A stretch of 64,000 nt of DNA from the NCBI RefSeq assembly GCF_963921235.1, contig NC_086097.1, positions 67,024,001 through 67,088,000 on the forward strand, read 5' to 3'. Positions 1 to 64,000 of the stretch are shown here, piece by piece; within the stretch, counting starts at the first letter, position 1; the number at the start of each line of letters is the position of its first letter. Made by a program: the position numbers and the translations under genes. The notes beneath the pieces are model-generated. The model was not told the DNA's origin, searched no databases, and saw nothing but the letters and a program-made list of their open reading frames with translations. Origin of the DNA: Mobula hypostoma (taxonomy: Eukaryota).

Positions 1-444
1 ACAAGCAAATTGTGCTGTCATCGTTTTACATAAATGCCCATAAGACCTTGGCTGTGAAACTGAAGCCTGCCTAGTTCCAGTGGTATCATTGATTTTTATC
101 AAATTATATCCACTAATCTAGTTTTCACAATCATTGCTTACTAAGGATAGCCTTAAATAAGGTGTTTTTAAGAATGCCACCATTGAATTTCACTCTGTTG
201 ATTATACTGCAGGAATAGAAATTTGCTTTGAGTAAAATTAATGTGCTTGCATCATGCAGTATGTTACTTTGGAGGATAGTCACATAGTTCAAAAAACGTG
301 TATGCTACAGGGTTGGTTTCTATGGCCCAGATTGTAGTTAGCTAGGATTTTTATATCTATTATGTCTTGAGAGCTAAATTGCATACTACTATTGATATTC
401 TTGTACACTTAATGTTGTTATTTAATGTTCACATTACCTGGCAG

Positions 445-549
445 ATATCGCAAGAGAAAAGAAGAACGACTAAGAGAGCAAGAACAAAGGTTCAAGGAGA
501 GGCATGATCAGCTGAAAGAAGAACAGAGAAATTCAAAGGGAAATTCAGT
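445..549 (+). CDS. BAZ1A: BAZ1A coding exon (first in window; coiled-coil region after DDT/WHIM1)
   Basis: ggcag|...|gtaagt; 105 nt; YRKRKEERLREQEQRFKERHDQLKEEQRNSKGNS resembles human IRKRKEEKLKEQEQKMKEKQEKLKEDEQRNS. Confidence 0.92.
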
Positions 550-789
550 GTAAGTTTTTAGTGACGGCTCAGTGAAGTCATTTCATGCTTTTAAAAAGTC
601 CAAATTTGAAAGCCTTGAGTTCTGATATGTAAAGAATGGTTCAAAAGCAACTTGGCGCAACTAATTTTTTTTATGGCTGTGGGTACAATGTTAAATGTTT
701 CATGTAGCAACAGCAGGGCCTAGACCATATTTTTGGTTCTGCCGTACAAAAATATACATGAATACTGCTTTATTTCATATTAACCCAAT

Positions 790-2545
790 TTTAAACTAAT
801 TTGGCAGGAGTTTGGGAACCGGAATGATAGGGCGGAGGATGGGCAGTGGGTATACAAGTAGATGCAGAGTGTAGTGAGACTGTGAAGAAGGACAGGCAGT
901 TGATTGGGCAAAATTGCAGTCTGTGGGATGAGTTGGAGTGTAAAATAGGGGCAAAATCAAAAAGGGTGAAGAATACAGCACTGCAGGTGTTATATTTGAA
1001 TATACGCAGTACTGAATAAGGTAGATAATCTTGTAGTGCAGTTAGAGATTGAGGGATTTGAATATGCAGGTAGATTGGGAAGATAAGGTTGGTGCTGGAT
1101 CCCAAGGGAGGAAATTTGTAGAATGCCTATGAGATGGCATTTTAGAGTGGTTGAGCCCACTTGGGAAAAGACAATTCTGGTTCAGGTATTGTGTAATGAG
1201 CCAGATTTAAGGTAAAGGAACCCTTGGGAGACAGTGATCATAATATGATAAAATTTGCCTTCAGTTTGATAGGCAGAAGATAGTCAGATATATCAGTGAA
1301 GTAAAGGGAATTGGAGGCATGAGAGAGGAGCTTGCCAAAGTTGATTGAAATAGGGCACAAGCAAGGATGATAGCAGAACAACAATGGCTGGAGTTTCTGG
1401 AGGCAGCTTGGAAAGTGCAGAATAGATAGATCCCAAAGAAAATGTAATATTCTAAAGGCAGGATGAGGCAACCTGTGGCTGATAAGGAAGTCAAAGACAG
1501 CATAAAAGAAAGAGAGGGCATTTAATACAGCAGATTAGTGGATAGTTAGATGATTGGGAAGTTTTTAAAACCAATAGAAGGCATCTTTTAAAAAAAAAAG
1601 AAGCCAAAAGGAGAGAAACGATGAAATATCAAGGTCAGCTAGCCAATGATATCAGGATATCAAAATATACATATGAAGGGTAAAAGAGAGGCAAGAGTGG
1701 ATATCAGACTACTGGAAAATGATGTTGGAGAGGTAGTAATGGAAGACAAAGAAATGGCATCAGTCTTCACTGTGGAAGACGCTAGCAGTATGCCAGAAAT
1801 TTGAGTGTGTTGGGGGCAGAAGTGAGTGTTGTTGTGAAGGTGCTTGGCAAGCTGAAGGTAGATAAATTGCGGGAAAGATATTAGCATGGATAGAAAACTG
1901 ACTGGCAGGAGGCAAAGAGTGGGAATAAAAGGGGCCTTTTCTGGCGAGCTACCCATGACTAGTCATGTTACACAGCAGTCTGTGTTGGGATGACTTCTTG
2001 TTGTATGTCAATAATTTGGATGAAGGAATTGATGGCTTTATGGCCAAGTTTGCAGATGATATGAATATAGGTGGAGGGGCTGGTGGTGGTGTGGGTGCAA
2101 TGTTCGCATGAAGCCTGCAGAAGGAAAATGGGCAAAGAAGTGGCAGATGGAACTTGGTATGGGGAGGTGTATGATCATGCATTTTGGTCAAAGGAATAAA
2201 AGCATAGTCTATTTTCTGAACTGGCAGAAAATTCAAATATCAGAGTTTCAAAGGGGCTTTGGAGTCCTTGTGCAGGATTCCCTAAAGGTTAACTTTCAGG
2301 TTGAGTTTGTAGTAAGGAAGGCAAATGCATTGTTAGCATTCTTCTCAAGAGAACTAAAATATAAGAGCAAGGATGTAATGTTGAGACTTTATAAGGCATT
2401 GGTCAGACCACACTAGGAATATTGTGAGCAGTTTTGGGCCTCTTACCTAAGGAAACATGTGCTGTATTTTAGAGGGTCCAGAGGAGGTCCACGGGAATGA
2501 TTCTGCGAATGAAAGTGTTAACTCGAATGTTTAATGGCTCTGATC
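790..2545 (+). mobile_element. Degraded CR1 LINE (endonuclease and RT remnants)
   Basis: KFADD-encoding remnant near 2045; ORF 2108-2416 KWAKKWQME...KDVMLRLYKALVRPH. Confidence 0.9.
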
Positions 2546-2549
2546 CTGT

Positions 2550-3480
2550 ACTCCACTACTTTTTGTAGGATTTTCATTTCAGGGGCATTGGTGTTTCCAT
2601 ACCAGGCTGTGATGCAGCCAGTCAGTATGCTCGGCATCAAAGCTTTAGATGTCATGTCAAATCTTTGCAAAATCCTAAGCAAGTAGAGGTGCTGCTGTGC
2701 TTTCTTCATAATTGCACTCGCATGCTGGGCCCAGGACAGGTGCTCTGAAATGATTGCAACAAGGAACTTAAAGTTGCTGGCTCTTGCCACCTCTGATTCC
2801 CTGATGAGAACAGACTCATGGACCTCTGAAGTTAATAATCAGTTCCTTGGTCTTGCTGACATTGAGTAAGAGGTCATTGTGCCACCACTCAGTCATATTT
2901 TCAGTCTCTCGCCTATATGCTGATTCAGCCTGCGACAGTGGTGTCGTCAGCAAACTTGAATATGGCATTGGAGCAATGCTTAGCCACACAGTTGTAAGTG
3001 CAAAGTGATAGAGCAGAGGGATAAGCATGCTACCATGTAGTGCACCTGTGCTGATGGAGGTGGTGGAGAAGATGTTGCCAATCCAAACAGGTTAGGGTCT
3101 GCATGTAAGGAAATAGAGGATGCAATTGCATGAGGAGGTATTGAGGCCAAGGTCTTCAAGCTTATTGATTAGCTTTGAGGGAATGATGGTATTTAATGTC
3201 GAGCTTTAGTTGTAGGGCATTCTGATGTACGTACCTTTACTGTCCAGCTGTTCCATTTGAGTGGAGTATCAATGAGATGGCATGTGCTGTGGAACTTTTG
3301 TGCCAATAGGCACATTGGAGTGGATCCAAGTTGCTGCTCAGACAGGTGTTGATGTGTTTCATCACCAACTTCTCAAAACACTTCATCCCTTTGGATGTAA
3401 GTGCTCCTATGCGATGGCCATTGTGGCGGCTTACCATGTTCTTTAAGCACCAGTATAATTGAAGCCTGCTTGAAGTAGAT
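2550..3480 (-). mobile_element. Degraded Rex/Babar-type non-LTR retrotransposon RT fragment
   Basis: KCFEKLVMKHINTCLSSNLDPLQ, LNVSKTKELIINFR, SILTGCITAWYGN. Confidence 0.8.
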
Positions 3481-4121
3481 GGGTATCTCAGACTACCAAA
3501 GTGAGAAGTTAAAGATCTCAGTGAATACTTCAGTCAGTTGATAGGGCACAGGTCTATTTGGACAGGTACCCCATTTGAGCCTCAGAGACTGAAATTACAG
3601 GATTATCGGTGCAAGTTAGTGACGGTTCCTCTGTTTTGATGGTCTAAGCATATAATCTTGATAGTTATCTTCTGCCATGCCTTTCAAATTTTTATACAAA
3701 TTTGCTACTTTTCACCACTCTAAGCAATGCTTCTACACAGATTATCATGGTGCTTGGATAGCAAGTTCTTCAACATAGTTCAAAAAATCTTCTTTATTTT
3801 CTTTTAACTTGTTTGTTCAATCATATTGTGTGTTTTTTTCAAATTCCCCCGATATTTAAAATTGTTATCTGGCTTCCCTATTCTGTGAAGAATTGTTTCT
3901 TTTTGGTTCTTCAAACATACTCTCATTTCAGCTGTAACCCAAGCAACAAGTTCAAGGGAGTGGTTTTATTTTGAATGCAGAAGGAAATCTACTTTTTCTG
4001 TTTCTTTGGTCTATTATCGTAATCAATCCTCATTTTCATAGGTGGGCCATATTCTTCCAGTTTGTTATGTGCCTTCAACTCCATCCTAATCTGATTTGGG
4101 AGGAAATCAGGTTTTAAAAAA

Positions 4122-4305
4122 AGAATGCTGAAGAGCACATTGGATCAGTTGGCATGTGTGGAAGTAAAAAGTGCAAGTCAAGACCCTAATCAGTCCTGAT
4201 GCAAGGTCTCAACTTAAAATGTTAACTTTCATCTTTTGGCTCCCCAGTTGCTGACTGATTCACTTAGTTCTTCTAACATTTTGTTTATTCCAGATTGTAG
4301 CATCA
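4122..4305. mobile_element. Old fold-back Penelope-terminus-derived repeat with decayed hammerhead motif
   Basis: Diverged homolog of 42261-42487; cagtc-CTGATGC-aaggtctcaactt-AAAA at 4191-4219. Confidence 0.55.
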
Positions 4306-5441
4306 GTCGTCTGTTAGTCTGGAAGACTGAATTGTTAGCCGAGAATAAATTGGACCTCTATAGGAAGCCCAAAAAAGCTGGCAAATGTGTTCTTTATTGT
4401 GAAGAAATGTAAAATGTTTTCATCAGTAACGTACTGGTAACTTAGAGGGTTTGATTTAATCACCTATACCAAAGTTGTGCGATTGATGAGCTGGCAACAT
4501 TGCCAAACCAGAAATGAGCAAAAATATGGACCCTAAATAAATAGAATAATGGGATAGATTTCAAAGTTATGGGATTTTATGTCGCACCTTAAATATCTTG
4601 AAATATTCTAGTGAACAAATTTATTTTAGATGTTTTATCACTTTGAAAAACAGTCACATGACAGTCTTTCAAATTCACAGGCCATGATTACTTTCCAATA
4701 CTTCTAAGAAATGAATGTAGGTTGGGACAGAAGAGCTTTCTTGTAGTCAAACTTTAGATATGGTTTTGGCCATCAGAAAAGGCAGCTGGGGCCTCCATTT
4801 AATGTTTTATTTGCATTTCTAATAATGCAAGAAGGACAAAAATGATTACCTGGGCATCTATTTTGGCACAGGACCAGTGGATAAAGTGGCATTGTTCCAT
4901 ATTAGCTGGCTGTTGCATTCTTATTTTAAAAGATAGAACACTGCTTTTGATCAGCATTCTGAAGTTATCTCTTGTTCACCAAAATCTTGTTCTCTCAAAT
5001 CAGTCTCTTCGTTGGACTGTTCATTGATTTCATTCTCCCCTTGATGAGTTCCTTGGTCTACTTTGCTTTCAAGAAGAAGGATGTCATGGTCTATGTAGAT
5101 TTACTGTATAATTTTTGTTTATATTTGTAAGCTTATTTAGTTTAAGTATTCGTCACTTAAACTTCAGTCATTGTTACAGAGGCTATGATGCCATACAGTA
5201 GCAAATAAACTAATTGTTGTCTATTCAAGTCAGTTTCTTTTTATCCAGACCAAAAAAAATTACCATAGATGAAGTTGTATTGTTTAATCAACTTGATCAA
5301 AGCAATTTGAAGGTACGTTGGGATCTGGCCAAGGAACCTGACTTGGTGTGGAATATGACTAGTTATAGATTTAGGGGGAGGGATTACTGAATTATTATGG
5401 GAATATCTTGGCTTGCTTGTCAATATAAGTTATTTCTAAAG

Positions 5442-5584
5442 TGAAGAAGATATGATTCGGAACACAACTCAGGAAGAGCTCAGCACCAGCACAGAAAGCC
5501 AGGAGTCTGCACACAGAGATCGTGGGTGTGATACAGCCACAGAAGATGAAGAAGAATTGGGATCATGTAAAAAGGGACAAAAAG
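5442..5584 (+). CDS. BAZ1A: BAZ1A coding exon
   Basis: ttctaaag|...|gttagt; 143 nt; EEDMIRNTTQEELSTSTESQ...TEDEEELGSCKKGQK resembles human DFDTSIESK...TEDEDDPGSHKRGRR; phases fit both neighbours; acceptor is a weak AAG. Confidence 0.85.
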
Positions 5585-5963
5585 GTTAGTCTGAGAATTG
5601 CAATTCCCTACATTTCTTTTCACTATGACAATGTAGAACAGTACAGCACTGGATAAGCCATGATTACATTCATGATGTGCCAATTTTGATGCCAATTTGT
5701 ACTAAGTATCTTCCTGCTGTGTATTATCCATATTCCTCCATTCTCTTCATATTCGTGTGACTTTCTAAAAACTGCTTAAACACCACCAAACTTCAACCCC
5801 AGTAATCTATTCTGTGCACCTTAATATTCCCTGCATGTAAAAAGAAAACTTGCCCCTCACGTCACCTTTAAACTTCCTGTCTCCCCACCACCCAAACCCT
5901 GAAATGTTTGTCCTCTGGTGTTTGACATTTTACCTGGGGGAAATTCTATCTAAGCTAGTCATA

Positions 5964-8900
5964 GAACATAGAACAGTACAGGCCCTCCGGCCTACATTGT
6001 TGTGCTGACCCTTAAACCTCGCCTCCCATATAACCCCCCCACCTTAAATTCCTCCATATACCTGTCTAGTAGTCTCTTAAACTTCACTAGTGTATCTGCC
6101 TCCACACTGACTCAGGCAGTGCATTCCATGCACCAACCACTCTCTGAGTAAAAAAACCTTCCTCTAATATCCCCTTTGAACTTCCCACCCCTTACCTTAA
6201 AGCCATGTCCTCTTGTATTGAGCAGTGGTGCCCTGGGGAAGAGGTGCTGGCTCTCCACTCTATCTGTTCCTCTTAATAACTTGTGTAGCCCCCCTGGCCA
6301 GCCTCGGGGTCGCTCGGCTCGCTGTCATCTAGGGAAACAGCCCTCGGCCCCGCCAAACTGGATAATTAGTTTGTGTGGATGCTGTGTGATATACCCCACC
6401 CCGCCCAGATAACAGACAATACACCAGATACGATTAAATGATTTACAGTTTATAGATATTACTGGAACTATATAATTAATAGAGAATAAAATATAAAAGG
6501 AAAATAAAAGGCGCCACACTTATCAAAGTTCAATCTCTTCGTGCACAAAAAAAGTTGGAGCTCAAGACCCTCCTTCTTCCTTCGACCCCTCGGACCACCT
6601 CGACCAGCCGCCTGGGACCAACAACAGTGGTCAACCAGACGCTCTACACGAGTCCGTCTCTGTCTCCTCTCCTCGCCGAACGCCCCGCTTGGGGTCTGAC
6701 CCTGTTAGTGGACTCACAGCACCTGGTCCATACTCTGTCTCTCTCTCTCCCGCCTTCTTCCCAAAACCCCGTGCATACAGTATCTTCAAATACATCAAAA
6801 ACATAACAACTATCCCAATTGGTTCATAACATCTTCTTATCAGTAACGTGATTCAACAAACTGCTAGCGGGAAGGTCTTTCTCAGCGTTTAACATAACAA
6901 AGAAGCATTCCCAAGTATAACATAGCAAAGAAGCCATTTTAAATTTAACATACAAAAAAATACCCGTACACTTGTATACCTCTATCATGTCTCCTCTCAT
7001 CCTCCTCTTCTCCAGAGAGTAAAGCCCTAGCTCCCTTAATCTCTGATCATAATCCATACTCTCTAAACCAGGCAGCATCCTGGTAAATCTCCTCTGTACC
7101 CTTTCCAATGCTTCCACATCCTTCCTATAGTGACGCGACCAGAACTGGACACAGTACTCCAAGTGTGGCCTAACCAGAGTTTTATAGAGCTGCATCATTA
7201 CCCCGCGACTCTTAAACTCTATCCCTCCACTTATGAAAGCTAACACTTCATAAGCTTTCTTAACTACCCTATCTATCTGTGAGGCAACTTTCAGGGACCT
7301 GTGGACATGTATCTGCTCCTCCACACTTCCAAATATCCTGCCATTTACTTTGTAATCTGCCTTGGAGTTTGTCCTTCCAAAGTGTACCACCTCACACTTC
7401 TCCGGGTTGAACTCCATTTGCCACTTCTCAGCCCACTTCTGCATCCTATCAATGTCTCTCTGCAATCTTCGACAATCCTCTACACTATCTACAACACCAC
7501 CAACCTTTGTGTCATCTGCAAACTTGCCAACCCACCCTTCTACCCCCACATTCAGGTCGTTAATAAAAATCACGAAAAGTAGAGGTCCCAGAACCGATCC
7601 TTGTGGGACACCACTAGTCACAACCCTCCAATTCGAATGTACTCCTTCCGCCACGACCCTCTGCTTTCTGCAGGCAAGCCAATTCTGAATCCACCTGGCC
7701 AAACTTCCCTGGATCCCATGCCTTCTGACTTTCTGAATGAGCCTACCATGTGGAACCTTGTAAAACCCATATAGATCACATCCACTGCACTACCCTCTTC
7801 TATATGCCTGGTCACCACCTCAAAGAACTCTATCAGGCTTGTTAGACATGATCTGCCCTTCACAAAGCCATGTTGACTGTCCTGATCAGACCATGATTCT
7901 CTGAATGCCCATAGATCCTATCTTTAAGAATCATTTCCAACAGCTTTCCCACCACAGATGTAAGGCTCAGTGGTCTATAATTACCTGGACTATCCCTACG
8001 AACTTTTTTTGAACAAGGGGACAACATTCGCCTCCCTCCAATCCTCCAGTACCATCCCTGTGGACAACGAGGACATAAAGATCCTAGCCAGAGGCTCAGC
8101 AATCTCTTCCCTCACCTCGTGGAGCAGCCTGGGGAATATTCCCTCAGGCCCTGGGAACTTATCCGTTCTAATGTATTTTAACAACTCCAACACCTCCTCT
8201 CCCTTAATATCAACATGCTCCAGAACGTCAACCTCACTCATATTGTCCTCACCATCATCAAGTTCCCTCTCATTGGTGAATACCGAAGAGAAGTATTCAT
8301 TGGGGACTTTGCTCACTTCCACAGCCTCCAGGCACATCTTCCCACCTTTATCTCTAATTGGTCCTGTCTTCACTCCTGTCATCCTTTTGTTCTTCACATA
8401 ATTAAAGAATGCCTTGGGGTTTTCCTTTACCCTACTCGTCAAGGCCTTCTCATGCCTCCTTCTTGCTCTCCTCAGCTGCTCCTCAGACCCATCTGATCCT
8501 TGCTTCCTCAACCTCATGTATGCTGCCGCCTTCCACCTGACTAGATTCTCCACCTCACTTGTCACCCATGGTTCCTTCACCCTACCATTCTTTATCTTCC
8601 TCACCGGGACAAGTTTATCCCTAACATCCCGAAACACCGACCACATGTCCATAGTACATTTCCCTGCCAAAACATCATCCCAATTCACTCCTGCAAGTTC
8701 TAGCCTTATAGCCTCGTAATTTGCCCTTCCCCAATTAAAAATTTTCCTGTCCTCTCTGACTCTATCCTTTTCCATGATAGTGGTAACGACCAGGGAGCGG
8801 TGGTCACTGACCCCCAGATGCTCACCCACTGAGAGATCTGTGACCTGACCCGGTTCATTACCTAGTACTAGATCTAGTATGGCATTCCCCCGGTCAGCCT

Positions 8901-9832
8901 GTCCACATACCGTGACAGGAATGCGTCCTGGACACACTTAACAAACTCTGCCCCATCTAAACCCTTGGAACTAATCAGGTGCCAATTAATATTAGGGAAG
9001 TTAAAGTCACCCATGATAACAACCCTGTTATTTTTGCACCTTTCCAAAATCTGCCTTCCAATCTGCTCCTCTGTATCTCTGCTGCTACCAGGGGGAGTAT
9101 TCTATAGGCCCAGTAGAGTAACTGCTCCCTTCCTGTTCCTGACTTCCACCCATACTGACTCAAAAGAGGATCCTGCTACATTACCCACCCTTCCTGTAGC
9201 TGTAATAGTATCCCTGACCAGTAATGCCACCCCTCCTCCCCTTTTCCCCCCCCCTCTCTGTCCCTTTTAAAGCATTGAAATCCGAGAATATTGAGAATCC
9301 GTTCCTGCCCTGGTGCCAGCCAATTCTCTGTAATGGCCACCACATCATAATTCCATGTATGTATCCAAGCTCTCAGTTCATCCCCTTTGTTCCTGATGCT
9401 TCTTGCATTGAATTACACACACTTTAGCCCTTCTACCTTACTACCTTTACACCCTTTATTCTGTTTCCCTTTCCTCAAAGCCTCTTTATATGTTAGACCT
9501 GGCTTTACTCCATGCACTATACTTGCAGTTCTCACATGACCTTTATCCTCCTCCACCTCACTATCAGCTCTAACACTCTGGTTCCCCTCCCCCTGCAAAT
9601 CTAGTTTAAACCCCCCGGAGCAGCACTAGCAAACTTTCCTGCAAGGATGTTAGTCCCCCTCCAGTTCAGGTGCAACCTGTCCCGTCGGAACAGAGCCCAC
9701 CTTCCCTGGAACAAGGCCCAATTGTCCAGAAACATGAAGCCCTCCCTCCTGCACCAACTCCTTAGCCACATATTTAGCTGCATTATCTTCCTATTTCTAG
9801 CCTCACTCGCACATGGTACGGGTAGCAATCCT
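5964..9832 (-). mobile_element. Younger CR1 LINE: 3' end of ORF1 (SGNH esterase-like) and frameshifted ORF2 (APE endonuclease and RT)
   Basis: ORFs 9601-9837 (RDRLHLNWRG), 7996-8937 (LDLVL, SDH), 6824-7702 (GVPQGSVLGP, KFADD); (catagaa)n tail; GTCATA TSD. Confidence 0.95.
6284..6970. mobile_element. Solo LTR (Gypsy-type likely) inserted in CR1
   Basis: TGTA...TACA termini; 4-bp TSD CTTG (6280-6283 and 6971-6974); 687 bp; the CR1 sequence resumes exactly on both sides. Confidence 0.85.
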
Positions 9833-9929
9833 GTCATAATTTGAAAAACCCCTATCAGTTCTCACTTCAGCCCCCAATGATCTAGGGAGAACCATTCAAG
9901 TAGCACTCACATCTACAATGACGAAAAGA

Positions 9930-11021
9930 CTAGAGTGAACTCCTGCTTCTGCAAGGACTTGGACCTACTGCCATTTGCCTATTGCCACAATAGGTCTACG
10001 GCAGACGCAATCTCAATGGCCCTTCACGTGGCCCTTGATCACCTGGACAGTACAAACACCTATGTCAGGATGCTTTTTGTTGACCATACTTTGCCTTTAA
10101 TACCATCATTCCTACAGTCCTGATCGATAAGCTTCAGAAACCTGGGCCTCTATCTCCCTCTGCAATTGGACCCTTGACTTCCTAACCAGAAGTGGATTGG
10201 TAATAATATCTCCTCCTCGCTGACAATCAACACTGGTGCCCATTGCTCTATTTCCTCTATACCCATAACTGTGTGGCTAGTTACAGCTCAAATGCCGTCT
10301 AAAAAATTTGCTGATGATACAGCCATTGTTGGTAGAATCTCAGATGGAGACAAGGCATATAGGTCCAAGATGTACCAGTTAGTTGAGTGGAGTCACAGAA
10401 ACAACCTGGCACTCAATATCAGTAAGACTAAAGAGCTGACTGTGGACTTGAAGGGCAAGATAAGGGAACACTAAACAATTCTCATGAGGGATCCATTGAG
10501 CAATTTCAAGTTCTTGGGTGTCAAGATCTCTGAGAATCATACCTGATCCCAACATATTGATACAGCTATAATGAAGACTTGATAGTGGCTATATTTCATT
10601 CAGAGTTTGAAAAGATTTGGTTTGTCACCTTAAACACTCAAACTTCAGATGTACCTTGGAGATCATTCTGACAGGCTATCTGGTGTGCGAGGGTCCTGAG
10701 GAAGGGTCTCAGCCTGAAACGTCAACCATTTACTCTCTTCCATAGACGCTGTCTGGCCTGAGGTCCTCCAGCATTTTGTGTGTTGCTTGGATTTCCAGCA
10801 TCTGCAGATTTTCTCTTGTTTGTGATTGAACACTACCTCTTTTTTAAAATATTATTTCTGTTTTTGCATTACTTTTAATTATTTAATATGTGTATATACA
10901 TTATTTATTGTAACTGATTTCCTTTTTCTCCCCCCTATATTGTCGTGTATTGCATTGCACTGCCGGCGCGAAGTTAACAAATTTCACAAAATACGCTGGT
11001 GATATTAAACCTGATTCTGAT
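9930..11021 (+). mobile_element. Degraded Rex/Babar-type non-LTR element, RT to 3' tail
   Basis: [25 protein letters not shown]...VRMLFVD; KFADDTAIVGRIS; (ctgatt)n tail. Confidence 0.82.
10691..10832 (+). mobile_element. Penelope-terminus fragment with hammerhead core
   Basis: ggtc-CTGAGGA-agggtctcagcct-GAAA-cg-TC-aacc; downstream sequence homologous to the arm at 42397-42487. Confidence 0.75.
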
Positions 11022-11588
11022 TGAAGTTTGTACAACTCTTCCTTACAACTTGTACTCTAATCCAGGCAGCATTTTGCACACTTAGTCTCCACATCCTTCC
11101 TATAATGGGGTGACTAGAACTGTATCCAATACTCCACATGTGCTCTAATTAAAGTTTTATATAGTTGTAGCGTGACTTTGCTTTTGTACACAACGTGCTT
11201 AAGAATGAAGGCAGGTGTGCCATACGCATCTACCATCTTATCCACTTACGTAGCCACTTTCAGTGAACTGTGGAACTGATCTGGATGTCGTTCTCTGCGG
11301 GAGGCTGCGTCAGGCTGGAGGTCATACCCCATGGAAGGACTGAGTTCAAGCTGTTGCTCTTATCGTTCCGGGCTGGGGACGTTTTTGAAATTCCAAGTCG
11401 TATGCGATTATCAGTGTGGACTGTGGTTTATATTGGTCTCCTTCATTTTTTTTTTGTTTTCTTTCTTTTTGCCAATTAGCGAGTGTACAATACATTTGGT
11501 TTTTTTTGGGTGGGGGGTTGGTGTTTGATGGTATTGTTTTCTTTGTGTGGGAGTGGATTGGGGGGTGGGGTTAGGGATTTGCTGTTTT

Positions 11589-12053
11589 TATGATTTTTTT
11601 AATAAGTTTCTACAGTGCAACACAAAAACAGTAAGAGGTTTATACTGTACAGTGCAAAACAAACATATCAAATGTACAGTTCATAACAGTTAAGGAAAAG
11701 CACCCATAGTAGAATTGTATAAAGTTAGTTACCACCCCACCCTCCCACTACCCAACTCCAAAAGCAACGTTACTATATATAGAAAAGTTAATCAGAACTT
11801 TTATCACCACAGAGCTGTATTTATAAAAAGAAGGTATATTGCCTACTACCTGAGCTATAATATGTTTACACAAAAAAAAACAGTAAGTCTTAATGGAAAG
11901 AAGCTGGGAGTAAGGGATTTAAATGCAAAAGAAAAAAAAAAGGAGGGATAAACCCTTAATCTAAACGGGAATTATGAAAATATTCAAGAAAAGGTCCCCT
12001 TTTGGAAATTCATGTCCGAATTAAGTGAATAATGAATCTTTTCAAGGTCTAAG
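11589..12053 (-). mobile_element. 5'-truncated L1-clade LINE 3' end
   Basis: Minus strand encodes LDLEKIHYSLNSDMNFQK/GPFLEYFHN, like an L1 ORF2 C-terminus; 15-bp near-perfect TSD gggatt(t/a)gctgtttt at 11574-11588 and 12054-12068. Confidence 0.7.
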
Positions 12054-12643
12054 GGGATTAGCTGTTTTAGCTGCCGTGTCCGGGTGGGTGATCTGTTAAC
12101 TTTTGTGCAAGGGAGTGGTTGGGTTTTGCAAGTTCTGTTTCTTTTTCTTTTCCGTGCAGGAGGGGTGCCACAACCTGCTAAATTAAACTCTCATTTGCCA
12201 CTTCTTTGTCCATATCTGTAACTGATCTATATCCTTCTCTATTCTTGGAAAGTCCTTTACACTGTCCACAACTCCACTAATCTTTGTGTCATCTGCAAAC
12301 TTTCTAATCCATCCATTTACATTTTCATCCAAATTGTTGATGTACATCATAAACAAGAGGTTTCAGTAGTGAACATTGGGAATGTTAGTCATAGCCCGTG
12401 AGTGAGAATAACAGCCTTCCACCCCTTCTCACCAATGGACGAGTCAGTTCTGAATCCAAATTTGCAATTCGCTTTCAATCCTTTGCATCTTTATTTTGTG
12501 AGCTGACCTACCATGAGAGACCTATTAAATGCCTTCAAGATTATCATCTGACTGTACGTGTATACAACCAAAGGAAACAACAACCCTCTGGACCACAGTG
12601 CACCCGTAAAACTTACACACACCACATAAAGCAAAATATTACC

Positions 12644-12957
12644 TTCTTTCTTAGGCATCTGTTAGTCTCGTGAGACCATGGATTTGTGCCTTGGAAGGTT
12701 TCTAGGGTGCAGGCCTGGGTGAGATTGTATGGAAGACCAACAGTTGCCCATGCTGCAAGTCTCTTCTCTCCACGCCACCGATGTTGTCCAAGGGAAGGGC
12801 AGTAGGGCTGATATAGCTTAGCACCGGTGTCGTCGTAGAGCAATGTGGGGTTAAGTGCCTTGCTCAAGGACACAACACGCTGCCTCAGCTGAGGCTCGAA
12901 CTAGCGACCTTCAGATCACTAGACCAATGCCTTAACCACTTGGCCATGCGCCAACAC
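12644..12957 (-). mobile_element. tRNA-headed SINE (CORE-like segment, RTE-like body and tail), copy 1
   Basis: A box TGGCCAAGTGG, B box GTTCGAGCC, gtgtccttgagcaaggcacttaacc; homologous over its length to 46913-47225. Confidence 0.88.
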
Positions 12958-13199
12958 TAGAAGTTCATAAAATATAATTCAAAGTGCACGTAGTGCAGAG
13001 CACAGGTAAACAGTGCAGTAAATGTCTCGCTGCCCTAGTGACAAGACCTCAGCCTGAGGGAAGAAATTGTTATCCAGTCTAGCAGTCCAAGTTGTGATGC
13101 TGTTGTACCACCTCAATGGCAGTTGTGGGTCAAAGAAATTGTGGAATGGATGGAAGGAAGCCTCAACAATCTTTGCTCCTTATTAAAGTCTTTGTATGT

Positions 13200-13279
13200 C
13201 AACGGTTCCCAATCTGGGGTCCACGAACTCTTTGCTTATTGTATTGGTCAATGTCATAAAAAAAGTTTGGGAACCCCTG
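13200..13279. mobile_element. Tiny hAT-like MITE remnant
   Basis: Imperfect TIRs caacggttcccaa / ttgggaacccctg enclosing about 55 bp. Confidence 0.5.
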
Positions 13280-13842
13280 ATGTAAATAATATCCACTGCC
13301 TTGCCCTTATCAAACTTGTTTCTCACCTCTTAAGAAATTTGATCAGGTTTGTAAAGAATTGCCTGCTCTGCTTTCCAATGTTTGTAAATCTTTTCTCTCA
13401 GAATCTTCTCCAATAGCTTCCTTACCACTGACTTGAGATTCATTTGCCTATAATTATCTGGATTATTCTTACTTCCTTTCTTGAACAAAGACACAACAGT
13501 TGTCTGGAACTTTGCCTGTTGCTACTGAGGATGCAAAGATCTTTGTCAAAGACCCAGCAATCTCATTTCTTTCAATATTCTGGGATATATGCCATTAGGC
13601 TGTGGGGACTTGTTTGCATTAATATTTTCAAGAAGACCCACCACTACTTCCCCCACTATAACAACCCTATTGACTCTGCGCCTTTCCATAATCTGTGTTC
13701 GTATCTGTTCCTCCACTCCAGTGGTTCTTGGGGAGCCTCTAGTATGCCATCAGTGTAATTACACCTTTCTTATTTCTGAGCCCCCTCCAAATTGCCTCTG
13801 TGGATAAGATCTCCAGTATGACCTCTATCTGTAGTGCAACCC

Positions 13843-14332
13843 AGATGGGATAAGATGGGGAAGATGGCGCTGCGACGCAGCTCGCAGCGGCCACTCCGGT
13901 GGTGATGTCTGTTATTTGTCAAGTAGGGTGACATGCACAATCCTGATTTGATGGAGATGGACATGAGAGTACCGAGGAACATCTGGTGAAACTTCTGGAA
14001 TTCCTGCTTTGCTGCTGCTACTGTGTGGTCCAGAGTCTCCGGAGGAGAAGGCCCCGAGTTCTCGGCTTTGCTTGTTGCTCAGCGGGCGGGGTCGAAGCGC
14101 TCAGCAGAGGATGGTGCTCAGAGGGGCTGGTCGGAGGCTCGAAGTTTTCGGACGGACTAGGAGTCAGCTGCGGTTGGGTGCTTCCAATGGTGCTGCATCA
14201 GTGAGTTGGCGGCGCTTCGGGGTTCATGGCAGGGAGAGTTCCTCCCTTCTGCCGCCTGCATGGGCTGATGAGTCTATTGGGACTTAGAGACTTTTTTTTT
14301 ACCGTGCCCATGGTCTGACGAAAACTGAACTG
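13843..14332 (+). mobile_element. CpG-rich non-coding retroposon with (ctgaa)n tail
   Basis: Interrupts old CR1; AACCC duplicated at both ends; AAGATGGCG near the start; ends aaaactgaactgaa. Confidence 0.65.
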
Positions 14333-14889
14333 AACCCCTCCACCTCTATAACCACCCTGTCTATCTCATAAAACAAGACTGAGAAACATTGAATTGCTAG
14401 TCCTGTCCCACATGCAGTCAGTGCCAACAACAACATATTTTTATGTACTGTTCACAGCACTAAGTTTATCCTTGTATATTATAGTCCTGGTGTTGAAATA
14501 AACACATTTGAACCCATCAGCCTCACCATGTTTATTAATTTGCCCCATATTATCCTTTCTTTACCCTGCATTTGACAGGGTAATTTGATCACTTCTGAGT
14601 TGGTTGCTGTCAGCTTTCTCCAATGTAGATTAAAAGTGTCTAAAACAGTGTCGCAACAGCAGCAGAGGATTATTGCATGTTCCCAAGGTGATAACTTATT
14701 TGTAAAACTCAAATATTTATTTGTTTCTGTACTTGTTGATAGAGTTGATGTGATACTTGAAAGAGAAGTGTATAGATGTCAGTAATTGAAGTGTAAGCTC
14801 TGAGACTGTGTCTAATTACCTTTTCAAGTTATAATATTCTGTGGTATTTAATGTTCATGGAAATTTTGGATTTTAATTTGTACCTATAG

Positions 14890-15609
14890 GAAAGAAGAAT
14901 CAAATTGGGTTTAAGAGTATGCAGAATCCTGAGGAAGCTGAAGAATCAACAGTGGAAAAGAGGGAGATCTTAAGTCCAGAGGAAGAGGAAGCTTTGAAAT
15001 CTGAGCAGCTGAAAAAAGAGAGAGAACTTGGAGGGAAAATTCAAAATGCCTCATCATGCACCAATATTCTCCCTTTGGGACGTGACCGCATGTATCGTAG
15101 ATATTGGGTGTTAAGTTCTGTGCCTGGATTATTTGTGGAAGAAGATTATGAAGGATTAATGGAGGACATGTTACAGCCTTGTCCTGTTAAAACTTTAGAT
15201 AAAACTTTGGAGTCTCAGGGAAATAAAATTTACGATAAAGCACAAGGTAATGAATCCTCAGGGAATGGAACTTCAGGGAAGATGGACCAAAGGCAGCATG
15301 AGCCATACAAGGAAAAGCCCATTGCTCAGGACAAAAACTGTTCAGTTTCTCCTTCACGATCTTCACAGCCGTCTACCTCAGAACAGGAACAAATTCTTGA
15401 TTCCACCCCTGCAGCAGAATTGCACAGACCAATAAACAAACCGAATAGATGGTGTTTTTATTCATCACCAGAACAATTGAATCAACTGATTGAAGCACTT
15501 AACTCTAGGGGAAACAGAGAGAACTCCTTAAAAGAAACACTTCTCCAGGAGAAAGACCGCCTCATTGAATTGCTTACTAACTTTCCTGTGGAAAGATTTC
15601 ATATTCCAG
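14890..15609 (+). CDS. BAZ1A: BAZ1A coding exon (WHIM2/WHIM3, WSD region)
   Basis: tatag|...|gtaatt; 720 nt; PLGRDRMYRRYW, PGLFVEEDY and NRWCFYSSPEQLNQLIEALNSRGNRENSLKETLLQEK match BAZ1A. Confidence 0.97.
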
Positions 15610-15667
15610 GTAATTCTTTACACCCTTGAATCTCAGTGTATTCTTAAATAAGTCTCTGAATATTATT

Positions 15668-18600
15668 ATCATAGGGTCATTGAAAAGTACAGTACCGAAA
15701 CAGGCCCTTTGGCCCATATAGTCCATGCCAAACCATTTAAACTACTCACTCCCATTGACCTGCACCTGGACCATATGCCTACCATCCATGTACCTATCCA
15801 AACCTCTCAAACATTGAAATCGAGCGTGACATGCACCACTTGTGCTGGCAACTCATTCCACATTTTCACGACCCTTGATTGAGTGAAGAAGTTTTCCCTC
15901 ATATTCCCCTTAAACTTTTCACATTTAACCCATGACCTCTTGTTTGTAGCCACCCAATCTCAGTAGAAAAAGCCTACTTGCATTTACCTTTAGTTGTACC
16001 CCTCATAATTTTGTATACCTCTATCAAATCTCCCCTCAATCTTCTATGGTCCAAAGACTAAAGTCCAGATCTATTCAGTCTTTCCTTATAACTTGCATCT
16101 TCCAGTCTTGGCAACATCCTTGTAAATTTTCTCTACTCCTTCAACCTTATTTACATCTTTACTGTAGGTAGAGTACCAGAACTACGTACAGTATTCCAAA
16201 TTGGGCTTCACCAATGTTTTACACAATTTCAGCATAACGTCCCATTTCCTGTACTTGGTATATTGATTTTGATGGCCAATGTGCCAAAAGCTTTCTTAAC
16301 GACCCTATCTACCTGTGACACCACCTTCAATTAATTATGGACCTACCCTGGTTGTTCCTACCTAAGTGCAACACCTCGCGCTTGTCTGCATTAAATTCTA
16401 TCTGCCATTTTTCCAGCTGGTCCTGATCCCACTGCAAACTGTGATGGTCTTCACTGTCCACAGCACCCTCAATCTTGGTGTCATCTGCAAATTTGTTGAT
16501 CCAGTTGATGACGTTATCATCCAGATCATTGATAGAGATGACAAACAACAATGGACCCAGCACTGATCCCTGCGGCACTTCACTAGTCACAGGACTCCAG
16601 TCAGAAAGGCAACCACTCTGGCATCTCCCACAAAGCCAATGTCTAATCCAATTTACTACCTTGTCTTGGATGCTGGGCAGCTTGACCAACTTCCCATGTG
16701 AGACCTTGTCAAATGCCTTGCTAAAGTTCATGTAGACAATGTCCACTGCCTTGTCTTCATCAACTTTCCTAGTAACTTCCTCAAAAACATGACCTACCAC
16801 ACACAAAGCCATGCTGACAATTCCTAATCTGTCCATGTCAATCCAAATACTCGTATATCTGGTCCCTTAGAATACCTTTCAATAACTTTCCCACTATTGA
16901 TGTCAGACTCTGGCCTATAATTTCCTAGTTTATTTTTTTTGAAGCTTTTCTTAAACAATGGAACAATGTTATCTCCCCCAATCCTCTAGTACCTCACCTA
17001 TCACCAAGGATGATTTTAAATAGCTCTGCTAGGGCCTCTGCAATTTCTGCACACCTCCCACAGGGTCCAAGGGAACATCATGTTAGGCCCTGGGGATTTA
17101 CACACCCTAATTTGCCTCAAAACAGCAAACACCTCTTCTGTAATCTATAGAAGGTACATAACCTCACTGCCTCACTTCTATAGACTGTCTGTCTCATGAG
17201 TGAATACAAATGGGGAAAAAAATCCATTTCTGATCATCTCCATTGATTTTGGCTCCATGCATAGTTACCTTTCGGATCTTCCAGAGGACCAATTTTGTCC
17301 CTTGCAATCCTTTTGCTCTTAACATAGCTGTAGAATCCCTTGGGATTCTCCTTCATCTTGTCTGCTCGGGCACCCATGCACCTTTCAGCCTCCTGACTTA
17401 AGTGTTCCCTTGCATTTCTTAAACTCCGTAAATGTGACACTTGTCCCTACCTGCCTATTCCTGCTATGCACGGCCTTTTTTTTTTGTTAACCAGGACCTC
17501 AATATCTCTTGAAAACCAAAGTTCCTTAAACCTGTTGTCTTTTATTCTGACAGGCACATACAAGCTTTGTACTCAGAAAATTTCAATTTTAAAGGCCTTA
17601 CCAAGTACACCTTTGCCAGAGCACAGCCTGTCCAAATGCACACTTGCTAGATCCTTTCTGATACCATCAAAATTGGCCTTTGTCCAATTTAGAATCTCAA
17701 CCCATCATCCAGATTTATATTTTTCCATATTTACTTTGAAACTAATGGCATTATGATCACTTGATGCAAAGTGTTTCCCTACACAAATTTCTGCCACCTG
17801 CCCTGTCTCATTCCCTAATAGCAGATTCTAACTGGGAATCTATGTGCTGATTGAAGAATCTTTCCTGAACACATTTGACAAACTCTATCCCATCTAGTTC
17901 TTTTACAGTATGAGAGTCCCAGTCAATATGTGGAAAGTTAAAATCACCTATTGTAACAACTTTGTTTCTTGCAACAGTCTACAATGTCTTTACAAATTTG
18001 TTCCTCTAATTCCTTCAGACTTTTGGGTGGTCTAATACAGTCCCGTTAACGTGGTCATATTTCCTTATTTCCACTCATGAGTTCTCCAGTGTGGCTTGAC
18101 TGAGCACTGTCATGACATTTCCCTGAATAGTAATACTACCTTTCCCCGCTCTATCATGTCTAAAACAACAGAACCCCAGAACACTGAGCTGCCAGTCCTG
18201 CCCTTTCTGCAACCAAGTCTCAAAAATGGTTACAATATCAAAATTCCATGTGTTGATTTATGCCCCAAGTTCATCTGCCTTTCCTAAAATACTTGCATTG
18301 AAATGTACACAGCTCAGGACATTAGTTGCACAATGCTCAACCAAGGTCTTAACAACATCTGTCTTCACATCCTCTTCACTATTTGTTCCGGCATTCTGGT
18401 TCCTATCCCCCAGCAACTCTAGTTTAAACCACCCCCCGCAACTCCCCCTCTGCCGCACAGCATGAGCAAAAGTTCCCGCGAAGTTATTAGTCCCCCTCCA
18501 ATTCAGTTGCAAACAGTCTCTTCTGTACAGGTTCCACCTTCCCAGTGATCCAAAACTCTGGCACCTACCTTCCAACACCAACTCCTTAGCCACGTGTTAA

Positions 18601-21600
18601 ACTATTTGATCTTCCTGTTTCTGGCCTCACTAGCACGTGGCATGGATAGCAGTCCTGAGATCATAACCCTGGAGATCCTGCCCTTGAACTTACCATAGAA
18701 CCATAGAAACTACAGCACAGAAACAGGCCCTTTGGCCCTTCTCAGCTGTGCTGAACCATTTTCTGCCTAGTCCCACTGACCTGCACACGGACCATATCCC
18801 TCCATACACCTCCCATCCGTGTATCTGTCCAATTTATTCTTAAATGTTAAAAAAGAACCCGCATTTACCACCTCATCTGGCAGCTCATTCCATACTCCCA
18901 CCACTCTCTGTGTGAAGAAGCCCCCCCCTAATGTTCCCTTTAAACTTTTCCCCCCTCACCCTTAACCCATGTCCTCTGGTTTTTTTTCTCCCCTTGCCTC
19001 AGTGGAAAAAGCCTGCTTGCATTCACTCTATCTATACCCATCATAATTTTATATACCTCTATCAAATCTCCCCTCATTCTTCTACGCTCCAGGGAATAAA
19101 GTCCTAACCTATTCAACCTTTCTCTGTAACTGAGTTTCTCAAGTCCCGGCAACATCCTTGTAAACCTTCTCTGCACTCTTTCAACCTTATTTATATCCTT
19201 CCTGTAATCTGGTGACCAAAACTGAACACAATACTCCAGATTCGGCCTCACCAATGCCTTATACAACCTCATCATAACATTCCAGCTCTTATACTCAATA
19301 CTTCGATTAATAAAGGCCAATGTACCAAAAGCTCTCTTTACGACCCTATCTACCTGTGACGACACTTTTAGGGAATTTTGTATCTGTATTCCCAGATCCC
19401 CCTGTTCCACTGCACTCCTCAGTGCCTTACCATTAACCCTGTATGTTCTACGTTGGTTTGTCCTTCCAACGTGCAATACCTCACACTTGTCAGTACTAAA
19501 CTCCATCTGCCATTTTTCAGCCCATTTTTCCCAGCTGGTCCAAGTCCCTCTTGCAGGCTCTGAAAACCTTCCTCACTGTCTACTACACCTCCAATTTTTG
19601 TATCATCAGCAAACTTGCTGATCCAATTTACCACATTATCATCCAGATCATTGATATAGATGACAAATAACAATGGACCCAGCGCTGATCCCTGTGGCAC
19701 ACCACTAGTCACAGGCCTCCACTCAGAGAAGCAATTCTCTACCACCACTCTCTGGCTTCTTCCATCGAGCCAATGTCTAATCCAATTTACCACCTCTCCA
19801 TGTATACCTAGCGACTGAAATTTCCTAACTAACCTCCCATGCGGGACCTTGTCAAAGGCCTTACTGAAATCCATGTAGACAATATCCACTGCCTTCCCTT
19901 CATCCACTTTCCTGGTAACCTCCTCGAAAAACTCCAACAGATTGGTCAAACATGACCTACCAATCACAAAGCCATGTTGACTCTCCCTAATAAGCCCCTG
20001 TCTATCCAAATGCTTGTAGATTCTGTCTCTTAGTACTCCCTCCAATAACTTACCTACTACCGACGTTAAACTCACCGGCCTATAATTTCCCGGATTACTT
20101 TTGGATCCTTTTTTAAACAACGGAACAACATGAGCCACTCTCCAATCCTCCGGCACTTCACCCGTAGACAGCGACATTTTAAATATTTCTGCCAGGGCCC
20201 CCGCAATTTCAACACTAGTCTCTTTCAAGGTCCGAGGGAACACTCTGTCAGGTCCCGGGGAATTATCCACTTTAATTTTCCTCAAGACAGCAAGCACCTC
20301 CTCCTTTTCAATCTGTACAGTTTCCATGGTCTCACTACTTGATTCCCTTAATTCCATAGGTTTCATGCCAGCTTCCTTAGTAAATACAGACGCAAAAAAC
20401 CTATTTAAGATCTCCCCCATTTCCTTTGGTTCCGCACAAAGCCGACCACTCTGATCTTCAAGAGGACCAATTTTATCCCTTACAATCCTTTTGCTCTTAA
20501 TATACTTGTAAAAACTCTTTGGATTATCCTTCACTTTGACTGCCAAGGCAACCTCATGTCTTCTTTTTGCCCTCCTGATTTCTTTCTTAAGTATTTTCTT
20601 GCACTTCTTATACTCCTCAAGCACCTGATTTACCCCCTGTTTCCTATACATTTCATACAACTCCCTCTTCTTCATCAGAGTTGCAATATCCCTTGAGAAC
20701 CAAGGTTCCTTATTCCTATTCAATTTGCCTTTAATCCTGACAGGAAGATACAAACTCTGCACTCTCAAAATTTCCCCTTTGAAGGCTTCCCACCTACCAA
20801 TCACATCTTTGCCAGAGAACAACCTGTCCCAATCCACGCCTTTTAGATCCTTTCTCATTTCCTCAAATTTGGCTTTCTTCCAGTTCAGAACCTCAACTCT
20901 AGGACCAGATCTATCCTTGTCCATGATCAAATTGAAACTAATGGTGTTATGATCACTGGAATCAAAGTGCTCCCCTACACAGACTTCTGACTTGCCCTAA
21001 TTCGTTTCCTAACAGGAGATCCAATATTGCATCCCCTCTAGTTGGTCCCTCTATATACTGATTTAGCACCTAACTTCCTGAACTCACTTCACAGAACTTT
21101 GTGACTCTTCCTACCTCTGTCATTATGGACCCTCCTGCTGAGGACTCAATCCGAGAAGTTGTGAATCCTGGCACGCTGGAGTCAACATACCATCTTGGAA
21201 TCTCATTCACAGAACATCTTTTCTGTTCCCCTAACTAACAAATCCCCTATCACCACAGCTCGTCTCTTCTCTCCCCTTCCCTTCTGACCGCTGTAGCCTT
21301 CCTCTACTGGACCATCTCCTCCCTCCCAACCAAACAGTATCCAAAGTGGTATACCTGTTGAGAGGAATGGTCACAGGTGCACTGGCTGTTTAACCCCTTC
21401 CCTTTCCTGTCACTCAGTCTCTTGTGTTCTGCGTCTTGGGTGTAACTACCTCTCTATATCCTATCTATCACCCACTCAGCTTCGCGAATGATCCAGATTT
21501 CATCCAGTTCCTGCTCCAACTCTTTAAAGCAGAGTGTTAGAAGCTGCAGCTGGATACATTTCTTGCAGGTGAATTTGTCAGGGACATTGCTGGTCTCCCT

Positions 21601-21660
21601 GCCTTCCCACATCCTGCATGAGGACTATCCAACAAAGGCCACTCCTCTTACCCGCCTTAT
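15668..21660 (-). mobile_element. Near full-length degraded CR1 LINE (interrupted at 18693-21062)
   Basis: RT remnant 16327-16836 (VPQGSVLGP, KFADD); ORF1 esterase remnant 18258-18593; ORF1 N-terminal Cys-rich remnant near 21490-21625. Confidence 0.88.
18693..21062 (-). mobile_element. Young 5'-truncated CR1 LINE with near-intact RT
   Basis: 503-aa ORF 19419-20930 and 188-aa ORF 18940-19506 (PGPD, NYRPVSLTS, QHGF, DFSKAFD, PQG, KFADD); (ccatagaa)2 tail. Confidence 0.97.
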
Positions 21661-23074
21661 TTTAATTTGTTCTTGCCAATCAAGCTTAATCTAATTAACT
21701 GCTGCTCAAAACACCAAACTGCTGGGAATCAGTACCATATTAGAGCGTTAGAAAGTTTTTGACAAGATCAAGCCATTCGGCCCCAACAAAGCTTACCAAA
21801 TTCCTAGTCACTTAGTGTGTTGAAATAACTACCAAGTTTAGATTCAAAGTTTCTAAGGTACTACTGTCAACCTCACAACTAGGTAGTTTGTTTCATGTGT
21901 CCACATCTTGCTGTGTACTCAGTTGAACCTGACTGAGCTACGTCTTTTCACACTTCATACGGCTGACCGCCCGCTGATCAAAAAAACAACACTGTGCCCT
22001 TTCAGGAGCCATGTTTTTCAGACAGTGTATGGAAGTATTGGAAATGGTTTAAACCAAAAAGAACATTGAAGTTGTTCATAGAACATAGAGATAAAAAATT
22101 GTTTTGCTTCATGGAGTTAACTTCTTTCTGCAGCTGTAGTATTACATACCCATAACCTAATGAAGTGTGAAAATCTCCAAACTGATTTATTTAAACAAAA
22201 GCAAGAAAAACTGCAAGCTATTCACATTGTATATCATAGAAACAGGATTTTTAGAGTCCATACCATCTTATTTACATTACCCCTTTTCCCCATCTCCTGA
22301 TTTGTGCTACCAGTCACACTAGGGGGAATTTGCTTTAGGCAATTAACTACCAATCAACAAGTCTTTGCATCTGAGAGGAAACAACACCTTGTTGGGGGGG
22401 GCGGTGCTGAAGAGGCTATGTGTTGACTGAGAACATATACAATCTCTAGACATCTTGTCAGATCAGGATATAACCCATGTCTTTGCTGTGAAGCATTAAC
22501 TTTAATCTCTCGACCACTGTGGAATAATTATGTTAAAATTGTGCAGTATGTTCAGTATTCTTGCTCTTGGAGATGTTCCCAGGTGAATATCTATAGTTTA
22601 ATCCTTTGAATAATGAACATGGATGCAAATATGTCCTTTTTGTTTTACAAAGAGTTAATTTTTGTTATCTTTTGAAAATTATGCCATTAAAAGGCTTGCT
22701 AATTTAAATCTCCACACTGTGGCCTATACTGCATATTACTGAAGACACATGAACAATTGTACCATGGGTGCTATGCTATTGCAAATAATAGGCATTTTGT
22801 TCACAGAGTAATTGTCAATTGCCAAGTGGCATCATACCCAAGTAGCTGAAATGAACACTTATTCTGCCAAGCTTCTATTTTATACTTTAATTCTAATTAT
22901 GTCTGCATTGAATTCAGTATTTAAGCTACACAAATAATTTGCATCTTTGACTTTAAGCTGTTGAAAAGAAAATGTTGGTGTAACAATTGGTGGCAAGAAA
23001 AATGGAAGGGAAAAATGGCTTGATAAATTGCTTTAAGAGTATACTGATTAAACAAATTCAATGTTAATTTCCAG

Positions 23075-23241
23075 ATAAAACTCTATTGGAAAGCAAGCCT
23101 GTTCGAAATACTTCGAAAGGTGTTCACAGTGCATATGATTCTTCCCAATTACCTGCTGATAAGCAGCTTGAACTGCGATTGAAGGATTTGCTTCTGGACA
23201 TTGAAGATAGAACCTGGCAAGGAACTCTAGGAGGAATTAAA
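23075..23241 (+). CDS. BAZ1A: BAZ1A coding exon
   Basis: ttccag|...|gtatgt; 167 nt; DKQLELRLKDLLLDIEDRTWQGTLGGIK. Confidence 0.96.
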
Positions 23242-23734
23242 GTATGTATTAATAAATACAATAAAAATTGCAAGCAGGCTTGTTTGAGTTCAATAATTTA
23301 ATGATATTTACTTTGTGCATACCAGCATGGTATGTATGGTATTTCTTCAGTCTATTTCTGTCAATGTTTCCATTACAATTTTTAAGCTTGTTTTCACATT
23401 GCTTTCTTTGGATCTTTTAAAAGAATTTTTTGGTCTTCCATTCCCTGAATATTTGAATGTATATGAAACTTGCAACAAGATTTCTGAAATCACAATCATC
23501 GGTTATGTTGTTTGGAGCACAATCGAAGTACTGTGAGAAATTGTAGGAACACCACCTTCAGAAAGGATACTTTAACCTTTTGATAAAGCACATTGTAGGT
23601 TTACGGGAAACATACTTAATTCCAAAGGTTAAAGACAGAAGTTGTTACACAAGTTGAGGTTATATTCCTGGGTTATAAAATGAAGGATTGTTTGATTAGT
23701 TAAAAAGATGATAAGAACTGATAGAGAGTGTAGT

Positions 23735-24185
23735 TCAAGTTCAAAGTAAATTTATTATCAAAGTATGTGTATATTTCCATATTCGACCCTAAGATTCATT
23801 TTCTTGGGTGCAATCACAGTAAATAAAAGAAACACAATACAAAAAGAGCAAAAAGAAAAGGGCAATAAATATCAAGATCATGAGATGAAGAGCCCTTGAA
23901 AGAGTCCAGTTGAGCGATGCGCCGAGTGAAGTTATCCCCTCTGGTTTAATAGCCTAATGGTTGAGGGGTATAACTGTTTCCTGAACCTGGGGGTGTGGAT
24001 CCTGAGCCCACTGTACCACCTTGCTGATGGCAAGGTGGGTGCTGGTTTACTGCAACAGCACTCCATATAGATGTGCTCATTGGTGGGGAAGGCTTTACCT
24101 GCAATGGACTGGACCGTATTCACTACTTTTTGTAGGCTTTTCCATACAAGGGCATTGGTGTTATTATACCAGGTCCCGATGCAAT
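23735..24185 (-). mobile_element. Rex/Babar-type 3' fragment
   Basis: gttcaagttcaaagtaaatttattatc tail; ORF 23932-24123 ...TPRFRKQLYPSTIRLLNQ. Confidence 0.7.
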
Positions 24186-24660
24186 CACGACTAAATATTA
24201 ATCAGAACTTTTAATGGTGTTTTTTTTAAACAAAAAAAAAATCCCATATGCAAGGGATGGATTGGGTTTGGACTGCTGTGCAGCAAACGACAAAAGGTTT
24301 TGTCAATTAGTTTTAAACACAAGATTGATTTATATTTGATATAAATATTTGAGACTGGAGCAAAGCAGGTGTATGGAGTTGTTACACACCAGTCACAATC
24401 TCACTCAATGCCGAACAAGCTATAGAACTAAAAAGTTCACTATATATTTGTGTATGGCTTTGGGCTGTTGGAAAACTACTCATGGAGGGGCAAGTTGATA
24501 TTTAGGATGTATAATGAGGTGAATATTTTGGATTAAAATGGAGGAGACTTTCAAACCAAAAATGGAAGGAAAAATAGATTGAATTGGGAGAAGAAACAAA
24601 GGCAAGAAAAATCGGGGGGGGGGGAGGCCAAAGTCAAAGCCAGAGGACGTGATAGTAACA

Positions 24661-24975
24661 CAAGATTCAGTAGATGCAGGATATTTAGAGTAATACATAC
24701 ACAATGCTGAAGGAACTCAGTAGCATTTATGGAAATGAATTAATAGTCAACATTTCAGTCTGAAACCTTTCATCAGTACTGGAAAGGAAGGAGGAAGAAG
24801 CTAGCATAAAAAAAAAACTGAGGGAAGGCGGAAAGGAGTACCAGTTAGATGGTAAAAGGTGACGCCAAGTGGGCAGGGGAAGGGGGGGGGGATGAAGTGA
24901 CAGCCTGGGATGTGATGGGTGGAGAAGGTAAAAGACTGAAGAAGCAGCATCTGATAAGAGAATGGACCATGATGG
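24661..24975 (-). mobile_element. Penelope-like element 3' end with decayed hammerhead
   Basis: Minus strand cagta-CTGATGA-aaggtttcagact-GAAA-tg-TT-gact (24745-24781) with adjacent pyrimidine-rich terminal-repeat sequence. Confidence 0.7.
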
Positions 24976-25510
24976 TTTTAAAAATAATGTCAAAAACAAA
25001 ATTTTTTGAATGTGAGGAAAGTGGGTCTTTTAAGAGTTTATGGTACTGACTGTAAAAACATGCTTCAATGCATAAAGAATTTTCAAAAAGACATACTTCA
25101 GCACATTGTACTTGGGAATTTGAATCCAGGAGACTTTGCCATGAAGTGATTGAATACAAATACATGATGTCATCTTTTTTTTCCTTTTTGTGTCATGGCT
25201 ATTTAAGGTATGCAGCAAATGTATGCAACAGATAGTATAAAAATGCTACAATTTAATTGGTATGTTTAAACAAAGAACATTTCTATTTTCTTTATTTAAA
25301 CTTGCCTGCAATTAAGTTGTAGCACAAAGCAAAAGTAATTGCAAATTAATGCAATATGAAAAATGTATAATTACATCCTTGCACAATATTGCTTCTGGAG
25401 TGTGTATGTATTAACAAGCTTTTTATACAATTGTGAAATTAAATTCTGACCTTGATAGTGAATCAAACTATTGGATTTAAAGAGCATGCCTAAAACATTT
25501 CTATGAGCAG

Positions 25511-25701
25511 GTGATGGAGCGGTATGCATGGCGAGCAGCACTGGAAACAGGGCAGTATGAACTGTTGGGCAAAGCACTTCCTACGCAAAATGGCATTCGG
25601 TTACTGGAAAATAATGTGAAGGAAAATGGAGTTATTAAAATTGAAGGCAAGGAATCCAAGGAGCTTGATGTTTTGAGCAATGGATATAGCAACAAAGCTG
25701 G
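25511..25701 (+). CDS. BAZ1A: BAZ1A coding exon
   Basis: agcag|...|gtataa; 191 nt; VMERYAWRAALETGQYELL...KENGVIK resembles human VTDRHIWRSALESGRYELL...KENGIIK. Confidence 0.92.
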
Positions 25702-27795
25702 GTATAACTGATTTTTTTTTTCCAAATATAATCAGAGGTTTAAGTATTGGCATCAAAAACTGGGCATTTGCATTCTTTAGTTGGTATGTTGCTGTGGTTT
25801 TTGCTTGAATCTGAACATATTTTAATGTTTTTTTCTTTACATTAGCAAATTTCCAGCATTATTAGCCCAAACATCATCTGATCATTAACAAAAACATTAT
25901 TATCAGGGACCAACACCTCATAAATACATATTTTTTAAAAAAGCATAAATTTTGCTGACTAAAACTTGCTGCCTACTTGCTCCGGAATGTTAATGAGCTT
26001 GCATTAACCTGATAAAGTATAACAAAGGCTGAAACTGAGGAATAAGTCTGCATCCTAAATGGCAGCGCACTCTCACGTGCTCACTCTCTCTCTATTTTTC
26101 AGTTTTTTAAAAATTTTTATTTCAGAAATTGCTTCTCAATTCCTGGCCATTTCAGATGTATCTCCAATTATTTCTCTCCCACAAATGCCACCTGATGTGC
26201 TTTCCTAGTCTTTTTCAATTTTCCATCAAATGCACTGCTCTACTATTTGAATTCCAGCAGATTTTCTTTTACCTCTGTTCCAAACAGAGAATAGCTGACA
26301 TTAGCATCCTCTCCTAGTTGGTACCTGTTTGTTTGTCTTTCTTCATTTCCCCCATCTTTGGCAAGTTCTAATGAGTGTGCTTAACTTTTTCCCAGTTCTG
26401 AAGAAGAGCCATTGAATTAAAAATCTTACTCCCCAGTAAAGCTGCTGGATGTGCTGAATTTTCATTACTTTGTTTTCCTTTCAGATTTCTAGCACTTGCA
26501 TTTTTTTTTTGGAACATAGTGAAGTAAATAGGCTGTTGTTCTGGGATCAGCAATCATTGGTGTTTCTGGGCAACTAGGTGTACTAATGTAATGCTGGATT
26601 TGAACCCTGTGCTTCACTTGGATGCTTCAGGAGAGGAGTGAGTGTCACATGACACCTTTTTTCTCTTGCTCCACGCTGTCTCACTCCCTGTGTCGCCGCC
26701 CGCCCCACTGAGTGTCGTCATGATTCTCCTAATCATTGAGGTGTTTCATGCCCTCATTTCTTTGATTTCCTTTCTCCCCCCCCACCCCCACTCTCCTCCA
26801 CTGCACCCCCTCCCTCTGAAGTCAAACCCCACAGCCTGATTTTTGGGGTCACAGTTTTCTTTTCACCAGCCCAATCTCTCTTCAACATAAAATATTTTTC
26901 ACTGTGGAGCAATGACTGGCATATCCATGCAGGTGTTCTAGCAAAGTCCATACCTGTATATTATTTTGCAACCTCAAACTTCAAATGTAATGTTGCTTGG
27001 ATATTCTGGGCCTTTGTAATCTGAGGATCCTTTTAGCTTTTGTTTAATTATTTGGTTCTTAACAGTTCACTTAGTAGAATTCCACTAAGAATTTGACATA
27101 ATTTTACTTCACTTCTTGAATTTGTATATACTATCACAGTATATGTTACTATAAATTACTTTTTTTGTTGTTTTTAAATACTCCATGTATTTTAAGCTCC
27201 AGAGTATATATGGGAAAGCTGTTTATGCATATAGTTAGCTTTGTTTCTAAAACTTTGATCTGTCCAAACTTGTCACACAAAATTTGCAAGATATGCCGTA
27301 GAGGAAGTGTATGAACTGAATAAAGTAAAACTGAATACAGGTTGGAACTTCCTTAGTACTGGACTGGCAAATTTTCTGGATTATTAGATGTTTCTGATAT
27401 TAATGCCCACTTTTTAAGTTTAGCTTTCTTAACAGGTTGAAAAATAGTATAATATTTTAGTGATCCAATAAAGTTTAAATAGAGAAAGAAATAAGCAAGC
27501 TTTCTGGACTCTGGCTTTGCTACAGCCAACCTACTTGCCAAACACCAACCCCAGCTCCAGCCACACACCTGAGACACCCAGTACTAGCACTCAACTTGTA
27601 CTGCAGCTCCTGGCTCACATTTTGGGCCATCGGGATTTGTGAAAAATTGAATGCTGCTTGTCAGAGAATTACTGTACAGAAATGTTTAATTCTGTGATGT
27701 AAATTCAAGGCATTGATGTACTGACGGAAAGCTTTTCATACTCTGTAGCTCAATTTTTGTGACACTGACATACAGAAGTTTTGTTTTTTGTGCAG

Positions 27796-27944
27796 GCCTT
27801 TAGAAACGGGGAGTGAAACAAGAAGTTCTGTATCTTCCAGTGCTAATTTTCCTCAACAATTAAACTCTGTGGTGCATTATCTGGCAGTTGCTTTGCTTCA
27901 GTTAGAACAGGGAATTGAGCGTAAATTCCTGAAGCCTCCACTGG
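27796..27944 (+). CDS. BAZ1A: BAZ1A coding exon
   Basis: tgtgcag|...|gttagt; 149 nt; SVVHYLAVALLQLEQGIERKFLKPPL. Confidence 0.96.
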
Positions 27945-29404
27945 GTTAGTACTTTTAATAATTCAGTGAACAAGTCTGAATTTCAAATCGATCCTTTGCT
28001 TAACTCACTGCATTTAATATTAAATCTTGTAAAGATTTTATGTAATTTCTCGAGGCCTCATTGTAATTTGACTTGTGTTTCCCTATACTACACTTGTTTA
28101 ACTTATTAGAATATTCATAAATGGTTTTCCAAAAGGTAGCACTGTTTCTTAAGATGCTGTCATTTGGGAACTCAAGGTATCTGAATATTTACAGGTTGTC
28201 AGAAGGGTGTTCATACAAGAGGAATTCAAACTTTGCAGAATATTTACAGGAGCCGTGATACTTTTTCATTATAAATTTAAGCCATTGAGACAATGCTCCA
28301 ATTTAGCCTGCTGAAAGAAGCAAATTGTTTTTTGTACAATTATTATTTTAGGTAACTGGTCAGGACTTGCACACTTATTCAACATTACTAGTTTATAAGA
28401 TTGCTAGGGTCAGTATTTCTCAGTTAAGACTTCAAGGTTTTTCCCCATTGCTTTTTAAAACCTTGCATTGTTTTTGGGAATTTGTTTTGTCTGGTATTCA
28501 CCAAAAGGTGGTTATTTTAAAACTACTGCTAAAAAAGGGCATAATTCATAATGCCTTGTAACTACCAATAGTATTGTTGTATTATTTTTTATTTCTGTAC
28601 CACAACTCTTAATTGGAATCTTATGCCAAATTTGTAGAAGTAATTACGGGCTATTGGTTGTCATGATGGAAGAATTAATGAGATTGGAAATTTTCACCCA
28701 ATTTTTAAAGATGAGTTTTCTACCAATTATCCTGAAATTTCTCTTCCCTTCTTGTGCTTGCTGAATATAGTGGTTCATTCTTTTGTATTGATTCATCATT
28801 AGTTGTTCTGCAGGGAACTTGCTTAATTAACATTTTTTAGCACATGAAAGCTACCTTATAATCAAAAGAGGGAGACATTGAATCTGGTGCCTATGCTAGG
28901 TGTCTAGTCTTTAGTGAAAAGATCACATAATCTCATTTAAGTGGAACTCTTTGGCTGCTTAACTGCAGAACACTTATTTGTTCATCTAGTCTTGATTGGT
29001 GAAGTTCCCCTCTTATTCTCAAATCTCAAGCACTTGCCAAATGATGAGACTAAAACCAGCTACGGTATTCTGATAGAAGTCTGACATAGGTCTTAAGTTT
29101 ATTTTGTCATACACTTTTTTTTGTCCCAAATTACTCTAGCTATTGATTTACAGAATTGCAAATGAGCTTTTAAGGATTTACACACTAGAATAGTGAGGTT
29201 TAGAGGGGTTCCAATTTGGCTGTGACATCTTGATTAAACATCTTTCCTTCTCTTGGTAAATCTGTATACATGTATTAAACTTCTGATTAATGTAGTTCCA
29301 GTCTTTGGTTTCCTAGCAAGAATTACTGCTCCTGTTCATTTTCCTATTTTCTGCTTTCTCTGTTCAACCCTGTCCCCAACTTGATTCCTTTCCGGCCTTG
29401 ATAT

Positions 29405-30061
29405 CAGACATGCCACCTCTCCCGGAAGTTCCGGGAGTCTCCCGCATATTAATAGTGGCTCCCTAATGCCCGTAAGTTATATACAATGTCCTGGAAATTG
29501 ATTTTTTTGAGAGCAAGCGTAAGAGCAAGAAAGCAAGCAAGCGCGAGACCGAGAGAGAGAGAGAGAGACCAAGAAAGCAAGCAAGTGCGTGAGAGCGACC
29601 ACGAGAGTGCGCGCACAAGAGCAGGAAAGCAAGTGCGAGAGAGCGAGAAAGCAAGCGCGCGTGAGAGAGAGAGAGAGCGCAAGAAAGCAAGCGTGAGAGA
29701 GCGACCACAAGCGAGAGAGTTCCAGAAAAAGAAAATATGAAACGTACGTCACCCCAGACTACACTAAAGTGTACTCCTGCCTAATAGGGGTCAAAAATAC
29801 TGACAGTGTTGTTCGCTGCACTGTTTGCAACAGTGACTTTTCTATTGCCCATGGTGGGTTAAGACTGTAAAAGACATGTTGAGGTGAGTTTAACAGGTGT
29901 CATTCGTTCATTAGCATAGCTAACGTTATTTAAACTAGCTGGCTAGTTGCTAAGGAGCTACTCTATTGCAGACATCCCACCTCTCCTGGAAGTTCCAGGA
30001 GTCTCCCGCAAATTGATGGTGCTACCTCCCTGAAATGAGTTTTTGCAGGGTGGGATGTCTG
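29405..30061. mobile_element. Non-autonomous TIR DNA transposon (hAT-like) with 6-bp TSD
   Basis: TIRs cagacatgccacc / ggtgggatgtctg; TGATAT at 29399-29404 and 30062-30067; left end duplicated internally at 29969. Confidence 0.8.
29508..29720 (+). repeat. Compound (GA)n / AAGC / GAGAGC low-complexity repeat
   Basis: Recurrent gagagaga, aagaaagcaagc and gtgagagcgaccac units inside the TIR element. Confidence 0.9.
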
Positions 30062-30352
30062 TGATATGCTTATGTAAAGCTATAAAGTGATGGCCGAGGT
30101 GCAAATTTAATTCATTGCACTCTTAGAATTGTGAGATATGGAAACACCGGTGTTCAGTTGATTTAACTGCATTGCTTGTCCTAAATTTCCAGTTGCATTT
30201 TTAGAAAGTTGAGGTCTGCAATACAACTTGTTTACCAAAGCAATTGTTTATCAACAAATTCTTTTCCTGTAGTTTCAGCCTTGTTAGTCTTGACTTTTCA
30301 AGTGCTCTAGATATTATAAAGTTATATAATTAGAAATCCCTTTCTTTCAAAG

Positions 30353-30442
30353 GAGATGCAGATGATATAAAAAAGGAACCAAAAGACAAGAAGAAGAAAG
30401 ATGATAAGAGAAAAAGTGAAGATCAAGCTGGTGATAAAGATG
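30353..30442 (+). CDS. BAZ1A: BAZ1A 90-nt symmetric Lys/Asp-rich exon
   Basis: tttctttcaaag|...|gtgtgt; phase 1-1; open frame GDADDIKKEPKDKKKKDDKRKSEDQAGDKD; purine-rich exon-like composition. Confidence 0.78.
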
Positions 30443-32214
30443 GTGTGTATTGGATCAATTGCTAAGAATGCTCAGTATATTGAAATGCAAATACCTTGAG
30501 CTTGTTAGAGATTTGCAACAATTGTAAAACTTTCTTTAAAATAATACAAAATATTTGTCTGGCTGCAAATGCAGGCTTAAGGCTCTATTCTACTAAGCTG
30601 TTGGTTGGTGAGGCAGATGCAAAGTTTAGGGAATTTTGCTGTCACACTGGCCAATGACGTCAACATTGTGCTAGTGTAAATTCATGAAAGCCTTGACAAA
30701 ATGAAGCAGAATTGGCCTGAGAAAACGTGCTGTAATGGAGATGGTTTGGTTCCACATTATGAACCTGGTATAAACTAAACTGAATCATGCAGAAATTTTA
30801 TTTGTCACCCCTAAGTATCTCTACTACACAGGCAAGAAATCCAGCCTCTCATAGTTGAAATTTTTAATCCTAGGTGACATCCTGGTGAATCTCTCCACAC
30901 CCTTTTCAGTGCTATCATATACTTCCTAAAGTGTTATGACCAGAACTGTGCACAATTCTCTAGCTGTAACTTAGTTTTCTACACTTGTACCATAATGTCC
31001 CTGCTCTTACATACTATGCCCTAGCAAAAAATACTAGTATTCAGTCTGCTGCCAGCTTCCCCAGAAGTGGTTCTAAGGCTGCCCCTCCTGTACCCTTGCA
31101 TTTGTAGTAAAGGATTTGATAGTTGATTTGTGGGACTTGCTGCATTAGGCATTGTCAATCCTGAACTACATATTACCTCAGATAGCACTGACTGGCTAGA
31201 TGAACGCTTGTGTGGGGAAAGAGAATAATCAAATTTGAAATCTATGATGTTGGTAGTAAAGAAGTTGAGGTCTTGCAGGCAGCTATTTAGCAGACTGGAA
31301 AATCTGGAAATCTTTTGATTTACTCCCAGTGCCACATGTGATTTTTATGAAATGGATAAGTGTATCAGAAGAAAATTTTTGAAAGCCCAAAAATGGACCA
31401 GTGATGAAGGATATCATTATTTAAATATTGATATTTGGGGTGTGGGGGAAGGGGAAGTATAGGTCAAGGAAGGTGAATAACTCTGAATTTACTCAAGACT
31501 TGATCAAATATATTCCTAAATGAAAGGTGAAGTGGTGCCATCAGATTTGGAGAATTTGCTGGTGCAAATGTAGTGTGTTTTAGTTGGAGACTATGTAATC
31601 AGTACTTTTTCTCTTTATTGCAGTGAGTGCCAAAGCTAGAAAGGCAAATATGAAAATACAAATTTATTATGCAGCTAAAGCAATTACACTGAATGCTTTC
31701 ATGACCTTGTATTTTATGGCCTCGGCTATAAAAACAAGTTGAGCTCAACTTTTACAAACTTCCTGGTTAGATCATGATAGAGTGCATATTTGAGCTAGAA
31801 TCTCTGAACTATAGAAAAGGATTACCAGAGAGAACCCAGGGATGTGAGACAAGTATGTGATTAAATAACTTGCTTGAAGAACCCAAGTTTATTGGAAAAC
31901 CTAATAAGATTTCCAAAAATGAGCTTTAATGGAGCAAGCAGGGAGAAATTGTTTAAATATTGGGGATTGTTTTCACACGGAGTTTTTTCAATTTTCTGAA
32001 ACTTCCTGAAAGGGTGGTGAAGTCATATTCCATTAGAACCTTTAAAGACGTTAAACTTTGTTTAATTTGTATGGTAGAATGAAAAGGTTGGGGTCTGAGA
32101 TTAAATCGAACAACTTGCAATGAACTGTCACAATTTAATGGGTGTAAATGTGTTTTATGGAAGTAAATATCTGCCATAGTTTTGTATGACATTCAATTTT
32201 CAGTAAATGCTACT

Positions 32215-32969
32215 CAACTTGCATGTGGTTCTAATGGTATTTATATCTTTCTTCTCGTTGTTGTGTAACCTTGCATAAACCCTAGGGTAAGGGTTACAAT
32301 ATTCAAAGCATGGGAGAAACTAATAGTGGGTTGCCATGAAGATTATACAGCTAACAGAATTCTACCAATGTTAGAAACAAGTTGTAATGCTCTGCCAGGG
32401 ACCATAGTTTACAATTATGAGTAAATAAATATTCTTAGACAATTTTTTGAGAAATGTAAATCTTTCAGAAAGCCAATTTAATTTTAAATATTCTAAGGTT
32501 TCCTGTATTATTGGTGTCCAGGAAACATTTACTTATAGGAGCTAGATATTGAAATAATGCTTAAATAGCTAGTAATTGAAGAATACAATGAAAAGTGGAA
32601 GAATGTAGATAAAGGATTTTGTTATGTTATCTGTACAACATTCTGACTTGGGAATATATCTCATCACTTGATCTAAATCCTGGAACTCCCTACCAAGCAA
32701 CAGTGAAAAGACTGTAGTAGTTTGAGATGATGCTTCATAATCATCACACCAAGTAGTCAGCGATAGCAACTTGTTTGTGGTTCTAATAGTATTTATATCT
32801 TTCTTCTCGTTGTCGTATAACCTTGCATAAACCCTAGGGTAAGGGTTACACTTGGGAATATATCTCATCACTTACTGGATCTAAATCCTGGAACTCCCTA
32901 CCAAGCAACAGTGAAAGACTGTAGTAGTTTGAGATTCTGCTTCATAGTCATCACACCAAGTAGTCAGCG
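32215..32969 (+). repeat. Local duplication A-x-B-A'-B'
   Basis: A 32215-32298 matches A' 32767-32850; B 32647-32762 matches B' 32851-32969. Confidence 0.9.
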
Positions 32970-33104
32970 GTGGGCAATAAATGCCGACGTTGCCCACATC
33001 TCAAAACTGTTTTCTTTTGCAACTCTGGAAACCTGAAAATGAAAACTCATTTTAAATTCTTGAGACAAGGATTTAATTTAAAGATTTTAATTCTTGCATT
33101 TTAG

Positions 33105-33352
33105 ATGCTAACGATTGTGGGAAGATACAGAAGACATTATTAGATCGTTGGAGAGAGTCTCTTCTGGCATGCACCAGCTTAGCTCAGGTTTTTCTTCATC
33201 TCTCCACACTGGATCGTAGCATTATATGGGCCAAATCTTTGCTAAATACTCGCTGTAAGATCTGTCACAAGAAGGGCGATGCAGAAAACATGCTTTTGTG
33301 TGATGGCTGTGATAGGGGTCATCACACATACTGCTTGAGACCAAAGGTCAAG
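33105..33352 (+). CDS. BAZ1A: BAZ1A coding exon (N-terminal part of PHD finger)
   Basis: ttttag|...|gtttgt; 248 nt; LLDRWRESLLACTSLAQVFLHLSTLDRSIIWAKSLLNTRCKICHKKGDAENMLLCDGCDRGHHTYCLRPKVK. Confidence 0.98.
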
Positions 33353-33458
33353 GTTTGTGCCTAAAACTTGCTTTTTATATATAAAAATAAGCAAACTGTT
33401 TAATCTGTCTCCTGCCATTTTCAAAGTAATATCCTTTAATGTAGTCAATTTCTCTTAG

Positions 33459-33679
33459 ATCATTCCAGAAGATGATTGGTTCTGCCCTGAATGCAGGCCA
33501 AAACAACGGTTGCGTCGTACAGTGGCCAGGCAAAGACCATCATTGGAGAGTGAGGAGGAAGAGGACGAGGAGGATCTGGTTGAATTGGACAAGAAGTTGT
33601 TGAAGATGCAAAGTGAAAAAGTTAAAAACGAGGCAATGGAAGAAAATGAAACTGAGAAAGAAATTGAAATGGAGAGGAG
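33459..33679 (+). CDS. BAZ1A: BAZ1A coding exon (end of PHD finger, acidic tract)
   Basis: ctcttag|...|gtattt; 221 nt; IIPEDDWFCPECRPKQRLRRTVARQRPSLESEEEEDEE. Confidence 0.95.
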
Positions 33680-34479
33680 GTATTTTTAGTAACCAAATTG
33701 TTTAAAAACTATTGGTTTTACTTGTATTGTTTGGTTTTGCTGTGATTATCAACTTGCCAGATGTACAGGTTTCACATGTACATTAACTCTTCACAACCAA
33801 CACCAGCCTGATTTTCCTACCACTCACCTACACAAGAGATAACTTAGTGACCAATTAACCTACTCGCCAGCAGTTCTTCAGAAGAAAATTGAAGTATCCT
33901 GGGAAAGCTCAAGGAAAACATGCAGACTCCAAGGTAGAATCTGGGTCTGGAACCATGAAGCATCAGCATCATCTGCTGCATCATTGATCCACCCAAATCC
34001 TCTCCATCCTAGAAAGAAATCAATAAAAACTAGCCAAAGGCTAGAATTAAGTGCACGTAAATAGAATTTTTTTTTTCCATATCTCAAGAAATTGCAGATG
34101 CAGGACTTGGATATGGTAGGAAAAATAAAATTGGTTAATTGGTCAAAAATAACTGTTTCCTCCTGGGGTTGTTGCAATAAACTGAGGGGAAAAATGATGG
34201 GTCTCTGAGGGGTGGAGGGAGGAAATTCCTTTATTCCAAATGGTTGAGGGAGGAACGAGGTAGGTATTTGTTCTTGTGTATTGTATTCCAGTGAAATGGT
34301 ACAAACTAAGTCACAGCTGGAGTATTGTACAGTGGTGAAGATTGAGGTAGTACAAGGTAAAACAGTCACAGAAAGCCACATAAAGTGTAACAGCTGCAGA
34401 AAACATGGAAGTAAACAATAAAGGGCAAGATCTCATGATAATCTTCCACCTTATTGTTTACCTGCGCGTTCTTGACCTC

Positions 34480-35045
34480 AATCTATCTGTAGGCCCTCCA
34501 TTGTTCACGGTCAACCATGGATGTTGTATTCTAGTTGCAAGCAAGGGCAGTATGATATGGAGAGCAAGCCATTGGCCATGCAACAGCTCCCCCTTTCTAC
34601 ATAGCTGATGAATTCAAAGAACCGGCAGAAACTGATGCAGTTTGGCACCAGCGGAGTCGGAGGAGTTCCCAGTTAGCATTGAACTCTATGTAGGACTGCC
34701 TTAGGAATTCCAGCTCTAGAATTTTCCTCCGGGTTTACTCCTGAAGCCTTCTCCATGAGTGAGTATAGAGGTTTGAGATCTGAGTTTTCCTTCTAGATGT
34801 GCTGCCAACTACGGCTGACGAGCCGTATCTCATCGAAGCAATTGGTTTTAAGGTGCCAGTAACCCGCCTTTGCCCCTTCTGTCAGTAGACAGGTTCCAGT
34901 GCGCTTCTAAAAGCTGGATTCAGTTGTTTGAAGCTACTTGAGTTGCATGTCAGTGGGAGCTTAATAGGCAGTAGGAGCTTATCCCCACTACTTAACTTCT
35001 CTCTTACCCCACCCCCAGCCTCAGCTATGACAACCTTAAGGAACC
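34480..35045 (-). mobile_element. Non-autonomous RTE-related retroposon (5'UTR-like body and short tail)
   Basis: 34541-34628 is homologous to the body of the SINEs at 12644 and 46913; tail acatccatggtt resembles the SINE tail aaatccatggtc. Confidence 0.5.
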
Positions 35046-35077
35046 AAACAATTAGGGAAGCATTCAGTAGTCTTACA

Positions 35078-36661
35078 CAGTGCCTTGTAAAAGTATTTAG
35101 CCCCCAACCCTTTGTTCACATAAATGAGTATTTCAACCAGGAATTTTGATCAATTTAACTGAGAATTTTTATTTGTGAATCACATGCTCCTTTTTTCCCG
35201 CAGCAGAGCCCCAAAAAACAGGGAAAATTGTAAAGCATGAAAAACTCAATTCAAAAACTAAAATGTCAGCTGTTCAAAAGTATTCATCCCCCTTTGCTCA
35301 GTACTTAGTTAAACCACCTCTCACAGCTACTACAGCCAGTAGTCTTTTGGATAAGTTGCTATTAGCATTGCACAATGTGATGGGGCAAGATTTGCCCATT
35401 CCTTCTTGCAAAATTGCTCAAGCTATGCCAGATTAGTTGGAGAGCGGTAGTGGACAGGAGTCTTGAGGTCTTGCCAAAGATGTTCGGTCAGGTTACGGTC
35501 AGGACTCCAACTAGGTCACTCAAGGACATCAATTTTCTTCATTTGAAGTTACTCCATGGTTGCTCTTGCTGTGCACTTTGGGTCGTTGTTCCTCTGAGAG
35601 ACAAACTTCCTCCCCAATTTAAGCTTTCTGGCAGGTTTTTATCCAGGGTCTTTCTGTATTTAGCAGCATTCAACTTCCCATCAATCTTGATCAGATTTTC
35701 AGTCCCTGCTGCTTAAAAGCTTCCACCTAGCATAATGTTACCTCCACCATACTTTACAGTAGGGATGGTGTTAACTGGCTGATGTGCAATGTTAGATTTA
35801 TGTACCACTTGGTGTTGAGGCTAAAAAGTTCCATTTTAGTTTCATCCAACCACAAGACCTTTTCCCTCAACTTTTCAGCATCTTTTAAGTGGCGCTTTGT
35901 AAAGTATTGACAGGTATAGATAGTTTTTTTTTGCGCCAGGATTTCTTCCTTACCACTCTTCCATAAATACCCTTTTTGTGCAAAGCTTTAGAGATTGTGG
36001 AGCCATGAACTTCATGTCCAGTTGCAGCCACTAACTTCTGCAGCTCACTCAGAGTTACCATTGGCATCACAATAGCCTCTCTTACAAGTGCCATTCTTCT
36101 CCGTCAATTAAGTTTAGATGGGTGGCCTGACCTACGCTGTGTGGCTTTGGTTTTGTATTTTTTTTCCACTTTCACGATGGACTGTACTAAGATAAGTTCT
36201 GAGGTATGTTCAGTGCCTTTGAGATGGTCTTGTCCCTTTCCCCAGATTTGTGCTTCTCTGTTATCATTTCCCTGAATTGCCTTTTATCTTCATTTTGGTT
36301 GGTCTGTTGAAAATCAACCATACTGTTGGCCTTACAGAGACGGGTATTTATTATGAATTCATTGAAAACAGGTGATCCTCCAATTTTCTACATCAACAAA
36401 TTGGGTGAGTTGGTATGGTTGTATATTACACCTGAGGGAAGTTAGCATAGGGGATGAATACTTTTTTAGCCTCACAGTATTGGTTTTTAATTTTTTGTTG
36501 AATTGTTCACAGGTTTTTAAATTTTTCTTTTGATTTGGCATAATGCACAATGTTTTGTAGATCAGCTCAAAAAATCCTACTTCAATATATATCTTAAATT
36601 TAGAAAATGAGACAGTAAAATGTGAAAATAATTGGGGGCTGAATACTTTTTTAAGGCACTG
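35078..36661 (-). mobile_element. Tc1/mariner transposon (IR/DR type), degraded transposase
   Basis: Termini cagtgccttgtaaaagtatt / aatacttttttaaggcactg|ta; inner DR copies near 35276 and 36450; ORF 35885-36094 ALVREA...STISKALHKKGIYGRVVRKK. Confidence 0.93.
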
Positions 36662-37093
36662 TAACAAAGGAATAGAAGGTGTGTCTGAGCTTGGTAGTAT
36701 GTGCTTTCAGGGTTTTGTATTTTCTGTTCAATGGGAAAGAGACGAGATTGTTTATACTTCAACAGTAAAGCAGCAATCATAATCATAGATCCCATCAGTG
36801 GGTCTATGGGCAGTGTCCACTGAGGGTAGGCTGGTTTTCATGATAAGTTGTGCTAAGCTGTGTCCACAACTCTCTGCAGTTTCTTACAGTTATGGGCTGA
36901 ATGTTTGCCTTGGAAGTTAATATTGGGATTATACAAGTAATGTTTCTGAATTTCATTGCTGAATATTATCTAAAACAAATATAGACATTCTAACTGCTTG
37001 TGTTTATACACACCCCAACATTTCAAATATACTTTAAATGACTGTTTCTTTTACACAAATGCTTTGAACAATATGTTCTGTTTCCTTCACTAG

Positions 37094-37584
37094 TCGCCCA
37101 CGAAGAGGAAGACCTCCTTTGAAACTACAGATTAAAGGCAAAAGGGGTAAATCTAGCACTCCTAAAGCAGAGGTTACTCATCGAGCAGGTAAAAGGAAAT
37201 ATACCCCTCGCAGTCAGTCAAATACTCCGAAGTTAACAACATCTTTTGGTAAGAATAGTGGCAGAAGATTGGGAAGGAAGCCTAAATCTGCACCAAACTC
37301 TGAAATAAAACCAATGTCCAGATCATTTCATTATGCTAAATCTGACCAAACAGACGAATCCTTCAGCGAACTGGTACGTCCCCGTCGGCGACGGAAGTAT
37401 CGGAAGTTTATTACCAGCACCCCTGACTGCAACACCTCAGCATCTCACAGTGTTGACATTTCTGAATTAGACATCTTGAAGGATGAACCTGTAAGGAAAA
37501 AAAGGAAGTATACACGTCGTATACATCAGAAACCAGCTCAAGTGATTAAAACAGGAAGAAGAGGCAGAAAGCGCAAATCTGAAG
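37094..37584 (+). CDS. BAZ1A: BAZ1A coding exon (basic linker between PHD and bromodomain)
   Basis: cactag|...|gtagga; 491 nt; RPRRGRPP, PRSQSNTPK and FSELVRPRRRRK align to human PKRGRPQ, PSRSQQSTPK and FVELLSPRRKRR. Confidence 0.93.
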
Positions 37585-38764
37585 GTAGGATTTTTTTTGC
37601 ATTATGCTAAAAATCTGATCAGTCATATTAAACTTGGAACACTTGTCATGTTTCACTGTTTGGTTAATTATTTGCAAAACACTAAAAAACCATGCTTTCA
37701 AAGTTAAAACTCACTCCATGGAGATCTTTTAGGGAAGAAAATAAGTATTACAGAATATTGAACCATGTAATTTGAAAATATAGTTTGGTGATATAGTAAA
37801 TCTACCATTACAGTGCTATAAATGCTGCCAAAAGAAGAGATTTTTGAATTTGTTGCACTGGGGAAGAATATTTATAGAAATTGGGGAATATGACTTGGTA
37901 CAGATGTAGGAAGTACATTTTCTGTATTAATGCAGCCGGAGAGGAGGACATTCTGAGTAGTAGTTGGTTGACAATACCATAGGGTTCCTTAGCAGAAATT
38001 TAAGAATGAGCAGGAGGGCTAGGCTGGACATGTAGAATCAACTGTTGGGCAGTGGATGTCAGGATTATGATGTTTTGTTTGAATTTGCTCAAGTAACAAA
38101 CTGGAATTAGGAGTGTATTTTTGTCTAGCATCTTTGAAATTCCCATTGTTACTCTTTTTGTTTTGACCTGAGCTACCTAGTAGACTCAAATTTTCCTTGG
38201 CCTGAGCAATAATTTCCTCAGTCAGTTTTTTTTTTAAGTAAATAAAATCTTTGTGGGATGGCAGGTAGAATATTATGTAATGATTTTATAAAAACTCTGG
38301 CCTGGTTTCTTTCTACCTATGATAGCATGAGAATGTTGAACAGTCATTAATTAGTTTTGCCTTTGCATCCATAACATGCTATTTCTTCGGCACTTAATAG
38401 CGTAATATGACTGAGACGTCATACAGAAGGAGATCTTAGAAATGAAAAGGCTTAACTGGTTATTGCTGTCCCTTCACAAAGGGACGTCAAAAAATTCATT
38501 TTTTAAGCAGAATACTCCACAAATGTGCTCCAGATTACCTCATTTGTTCATGATTTCAAGAGGAGTCAGGAGGTTCTACCACATTTGCCTTTTCTGCAAA
38601 AAAAAATTATTTTTACTGTTTACTGTATCACTCTTCACCTTCTCCAGAACCAACATGTCTTTTCGTAAGTGGTATCTAGTACATGAAAGTAATCAGTACT
38701 CTGTTTTTGATACTGGATTCCTAGAGTTAGTTTATACTGTATTTGCATCTCTCTAGTTATCATA

Positions 38765-39110
38765 AACATGAGATTCTGCAGATGCTAGAAGTCCAGAGCA
38801 ATACACACAAAATGCTGGAGGAACTTGGCAGGTCATGCAGCATTTATGGAAATAAATAAACAGTCGATGTTTCAGGCTGAGACCCTTCATCAAGACTGGA
38901 CAGGTAGGGGAAGATGAAAGAAGTGGAGAGAGAAAGAGGACTGTGTATCCCCTATCACCTTTTTTTTACCCGTCCACCGCCCCCCCCCCCCCATTTTTAT
39001 TCTGACATCTTCCCCCTTTCTTACCAGTCCTGAAGAAGGGCCTTGGCCTTAAACTTCAACGATTTATTCATTTCCATAGATGCTCTCTGATGTGTCGAGT
39101 CTCACCAGCG
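38765..39110. mobile_element. Fold-back Penelope-terminus-derived element with two opposed decayed hammerheads
   Basis: Minus-strand motif 38861-38898 (TTGATGA...GAAA) and plus-strand motif 39025-39061 (CTGAAGA...TAAA) within diverged inverted arms. Confidence 0.75.
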
Positions 39111-39427
39111 ATGTCTTACTGCTGGCTTGTCTTCCATCAGTGATCATTTGTCTGGTGCTATTAAATAACTTTTGCCAATTCAGTCAGTTTGAATGTATTT
39201 ATTTGATTCTTATTTATCTCGCTGCTTGTCCTATTGGCAGTTTTTTAAATCATCCATCAATTTGGAGACTATAAACAGGTATTTTGTATGTGCATTAAAA
39301 AATTTTTGACTGCTGCATAAGGGCACTGAAATAAAAGTATAATAAAATAGCTGTTGCAAAGAGTTAAATCATTAGTTTACTTGGTTAGCAAAATGTTGCG
39401 ATCATGATCAAAAGGAAACCAGACCAA

Positions 39428-39845
39428 AAGAAGTTGGGTCTTTATTCTTTGGAACGTAGAAGGTTGAGGGGGGACTTGATAGAGGTATTTAAAATTATGA
39501 GGGGGATAAATAGAGTTGACGTGGACAGGCTTTTTCCATTGAGAGTGGCGGAGATTCAAACAAGAGGACATGAGTTGAGAGTTAAAGGGCAAAGTTTAGG
39601 GGTAACATGAGGGGGAACTTCTTTACTCAGAGAGTGGTAGCTGTGTGGAACGAGCTTCCAGCAGAAGTGGTTGAGGCAGGTTCAATGTTATCATTTAAAG
39701 TTAAATTGGACAGCTATATGGACAGGAAAGGAATGGAGAGTTATGGGCTGAGTGCAGGTCGGTGGGACTAGGTGAGAGTAAGAGTTCGGCATGGACTAGA
39801 AGGGCCGAGATGGCCTGTTTCCATGCTGTAATTGTTGTGTGGTTA
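39428..39845 (+). mobile_element. CR1 LINE 3' end
   Basis: KLGLYSLERRRLRGDLIEVFKIMRGINRVD...TRGH. Confidence 0.92.
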
Positions 39846-40074
39846 ATTAAACAAGTACAATATGGAGCTGAGAAATATTTCGAAGAATTTGAGAATTGAA
39901 AGAGTGGTCATAAATTTGGAGGAAAAGCATGGTTGTAGAAAGAAACCATGAATATATGAGTATTGACATGATGAGATTTGGGCAAGTAGCAGATTACAGG
40001 GGTGATTGATAGATTTGGGAGAGTCTCATATGGAGTATTGTGAAGGTGCATAACAAGTCCACAATGCCCAGGAA

Positions 40075-41075
40075 TGAGAAGGCTACAGAAATTGATGAGT
40101 ACAGCCCAGTCCATCACAAGCAAAGCCCTCCCCACCACTGAGTACATTTAGAAGGAGCTCCACCACAAGAAAGCAGTGCCCGTCATCCAGGGCCCTGACC
40201 ATCCAGTCCATGCTCTCTTCTCGCTACTGCATTCAGGTAAGAGGTACAGAAGTCTTGGGTCCCATGCTACCAGGCTCAAGTACAGTTGTTATCCAACAAC
40301 TATCAGGCTCCTGAACTGGTGTGGATAACTTCACTTACCACAACTCTGAACTCTATTTCCTGAGAAGTTTGCAAAGATTAGGCATGACATCTGAAACACT
40401 GAAAAACTTCTATAGCTGTGTGGTGGAGAGTATATGGACTTGCTGCATCACTGCCTGGGACATCCCTTTGTGAAGGAACATCAGTAAACGATCAAGCCTT
40501 TTCATTTCCAAAATTTCCTTCTGTATGGAAACAGTAATGCCCTTGGACAGAAAATCCTACAAAAAGTAGTGGATACAGCATAGTTCATCACAGGTAAAGC
40601 CTTCCATGCCATTGAGCACATCTATATGAAACACTGTAGCAGGAAAGCAACATTCATCAGGGATCCCCATCACCCAGGACATGTTCTCTTCTTGTTGCTG
40701 TCATCAGGAAGAAGGTACTGCAGTCTCAGGACTCTCACCACCAGGTTCAGGAACAGTTATTACCCTTCAACCATCAGGCTCTTGAACCAGAGGGAATAAC
40801 TTCACTCAAGGTCACTTGCCCCGTCACTGAACTGTTCTCACAACCTATGAACTCAGTTTCAAGGACTTTTCATCTCATGTTCTCAATATTTATTGCTTAT
40901 TTATTTATTATTATTAGCTCTTTCTCTTTGTATTTGCAGAGTTTGTTATCTTTTGCACATTGGTTGTCCATCCTGTTGGTGTGGTCTTTGATTTTATTAT
41001 GGTTACAGGACTTAAGTATGCTTGCAAGAATCTTGGTTTATATGGTGACATATACATATGTACTTTGATAATAGA
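40075..41075 (+). mobile_element. Two tandem Rex/Babar-type 3' fragments
   Basis: Repeated tacagcccagtccatcac...accaggttcaggaacagttattaccc...aggctcttgaac blocks, homologous to 23735-24185. Confidence 0.72.
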
Positions 41076-41524
41076 TGATAAATAATAATGAAAAGGCTTC
41101 TCTAGGTATTCATACCCCTTCCAGAGATTGAGATTCAGTTCTCATTTTCTTAGGAGCTCCTTGAGGTCAAAGGTGACTGGCTTTACTCTAATTCTATTGG
41201 CTTTGAAGTGTCTTGAGACAAAAACAGGCAACTAAATTATTACTGTGGGTTGGGGGTTGTGTTCTTTGAAAGGTCCCTATCACAGTTTATTGTAATATGT
41301 AGTTGCATCATCTGCACGTGTGTCAAGAACACATTGGAGGGGGGAAGATTTGTTTATTTTTTAATTTTATCCCATATTTACATTTTTGGTCAGTGAACAG
41401 CCATAATAGGGAGGCTCACATGTATAGGTCACAAGTGTGGTAGGAGATGTTGATGAGCTGGTATGGGAAGTGGTGTGCATTTTCTCTAACTGTTGGTGTC
41501 ATCCTCATGTGTTTCACAGTCAGT

Positions 41525-41810
41525 TAGGGTAGCACAATAGTCTAGCAATTAGTACAGTTGCTTTACGTTAGTGATCGGAGTTCGATTCCCTCCACTGTCT
41601 GCAAAGGGTTTGTATGTTCTCCCCGTGGCTACGTGTGGTTCCCCCGGATGCTCTGGTTTCCTACCACATTCCAAAGATGTACAGTTAGAGTTGGTGGCCA
41701 TGCTTTCTGGGCTGCTCCCAGCACAATCCTCAATGTGTTGGCGGTTAATGCAACACTATGCATTTCATTGTATGTTTCAATGTATGTGACACATAAAACT
41801 AATCTTTAAA
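41525..41810 (+). mobile_element. tRNA-derived V-SINE (HE1-like)
   Basis: B box GAGTTCGATTCC; V-domain gtttgtatgttctccccgtg...ggtttcctaccacattccaaaga. Confidence 0.8.
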
Positions 41811-42260
41811 ATCTTCAGGGATTCCCACGATTTGGTGAGAATATTGCTCTTTATCAAGGGGGTTTTGAGATCATCTTACCTTCTAGTAATCCCTTACTGT
41901 GATACAACTCAGGTTGCCTGTTTCAGCAGTCCACCAGACTTCTGAATAGGGTCATAATAGAAATTGAGCCAATTAAGCCAGTCAAATTTGAATGTTGTCA
42001 CCTGTTTGGTTCAGCAATCTTCATTGCAAGTAGGACTAGTGAAGTTAGGAGGTTCAGCAGCCCATTGGTTACTGAACTATTAAAATATCAAACAAATGTT
42101 AGATTTGGAGAACCATTTTGAATGGGGTTTAGAAAGGGTAAAAGCAGCAGTAGCTAGTGGAGATGCTTTTGAGCTGATGTAAAAATTCTGAATGATAAGG
42201 CAATTGATGAAAAACCCAGGATTAAAACTTTTTTATTGAAATGGGCAGTAGGGTTAATGG

Positions 42261-42487
42261 CAAACAACAGGAATTCTGCAGATGCTGGAAATTCAAGCAA
42301 CACACATCAAAGTTGCTGGTGAACGCAGCAGGCCAGGCAGCATCTATAGGAAGAGGCGCAGTCGACGTTTCAGGCCGAGACCCTTCGTTAGTCCTGACGA
42401 AGGGTCTCGGCCTGAAACGTCGACTGCGCCTCTTCCTATAGATGCTGCCTGGCCTGCTGCGTTCACCAGCAACTTTGATGTGTGTTG
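42261..42487. mobile_element. Young palindromic Penelope-derived insertion
   Basis: 91-bp perfect inverted arms 42298-42388 and 42397-42487 with an 8-nt spacer; TSD tagggttaatgg at 42249-42260 and 42488-42499. Confidence 0.92.
42390..42425 (+). ncRNA. Minimal type I hammerhead ribozyme motif (no stable helix III)
   Basis: AGTC-CTGACGA-AGG(gtctcgg)CCT-GAAA-CG-TC-GACT: helix I, CUGANGA, helix II, GAAA and UH all present; activity untested. Confidence 0.75.
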
Positions 42488-44447
42488 TAGGGTTAATGGG
42501 GTCACTTTTGTATATCATACACAAAAAGAGGTGTACAAAGAAATAATTAAAGGAGTATATGAAATGAGAATAACAATTGAAGTAAGATGATCAAGAGTTC
42601 CTTGACGCATAGGTGAAAGCAAATGTCTGAGTGAATGAATTCCTCATCAGGTTGGGAAAGGGAGGATAGACACCAGGATAAGGGAGGGAAGATAAAATGA
42701 CAATAGAAGTGAGTGGTATGTGAGAGTCATTGTAATTTATCTGGGGGAGAAGGGGGGAAATATGGGGTGAAGAGAGAAACGAAGGGGATTAGGGAAGCAT
42801 TAAGAAAGATGCTTAGTGAAGTAAAATGAATGAGGCATTCAAAAAGGAAGCAAAAATGACGCAGATATATATGAAAGGTCAGCCTTCTAATCAGTTTATT
42901 CAGATATCTGGAAGACTGACAAGTCTCTGTGGCTGATCAAGTTCAAGGGTGATTTTGCTGAGTGAGAGGCGGTGCGCTGATCTGGCAGTCTGCAGTAGAG
43001 ATGACATGAGGGTGAACGTGGCATAAGGATAAGATTACACTCTAAGTTGAGTTTTGGAGAGTGAGCTAAAAGTTATCAAGTCCACTTATCTAATGGTCTG
43101 AGAAATAGGGAGAGTCTGTTAATGATGATCAGCATTTAAATTGTTAAAGTGCACCATAGCTGAGATGTGGAGAGAACATTTATAGCAATAGGCCACTTTT
43201 TTATATAATATAAATATATATATATCTTCACTCTTTACTGCAAAGATTAGGAGTTTCTCTTTTGAAAGACTTTGGAAATTACTGCATTACCTCCATTTTA
43301 ATGTTGAGATTTTATACCTGCACATTAGTTAGAGCATACAGAGGCAACTTGGCCCAACCAATTTGTTGCTTAACTTGCATGTAAAGAAGCTCTTCTACAT
43401 CATATTATTCAGCTTGTTCCATGTTCAGGAAGTCATTTTTTTTCTTTCTAGCTATCCAATATGTTTAAGTGTTGATATAGTTTGTCTTGACCACTGAGCC
43501 ATTTCTATTGCTGGCAGCTGTTTCGTTTCAAGGTCTCAGACCTGTGGTATTCTGTTGCATTCTCCCCAACATTTTTGCAAATTGGAACTTTTTCTTTTAA
43601 GTTTAAATGCTGTTCCAATTTTAACCTATTGTTCTGTACTTTTTTTCAAAACCCTCTGATATAGTACCCCTGGTTTGTCAAATCACGTGACATTTTGTGT
43701 TTATTACAGAAATGAGCATCCCACCTCATCATAAACACAATTGACCAAATCATCCTTCTCCAAAACCTCCCAGCTGAACGTGTACACAACCTGCTTTGAT
43801 TTTTATTTTATCTAATTGTAATCAGGGAATTAACCCCAATAGCTGCTCTTCCTTTACCCATGCTGTTACTAGTTATGTCCCACTAGAATTTACTCTTGGC
43901 TCTCTTCCTTTGTTTTATGTCTTTATACTCTTCTACCAGCAACATTATCTAAAAGCGTGTCAGTTTTTACATGTAAACTTGGCTATATATCAGCATTACC
44001 ATGACCTGATTTTTACTGTTTCTCTAAATTGTAGTCTACTTTGTCTATTACTGTAAACTGATAATTATCCAAGTACATAATAGGATGATGAATGCCATTG
44101 GCTTAGCTTGCCTCTTGGAAACTTGTACATTTATTGCACATAGTGTGATGGATCATTGTGTGCCATGTTCAAAATATTTGCTCAAATGTCCAATTTTTTT
44201 GTTATACTTAAAATTTCTGTTTATTAAAGTATCATGATACTCGTGAGGTAAATATGAAACCACTAATTATTGAATTACTCAAAAAGCTGATTCATAAAAT
44301 TATTATACTTTTGTGGATACTCTGCATAATCAAATACTAACGTAATTTATTAATCCTTGTCTAACATTTCCTGAGCTATGAAATAAATGCAAAGCTCAGC
44401 TTGTGTTCACATGAATTTAAAGCTACAATTTTAATTTCTTTAAAAAG

Positions 44448-44602
44448 ATGCCACAATACAAGTACCACAGGTAACAGGGAACCGGAGGAGTTCAAGTCGG
44501 CACTCTGGCATGCATGAGCTTTCTCTTTGTGAACAACTGATAGTGGATTTAGTACGGCATGAGGACAGTTGGCCATTCCTGAAATTGGTAAACAAAGCTC
44601 AG
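44448..44602 (+). CDS. BAZ1A: BAZ1A coding exon (bromodomain start)
   Basis: taaaaag|...|gtacac; 155 nt; RRSSSRHSGMHELSLCEQLIVDLVRHEDSWPFLKLVNKAQ (WPF shelf); 5' boundary fixed by phase. Confidence 0.92.
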
Positions 44603-44936
44603 GTACACAGAAATACATATTTGTTGATGCAGTTTGTTATAGTCTGTGAAAATGAGGATTAGACCAGCTGTTCCTCAATTTATGAAAAAAATGCATTCCT
44701 GAATAACATTTTATTTAAAATTTTGTATGTCAAAGGCTGAATGAAATTGGGCATTTCAGTAGAAATGTTCCAATGTATAAAGTGGATTGTAATTACTTAG
44801 TGGAAAAAAAAACTTTAAGCAATTCTTCCAGTATGAATTGAAAACTTGCTGCAATGTGTTTTTATGTCTTAATCAGAATGTATACGTATGGCCAAGAACT
44901 AAAATTTCTCTAACAGTACCTTTATTTTCTTTACAG

Positions 44937-45024
44937 GTTACTGACTACTATGACATTATTAAAAATCCAGTTGCCTTAAATATCATACGGGAGAAACTAA
45001 ACAGATGTGAATATAACTTCGCAT
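44937..45024 (+). CDS. BAZ1A: BAZ1A coding exon (bromodomain ZA loop and helix A)
   Basis: ttacag|...|gtaagt; 88 nt; VTDYYDIIKNPVALNIIREKLNRCEYNFA. Confidence 0.97.
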
Positions 45025-45963
45025 GTAAGTTTAAGGCTTGCTGTGGGTTTACATGCTTTCTTATTGTCCTGTATTTCAAGTAAATGCCTGTGATTTGTTT
45101 GCTTTTAGGATAACCATAATTTTCATTAACTATCCAGCAATAACACTCTAAATCTGTGCTGTAAGAAATACTTGAGCTGCAGACTTTGATTTAGCCATTT
45201 TCTCTTGACGAGGAAAGGTGGGATCATTCTAAAGACCTTGTCTCCTTCATTTGTGACCTAGCCAGCCTTGGGACTTTCTTGATTGCAGTACTAACTTCTG
45301 ACACTGACTACAATTTACTTAATCTGAAATACAACAGAAAATTAGATTTAAGTTTACAGTAAAATTCAGTTCATCTGACACACTCAGGATTTGGATGACG
45401 CCAGACTGACAGATTTTTCAGACTACAATGCAATTTCAATTTACTCCCCAAAACACTTGATTTCACTTTTAAGATACTGTCCAGTAATGTAAATAAATGC
45501 TCTGCAGAGGTTTAACATGATATAGGTTAGCACTCCTGTGCAATTAAGAGGAAGTGTAGGCCTATTAAAGTGGCCGACTTTTGGGGGAGATTTTTTTATC
45601 AGAAACACTGTATCCTTTCTCAAGTAGTATTAAAAAAAAAATTCGCAGCACTACTTGAAAGCACAGAGAGGTTATTTTTGTTCTGTTATTAGGATGTTGT
45701 TGCTTGTAAATTGTTTCCATGTTAACATCAGTGACTGCGTTTTGATCAAACTAAAGAATGCAGAGGAGTTTCCAAATTAATTTGAATCTGTCTTGCTAAC
45801 TCAGCATGTACGAAGACCAGAAGTTCTCATTATTTTGAGAAAATTATATCAATGACAGGTTGTCAATATTGTCTGTATGACTGCACAGTTCCAGAACATA
45901 AGAGGCATTGAAGCAAAGCAGAGTTGTGCCTAAATTTGCATATTATCATGTCAAAGCACTTTA

Positions 45964-46587
45964 CAGTGCCTATAAAAAGTATTCTTCCCCCCCTCCCCCC
46001 AGATCTTTTCATGTTTTATTATTTTACAACATTGAATCACAGTGGATTTAATTTTGCTTTTTTTAACACTGATCACACAGAAAAATACTCTTCTTGTCAG
46101 TGAAAACAGATCTCTACAAAGTGATCTAAATTAATTACAAATATAAAACACAATAATTGATTGCATAAGTATTCATCCCCTTCAAGTCAGTATGTAGTAG
46201 ATGCACCTTTGGTAGCAATTACAGCCTTGAGTCTGTGTCAATAGGTTTGTATCAGCTTTGCACATCTGGACACTGCAACTTTTCCCCATTCTTCTTTACA
46301 AAACTGCTCAGGCTCTGTCAGATTGCGTGGAGGTTGTCAATGAACAGCCCTTTTCAAGTCCAGCCAAAAATTCTCAATTAGATCAGGTCTGGACTCTGAC
46401 TTAGCCACTCCCATACATGAACTTTGTTGTTTTTAAGCCTTTACTGTGTGGCTTTGGCTTTATGCTTGGGGTCATTGTCTTGTTGGAAAAACAAATCTTT
46501 TCCCAAGTCACAGTTCTCTTGCAGACTGCATCAGGTTTTCCTCCTCTGTATTTTGCTGCATTCATTTTAGCCTCTACCTTCACAAGC
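45964..46587 (-). mobile_element. Tc1 transposon, left part (about 220-bp IR/DR and transposase C-terminus)
   Basis: ta|cagtgcctataaaaagtatt; ORF 46401-46583 VKVEAKMNAAKY; caatgaccccaagcat (NDPKH) on the minus strand. Confidence 0.9.
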
Positions 46588-47897
46588 CTATCCTATGGCC
46601 AGAAACGTTAGCCATCTCTGCTCTGCCATCATCCCCAGGCAGTATCCTCCTATAATCCACCTGGGCAAGCTCCTCTCATGCCACTGTAATTCCCTTTTTT
46701 CTATTCTGATTCTTGATATATATGACTTGTGCTTTTTCCTCTCAAATTGCAGTATGAATTCAATCATTTGACTACTGCCTCCTAAAGATTCCTTTATGTT
46801 AAGCTCCCTAATAGGATCTGGGTTATTACACAATACCTGATCGAAGATGGCCTTTCCCTGAGTAGGACCAAGCACAAGCTGCTCTAAAAAGCCATTTCAT
46901 TGGCATTCAACATGTGTTGGCACCTGGCCAAGTAGTTAAGGCATTCGTCTAGTGATTCGAAGGTTGCTAGTTCAAGCCTTGGCTGAGGCAGCATGTGTGT
47001 CTTTGAGCAAGGCACTTAACCACACATTGCTCTGTGATGACGCTGGTGCCAAGCTGTATGGGTACTAGTGCCCTTCCCTTGGACAACATTGGTGGCGTGG
47101 AGAGGGGAGACGCAGCATGGGCAACTGCTGGTCTTCCATACAACCTTGCCCAGGCCTGTGCCCTGGAAGCTTCCCAACGCGTAAATCCATGGTCTCATGA
47201 GACTAACGGAAACCTATATATAAGACATTCAACAAATTCCCTCTCTTGAGATCCCACACTGATCTGATTTTCCTTATCCTCTTGCATATTAAAGTCCCCC
47301 ATTACAATTGTGACATTGCCCTTATTACGTGCCTTTTCCAGCTCCCTTTGCAAACTCAGCCCCACACCTTGGCTACTATTTGGAGGCCTATCTATGATTC
47401 CCATAACGTGTTGTTTTTTTTTAAAAACCCTTGCAGTTTCTGAGCTCCACCCACAAAGATTCAGCATTCTGACCCTGTATCACCTCTTTCTAAAGATGTA
47501 ATTCCGTCTCTTACCAACAGAGAGACACCACTGCCTGTGCCTTCCTGCCTGTCTTTTTAATACAAAGTATGATGTTAATCTCCAAACTATGGCCTCCTTT
47601 CAGCCATGACTCATTGATGCCCACAATGTCATACCGACCAATCTCTAATTGCTGTACGAGTGTCCACTACATTCTGAATGCTACGTGCATTTATATATAG
47701 GAGCTTCAGCCCTGCATTCTTTGCCCTTTTGAATTTTGCCTCTGGTACAATTTAACTCCTTGCTCTGTCTGCATTTGTACCCAATCATTGTCTTGTCTTT
47801 CCTTACATTCATGTTACAGCCATTATCTACTTGTAAACCTACTGGCTCATCCTAGGCTCTATCATACTGGTCCCATTCCCCTGCCATATTAGTTTAA
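46588..47897 (-). mobile_element. Degraded CR1 endonuclease-region fragment (contains a SINE)
   Basis: ORFs 46588-46875 (AIFDQVLCNNPD) and 47195-47467 (RPPNSS...IVMGDFN). Confidence 0.88.
46913..47225 (+). mobile_element. tRNA-headed SINE, copy 2
   Basis: A box TGGCCAAGTAG, B box GTTCAAGCC; 9-bp TSD cattcaaca at 46904-46912 and 47226-47234. Confidence 0.9.
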
Positions 47898-47914
47898 GCC
47901 ATATTAAACAAATT

Positions 47915-50900
47915 CAAGGATTTCAGATGGTCAGACTTTGCATTTTATGGGGGAAGTATGACCTGTTCAAAAAGGACAGGTTACACCTGAACCCGAAGGG
48001 GACCAATATCCTGGCGGGAAAGTTTAATAGAGCTGTTAGGGAGGGTTTAAACTAATTTGGCAGGGGGATGGGAACTGGAATGGTAGAGCAGAGGAAGGGG
48101 AAAACAGAAATAAATCTAAGGTAGTGAGCAGTAAAGATGTCAGGAAGGACAGGCAGGTGATGGGGCAAATTTGCAGCCATTGGGATGAGTTGCAGTGCGA
48201 TCAAAGCAAAACGTACCAAATACTGGACTTAAGGTGTTATACAAACGTTTGTACTTAAATGCATGCAGCATAAGGAATAAGGTGAACGACCTTGTCATAC
48301 AGCTACAGATTGGCAGGTATGATATTGTGGCCATCATTGAGACGTGGCTAAAGGATGCATGTCTCTGGGAGCGGAACGTCTAAGGATACACGGTGTATCG
48401 GAAGGATAGGCAGGTAGGCAGAGGGGGTGGCGTGGCTTTATTGGTAAGAAATGATATTAAATCATTAGAAAGAGGTGATATAGGATCGGAAGGTGCAGAA
48501 TCTTTATGGGTTGAGCTAAGAAATCGCAGGGGTAAAAGGACCCTGATGGCAGTTATTTATAGGCCTCCAAACAGCTGCAGTGATGTGGACTACAAATTAC
48601 AACAGGAAATAGAAAAGGCTTGTCAGAAGGGCAGTGTTATGATAATTGTGGGGGATTTTAACATGCGAGTGGATTGGGAAAATCAGATCGGCACTGGATC
48701 TCGAGAGAATCTGTAGAATGTCTAAAAGATGGCTTTTTAGAACAGCTTGTTGTTGAGCCCACTAGGGGGTTGGCTGTACTGGATTGGGTATTGTGTAATG
48801 AACCAGAGGTGATTAGAGAGATTGAGGTGAAGGAACCCTTAGGAGGCAGTGATCATAAAATGATTAAGTTCACTGTGAATTTTGAGAAAGAGAAGCCGAA
48901 ATCCGATGTGTCAGTATTTCAGTGGAATAAAGGAAATTACAGTGGCATGAGAGAGGAACTGGCCAAAGTTGACTGGAAAGGGACACTAGCGGGAAGGACG
49001 GCGGAGCAGCAATGGCTGGAGTTTATGCGAGAAGTGAGGAAGGTGCAACACAGATATATTCCAAAAAAGAAGAAATTTTCAAATGGAAAAAGGATGCAAC
49101 CGTGGTTGACGAGAAGTCAAAGCCAAAGTTAAAGCAAAGGAGAGGGCAAACAAGGAAGCAAAAATTAGTGGGAAGACAGAGGATTGGGAAGTTTTTAAAA
49201 GCTTATAAAAGGAAACCAAGAAGGTCATTAAGACGGAAAAGATAAACTATGAAAAGAAGCTAGCAAATAATATCAAAGCGGATACTAAAAGCTTTTTCAA
49301 GTATATAAAGAGTAAAAGACAGGTGAGAGTAGATATAGGACTGATAGAAAATGATGCTGGAGAAATTGTAATGGGAGATAAGGAGATGACGGAGGAACTG
49401 AATGAGTATTTTGCATCCGTCTTCACTGAGGAAGACATCAGCAGTATACCGGACACTCAAGGGTGTCAGGGAAGAGAAGTGTGCGCAGTCACAATTATGA
49501 CAGAGAAAGTACTCAGGAAGCTGAATAGTCTAAGGGTAGATAAATCTCCCAGACCAGATGGAATGCACCCTCATGTTCTGAAGGAAGTAACTGTGGAGAT
49601 TGCAGAGGCATTAGCAATGATCTTTCAAAAGTCAATAGATTCTGGCATGGTTCCGGAGGACTGGAAGATTGCAAATGTCACTCCGCTATTTAAGAAGGGG
49701 GCAAGGAAGCAAAAAGGAAATTATAGACCTGTTAGCTTGACATTGGTGGTTGGGAAGTTGTTGGAGTCGATTGTCAAGGATGAAGTTACGGAGTACCTGG
49801 AGGCATGTGACAAGATAGGCAAAACTCAGCATGGTTTCCTTAAAGGAAAATCCTGCCTGACAAACCTAGTGCAATTTTTTGAGGAAATTACAAGTAGGCT
49901 AGACAAGGGAGATGCAGTGGATGTTGTGCATTTGGATTTTCAGGCGGCCTTTGACAAGGTGCCACACGAGGCTGCTAAACAAGATAAGAGCCCATGGAAT
50001 TATAGGAAAGTTACATACGTGGATAGAGCGTTGGCTGACTGGCAGGAAACAGAAAGTGGGAATAAAGGGATCCCATTCTGGTTGGCTGCCCGTTACCAGT
50101 GGTGTTCCACAGGGGTCTGTGTTGGGGCCACTTCTTTTTACTTTGTACATCAACAATTTGGATTATGGAATAGATGGCTTTGTGGCTAAGTTTGCTGATG
50201 GTACAAAGATAGGTGGAGGGGCTGGTCGTGCTGAGGAAACAGAGTCTGCAAAGAGACTTGGATAGATTGGAAGAATGGGCAAAGAAGTGGCAAATGAAAT
50301 ATAATGTTGGAAAGTGTATGCTTATGCACTTTGGTAGAAGAAATAAATAGGCAGACTATTATTTAAATGGGGTGAGAATTCAAAGTTCTGAGATGCAATG
50401 GGACTTGGGAGTCCTTGTGCAGGATACCCTTAAGGTTAACCTCCAGGCTGAGTCGGTAGTAAAGAAGGTGAATGCAATGTTGGTATTCATTTCTAGTGGA
50501 ATAGAGTATAGGAGCAGGGATGTGATGTTGAGGCTCTATAAGGCGCTGGTGAGACCTCACTTGGAGTACTGTGTGCAGTTTTGGGCTCCTTATTTAAGAA
50601 AGGATGTGCTGACGTTGGAGAGGGTACAGAGAAGATTCACTAGAATGATTCTAGGAATGAGAGGGTTAACATATGAGGAACGTTTGACCGCTCTTGGACT
50701 GTACTCCTTGGAGTTTCGAAGAATGAGGGGGGGGACCTCATAGAAACATTTTGAATGTTGAAAGGCATGGACAGAGTGGATGTGACAAAGTTGTTTCCCA
50801 TGGTGGGGGAGTCTAGTATGAGAGGGCATGACTTAAGGATTGAAGGGCGCCCATTCAGAACAGAGATGCGAAGAAATTTTTTTAGCCAGAGGGTGGTGAA

Positions 50901-51060
50901 TCTGTGGAATTTGTTGCCATGGGCGACAGTGGAGGTCAACCTGAGTAGCCAGGGCATCAAAGGTTACGGTGAGAAGGTGGAGTGGGACTAAATGGGAGAA
51001 TGGCAGAGCAGACTCGATGGACTGAATGGCCAACTTCTGCTCCTTTGTCTTATGGTCTTG
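47915..51060 (+). mobile_element. CR1 LINE: ORF1 3' end and frameshifted ORF2 (EN and RT)
   Basis: KKDRLHLNPKGTNILAGKF; LYLNACSIRNK; YRPPNS; GDFN; SDH; 288-aa ORF 49323-50189; PQGSVLGP; tcttatggtctt tail. Confidence 0.95.
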
Positions 51061-51155
51061 TATCAGAACTGACTCATTCTGATGGAAAGCATTGAACTTC
51101 CAATATTTTTCAGTTTTTCACACTCCACAGTATTTATGTATATTTCCACCATATA

Positions 51156-52736
51156 CAGTTGCAATAGAGGTTTGTGAATACTTTGCAGTTACCTGGTTTT
51201 CAGCATTAATTATTCATAAAATGTGGTCTGATCTTCATCTAAGTCACGATAATAGACAAACACTATCTGCCTAATCTAATAACAAACAATTGGACATCTC
51301 AGTACTGGGTATACCATTTGAACAATCACAGTTTACGTTCAAAAAAAGGTGTATCTCTGGGGTAATGCCTTCTCCTAAAGCTATTTGGAGTCAGGTGTTC
51401 CAATCAATGAAATGAGATTAGAGCTATGGGTTGTAGAGATGCCCTGCATTTTTTTTTTTTTAAAGTCAGTTTACTGACAAAGCCTGCTCTTCTCAAGAAA
51501 GGTATGTTTACTTGCACCATGACTCAATCAAAACAACTTTCAGAGGACCTTAGGAGAAGAATTGGAGAGATGCATCAAGCGGAAAAGGCTACAAAAGCAT
51601 TTCGAAAGACCTTATTGTTCATCAGTCCACAGTAAGAGAAATTGTCTACAAATGGAGGAAACGCAGTACTGTTAGTACTGTTGCTACTCTCCATAAGAGT
51701 GGGCATCCTGCAAAGATCACACCAAAGGCACAACGTGTAATGCTGAAGGAGGTGAAATAGAACCCAAGGGTAACAGCAAAAGACCTGCAGAAATCTCTAG
51801 AACTTGCCAAAGTCTCTGTACGTGTCCACTATAAGAAAAGCACTGAACAAGAATGGTGTTCTTGGAAGGACACCACAGAGGAAACTACTGCTCTCCAAAA
51901 AAAAAAACATTGCTGCACATCTCAAGTTTGAAAAAAAAACACCTGGATGTTCCACAGTGCTTCTGGGACAATGTTCTGTGGATGGATGAGACAAAAGTTG
52001 AACTTTTGGTAGAAATGCATACCGCTGTGTTTGGAGGAAAAACAGCACTGCACACCAACACCAAAACCTCATCCCGACTGTGAAGGATGGCGGAAGGTGA
52101 TCGTGGTTTGGGGCCGCTTGGCTGCCTCAGGCCCAGACAGCTTGCAATCGTTGGGGGAACAATGAATTCAGAATTGTTTATCAAGACATTTCAGAGGAGA
52201 ATGTCAGGGTAGCAATCCATCACCTGAAGCTTAATAGAAGTTGGATGATGCAACAAGACAATGATCCAAAACACAAGAGTAAATCAACAACAGAATGGTT
52301 TAAAAGGAGATAATTTGTGTTTTGGAATGGCCCAAGTCAGGTTCCAGACCTGAACCCAACTGAGAAGCTGTGTCAAGACCTGAAGAGAACTGTTTGTGCA
52401 AGGTATCACAGAAATATTGATGAACTGAAACAGTTTGTGTGGAGAAATGGTCAAAAATTCCTCCTTTGTGCAAATCTGATCAGCAGCTACAGGAAAAGAT
52501 TGGTGGAGGTTATTGCTGTTAAAAGAGGTTCTACCAGTTATTAAATACAAGGGTTCACATACTTTTCCAGCCAGGGCTATGAATGGATAAACAATGTGTT
52601 CAATAAAGACATGAAAAGTACATTTGCGTGCTAGTTTAGGCAAATTGTGTTTGTCTATTGTGGCTTAAATGAAGATTAGACCACATTTGAGTATTTAATG
52701 CAGAAAACCAGGTTCATAAACTTTTTCTTGCAACTA
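51156..52736 (+). mobile_element. Tc1/mariner transposon, degraded transposase (about 51519-52544)
   Basis: ta|cagttgcaa ... ttgcaacta|ta; WMDETKVELL, QQDNDPKH and PDLNPTE DDE-region motifs. Confidence 0.93.
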
Positions 52737-53053
52737 TATTTCCTTGCAACATGTTTGTTCTTCCCTCGCTATGTCTTATGTCTCCTCCAGAAATGTAAAA
52801 AAAAATGCCCTCACTAACTGCTCAGTCAGTATTGCCATCTTGCATTCAACCTCTATTGAATCATAAATATTCTGTTTGTTCCTAGCACTCCTCCTCTGTA
52901 GCTTGTTTGATTTGTAACTTTTAGTTTAAGGTCATCAACCTAAAGTATTCTCTTTCCATAGATGTTGCTTGACCCGCTGAGTATTTTCAACGTTGTTTTG
53001 ATGCATATATCTTAAAAAGGGTTAAGATCCACTGTAATTTTTTTTCTTTTCAG

Positions 53054-53250
53054 CGGATTTTATTGATGATGTGGAATTGATGTTTACAAACTGCTTTGAA
53101 TACAATCCTCGAAACACGAGTGAAGCCAAAGCTGGGATAAAACTTCAAGCTTTCTTTCACAATCAAGTAGAAAAACTGGGATTGACAATGAAACCTGCCA
53201 ATGTGGACCATCCACCACAACCTCCAGTTACTAAAAGGTCAAGAATTTAA
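53054..53250 (+). CDS. BAZ1A: BAZ1A last coding exon (bromodomain end, stop)
   Basis: tttttcttttcag|; DFIDDVELMFTNCFEYNPRNTSEAKAGIKLQAFFHNQVEKLGL...TKRSRI-TAA; human ends KKSRI. Confidence 0.98.
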
Positions 53251-53975
53251 GGTTGTTCAGTGGTGTTATTTTAATTAGGAACATTCAAAATTTGTCATGT
53301 TCCATTTTCCAAAATTAAAATGAGAATCATGCCACAGGCTGCCTTGCCCTTCTTATGAACTGCAATAACTTGTTTTACAACATTGAAATGCGACCTGCAC
53401 TGGACTAAAATTCTTTCTATTAAGCACTCAGGAAGATGTAGTGTGAAACTGCATTGTGCTATGATAAATTTGTAGAGATTTCATAATTTGTGTATATTGG
53501 ATACAGTAATGTTTTACTGAAAGACTTTTGTACTTTTTTGAAGTAACATTCATGCATAGTAGTGTCTTCCACCAAACATGGAGTAAATGCTATACTTTTA
53601 TAAATCTAATTGAGGAGCTCTCCAGTGTTATTATTTTGTGAAATATGTTGTTAATTTAAAGGAAAATTAGTCACCAATCTCCAGTTATTTTTTTTATTTT
53701 AATTAAAAATGACTCTTAAAACCAACAAAAGAATGCTACACTACACATGAGTGAGAATTGTATATCATTTCAGTGCTCTATATGTTTCATGCTGGTGAGA
53801 ATGATTCTTACCAAGAAAGATTAGATATTTATTCAGTGTTGAAAACAATTTGTGGGGGTTTGAATTTCATCTGTATTTATGAAATTTGTAATTGAAAAGA
53901 GGGGGAAATTGAATTTTTTTTTCTCATACTGCAACATTTTCTGTTTTTTTTTAAAGCATGTCCTTTCAAATGCTC

Positions 53976-53981
53976 AATAAA
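53976..53981 (+). terminator. Polyadenylation signal AATAAA (proximal candidate)
   Basis: AATAAA preceded by U-rich tracts; downstream element less clear. Confidence 0.4.
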
Positions 53982-54073
53982 ATGTGGAATCCAGGAACTA
54001 GATTCTTATGTAATGTTTCTGGCATCAGTAGTATTGATGATGCAATTTACTTTCAAAGTAATTTTTTTGTACA

Positions 54074-54079
54074 AATAAA
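54074..54079 (+). terminator. Polyadenylation signal AATAAA (distal)
   Basis: tttttttgtacaAATAAAa with upstream U-tract and TGTA, and a GT-rich element about 20 nt downstream (ggtgttgtgtg). Confidence 0.7.
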
Positions 54080-56039
54080 AGTTTGAGTTGATGCTCATGG
54101 TGTTGTGTGATGCTAGAAACAACAAGTAGAGACCTTGAGTAGAGGTATTTTGTATACCTCCACTGAAACAGCTTAAGTGTTGCTGCGTTCATTTGTAGGG
54201 GCCACAGATCTTAGATTTAGAAATCTATGTTTTGATAAACAGTACATTCTATTGTCAGTTTTAATGTACAAACATAGTTCTGTTTAATGTAATTAAGAAT
54301 CAGATCTGCATAGGAGGAAAGCAGACTAAGAAAATGTGTCCAACTATTTAAAACAGACTGTGTGCTTAATTTTACCTGTGCAACTTGGTTTTGTAAACTG
54401 GTTACTTCAATTTTCTTTTCTAACTTGAAAACTGTTCACTGAAGAAAATCTATGAAACTTTGTTCATTCATTCTGTCCCAAAAGACTGATTGGCTAGACA
54501 CCCACACTGTCTAGCATCAATATTCCTTTTGTCCAGTGTTATTAGCAAAGCACTTCGATATTTTAATCATTTATAGAATAGCATCCTGAATTTCCAATTT
54601 GCCCAATTTTCCAATCTGCTGTGACTAGTTTTGCTTTTTAGTATACTTGGACTAAAATGTTTCTCCTGAACTCCCTTCATTGGACACTAAATCCTTAATT
54701 CCCCTAATAAGCCACATTGCACTTGCAGCAATTTGATAAAATAATCTATTTATTTCAATTATCCCTGAATGGAAAAGAAAGGATATCAAGTATGTTCCCC
54801 AATTAGAAATTAGTGGAAGGTAAGTTTTTGTTCAGCAATTTCACTATCACGTTTATTGTTTTTTTTCAAGATTTAATTATGCTTTTATGTCCAGCTGCAC
54901 TGGTGAAATTTGAATTTGAGACTTGTCTAAGCTATTTGTCCAGGCTAAGAGATTACTAGTATTAGCATGTCCAATATCCTAATTTTGTACATTTTCAATT
55001 TTTTATAACCTTTTATTTAAAATGTTCTCCATGTATGAACAATCCTTGAGCAAACACCATGGCAGGATATACACTGACCTTCTGTTTTCTAAAACATTGA
55101 TTTTTATAATGGAGTACATGATAATGGTGTTTACATAATATTTTCAAAAATCCCTCAAGCTGGAGAGCACAGGAGAAATAGTGGGTTGGTAGTTTCATTA
55201 TAGTGTCAGATCTCTGGAATTTGAGGTTGGCAACAACTCTTTAATTCCACTGTACTAAAATGGAACAGACTGTTCCATAGAACCATATGTAATGAATTAT
55301 CCAATGAGGAACTCTGAATCTGCATATTGTAAAATGGAGGTTGGAAGTTGGGCACTGCCACATTGGGCTTCCTGCTCCATCATTGGATGGCCACCAAGGC
55401 TAAATATACTGAACTGACTGCACTTTATGTCGAACCTCTCGGGTTACCACAAACTGTGCCTGGAGCATGGTGGTTTATTTTAACCCAAAATTATATTTTA
55501 AATGTGTTAATTAGATTCCATTAACTTTTAATGTCAGATTAACTTAAAAGAATTTTGAAGACCTTTAACAACAGTGAGCAAGCATTCCAGAACCTTGGGC
55601 CTTGTTCTCACTCATTTGATCCTGAAAAGCCACAGAAAGTAATGGTAACCATGGGGCAAGTGCAGTACTGCGTCAGGTTGAGTACAACACAGGTCTGAGG
55701 TTACAATCCAAAGGGAGAAAACCTAAACTGGAAGCTAACGATCAGATTGGGTGAAGGGAGTATTTGGGATGGAAAAGATTATAGTGCACAACAATACCAG
55801 GCTGAATGCTTAAGAAAGGAGCAGAGTAAAGCAAATGACAGTACCAGGGGAGAGTCAAGAAAAATAAGGTAACATTAAGGACAGAAAATTGGGAAGACAG
55901 ATTAATGTTTTTACTGCAGTCAGTGAAATTGGCAAGAACAGAGTATTGTGTATGCAAAGGAGTCAACTGCGTTCAGTAAGATTAATGATTATAGCTGTGT
56001 GAATATAATAGAAAGTTGACTTCAAAAGATGTATATGGA

Positions 56040-56945
56040 GACAAGAACCTGTAGATGTTGAAAATTTGGAGCAATGTACAAAATGCTAGTTGGGCAGCAA
56101 TATGGAGAGAAATGACCAGTCAGCATTTTTGGCCAAAACCCTCCATCAGGACTGGAACAGAAGAGGGGAGAAGCACAAGCAAGAGGGAGAAAAGTCAGAA
56201 AGATGAGAAATGATATGTGGAAGAGGCAAAGGACTGAGCAAGATGGGAAAAGACAGCAGACCATGGAATAAAGGGAAGGAAGTATGATCGATAGCTCGTG
56301 AAGGGAAAAGAGGAGGGATGAAGGGGCCAGAGGAACACAGGAAACTAAGGGAACAGAAGAAGGGGGTTATCTTGACTCTATTTTTGTCCCCCTTGGTTTA
56401 GTGTCTTCCCATATGCTCTCTTCGACTTTTATCAGCTTTCTGTACCCCCAGCCATGACCATGCATGACCAGTCCAGTGCACTTCTAACCCCTATCAGGAA
56501 GGCATTGAGCCTCTTTGCTCAATAACACATCCAACAAGTTCCCCTCCAAAACAATTTCATGCAGAGGCAGTACTGGTGCTCACCCTCTACAACTTCCCTT
56601 TTGTTTCCTACCACTTTCCCCAGATCAAAGGTCTGGAAAAAGCACATGCATGGGCCTTAACTATACCTGCCATTTTGTTGGCTACATAGAATGTGTTGTG
56701 TTCAAAACTTGCAGCAACAAGGCTCCTCAATTCTTTCTCTGCCACAGTGACTACTCATTAGTTCATCAACTTCACCAACTTCCACCTTCCCACTTCTTGA
56801 TCTTTCTGTCTCTATCTGGAGTCAGATTATCTACCCCAATCTTTTACAAACCCACTGACTTCCCTTATCCTTGCATACCACTCTTGAGTCTCTTCATCCA
56901 ACGTATCAGTCTCTGCAACTTATGGGATCCCACCACTAGATACGT
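56040..56945. mobile_element. Penelope-like element: inverted terminal segment (-) joined to a degraded RT fragment (+)
   Basis: Minus-strand decayed hammerhead 56117-56154; plus strand TCMGLNYTCHFVGYIE and RLSTPIFYKPTD resemble Penelope-type RT motifs (MGPSYACLFVGYVE, STDIYYKPTD). Confidence 0.75.
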
Positions 56946-56947
56946 CT

Positions 56948-57780
56948 TTTTGGTCATCAGACCATAAAACCTTCTTCCAGCTGACTTCAGAGTATCCCAC
57001 TGCCTTCTGAGAAACAGTTTTTTTCAACAGTGGCTTTCTCTTTGCCACTCTCCCATAAAGCTGCATCTGGTAAGCACCCAGGCAACAGTTGTTGTATGCG
57101 CAGTCTCTATCATCTCAGCCACTGAAGCTTGTAACTCCTCCAGAGTTGTTAGGTCTTTTGGTGGCCTCCCTAACTAGTCCCCTTCTTGCATGGTCACTCA
57201 GTTTTTGAGGATGGCCTGCTCTAGGCAGATTTACAGCTGTGCCATATTCTTTCCATTTCTTGATGATTGACTTAATTGTATTCCAAGTGATATTTAGTGA
57301 CTTGGAAATTTTCTTGAATCCAACTCCTGACTTGGTGTTTTTCATTAACCTTTGAGGAGTTGCTTGGAGTGTTCTTTTGTCTTCATGGTGTAGTTTTTGC
57401 CAGGATACTAAATCACCGGTAGTTGGATCTTCCAGATATAGGTGTATTTTTACTACAATCAATTGAAACACCTTGACTATACACAGATCTTCTTAAACAG
57501 ATCTCAGTTTAACTAATTATGTGACTTAAACCAATTGGCTGCACCAGTGATGATTTAGTGTGTCATATTAAAGGGGGTGAATACTTGTGCAATCAATTAT
57601 TTTGTTTTATATTTGTAATTCATTTAGATCATTTCGTAGAAATGTGTTTTCACTCTGACACGAAAGAGTCTTTTGCTGTTGATTAGTGTCAAAAAGCCAA
57701 ATTAACTCCACTGTAATTCAATGGTGTAAAACAACAAGAATTAAAACTTCCAAGAGGGTGAACACTTTTTATAGGCACTG
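56948..57780 (-). mobile_element. Tc1 transposon, right part (transposase N-terminus and about 220-bp IR/DR); same family as 45964-46587
   Basis: ORF 57115-57471 KSGVGFKKISKSLNITWNTIKSIIKKWKEYGTAVNLPRAGHPQKL; ends tttttataggcactg|ta. Confidence 0.92.
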
Positions 57781-57782
57781 TA

Positions 57783-58758
57783 GGAGGGGGATGGGAATGC
57801 AATCAGAAAGACAAAGAAGTAATGCAGAGACCAAAGCAAAAGTGAAAAGTCAGAGTGGAGTACAGGAAGGTCAAATTCAAAGGTTACAAGATACTAAAAG
57901 GATGAGTGTTAGGGTGCTTCATCTGAATGCCAGTTGTATTCAAAACAAGGGCAGTGAATTTGTGGCACAGATCAGTACAAAAGAGTATGATTTAGTGTCC
58001 TTTACACAAACATGATTGCAGAGAGGAGATAAATAAAAATTTAATTTTATGGGTATCAGGTATTACAGTAGAATAGGCAGGAAGGTAGGGGAGGTGGATA
58101 ATGTTCTTAAGGTGGATAATAATTAAGGATGAGATTAGGGTGACAATGTGAGACGACAAGATCTAAGGATCAAAATGTTGAGTCTATCTGGGTAGAGATT
58201 AGGAATAGTAAGGGGAAAAAATAGTGGTGGGAGTCTATAGGTCATCAAAGTGGTGCAGGCAATAAACCAGTAAGTAACTGATGCACGTAAGAATGGAATG
58301 ACATTCATCATGGGGGACTTTAACTTAAAATTAAGTTGGTCAAGGCAATCTTGAGGAGCATTTCATACAATGCATCTGTGATAACTTTCTTGAACAGTCG
58401 TTAGTGAACCCACAAGGGAAAATGCTATCTAGTCCTATATAGTGAGACAGGTCACTCAACGTCAGCAAGACCAAGGAGTTGATTATTGACTTAAAGAGAA
58501 CCAGTCCTCATCAGAGGAAACTGGAGGACCAGGAGAAAACCCAAGCATTCCACGGGCAGGACATACAGAGACTCCTTATAGAACCGCACCGGTATTTAAC
58601 TCCAAACTCTAGAACGTACCAAATTGTAACAGCGTCGTGCTAACTGGTACACTACTATGGCCCACTTGAAGCCCACTCAACTCTTCTTACTTGAGGAAAG
58701 GCATACTGACTTTGGAGGTGGTGCAGAGGAGGTTCACTAGGTTGATTCTGGAGATGAG
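57783..58758 (+). mobile_element. Degraded CR1 fragments with small SINE and Rex inserts
   Basis: VRVLHLNASCIQNK; MGDFN; LEVVQRRFTRLI. Confidence 0.7.
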
Positions 58759-59935
58759 ACAACTACAACTTTATTGGAGATCCTTCCACCATTTATATGC
58801 TATATCCTCTACAAAAGATTCAACTGAAAGTGAATTAAGAAAGATAGTGGATGATGCCACAGCAGTGTTCCAAGGATGGCATTGGAAAACTCAAACACAT
58901 CAAGGGCAAAATAGTGTTAAATTAAAATGCCACGCCTACATTTTACAAAGCCATCTGGCTCCTTATACAATCCGTGATAAAGTAGCCAGTGAGCTAGATC
59001 ACATGGAGGCTGAAGGAATTCTTTCCAAGGTTGAGTGGAGTCCATGGGCAACACCAGTGATCTTAGCAGCCTAGAAGAATGGGTCTGTGGTGATTTGAAG
59101 GTCACCATCAACCCAGTACTGAAAGTACGTTTGTAGATCAATACCTTCCGTCCAGGATAGAGGATATCCTTGCAAACCTTTCAGAGGAAAACACTTAAGC
59201 AAAATGGACTTAGCTGAGGCCCACCTACAAATGAAGATGGAAGAAGAGTCCAAAGTGTTTCTCTCCTTAAACACTGACAAAGGGCTATAATAGGCTTATT
59301 ACTGGAGTAGCAACAGCATCTGCACCTGCACTCTGGCAGAAAGCTATGGACCAGTTGCTGTAAGGCTGCCAGGCACTCAGTGTTACCTGGATGACATCAT
59401 TGTTATGGTGAGAATGACAAGGAACATCTCCAAAATCTCAAGACAGGGATAAAGAGATTAGAAGATTATGGGCTCAGACCATGATGCAACTAGTGTGAAT
59501 TCTTTAAAACAAGCATCACTTACTGTGGTCACACCATTGACAAACAAGCATACTGAGAAAATTCAAGCAGTTGTGGATGACCCAAGGCCAAAGGACTTGT
59601 CACAGTTGTGATCTTTTAGGATTTCTCAATAAGTATAACAAACCTGCCTGCCATACTCTACCCCTTGAATTCATTACTCAAGATTGGGAAGAAATGGCAA
59701 TGGACAAGGAAGTGTGAGGTGTCTTCTCAAAAGGCAAAGCAAATGGTGACATCAGACACTGCACTCACACATTGCCCAGTGAAGCTTGCTGGTATAAGTG
59801 CAGTCATGTCTCCTGTTATGAGTGAGGAAAGTTAACACCCCATAGCCTTTGTATCATATTTCCTTACTAGCAGAGAAAAATTACACACAGATTGACAGAA
59901 AGGCCTTGAGTCTGGATTAGAGTGTAAAACATTAG
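58759..59935 (+). mobile_element. Degraded Gypsy/Ty3 LTR-retrotransposon pol fragment (RT-RNase H)
   Basis: APYTIRDKVASELDHMEAEGILSKVEWSPWATPV; DLKVTINPVLK; tacctggatgacatcatt (YLDDII) near 59384; PIAFVS...EKNY-like remnant. Confidence 0.88.
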
Positions 59936-60207
59936 GGTGCAAGTAAAGATAAATAAAGAAGCTCTGTAGTTCTTTATTTATCTGTACTTCTCCATTCATA
60001 GCCTCTGATTCACCCTCAGTTTTATTGCTTAAAATTGGTGAATATGCCTTCAATTTTCAAATCCTAAATTACCTTCCTTAAGTCATATTGTTTCTTTCCC
60101 CGAGATCCTTCTTAAAACTTATTCCTTGGTCTATTGCCATTTAGTACTACTGACGAGATAGTTGCTATTTAGTTACCGTTTTGTGAAGTATAGCTGGTTT
60201 ACACCGC

Positions 60208-60597
60208 ACGCTGTCGGAGCAGTGCTGCCAGGATAATCAAGGACACGACCCAGCTAGCCAGCACACTTTTCATCCCTTTTCCCTCCGGGAGAAGGCTCAG
60301 GAGCTTGAAGACTCGTATGGCCAGATTTGGGAACAGCTTCTTTCCAACTGTGATAAGATCTGGGCCGTACCCTCCAAATATCCGGATCTGCCTCTCGGTA
60401 TTTTTGCACTACCTTATTTCCCATTTTTCTATTTTCTATTTATGATTTATAATTTAAATTTTTAATATTTACCAATTTTTACTATTTTTAATATTTAATA
60501 TTTGTAATCCAGGGAGTGGGAAGCACAGAATCAAATATCGCTGTGATTGTACATTCTAGTATCAATTGTTTGGTGACAATAAAGTATAAAGTATAAG
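60208..60597 (+). mobile_element. Non-LTR (Rex/L2-type) 3' fragment
   Basis: CRSSAARIIKDTTQLASTLFIPFPSGRRLRSLKTRMARFGNSFFPTVIR; AATAAA and (aagtat)n tail. Confidence 0.72.
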
Positions 60598-61199
60598 TGT
60601 TATATATAAAAAACACAATTGTTTGTAGTGATGGTGGAGATGAAAAACAAGGTGTTCATTAGGTTAAGAAGAATAAATGCTATTTTACATTACTTAAGGG
60701 AGAAATTTTAGGAGGATTCACAAAATGTTGACTGGATGGTGCAATGCTCATACACTCCAAGCAGTATAAAGAAATGACAAAATTCCATGAGAATAGAAGT
60801 TTGTAACCAAAAGTTTGTGAGGGTGACTGCAGGATTTACTGGGTTTTTTTTTACTGTCTCCAATAAATCTAATGCCCAGGGCAATGCTGGGTGGTCTGAC
60901 GAGTTTTATTTCGATTAGACTTTGTTGTGTCGACCTGATACCAGTAATTGGCTTACTGGGCTATGCTGGGAGGTAACTTTTGCAGACTCATGAGGGTGAG
61001 ACTGGGCAAGGATGAAAATTTCTTGCCTTATAGGAGCAAGGTGGGATTACAGTGATGATTTTTTTCTGAATCACTAATGTGGATAAGTAAGGTAAAGAGA
61101 GAAAATTCAGTATTAAAAATCTGAATTATCTTTAAATGTGTAACCCTTGATGTTCATGAATCACTCAGGCATTTATAAAAATCCTGTAATTTCAGAGCT

Positions 61200-63980
61200 T
61201 TACTCCCCTCTGCACCTCACTTTTAAATGACTACCCTTTAGTCTCCCACTAGCGGTAATATCCCTATCTTGTCATGACCTTAAAGATCTTGTAATTTTTC
61301 AATAAGATTATCCCTTATTTGTCTAAACTCAAAAGAATACAGGTGTACTTTTTAACCATGCATGACAGAACTTCTCTTTCCAGGAACTAAGCTAGTGAAT
61401 GTCTTTTGGAATGCCTCCTTATTAGCAAGGCCCTCCTGAAATAAAGGGTATAGACCTCTACAGAGTAATTCAGGTGCAATGTTACTGATGCCACGTACAA
61501 TTTTAACAATACTTGACTATTTTTAAACTCCATTGCTCCAGCAATAAAAGCAAATATGCCATGCCTTACTTACTGCTCTGACATGTTAACTTCTACTTCA
61601 TGCACTATGCAGATGAACCCTCTCTGAATGTTCTGGATCCCTCTGTGCTCCACAAATTGGCAGTTTCTCTCTATTTATATAATAGCCCACCTTTTGATTC
61701 TTCCTAAATGTTCCTACTTTGAACTCTATTCAACATATTTTTGCCCATTCACTGAACCTATCAATATCCCATTGCAGAATCCAATAACTCTCTTCACAGG
61801 TTGCTCTCCTGATTCATCAGCAAACTTGAAATCCCATATTTTGACCCTCTTCAAAGTAATTAAATAAATGAGCACCAAGGTCTCAGCAGTGGGGTGCTCC
61901 ACTAGTAATATCTTTCTTGTCTGGAAAAGACCTTGTTGTTCTCTCAGTTTTCAACGTAATAACCAGTCTTCTGCCAATAATAACATTCATTATCTTGCCT
62001 ACTAGCCTTTTGTGTGGTATTTTATCAAATGTCTTCTGAAAATACACAAATATAATTTCCCCGGTACAAATTTATCACAAAAACACATTGACATAGAGAG
62101 ATCATAGAGAGAAACAGTATGGAAAAATGCCCATCAGCTCCACAAGCCCATGCTGACTCTCGGCCACCCTTATACATTAATCCTATTTTTTATTCTCTAC
62201 ACATTCTCCCCAAACCCACCCACCTCTCCCCCCATTCTACCATTACTTACACAAGTGAGGTATTTTACAGTGGTAATTAATCTACCAACATGCATATACT
62301 GTACTTGGGATGTGGGAGGAAATGAACACTTGGAGAGCACCCAAGGGAGAATGTACAACCGTCCACAAAGGCAGCACCTAAGGTTAGGAGTGAACCGGGA
62401 CCACTGATTCTGTCAGGCAGTGGTTCTACCAGTTGTGCCACTGTGTCAACATGGTTTGATTGTATTAAGCTTTTCTAAATGACCAGTTATCTCCTTCTTG
62501 ACTGTAGATTACACTACCATCCCAATAAGTGATGCTACATAAAGTTTCATGCTTTTTTTTTTAATTTTCCACCCTTCTTAAACACAGTTTTCCAGTCTAT
62601 TGTACCCTACTGAAACAAATAATTCTCTTCTAATGAACACAAGAAATTCTGCAGATGCTGGAAATCCGAAATAACACACACAAAATACTGGAAGAACTCA
62701 GCAGGTCAAATCTCTACTAACCCTGTTGCCACTATACTTAATGACCATAAAATTCTGGTGATTTTTCTGCTTTCAATTTCAGTAATTTTTCTAATACTTT
62801 GTGTAGGGATTTCTATAAATTCTTCCTTCCTATCTGAAGCCAGCCTTAGAATGCTTAAATGTTCTGTCATTTTCTCCATTCTTATTTTTAACTTTTTGCT
62901 TTCAACCTCATGATCTATGTTTACTTCAGCCACCCTCTGTTTTGTTATACTGTATATCCATAAATGGATTGTGCAGTTTGTTCTGGTAGTACCTCTCAGT
63001 TTACTCCTGTAATTAATTTTCTCCCTCCCTGTTAACTTTTTACTCTTCCATTATTAGATCCTAAATAAATCCTACTCTCTTAGCCTACCACTGGGTTTTG
63101 CACTTTGTATACTTTACCTTTAGATGTGGTATTTTTCTCAATCTCCTTTGTTAGCCATGGATGATGGATCATCTTTCTCATTGAGCCTTTCTATTTGATT
63201 CGGATAAGTTTCTGCTATGCATTATGAAATATCAGCCAAATACTAGCCACTGCTCATCCTGCTTTTTAACTTATTTTTTCAATCCACTCCTTCATACCTT
63301 TATAATTGTCCCTTCTATTACTAAAATTAAGGACTCCTTTTGGACCCAAAGTGTTCACCCTCAGCTGTTTCTACCATGTTGTCATCACTGATCCACAGAT
63401 TCTCCTAAACAAGATTTTTATTATTCTACCTCATTATATCAGATTGAATCTAAAATGGCCTGTTCATGAGTAGTTTGAAAATGTATTGCTCTAAGAAGCA
63501 ATCACTGACGCCCTCCACAAGCTCTTCTTCAACAGTAGCCTTGTCAGTTTGATTAGTCAATCAAAATCACTTAATTAAAATTAAGATCACTTATAATTGT
63601 ACTTCATTTGTATCATTGGCATTTCACTATTTATGTTTTGTTCTACAAGTGAGGAAATATTTTGGGGCTTCCCATCTGTGTCATCTTTCCCCTGCTGTTC
63701 CTTATTTCCACCCAAACTAATTCCACTTTGCAATTTACTGCATCTATATCATTACTCACAAGGGCACTAATGCTCTTCTTAATTACTAATGCAACTTCAC
63801 CTCCTTTTTCATTTTGCCTTATCTTTTGTAGCATTGAATATCCTGGAACATCAAGTTCCTAGTCCTGCTCTCACCGCAATCTTGCCTTTCTTATAGTTAT
63901 AATATAAAACACGTTTCTTTCTATTTGTGCCATTGATTTATTTATGATTGCTCTGATAAAAAGTTTTCAAACTTTGAATT
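61200..63980 (-). mobile_element. Old, heavily degraded CR1 LINE with SINE (about 62100-62445) and Penelope-terminus (about 62637-62708) inserts
   Basis: ORF 63643-63834 KGGEVALVIK...VELVWVEIRNSRGK; tcatcagcaaactt (KFADE) near 61813. Confidence 0.7.
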
Positions 63981-64000
63981 TTGAGAGTTATTACATACAT

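Follow-up and report, generated by a model that had tools for sequence, protein, structure and literature searches.

A hairpin-shaped insert in the Mobula hypostoma genome: a head-to-head pair of truncated Penelope-like 3' ends, probably formed in a single insertion

A 227-bp insert in a presumed BAZ1A intron

We analysed a window of 64,000 nucleotides from the Mobula hypostoma genome (contig NC_086097.1, positions 67,024,001 to 67,088,000 of the forward strand). The + strand of the window contains open frames that match PHD-finger and bromodomain exons of BAZ1A (Table 1), and a hairpin-shaped insert of 227 bp lies between them. Judged from these flanking + strand exons, the insert appears to sit in a BAZ1A intron and is read here on the pre-mRNA strand, which agrees with the placement given in an earlier note made from the letters alone. 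The arms of the hairpin (42298-42388 and 42397-42487) are reverse complements with 91/91 identical positions, are separated by the 8-nt loop TAGTCCTG, and reach 94 nt if one mismatch is allowed. The TSD, gtagggttaatgg, measures 13 bp counting G42487 and 12 bp otherwise. Insert length, exact arms and TSD had all been described in the earlier note and were found again in the window sequence. The insert has a fold energy of -205.6 kcal/mol (z -29), and none of 200 shuffled sequences was equally stable.

Table 1. Features of the insert, its flanks and the host gene (window positions).
Feature	Position	Strand	Remarks
Open frame with BAZ1A PHD-finger exon, upstream of the insert	33077..33361	+	PF00628, E 1.1e-07
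TSD, left copy, 13 bp	42248..42260	+	Present once at the X5 empty site
Penelope "tail", 37 nt, on one arm only	42261..42297	-	Tail described in PMC8557442, PMC3846280 and PMC11167929
Arm with tail: Penelope-like 3' end, cut within the hammerhead core	42298..42388	sense on -	
GT microhomology at the central junction, assignable to either arm	42387..42388	.	Window against parent copies
Tail-less arm: 3' end of the element, beginning just 5' of hammerhead helix I	42389..42487	sense on +	
Tail-less arm, loop	42389..42396	+	
Tail-less arm, paired part	42397..42487	+	
Predicted minimal type I hammerhead, from the pseudo-LTR of the parent	42390..42425	+	Motif class in PMC4209133
TSD, right copy	42487..42499	+	
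Open frame with bromodomain exon, downstream of the insert	44793..45080	+	PF00439, E 1.2e-05
Open frame with last BAZ1A bromodomain exon	53038..53247	+	PF00439; BAZ1A bromodomain 5uiy_A, E 1.4e-20

Contig 19 of run X5, which carries another organism label, joins position 42247 directly to 42487 and thus represents an empty site with one copy of the TSD. Over approximately 1,200 aligned letters, this contig differs from the window flanks by 23 letter changes and 4 gap letters (about 2%). Because the empty site in this related organism holds a single TSD copy, the insertion is real and young, as the earlier note had proposed. Contigs of run X1 cross both outer junctions of the insert (X1 is possibly the source sample and so not independent).

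The window contains other repeats as well. In the same BAZ1A intron region, an older decayed relative occupies 38765-39140; its - arm (38897-38765) matches a young copy at 76%, and a + hammerhead-like remnant lies within it at 39030. Decayed Penelope-like pieces at 10693-10836, 56782-56860 and 62636-62709 match a young copy at 77-79%, the first of them being a tailed single arm that starts at the hammerhead. Frames at 48384-50988 and 6827-9412, in introns of the gene, were labelled from their translations as decayed LINE-like endonuclease and RT frames.

The parent element and its hammerhead motif

Both arms of the insert correspond to the 3' end of a very abundant element. A hammerhead 28-mer with its native upstream bases has 46,540 exact copies in the 3.5-Gb genome, and a 23-mer from the 3' end of the element has 70,122. 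Of six parent frames searched, three contain GIY-YIG, with E values from 1e-4 to 2e-3 and one match lying at the curated cut-off. RT motifs and a DKG motif were read in the partial ORF frames of long copies, and the Pfam scan of the parent frames gave no RT match. Partial tandems form pseudo-LTRs that carry the hammerhead motif in sense relative to the ORF, and the tail continues into the N-terminal part of the ORF in tandem copies. As placed by its frames and motifs, the parent is an abundant endonuclease-positive (RT plus GIY-YIG) Penelope-like element, and the Penelope origin suggested in the earlier note is supported. The features of EN+ Penelope-like elements are all present, namely an ORF with RT and GIY-YIG, pseudo-LTR tandems, an inverted copy with a one-sided tail, and a hammerhead; RT with C-terminal GIY-YIG and a pseudo-LTR hammerhead are likewise described for such elements (PMC8557442, PMC3846280).

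The best-studied comparison is the Poseidon element PAc of Anolis carolinensis (Frangieh et al. 2024, PMC11167929), in which two internal RT start sites bound the tail downstream of the hammerhead, the tail likewise runs into the ORF, and both target strands are nicked and extended. In contrast to PAc, the RT-EN linker of the parent carries a cysteine motif, which is given for the Neptune and Nematis clades (PMC8557442). In the available text of the PAc paper, inverted pairs are not discussed and "inverted" appears once, for a blocking dT.

Two observations on rearranged copies of this family may be recorded here. At G000:C2:157816736-157817691, the tail-ORF junction was matched four times at 310 bp spacing in a head-to-tail array, possibly a genuine retrozyme-like or satellite unit belonging to the family. 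In addition, the long copies L165, L182, L188, L206, L220 and L224 have one inversion breakpoint in common, approximately 1,470 nt from the 3' end, and this points to a rearranged source copy that has itself transposed repeatedly.

The + strand of the insert reads AGTC-CTGACGA-AGG..CCT-GAAA-CG-TC-GACT, with the predicted scissile site after C42421, and its - strand counterpart has CTAACGA, lacks helix I and is cut inside the core; the intact and broken versions reported in the earlier note are thus both legible. We call it a hammerhead on comparison of the motif with those in Cervera and de la Pena 2014 (PMC4209133), whose minimal metazoan Penelope hammerheads share the type I core, the 4-bp helix I and the palindromic loop 3; opposite-strand hammerhead pairs 100-700 bp apart are also noted there. 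Unlike those hammerheads, the present motif has a helix II of 3 bp and, in the predicted fold, is masked by its own antisense arm. An Infernal-type check did not recover the motif: in the Rfam scan of 41500-43500, no hammerhead family was matched even with E values up to 10, and the matches obtained were miRNA-type hairpins only, all under gathering scores.

The core and helices I and II are present, and helix III is possible only as a dimer. In predicted folds, helix I has a pair probability of 0 within the full insert, compared with 0.92-0.99 when the motif is folded alone. Folded by itself, the motif retains helix I in its minimum-energy structure, but its core is paired. The "self-silenced ribozyme" of the earlier note therefore holds in silico as far as sequestration by the antisense arm is concerned. 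The element of design does not hold, since the hammerhead is the parent's own pseudo-LTR motif and its burial a by-product. We regard the hammerhead as a passenger, predicted to be buried in a 91-bp stem of the BAZ1A pre-mRNA. Single minimal hammerheads did not cleave in vitro (PMC4209133), and the hammerhead of the anole element required protein (PMC11167929). Given these findings and the predicted burial of helix I, cleavage of BAZ1A pre-mRNA by the insert is unlikely. The 91-bp intronic stem, if it forms as predicted, could be subject to RNA editing. Run X9 leaves the flanks of the insert uncovered, and depth from the repeat overwhelms the insert itself.

Recurrence of the junction and origin of the hairpins

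Copies of the element were surveyed in an anchor sample comprising 97 of the first 100 listed exact anchors, which represent 86 events at the start of one contig. Directly abutting inverted pairs account for 36 of the 86 events and single arms for the other 50. Pair arms in this sample range from less than 100 bp to more than 1 kb, and the window insert stands at the short end of this continuum.

The exact 23-nt central junction of the insert occurs at 210 loci genome-wide. We analysed 112 distinct loci with the exact junction and found a separate TSD of at least 10 bp at 93 of them. The same junction thus recurs with different TSDs, as the earlier note had anticipated for a mobile family. Such recurrence is nevertheless no proof of one: the test does not discriminate, because the junction is one of about 35, the tail occurs on either arm, and subfamilies were sampled. 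A search for hairpins with a pivot near the hammerhead gave 4,799 strand matches, and the first 100 rows, sorted by hand, resolved into 70 loci with approximately 35 junction types. The window type is represented by nine of these 70 loci, and two other types by ten and nine. Among the 112 exact-junction copies, the tail is on the left arm in 61, on the right in 50, on neither in one and on both in none; 96 copies taken in genome order gave left 45, right 50 and neither 1. A one-tailed master would be unable to yield the opposite-tail form, and the occurrence of both tail sides therefore speaks for independent origins.

The arms also record where they came from. We scored arm haplotypes at seven subfamily sites. 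Of the 78 copies with every site covered, 62 have the same haplotype in both arms, compared with a mean of 7.1 and a maximum of 18 when arms were re-paired in 5,000 trials. Seventeen haplotypes are mirrored across both arms of exact-junction copies, and 13 of these (58 of the 62 copies) recur among 54 longer copies. The arms disagree at one or more covered subfamily sites in 25 of 112 copies, mostly at one. Six private variants are mirrored vs 50 found in one arm only, and the variants that are shared between copies in one arm are mostly CpG transitions, about equally frequent on both arms. Together, the many junctions, the tail on either side, the mirrored haplotypes and the continuum of sizes argue that the hairpins are independent at each insertion. 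They are likely to have been made afresh each time and not by a self-copying ribozyme element.

These data bear on two other readings of the locus. The earlier note took the insert for a member of a non-autonomous MITE- or retrozyme-like family, in which whole copies of one hairpin master would arise by transcription and re-insertion. The junction shared by 210 loci, mostly with their own TSD, is what such a family would leave, and one locus (L002) matches the window copy exactly over 225 nt. However, L002 and the window copy each have terminal element bases that are missing in the other, two further junctions are equally common, the tail is found on either arm, and the 17 mirrored haplotypes come from the pool of the parent; the CpG character and even distribution of the one-arm variants also count against shared descent of hairpins. 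One or a few masters, fixed ends and shared private changes, the marks of a non-autonomous family, are not what these copies display. Animal non-LTR retrozymes are likewise non-coding and Penelope-related and have a type I hammerhead (bioRxiv 10.64898/2026.07.22.740005; see also PMC7229834), but they are built as at least two head-to-tail units with a whole hammerhead in each, whereas the window insert is one inverted pair with a single whole motif. We consider the mobile-family reading largely refuted and very improbable. Still less credit can be given to an assembly fold-back. Perfect palindromes can be artefacts, and none of the listed contig pieces spans the hairpin end to end, yet the flanking TSD, the empty site with one TSD copy, the X1 contigs across both outer junctions, and the decayed arms of older copies (0-10 arm differences in 102 copies) make an artefact exceedingly improbable. 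The insert is very probably a one-off Penelope insertion product and is likely not able to move again; the locus itself is ordinary.

Tails, truncation points and the joining of the arms

The layout of the insert, an inverted truncated copy with one tail and a TSD, has already been published for Penelope-like elements. Insertion units of EN+ elements show the same head-to-head truncated copies, a single tail of 30-40 bp and a TSD (PMC8557442, PMC3846280). Unlike those units, the copies described here have arms of only about 90-130 nt without an RT or endonuclease domain, and their TSD lengths peak at 13-14 bp vs 8-10 bp in the rotifer examples. What we add to the descriptions in those two papers are counts of tails and of truncation points. 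Every one of the 31 sampled pairs in which both arms have a 3' end carries a single tail, and in a larger overlapping set one tail was found in 94 of 98 paired arm rows and two tails in none.

Truncation is concentrated at the 5' edge of the hammerhead. In the anchor sample, 40 of 112 arm ends fall within a 25-nt zone at this edge, which corresponds to a density of 16 per 10 nt compared with 0.3 upstream (approximately 50-fold). At base resolution, 50 of 93 rows begin at one of five positions around helix I, and single arms behave like paired arms in this respect (older-family rows were partly left out). The hot zone overlaps TTAGTCC and is preceded by branch-point, pyrimidine-tract and AG sequence; we take the former to be initiator-like and the latter to be splice-acceptor-like. 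The intron of the Drosophila virilis Penelope ends at helix I (PMC4209133), and its start site is 46 bp upstream of that intron (PMC2377424). In copies of older subfamilies (L136, L139 and L141), a TACTAAC-type branch-point stands upstream of the pyrimidine tract, AG and hammerhead, and such copies could act as splice acceptors where they lie in sense within introns.

The 5' ends of the copies are not concentrated where cleavage is predicted. A search for arms that begin within 14 nt of sequence around this site gave 1,629 matches (with a filter that passes about 0.28 of random flanks), and one covering 15 nt at the 5' margin of the hammerhead gave 12,612 (filter about 0.42; approximately 9 of the first 100 rows are older families). 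When the first 100 rows of the cut-zone matches were sorted by hand, approximately 9 began at the cut site, similar to adjacent positions; a script that allowed for CpG decay placed 0 of 30 there. Cleaved RNA was rejected as the template for want of a 5'-end pile-up at the predicted cut. We also rejected a spliced template with a common first exon, as the sequences upstream of truncated arms are unrelated and often adjoin the TSD, and the addition of an extra G through cap copying, which is inconsistent among single arms.

In the LINE-1 twin priming reportedly described by Ostertag and Kazazian in 2001, both nicks prime cDNA and an inversion junction with microhomology results. The two LINE-1 cDNAs are said to cover different parts of the RNA, whereas the same part is copied twice here. 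We found neither a twin-priming account of Penelope inverted repeats nor this family in the literature searched, which was mostly open-access, with Repbase and Dfam outside it. The insert is a head-to-head pair of severely 5'-truncated Penelope-like 3' ends, one of them tailed, that probably arose in a single event by paired priming. The element protein would nick both target strands approximately 13 bp apart, and reverse transcription would be primed at each nick on RNA from one source copy. The tailed arm would start at the distal start site and the tail-less arm 35-45 nt further in, and both cDNAs would tend to end where the hammerhead begins on its 5' side. Annealing of the cDNA 3' ends via a few complementary bases (GT/AC here) and repair would follow. 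Favoured stops combined with favoured microhomologies would let the same junction recur. This proposal joins the head-to-head layout to in vitro findings on the anole element, for which nicking and extension of both strands, two start sites that bound the tail and a modelled dimer are reported (PMC11167929). In vitro, both strands used the two start sites alike, and that work therefore leaves the strict one-tail coupling unexplained.

Alternatively, the cDNA or a self-primed antisense RNA could copy itself from a short internal complement, with the endonuclease trimming one tail. Such a fold-back would directly explain the identical arms, a hairpin is predicted across the hot zone of the parent RNA, and both arms end at nearly one point in many pairs. 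Junction palindromes have been read as self-priming (Arkhipova et al. 2013, PMC3846280), and the tail has been ascribed to endonuclease resolution (Craig et al. 2021, PMC8557442). However, the arm without the tail extends further in the 5' direction in 45 paired rows, the tailed arm does so in 31, and the two are equal in 14; the window copy belongs with the 45, and a tailed first strand could not template the longer tail-less arm without added trimming. The outer ends of both arms are uneven by 10-20 nt, and the ends of the tail coincide with RT start sites observed in vitro (PMC11167929), which also argues against fold-back. We consider fold-back, the main rival, an unlikely origin of the insert, although sequence by itself cannot tell it, with one arm trimmed afterwards, from paired priming.

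Paired priming leads one to expect tiny remnants of a partner beside single arms, and these were seen in 2 of 88. In six long pairs the arms are each other's closest relative in only about half, and the case for copying from the same source therefore rests on the haplotypes of short arms, where conversion after insertion could add to the mirroring. More tentatively, and with somewhat less than even confidence, we suggest that the stubs, in their tens of thousands, may be a genome-scale record of one ribonucleoprotein that primes both nicked strands on RNA from a single source, uses each start site once and runs off at a fixed RNA boundary at helix I. If so, most insertions would copy the 5' end of the RNA and the ribozyme cut would be minor. 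According to PMC11167929, the steps of Penelope transposition that follow first-strand synthesis await validation; testable constraints on them come from the one-tail rule, the same-source arms and the stop at helix I. Extrapolated from 36 pairs per 97 anchors at the start of one contig to all 70,122 anchors, the genome would hold approximately 26,000 inverted pairs, which could burden introns with a considerable amount of double-stranded RNA. One copy, L217 (423-700), has a further small inverted segment from the hammerhead region inside its central junction, a sign of repeated template switching.
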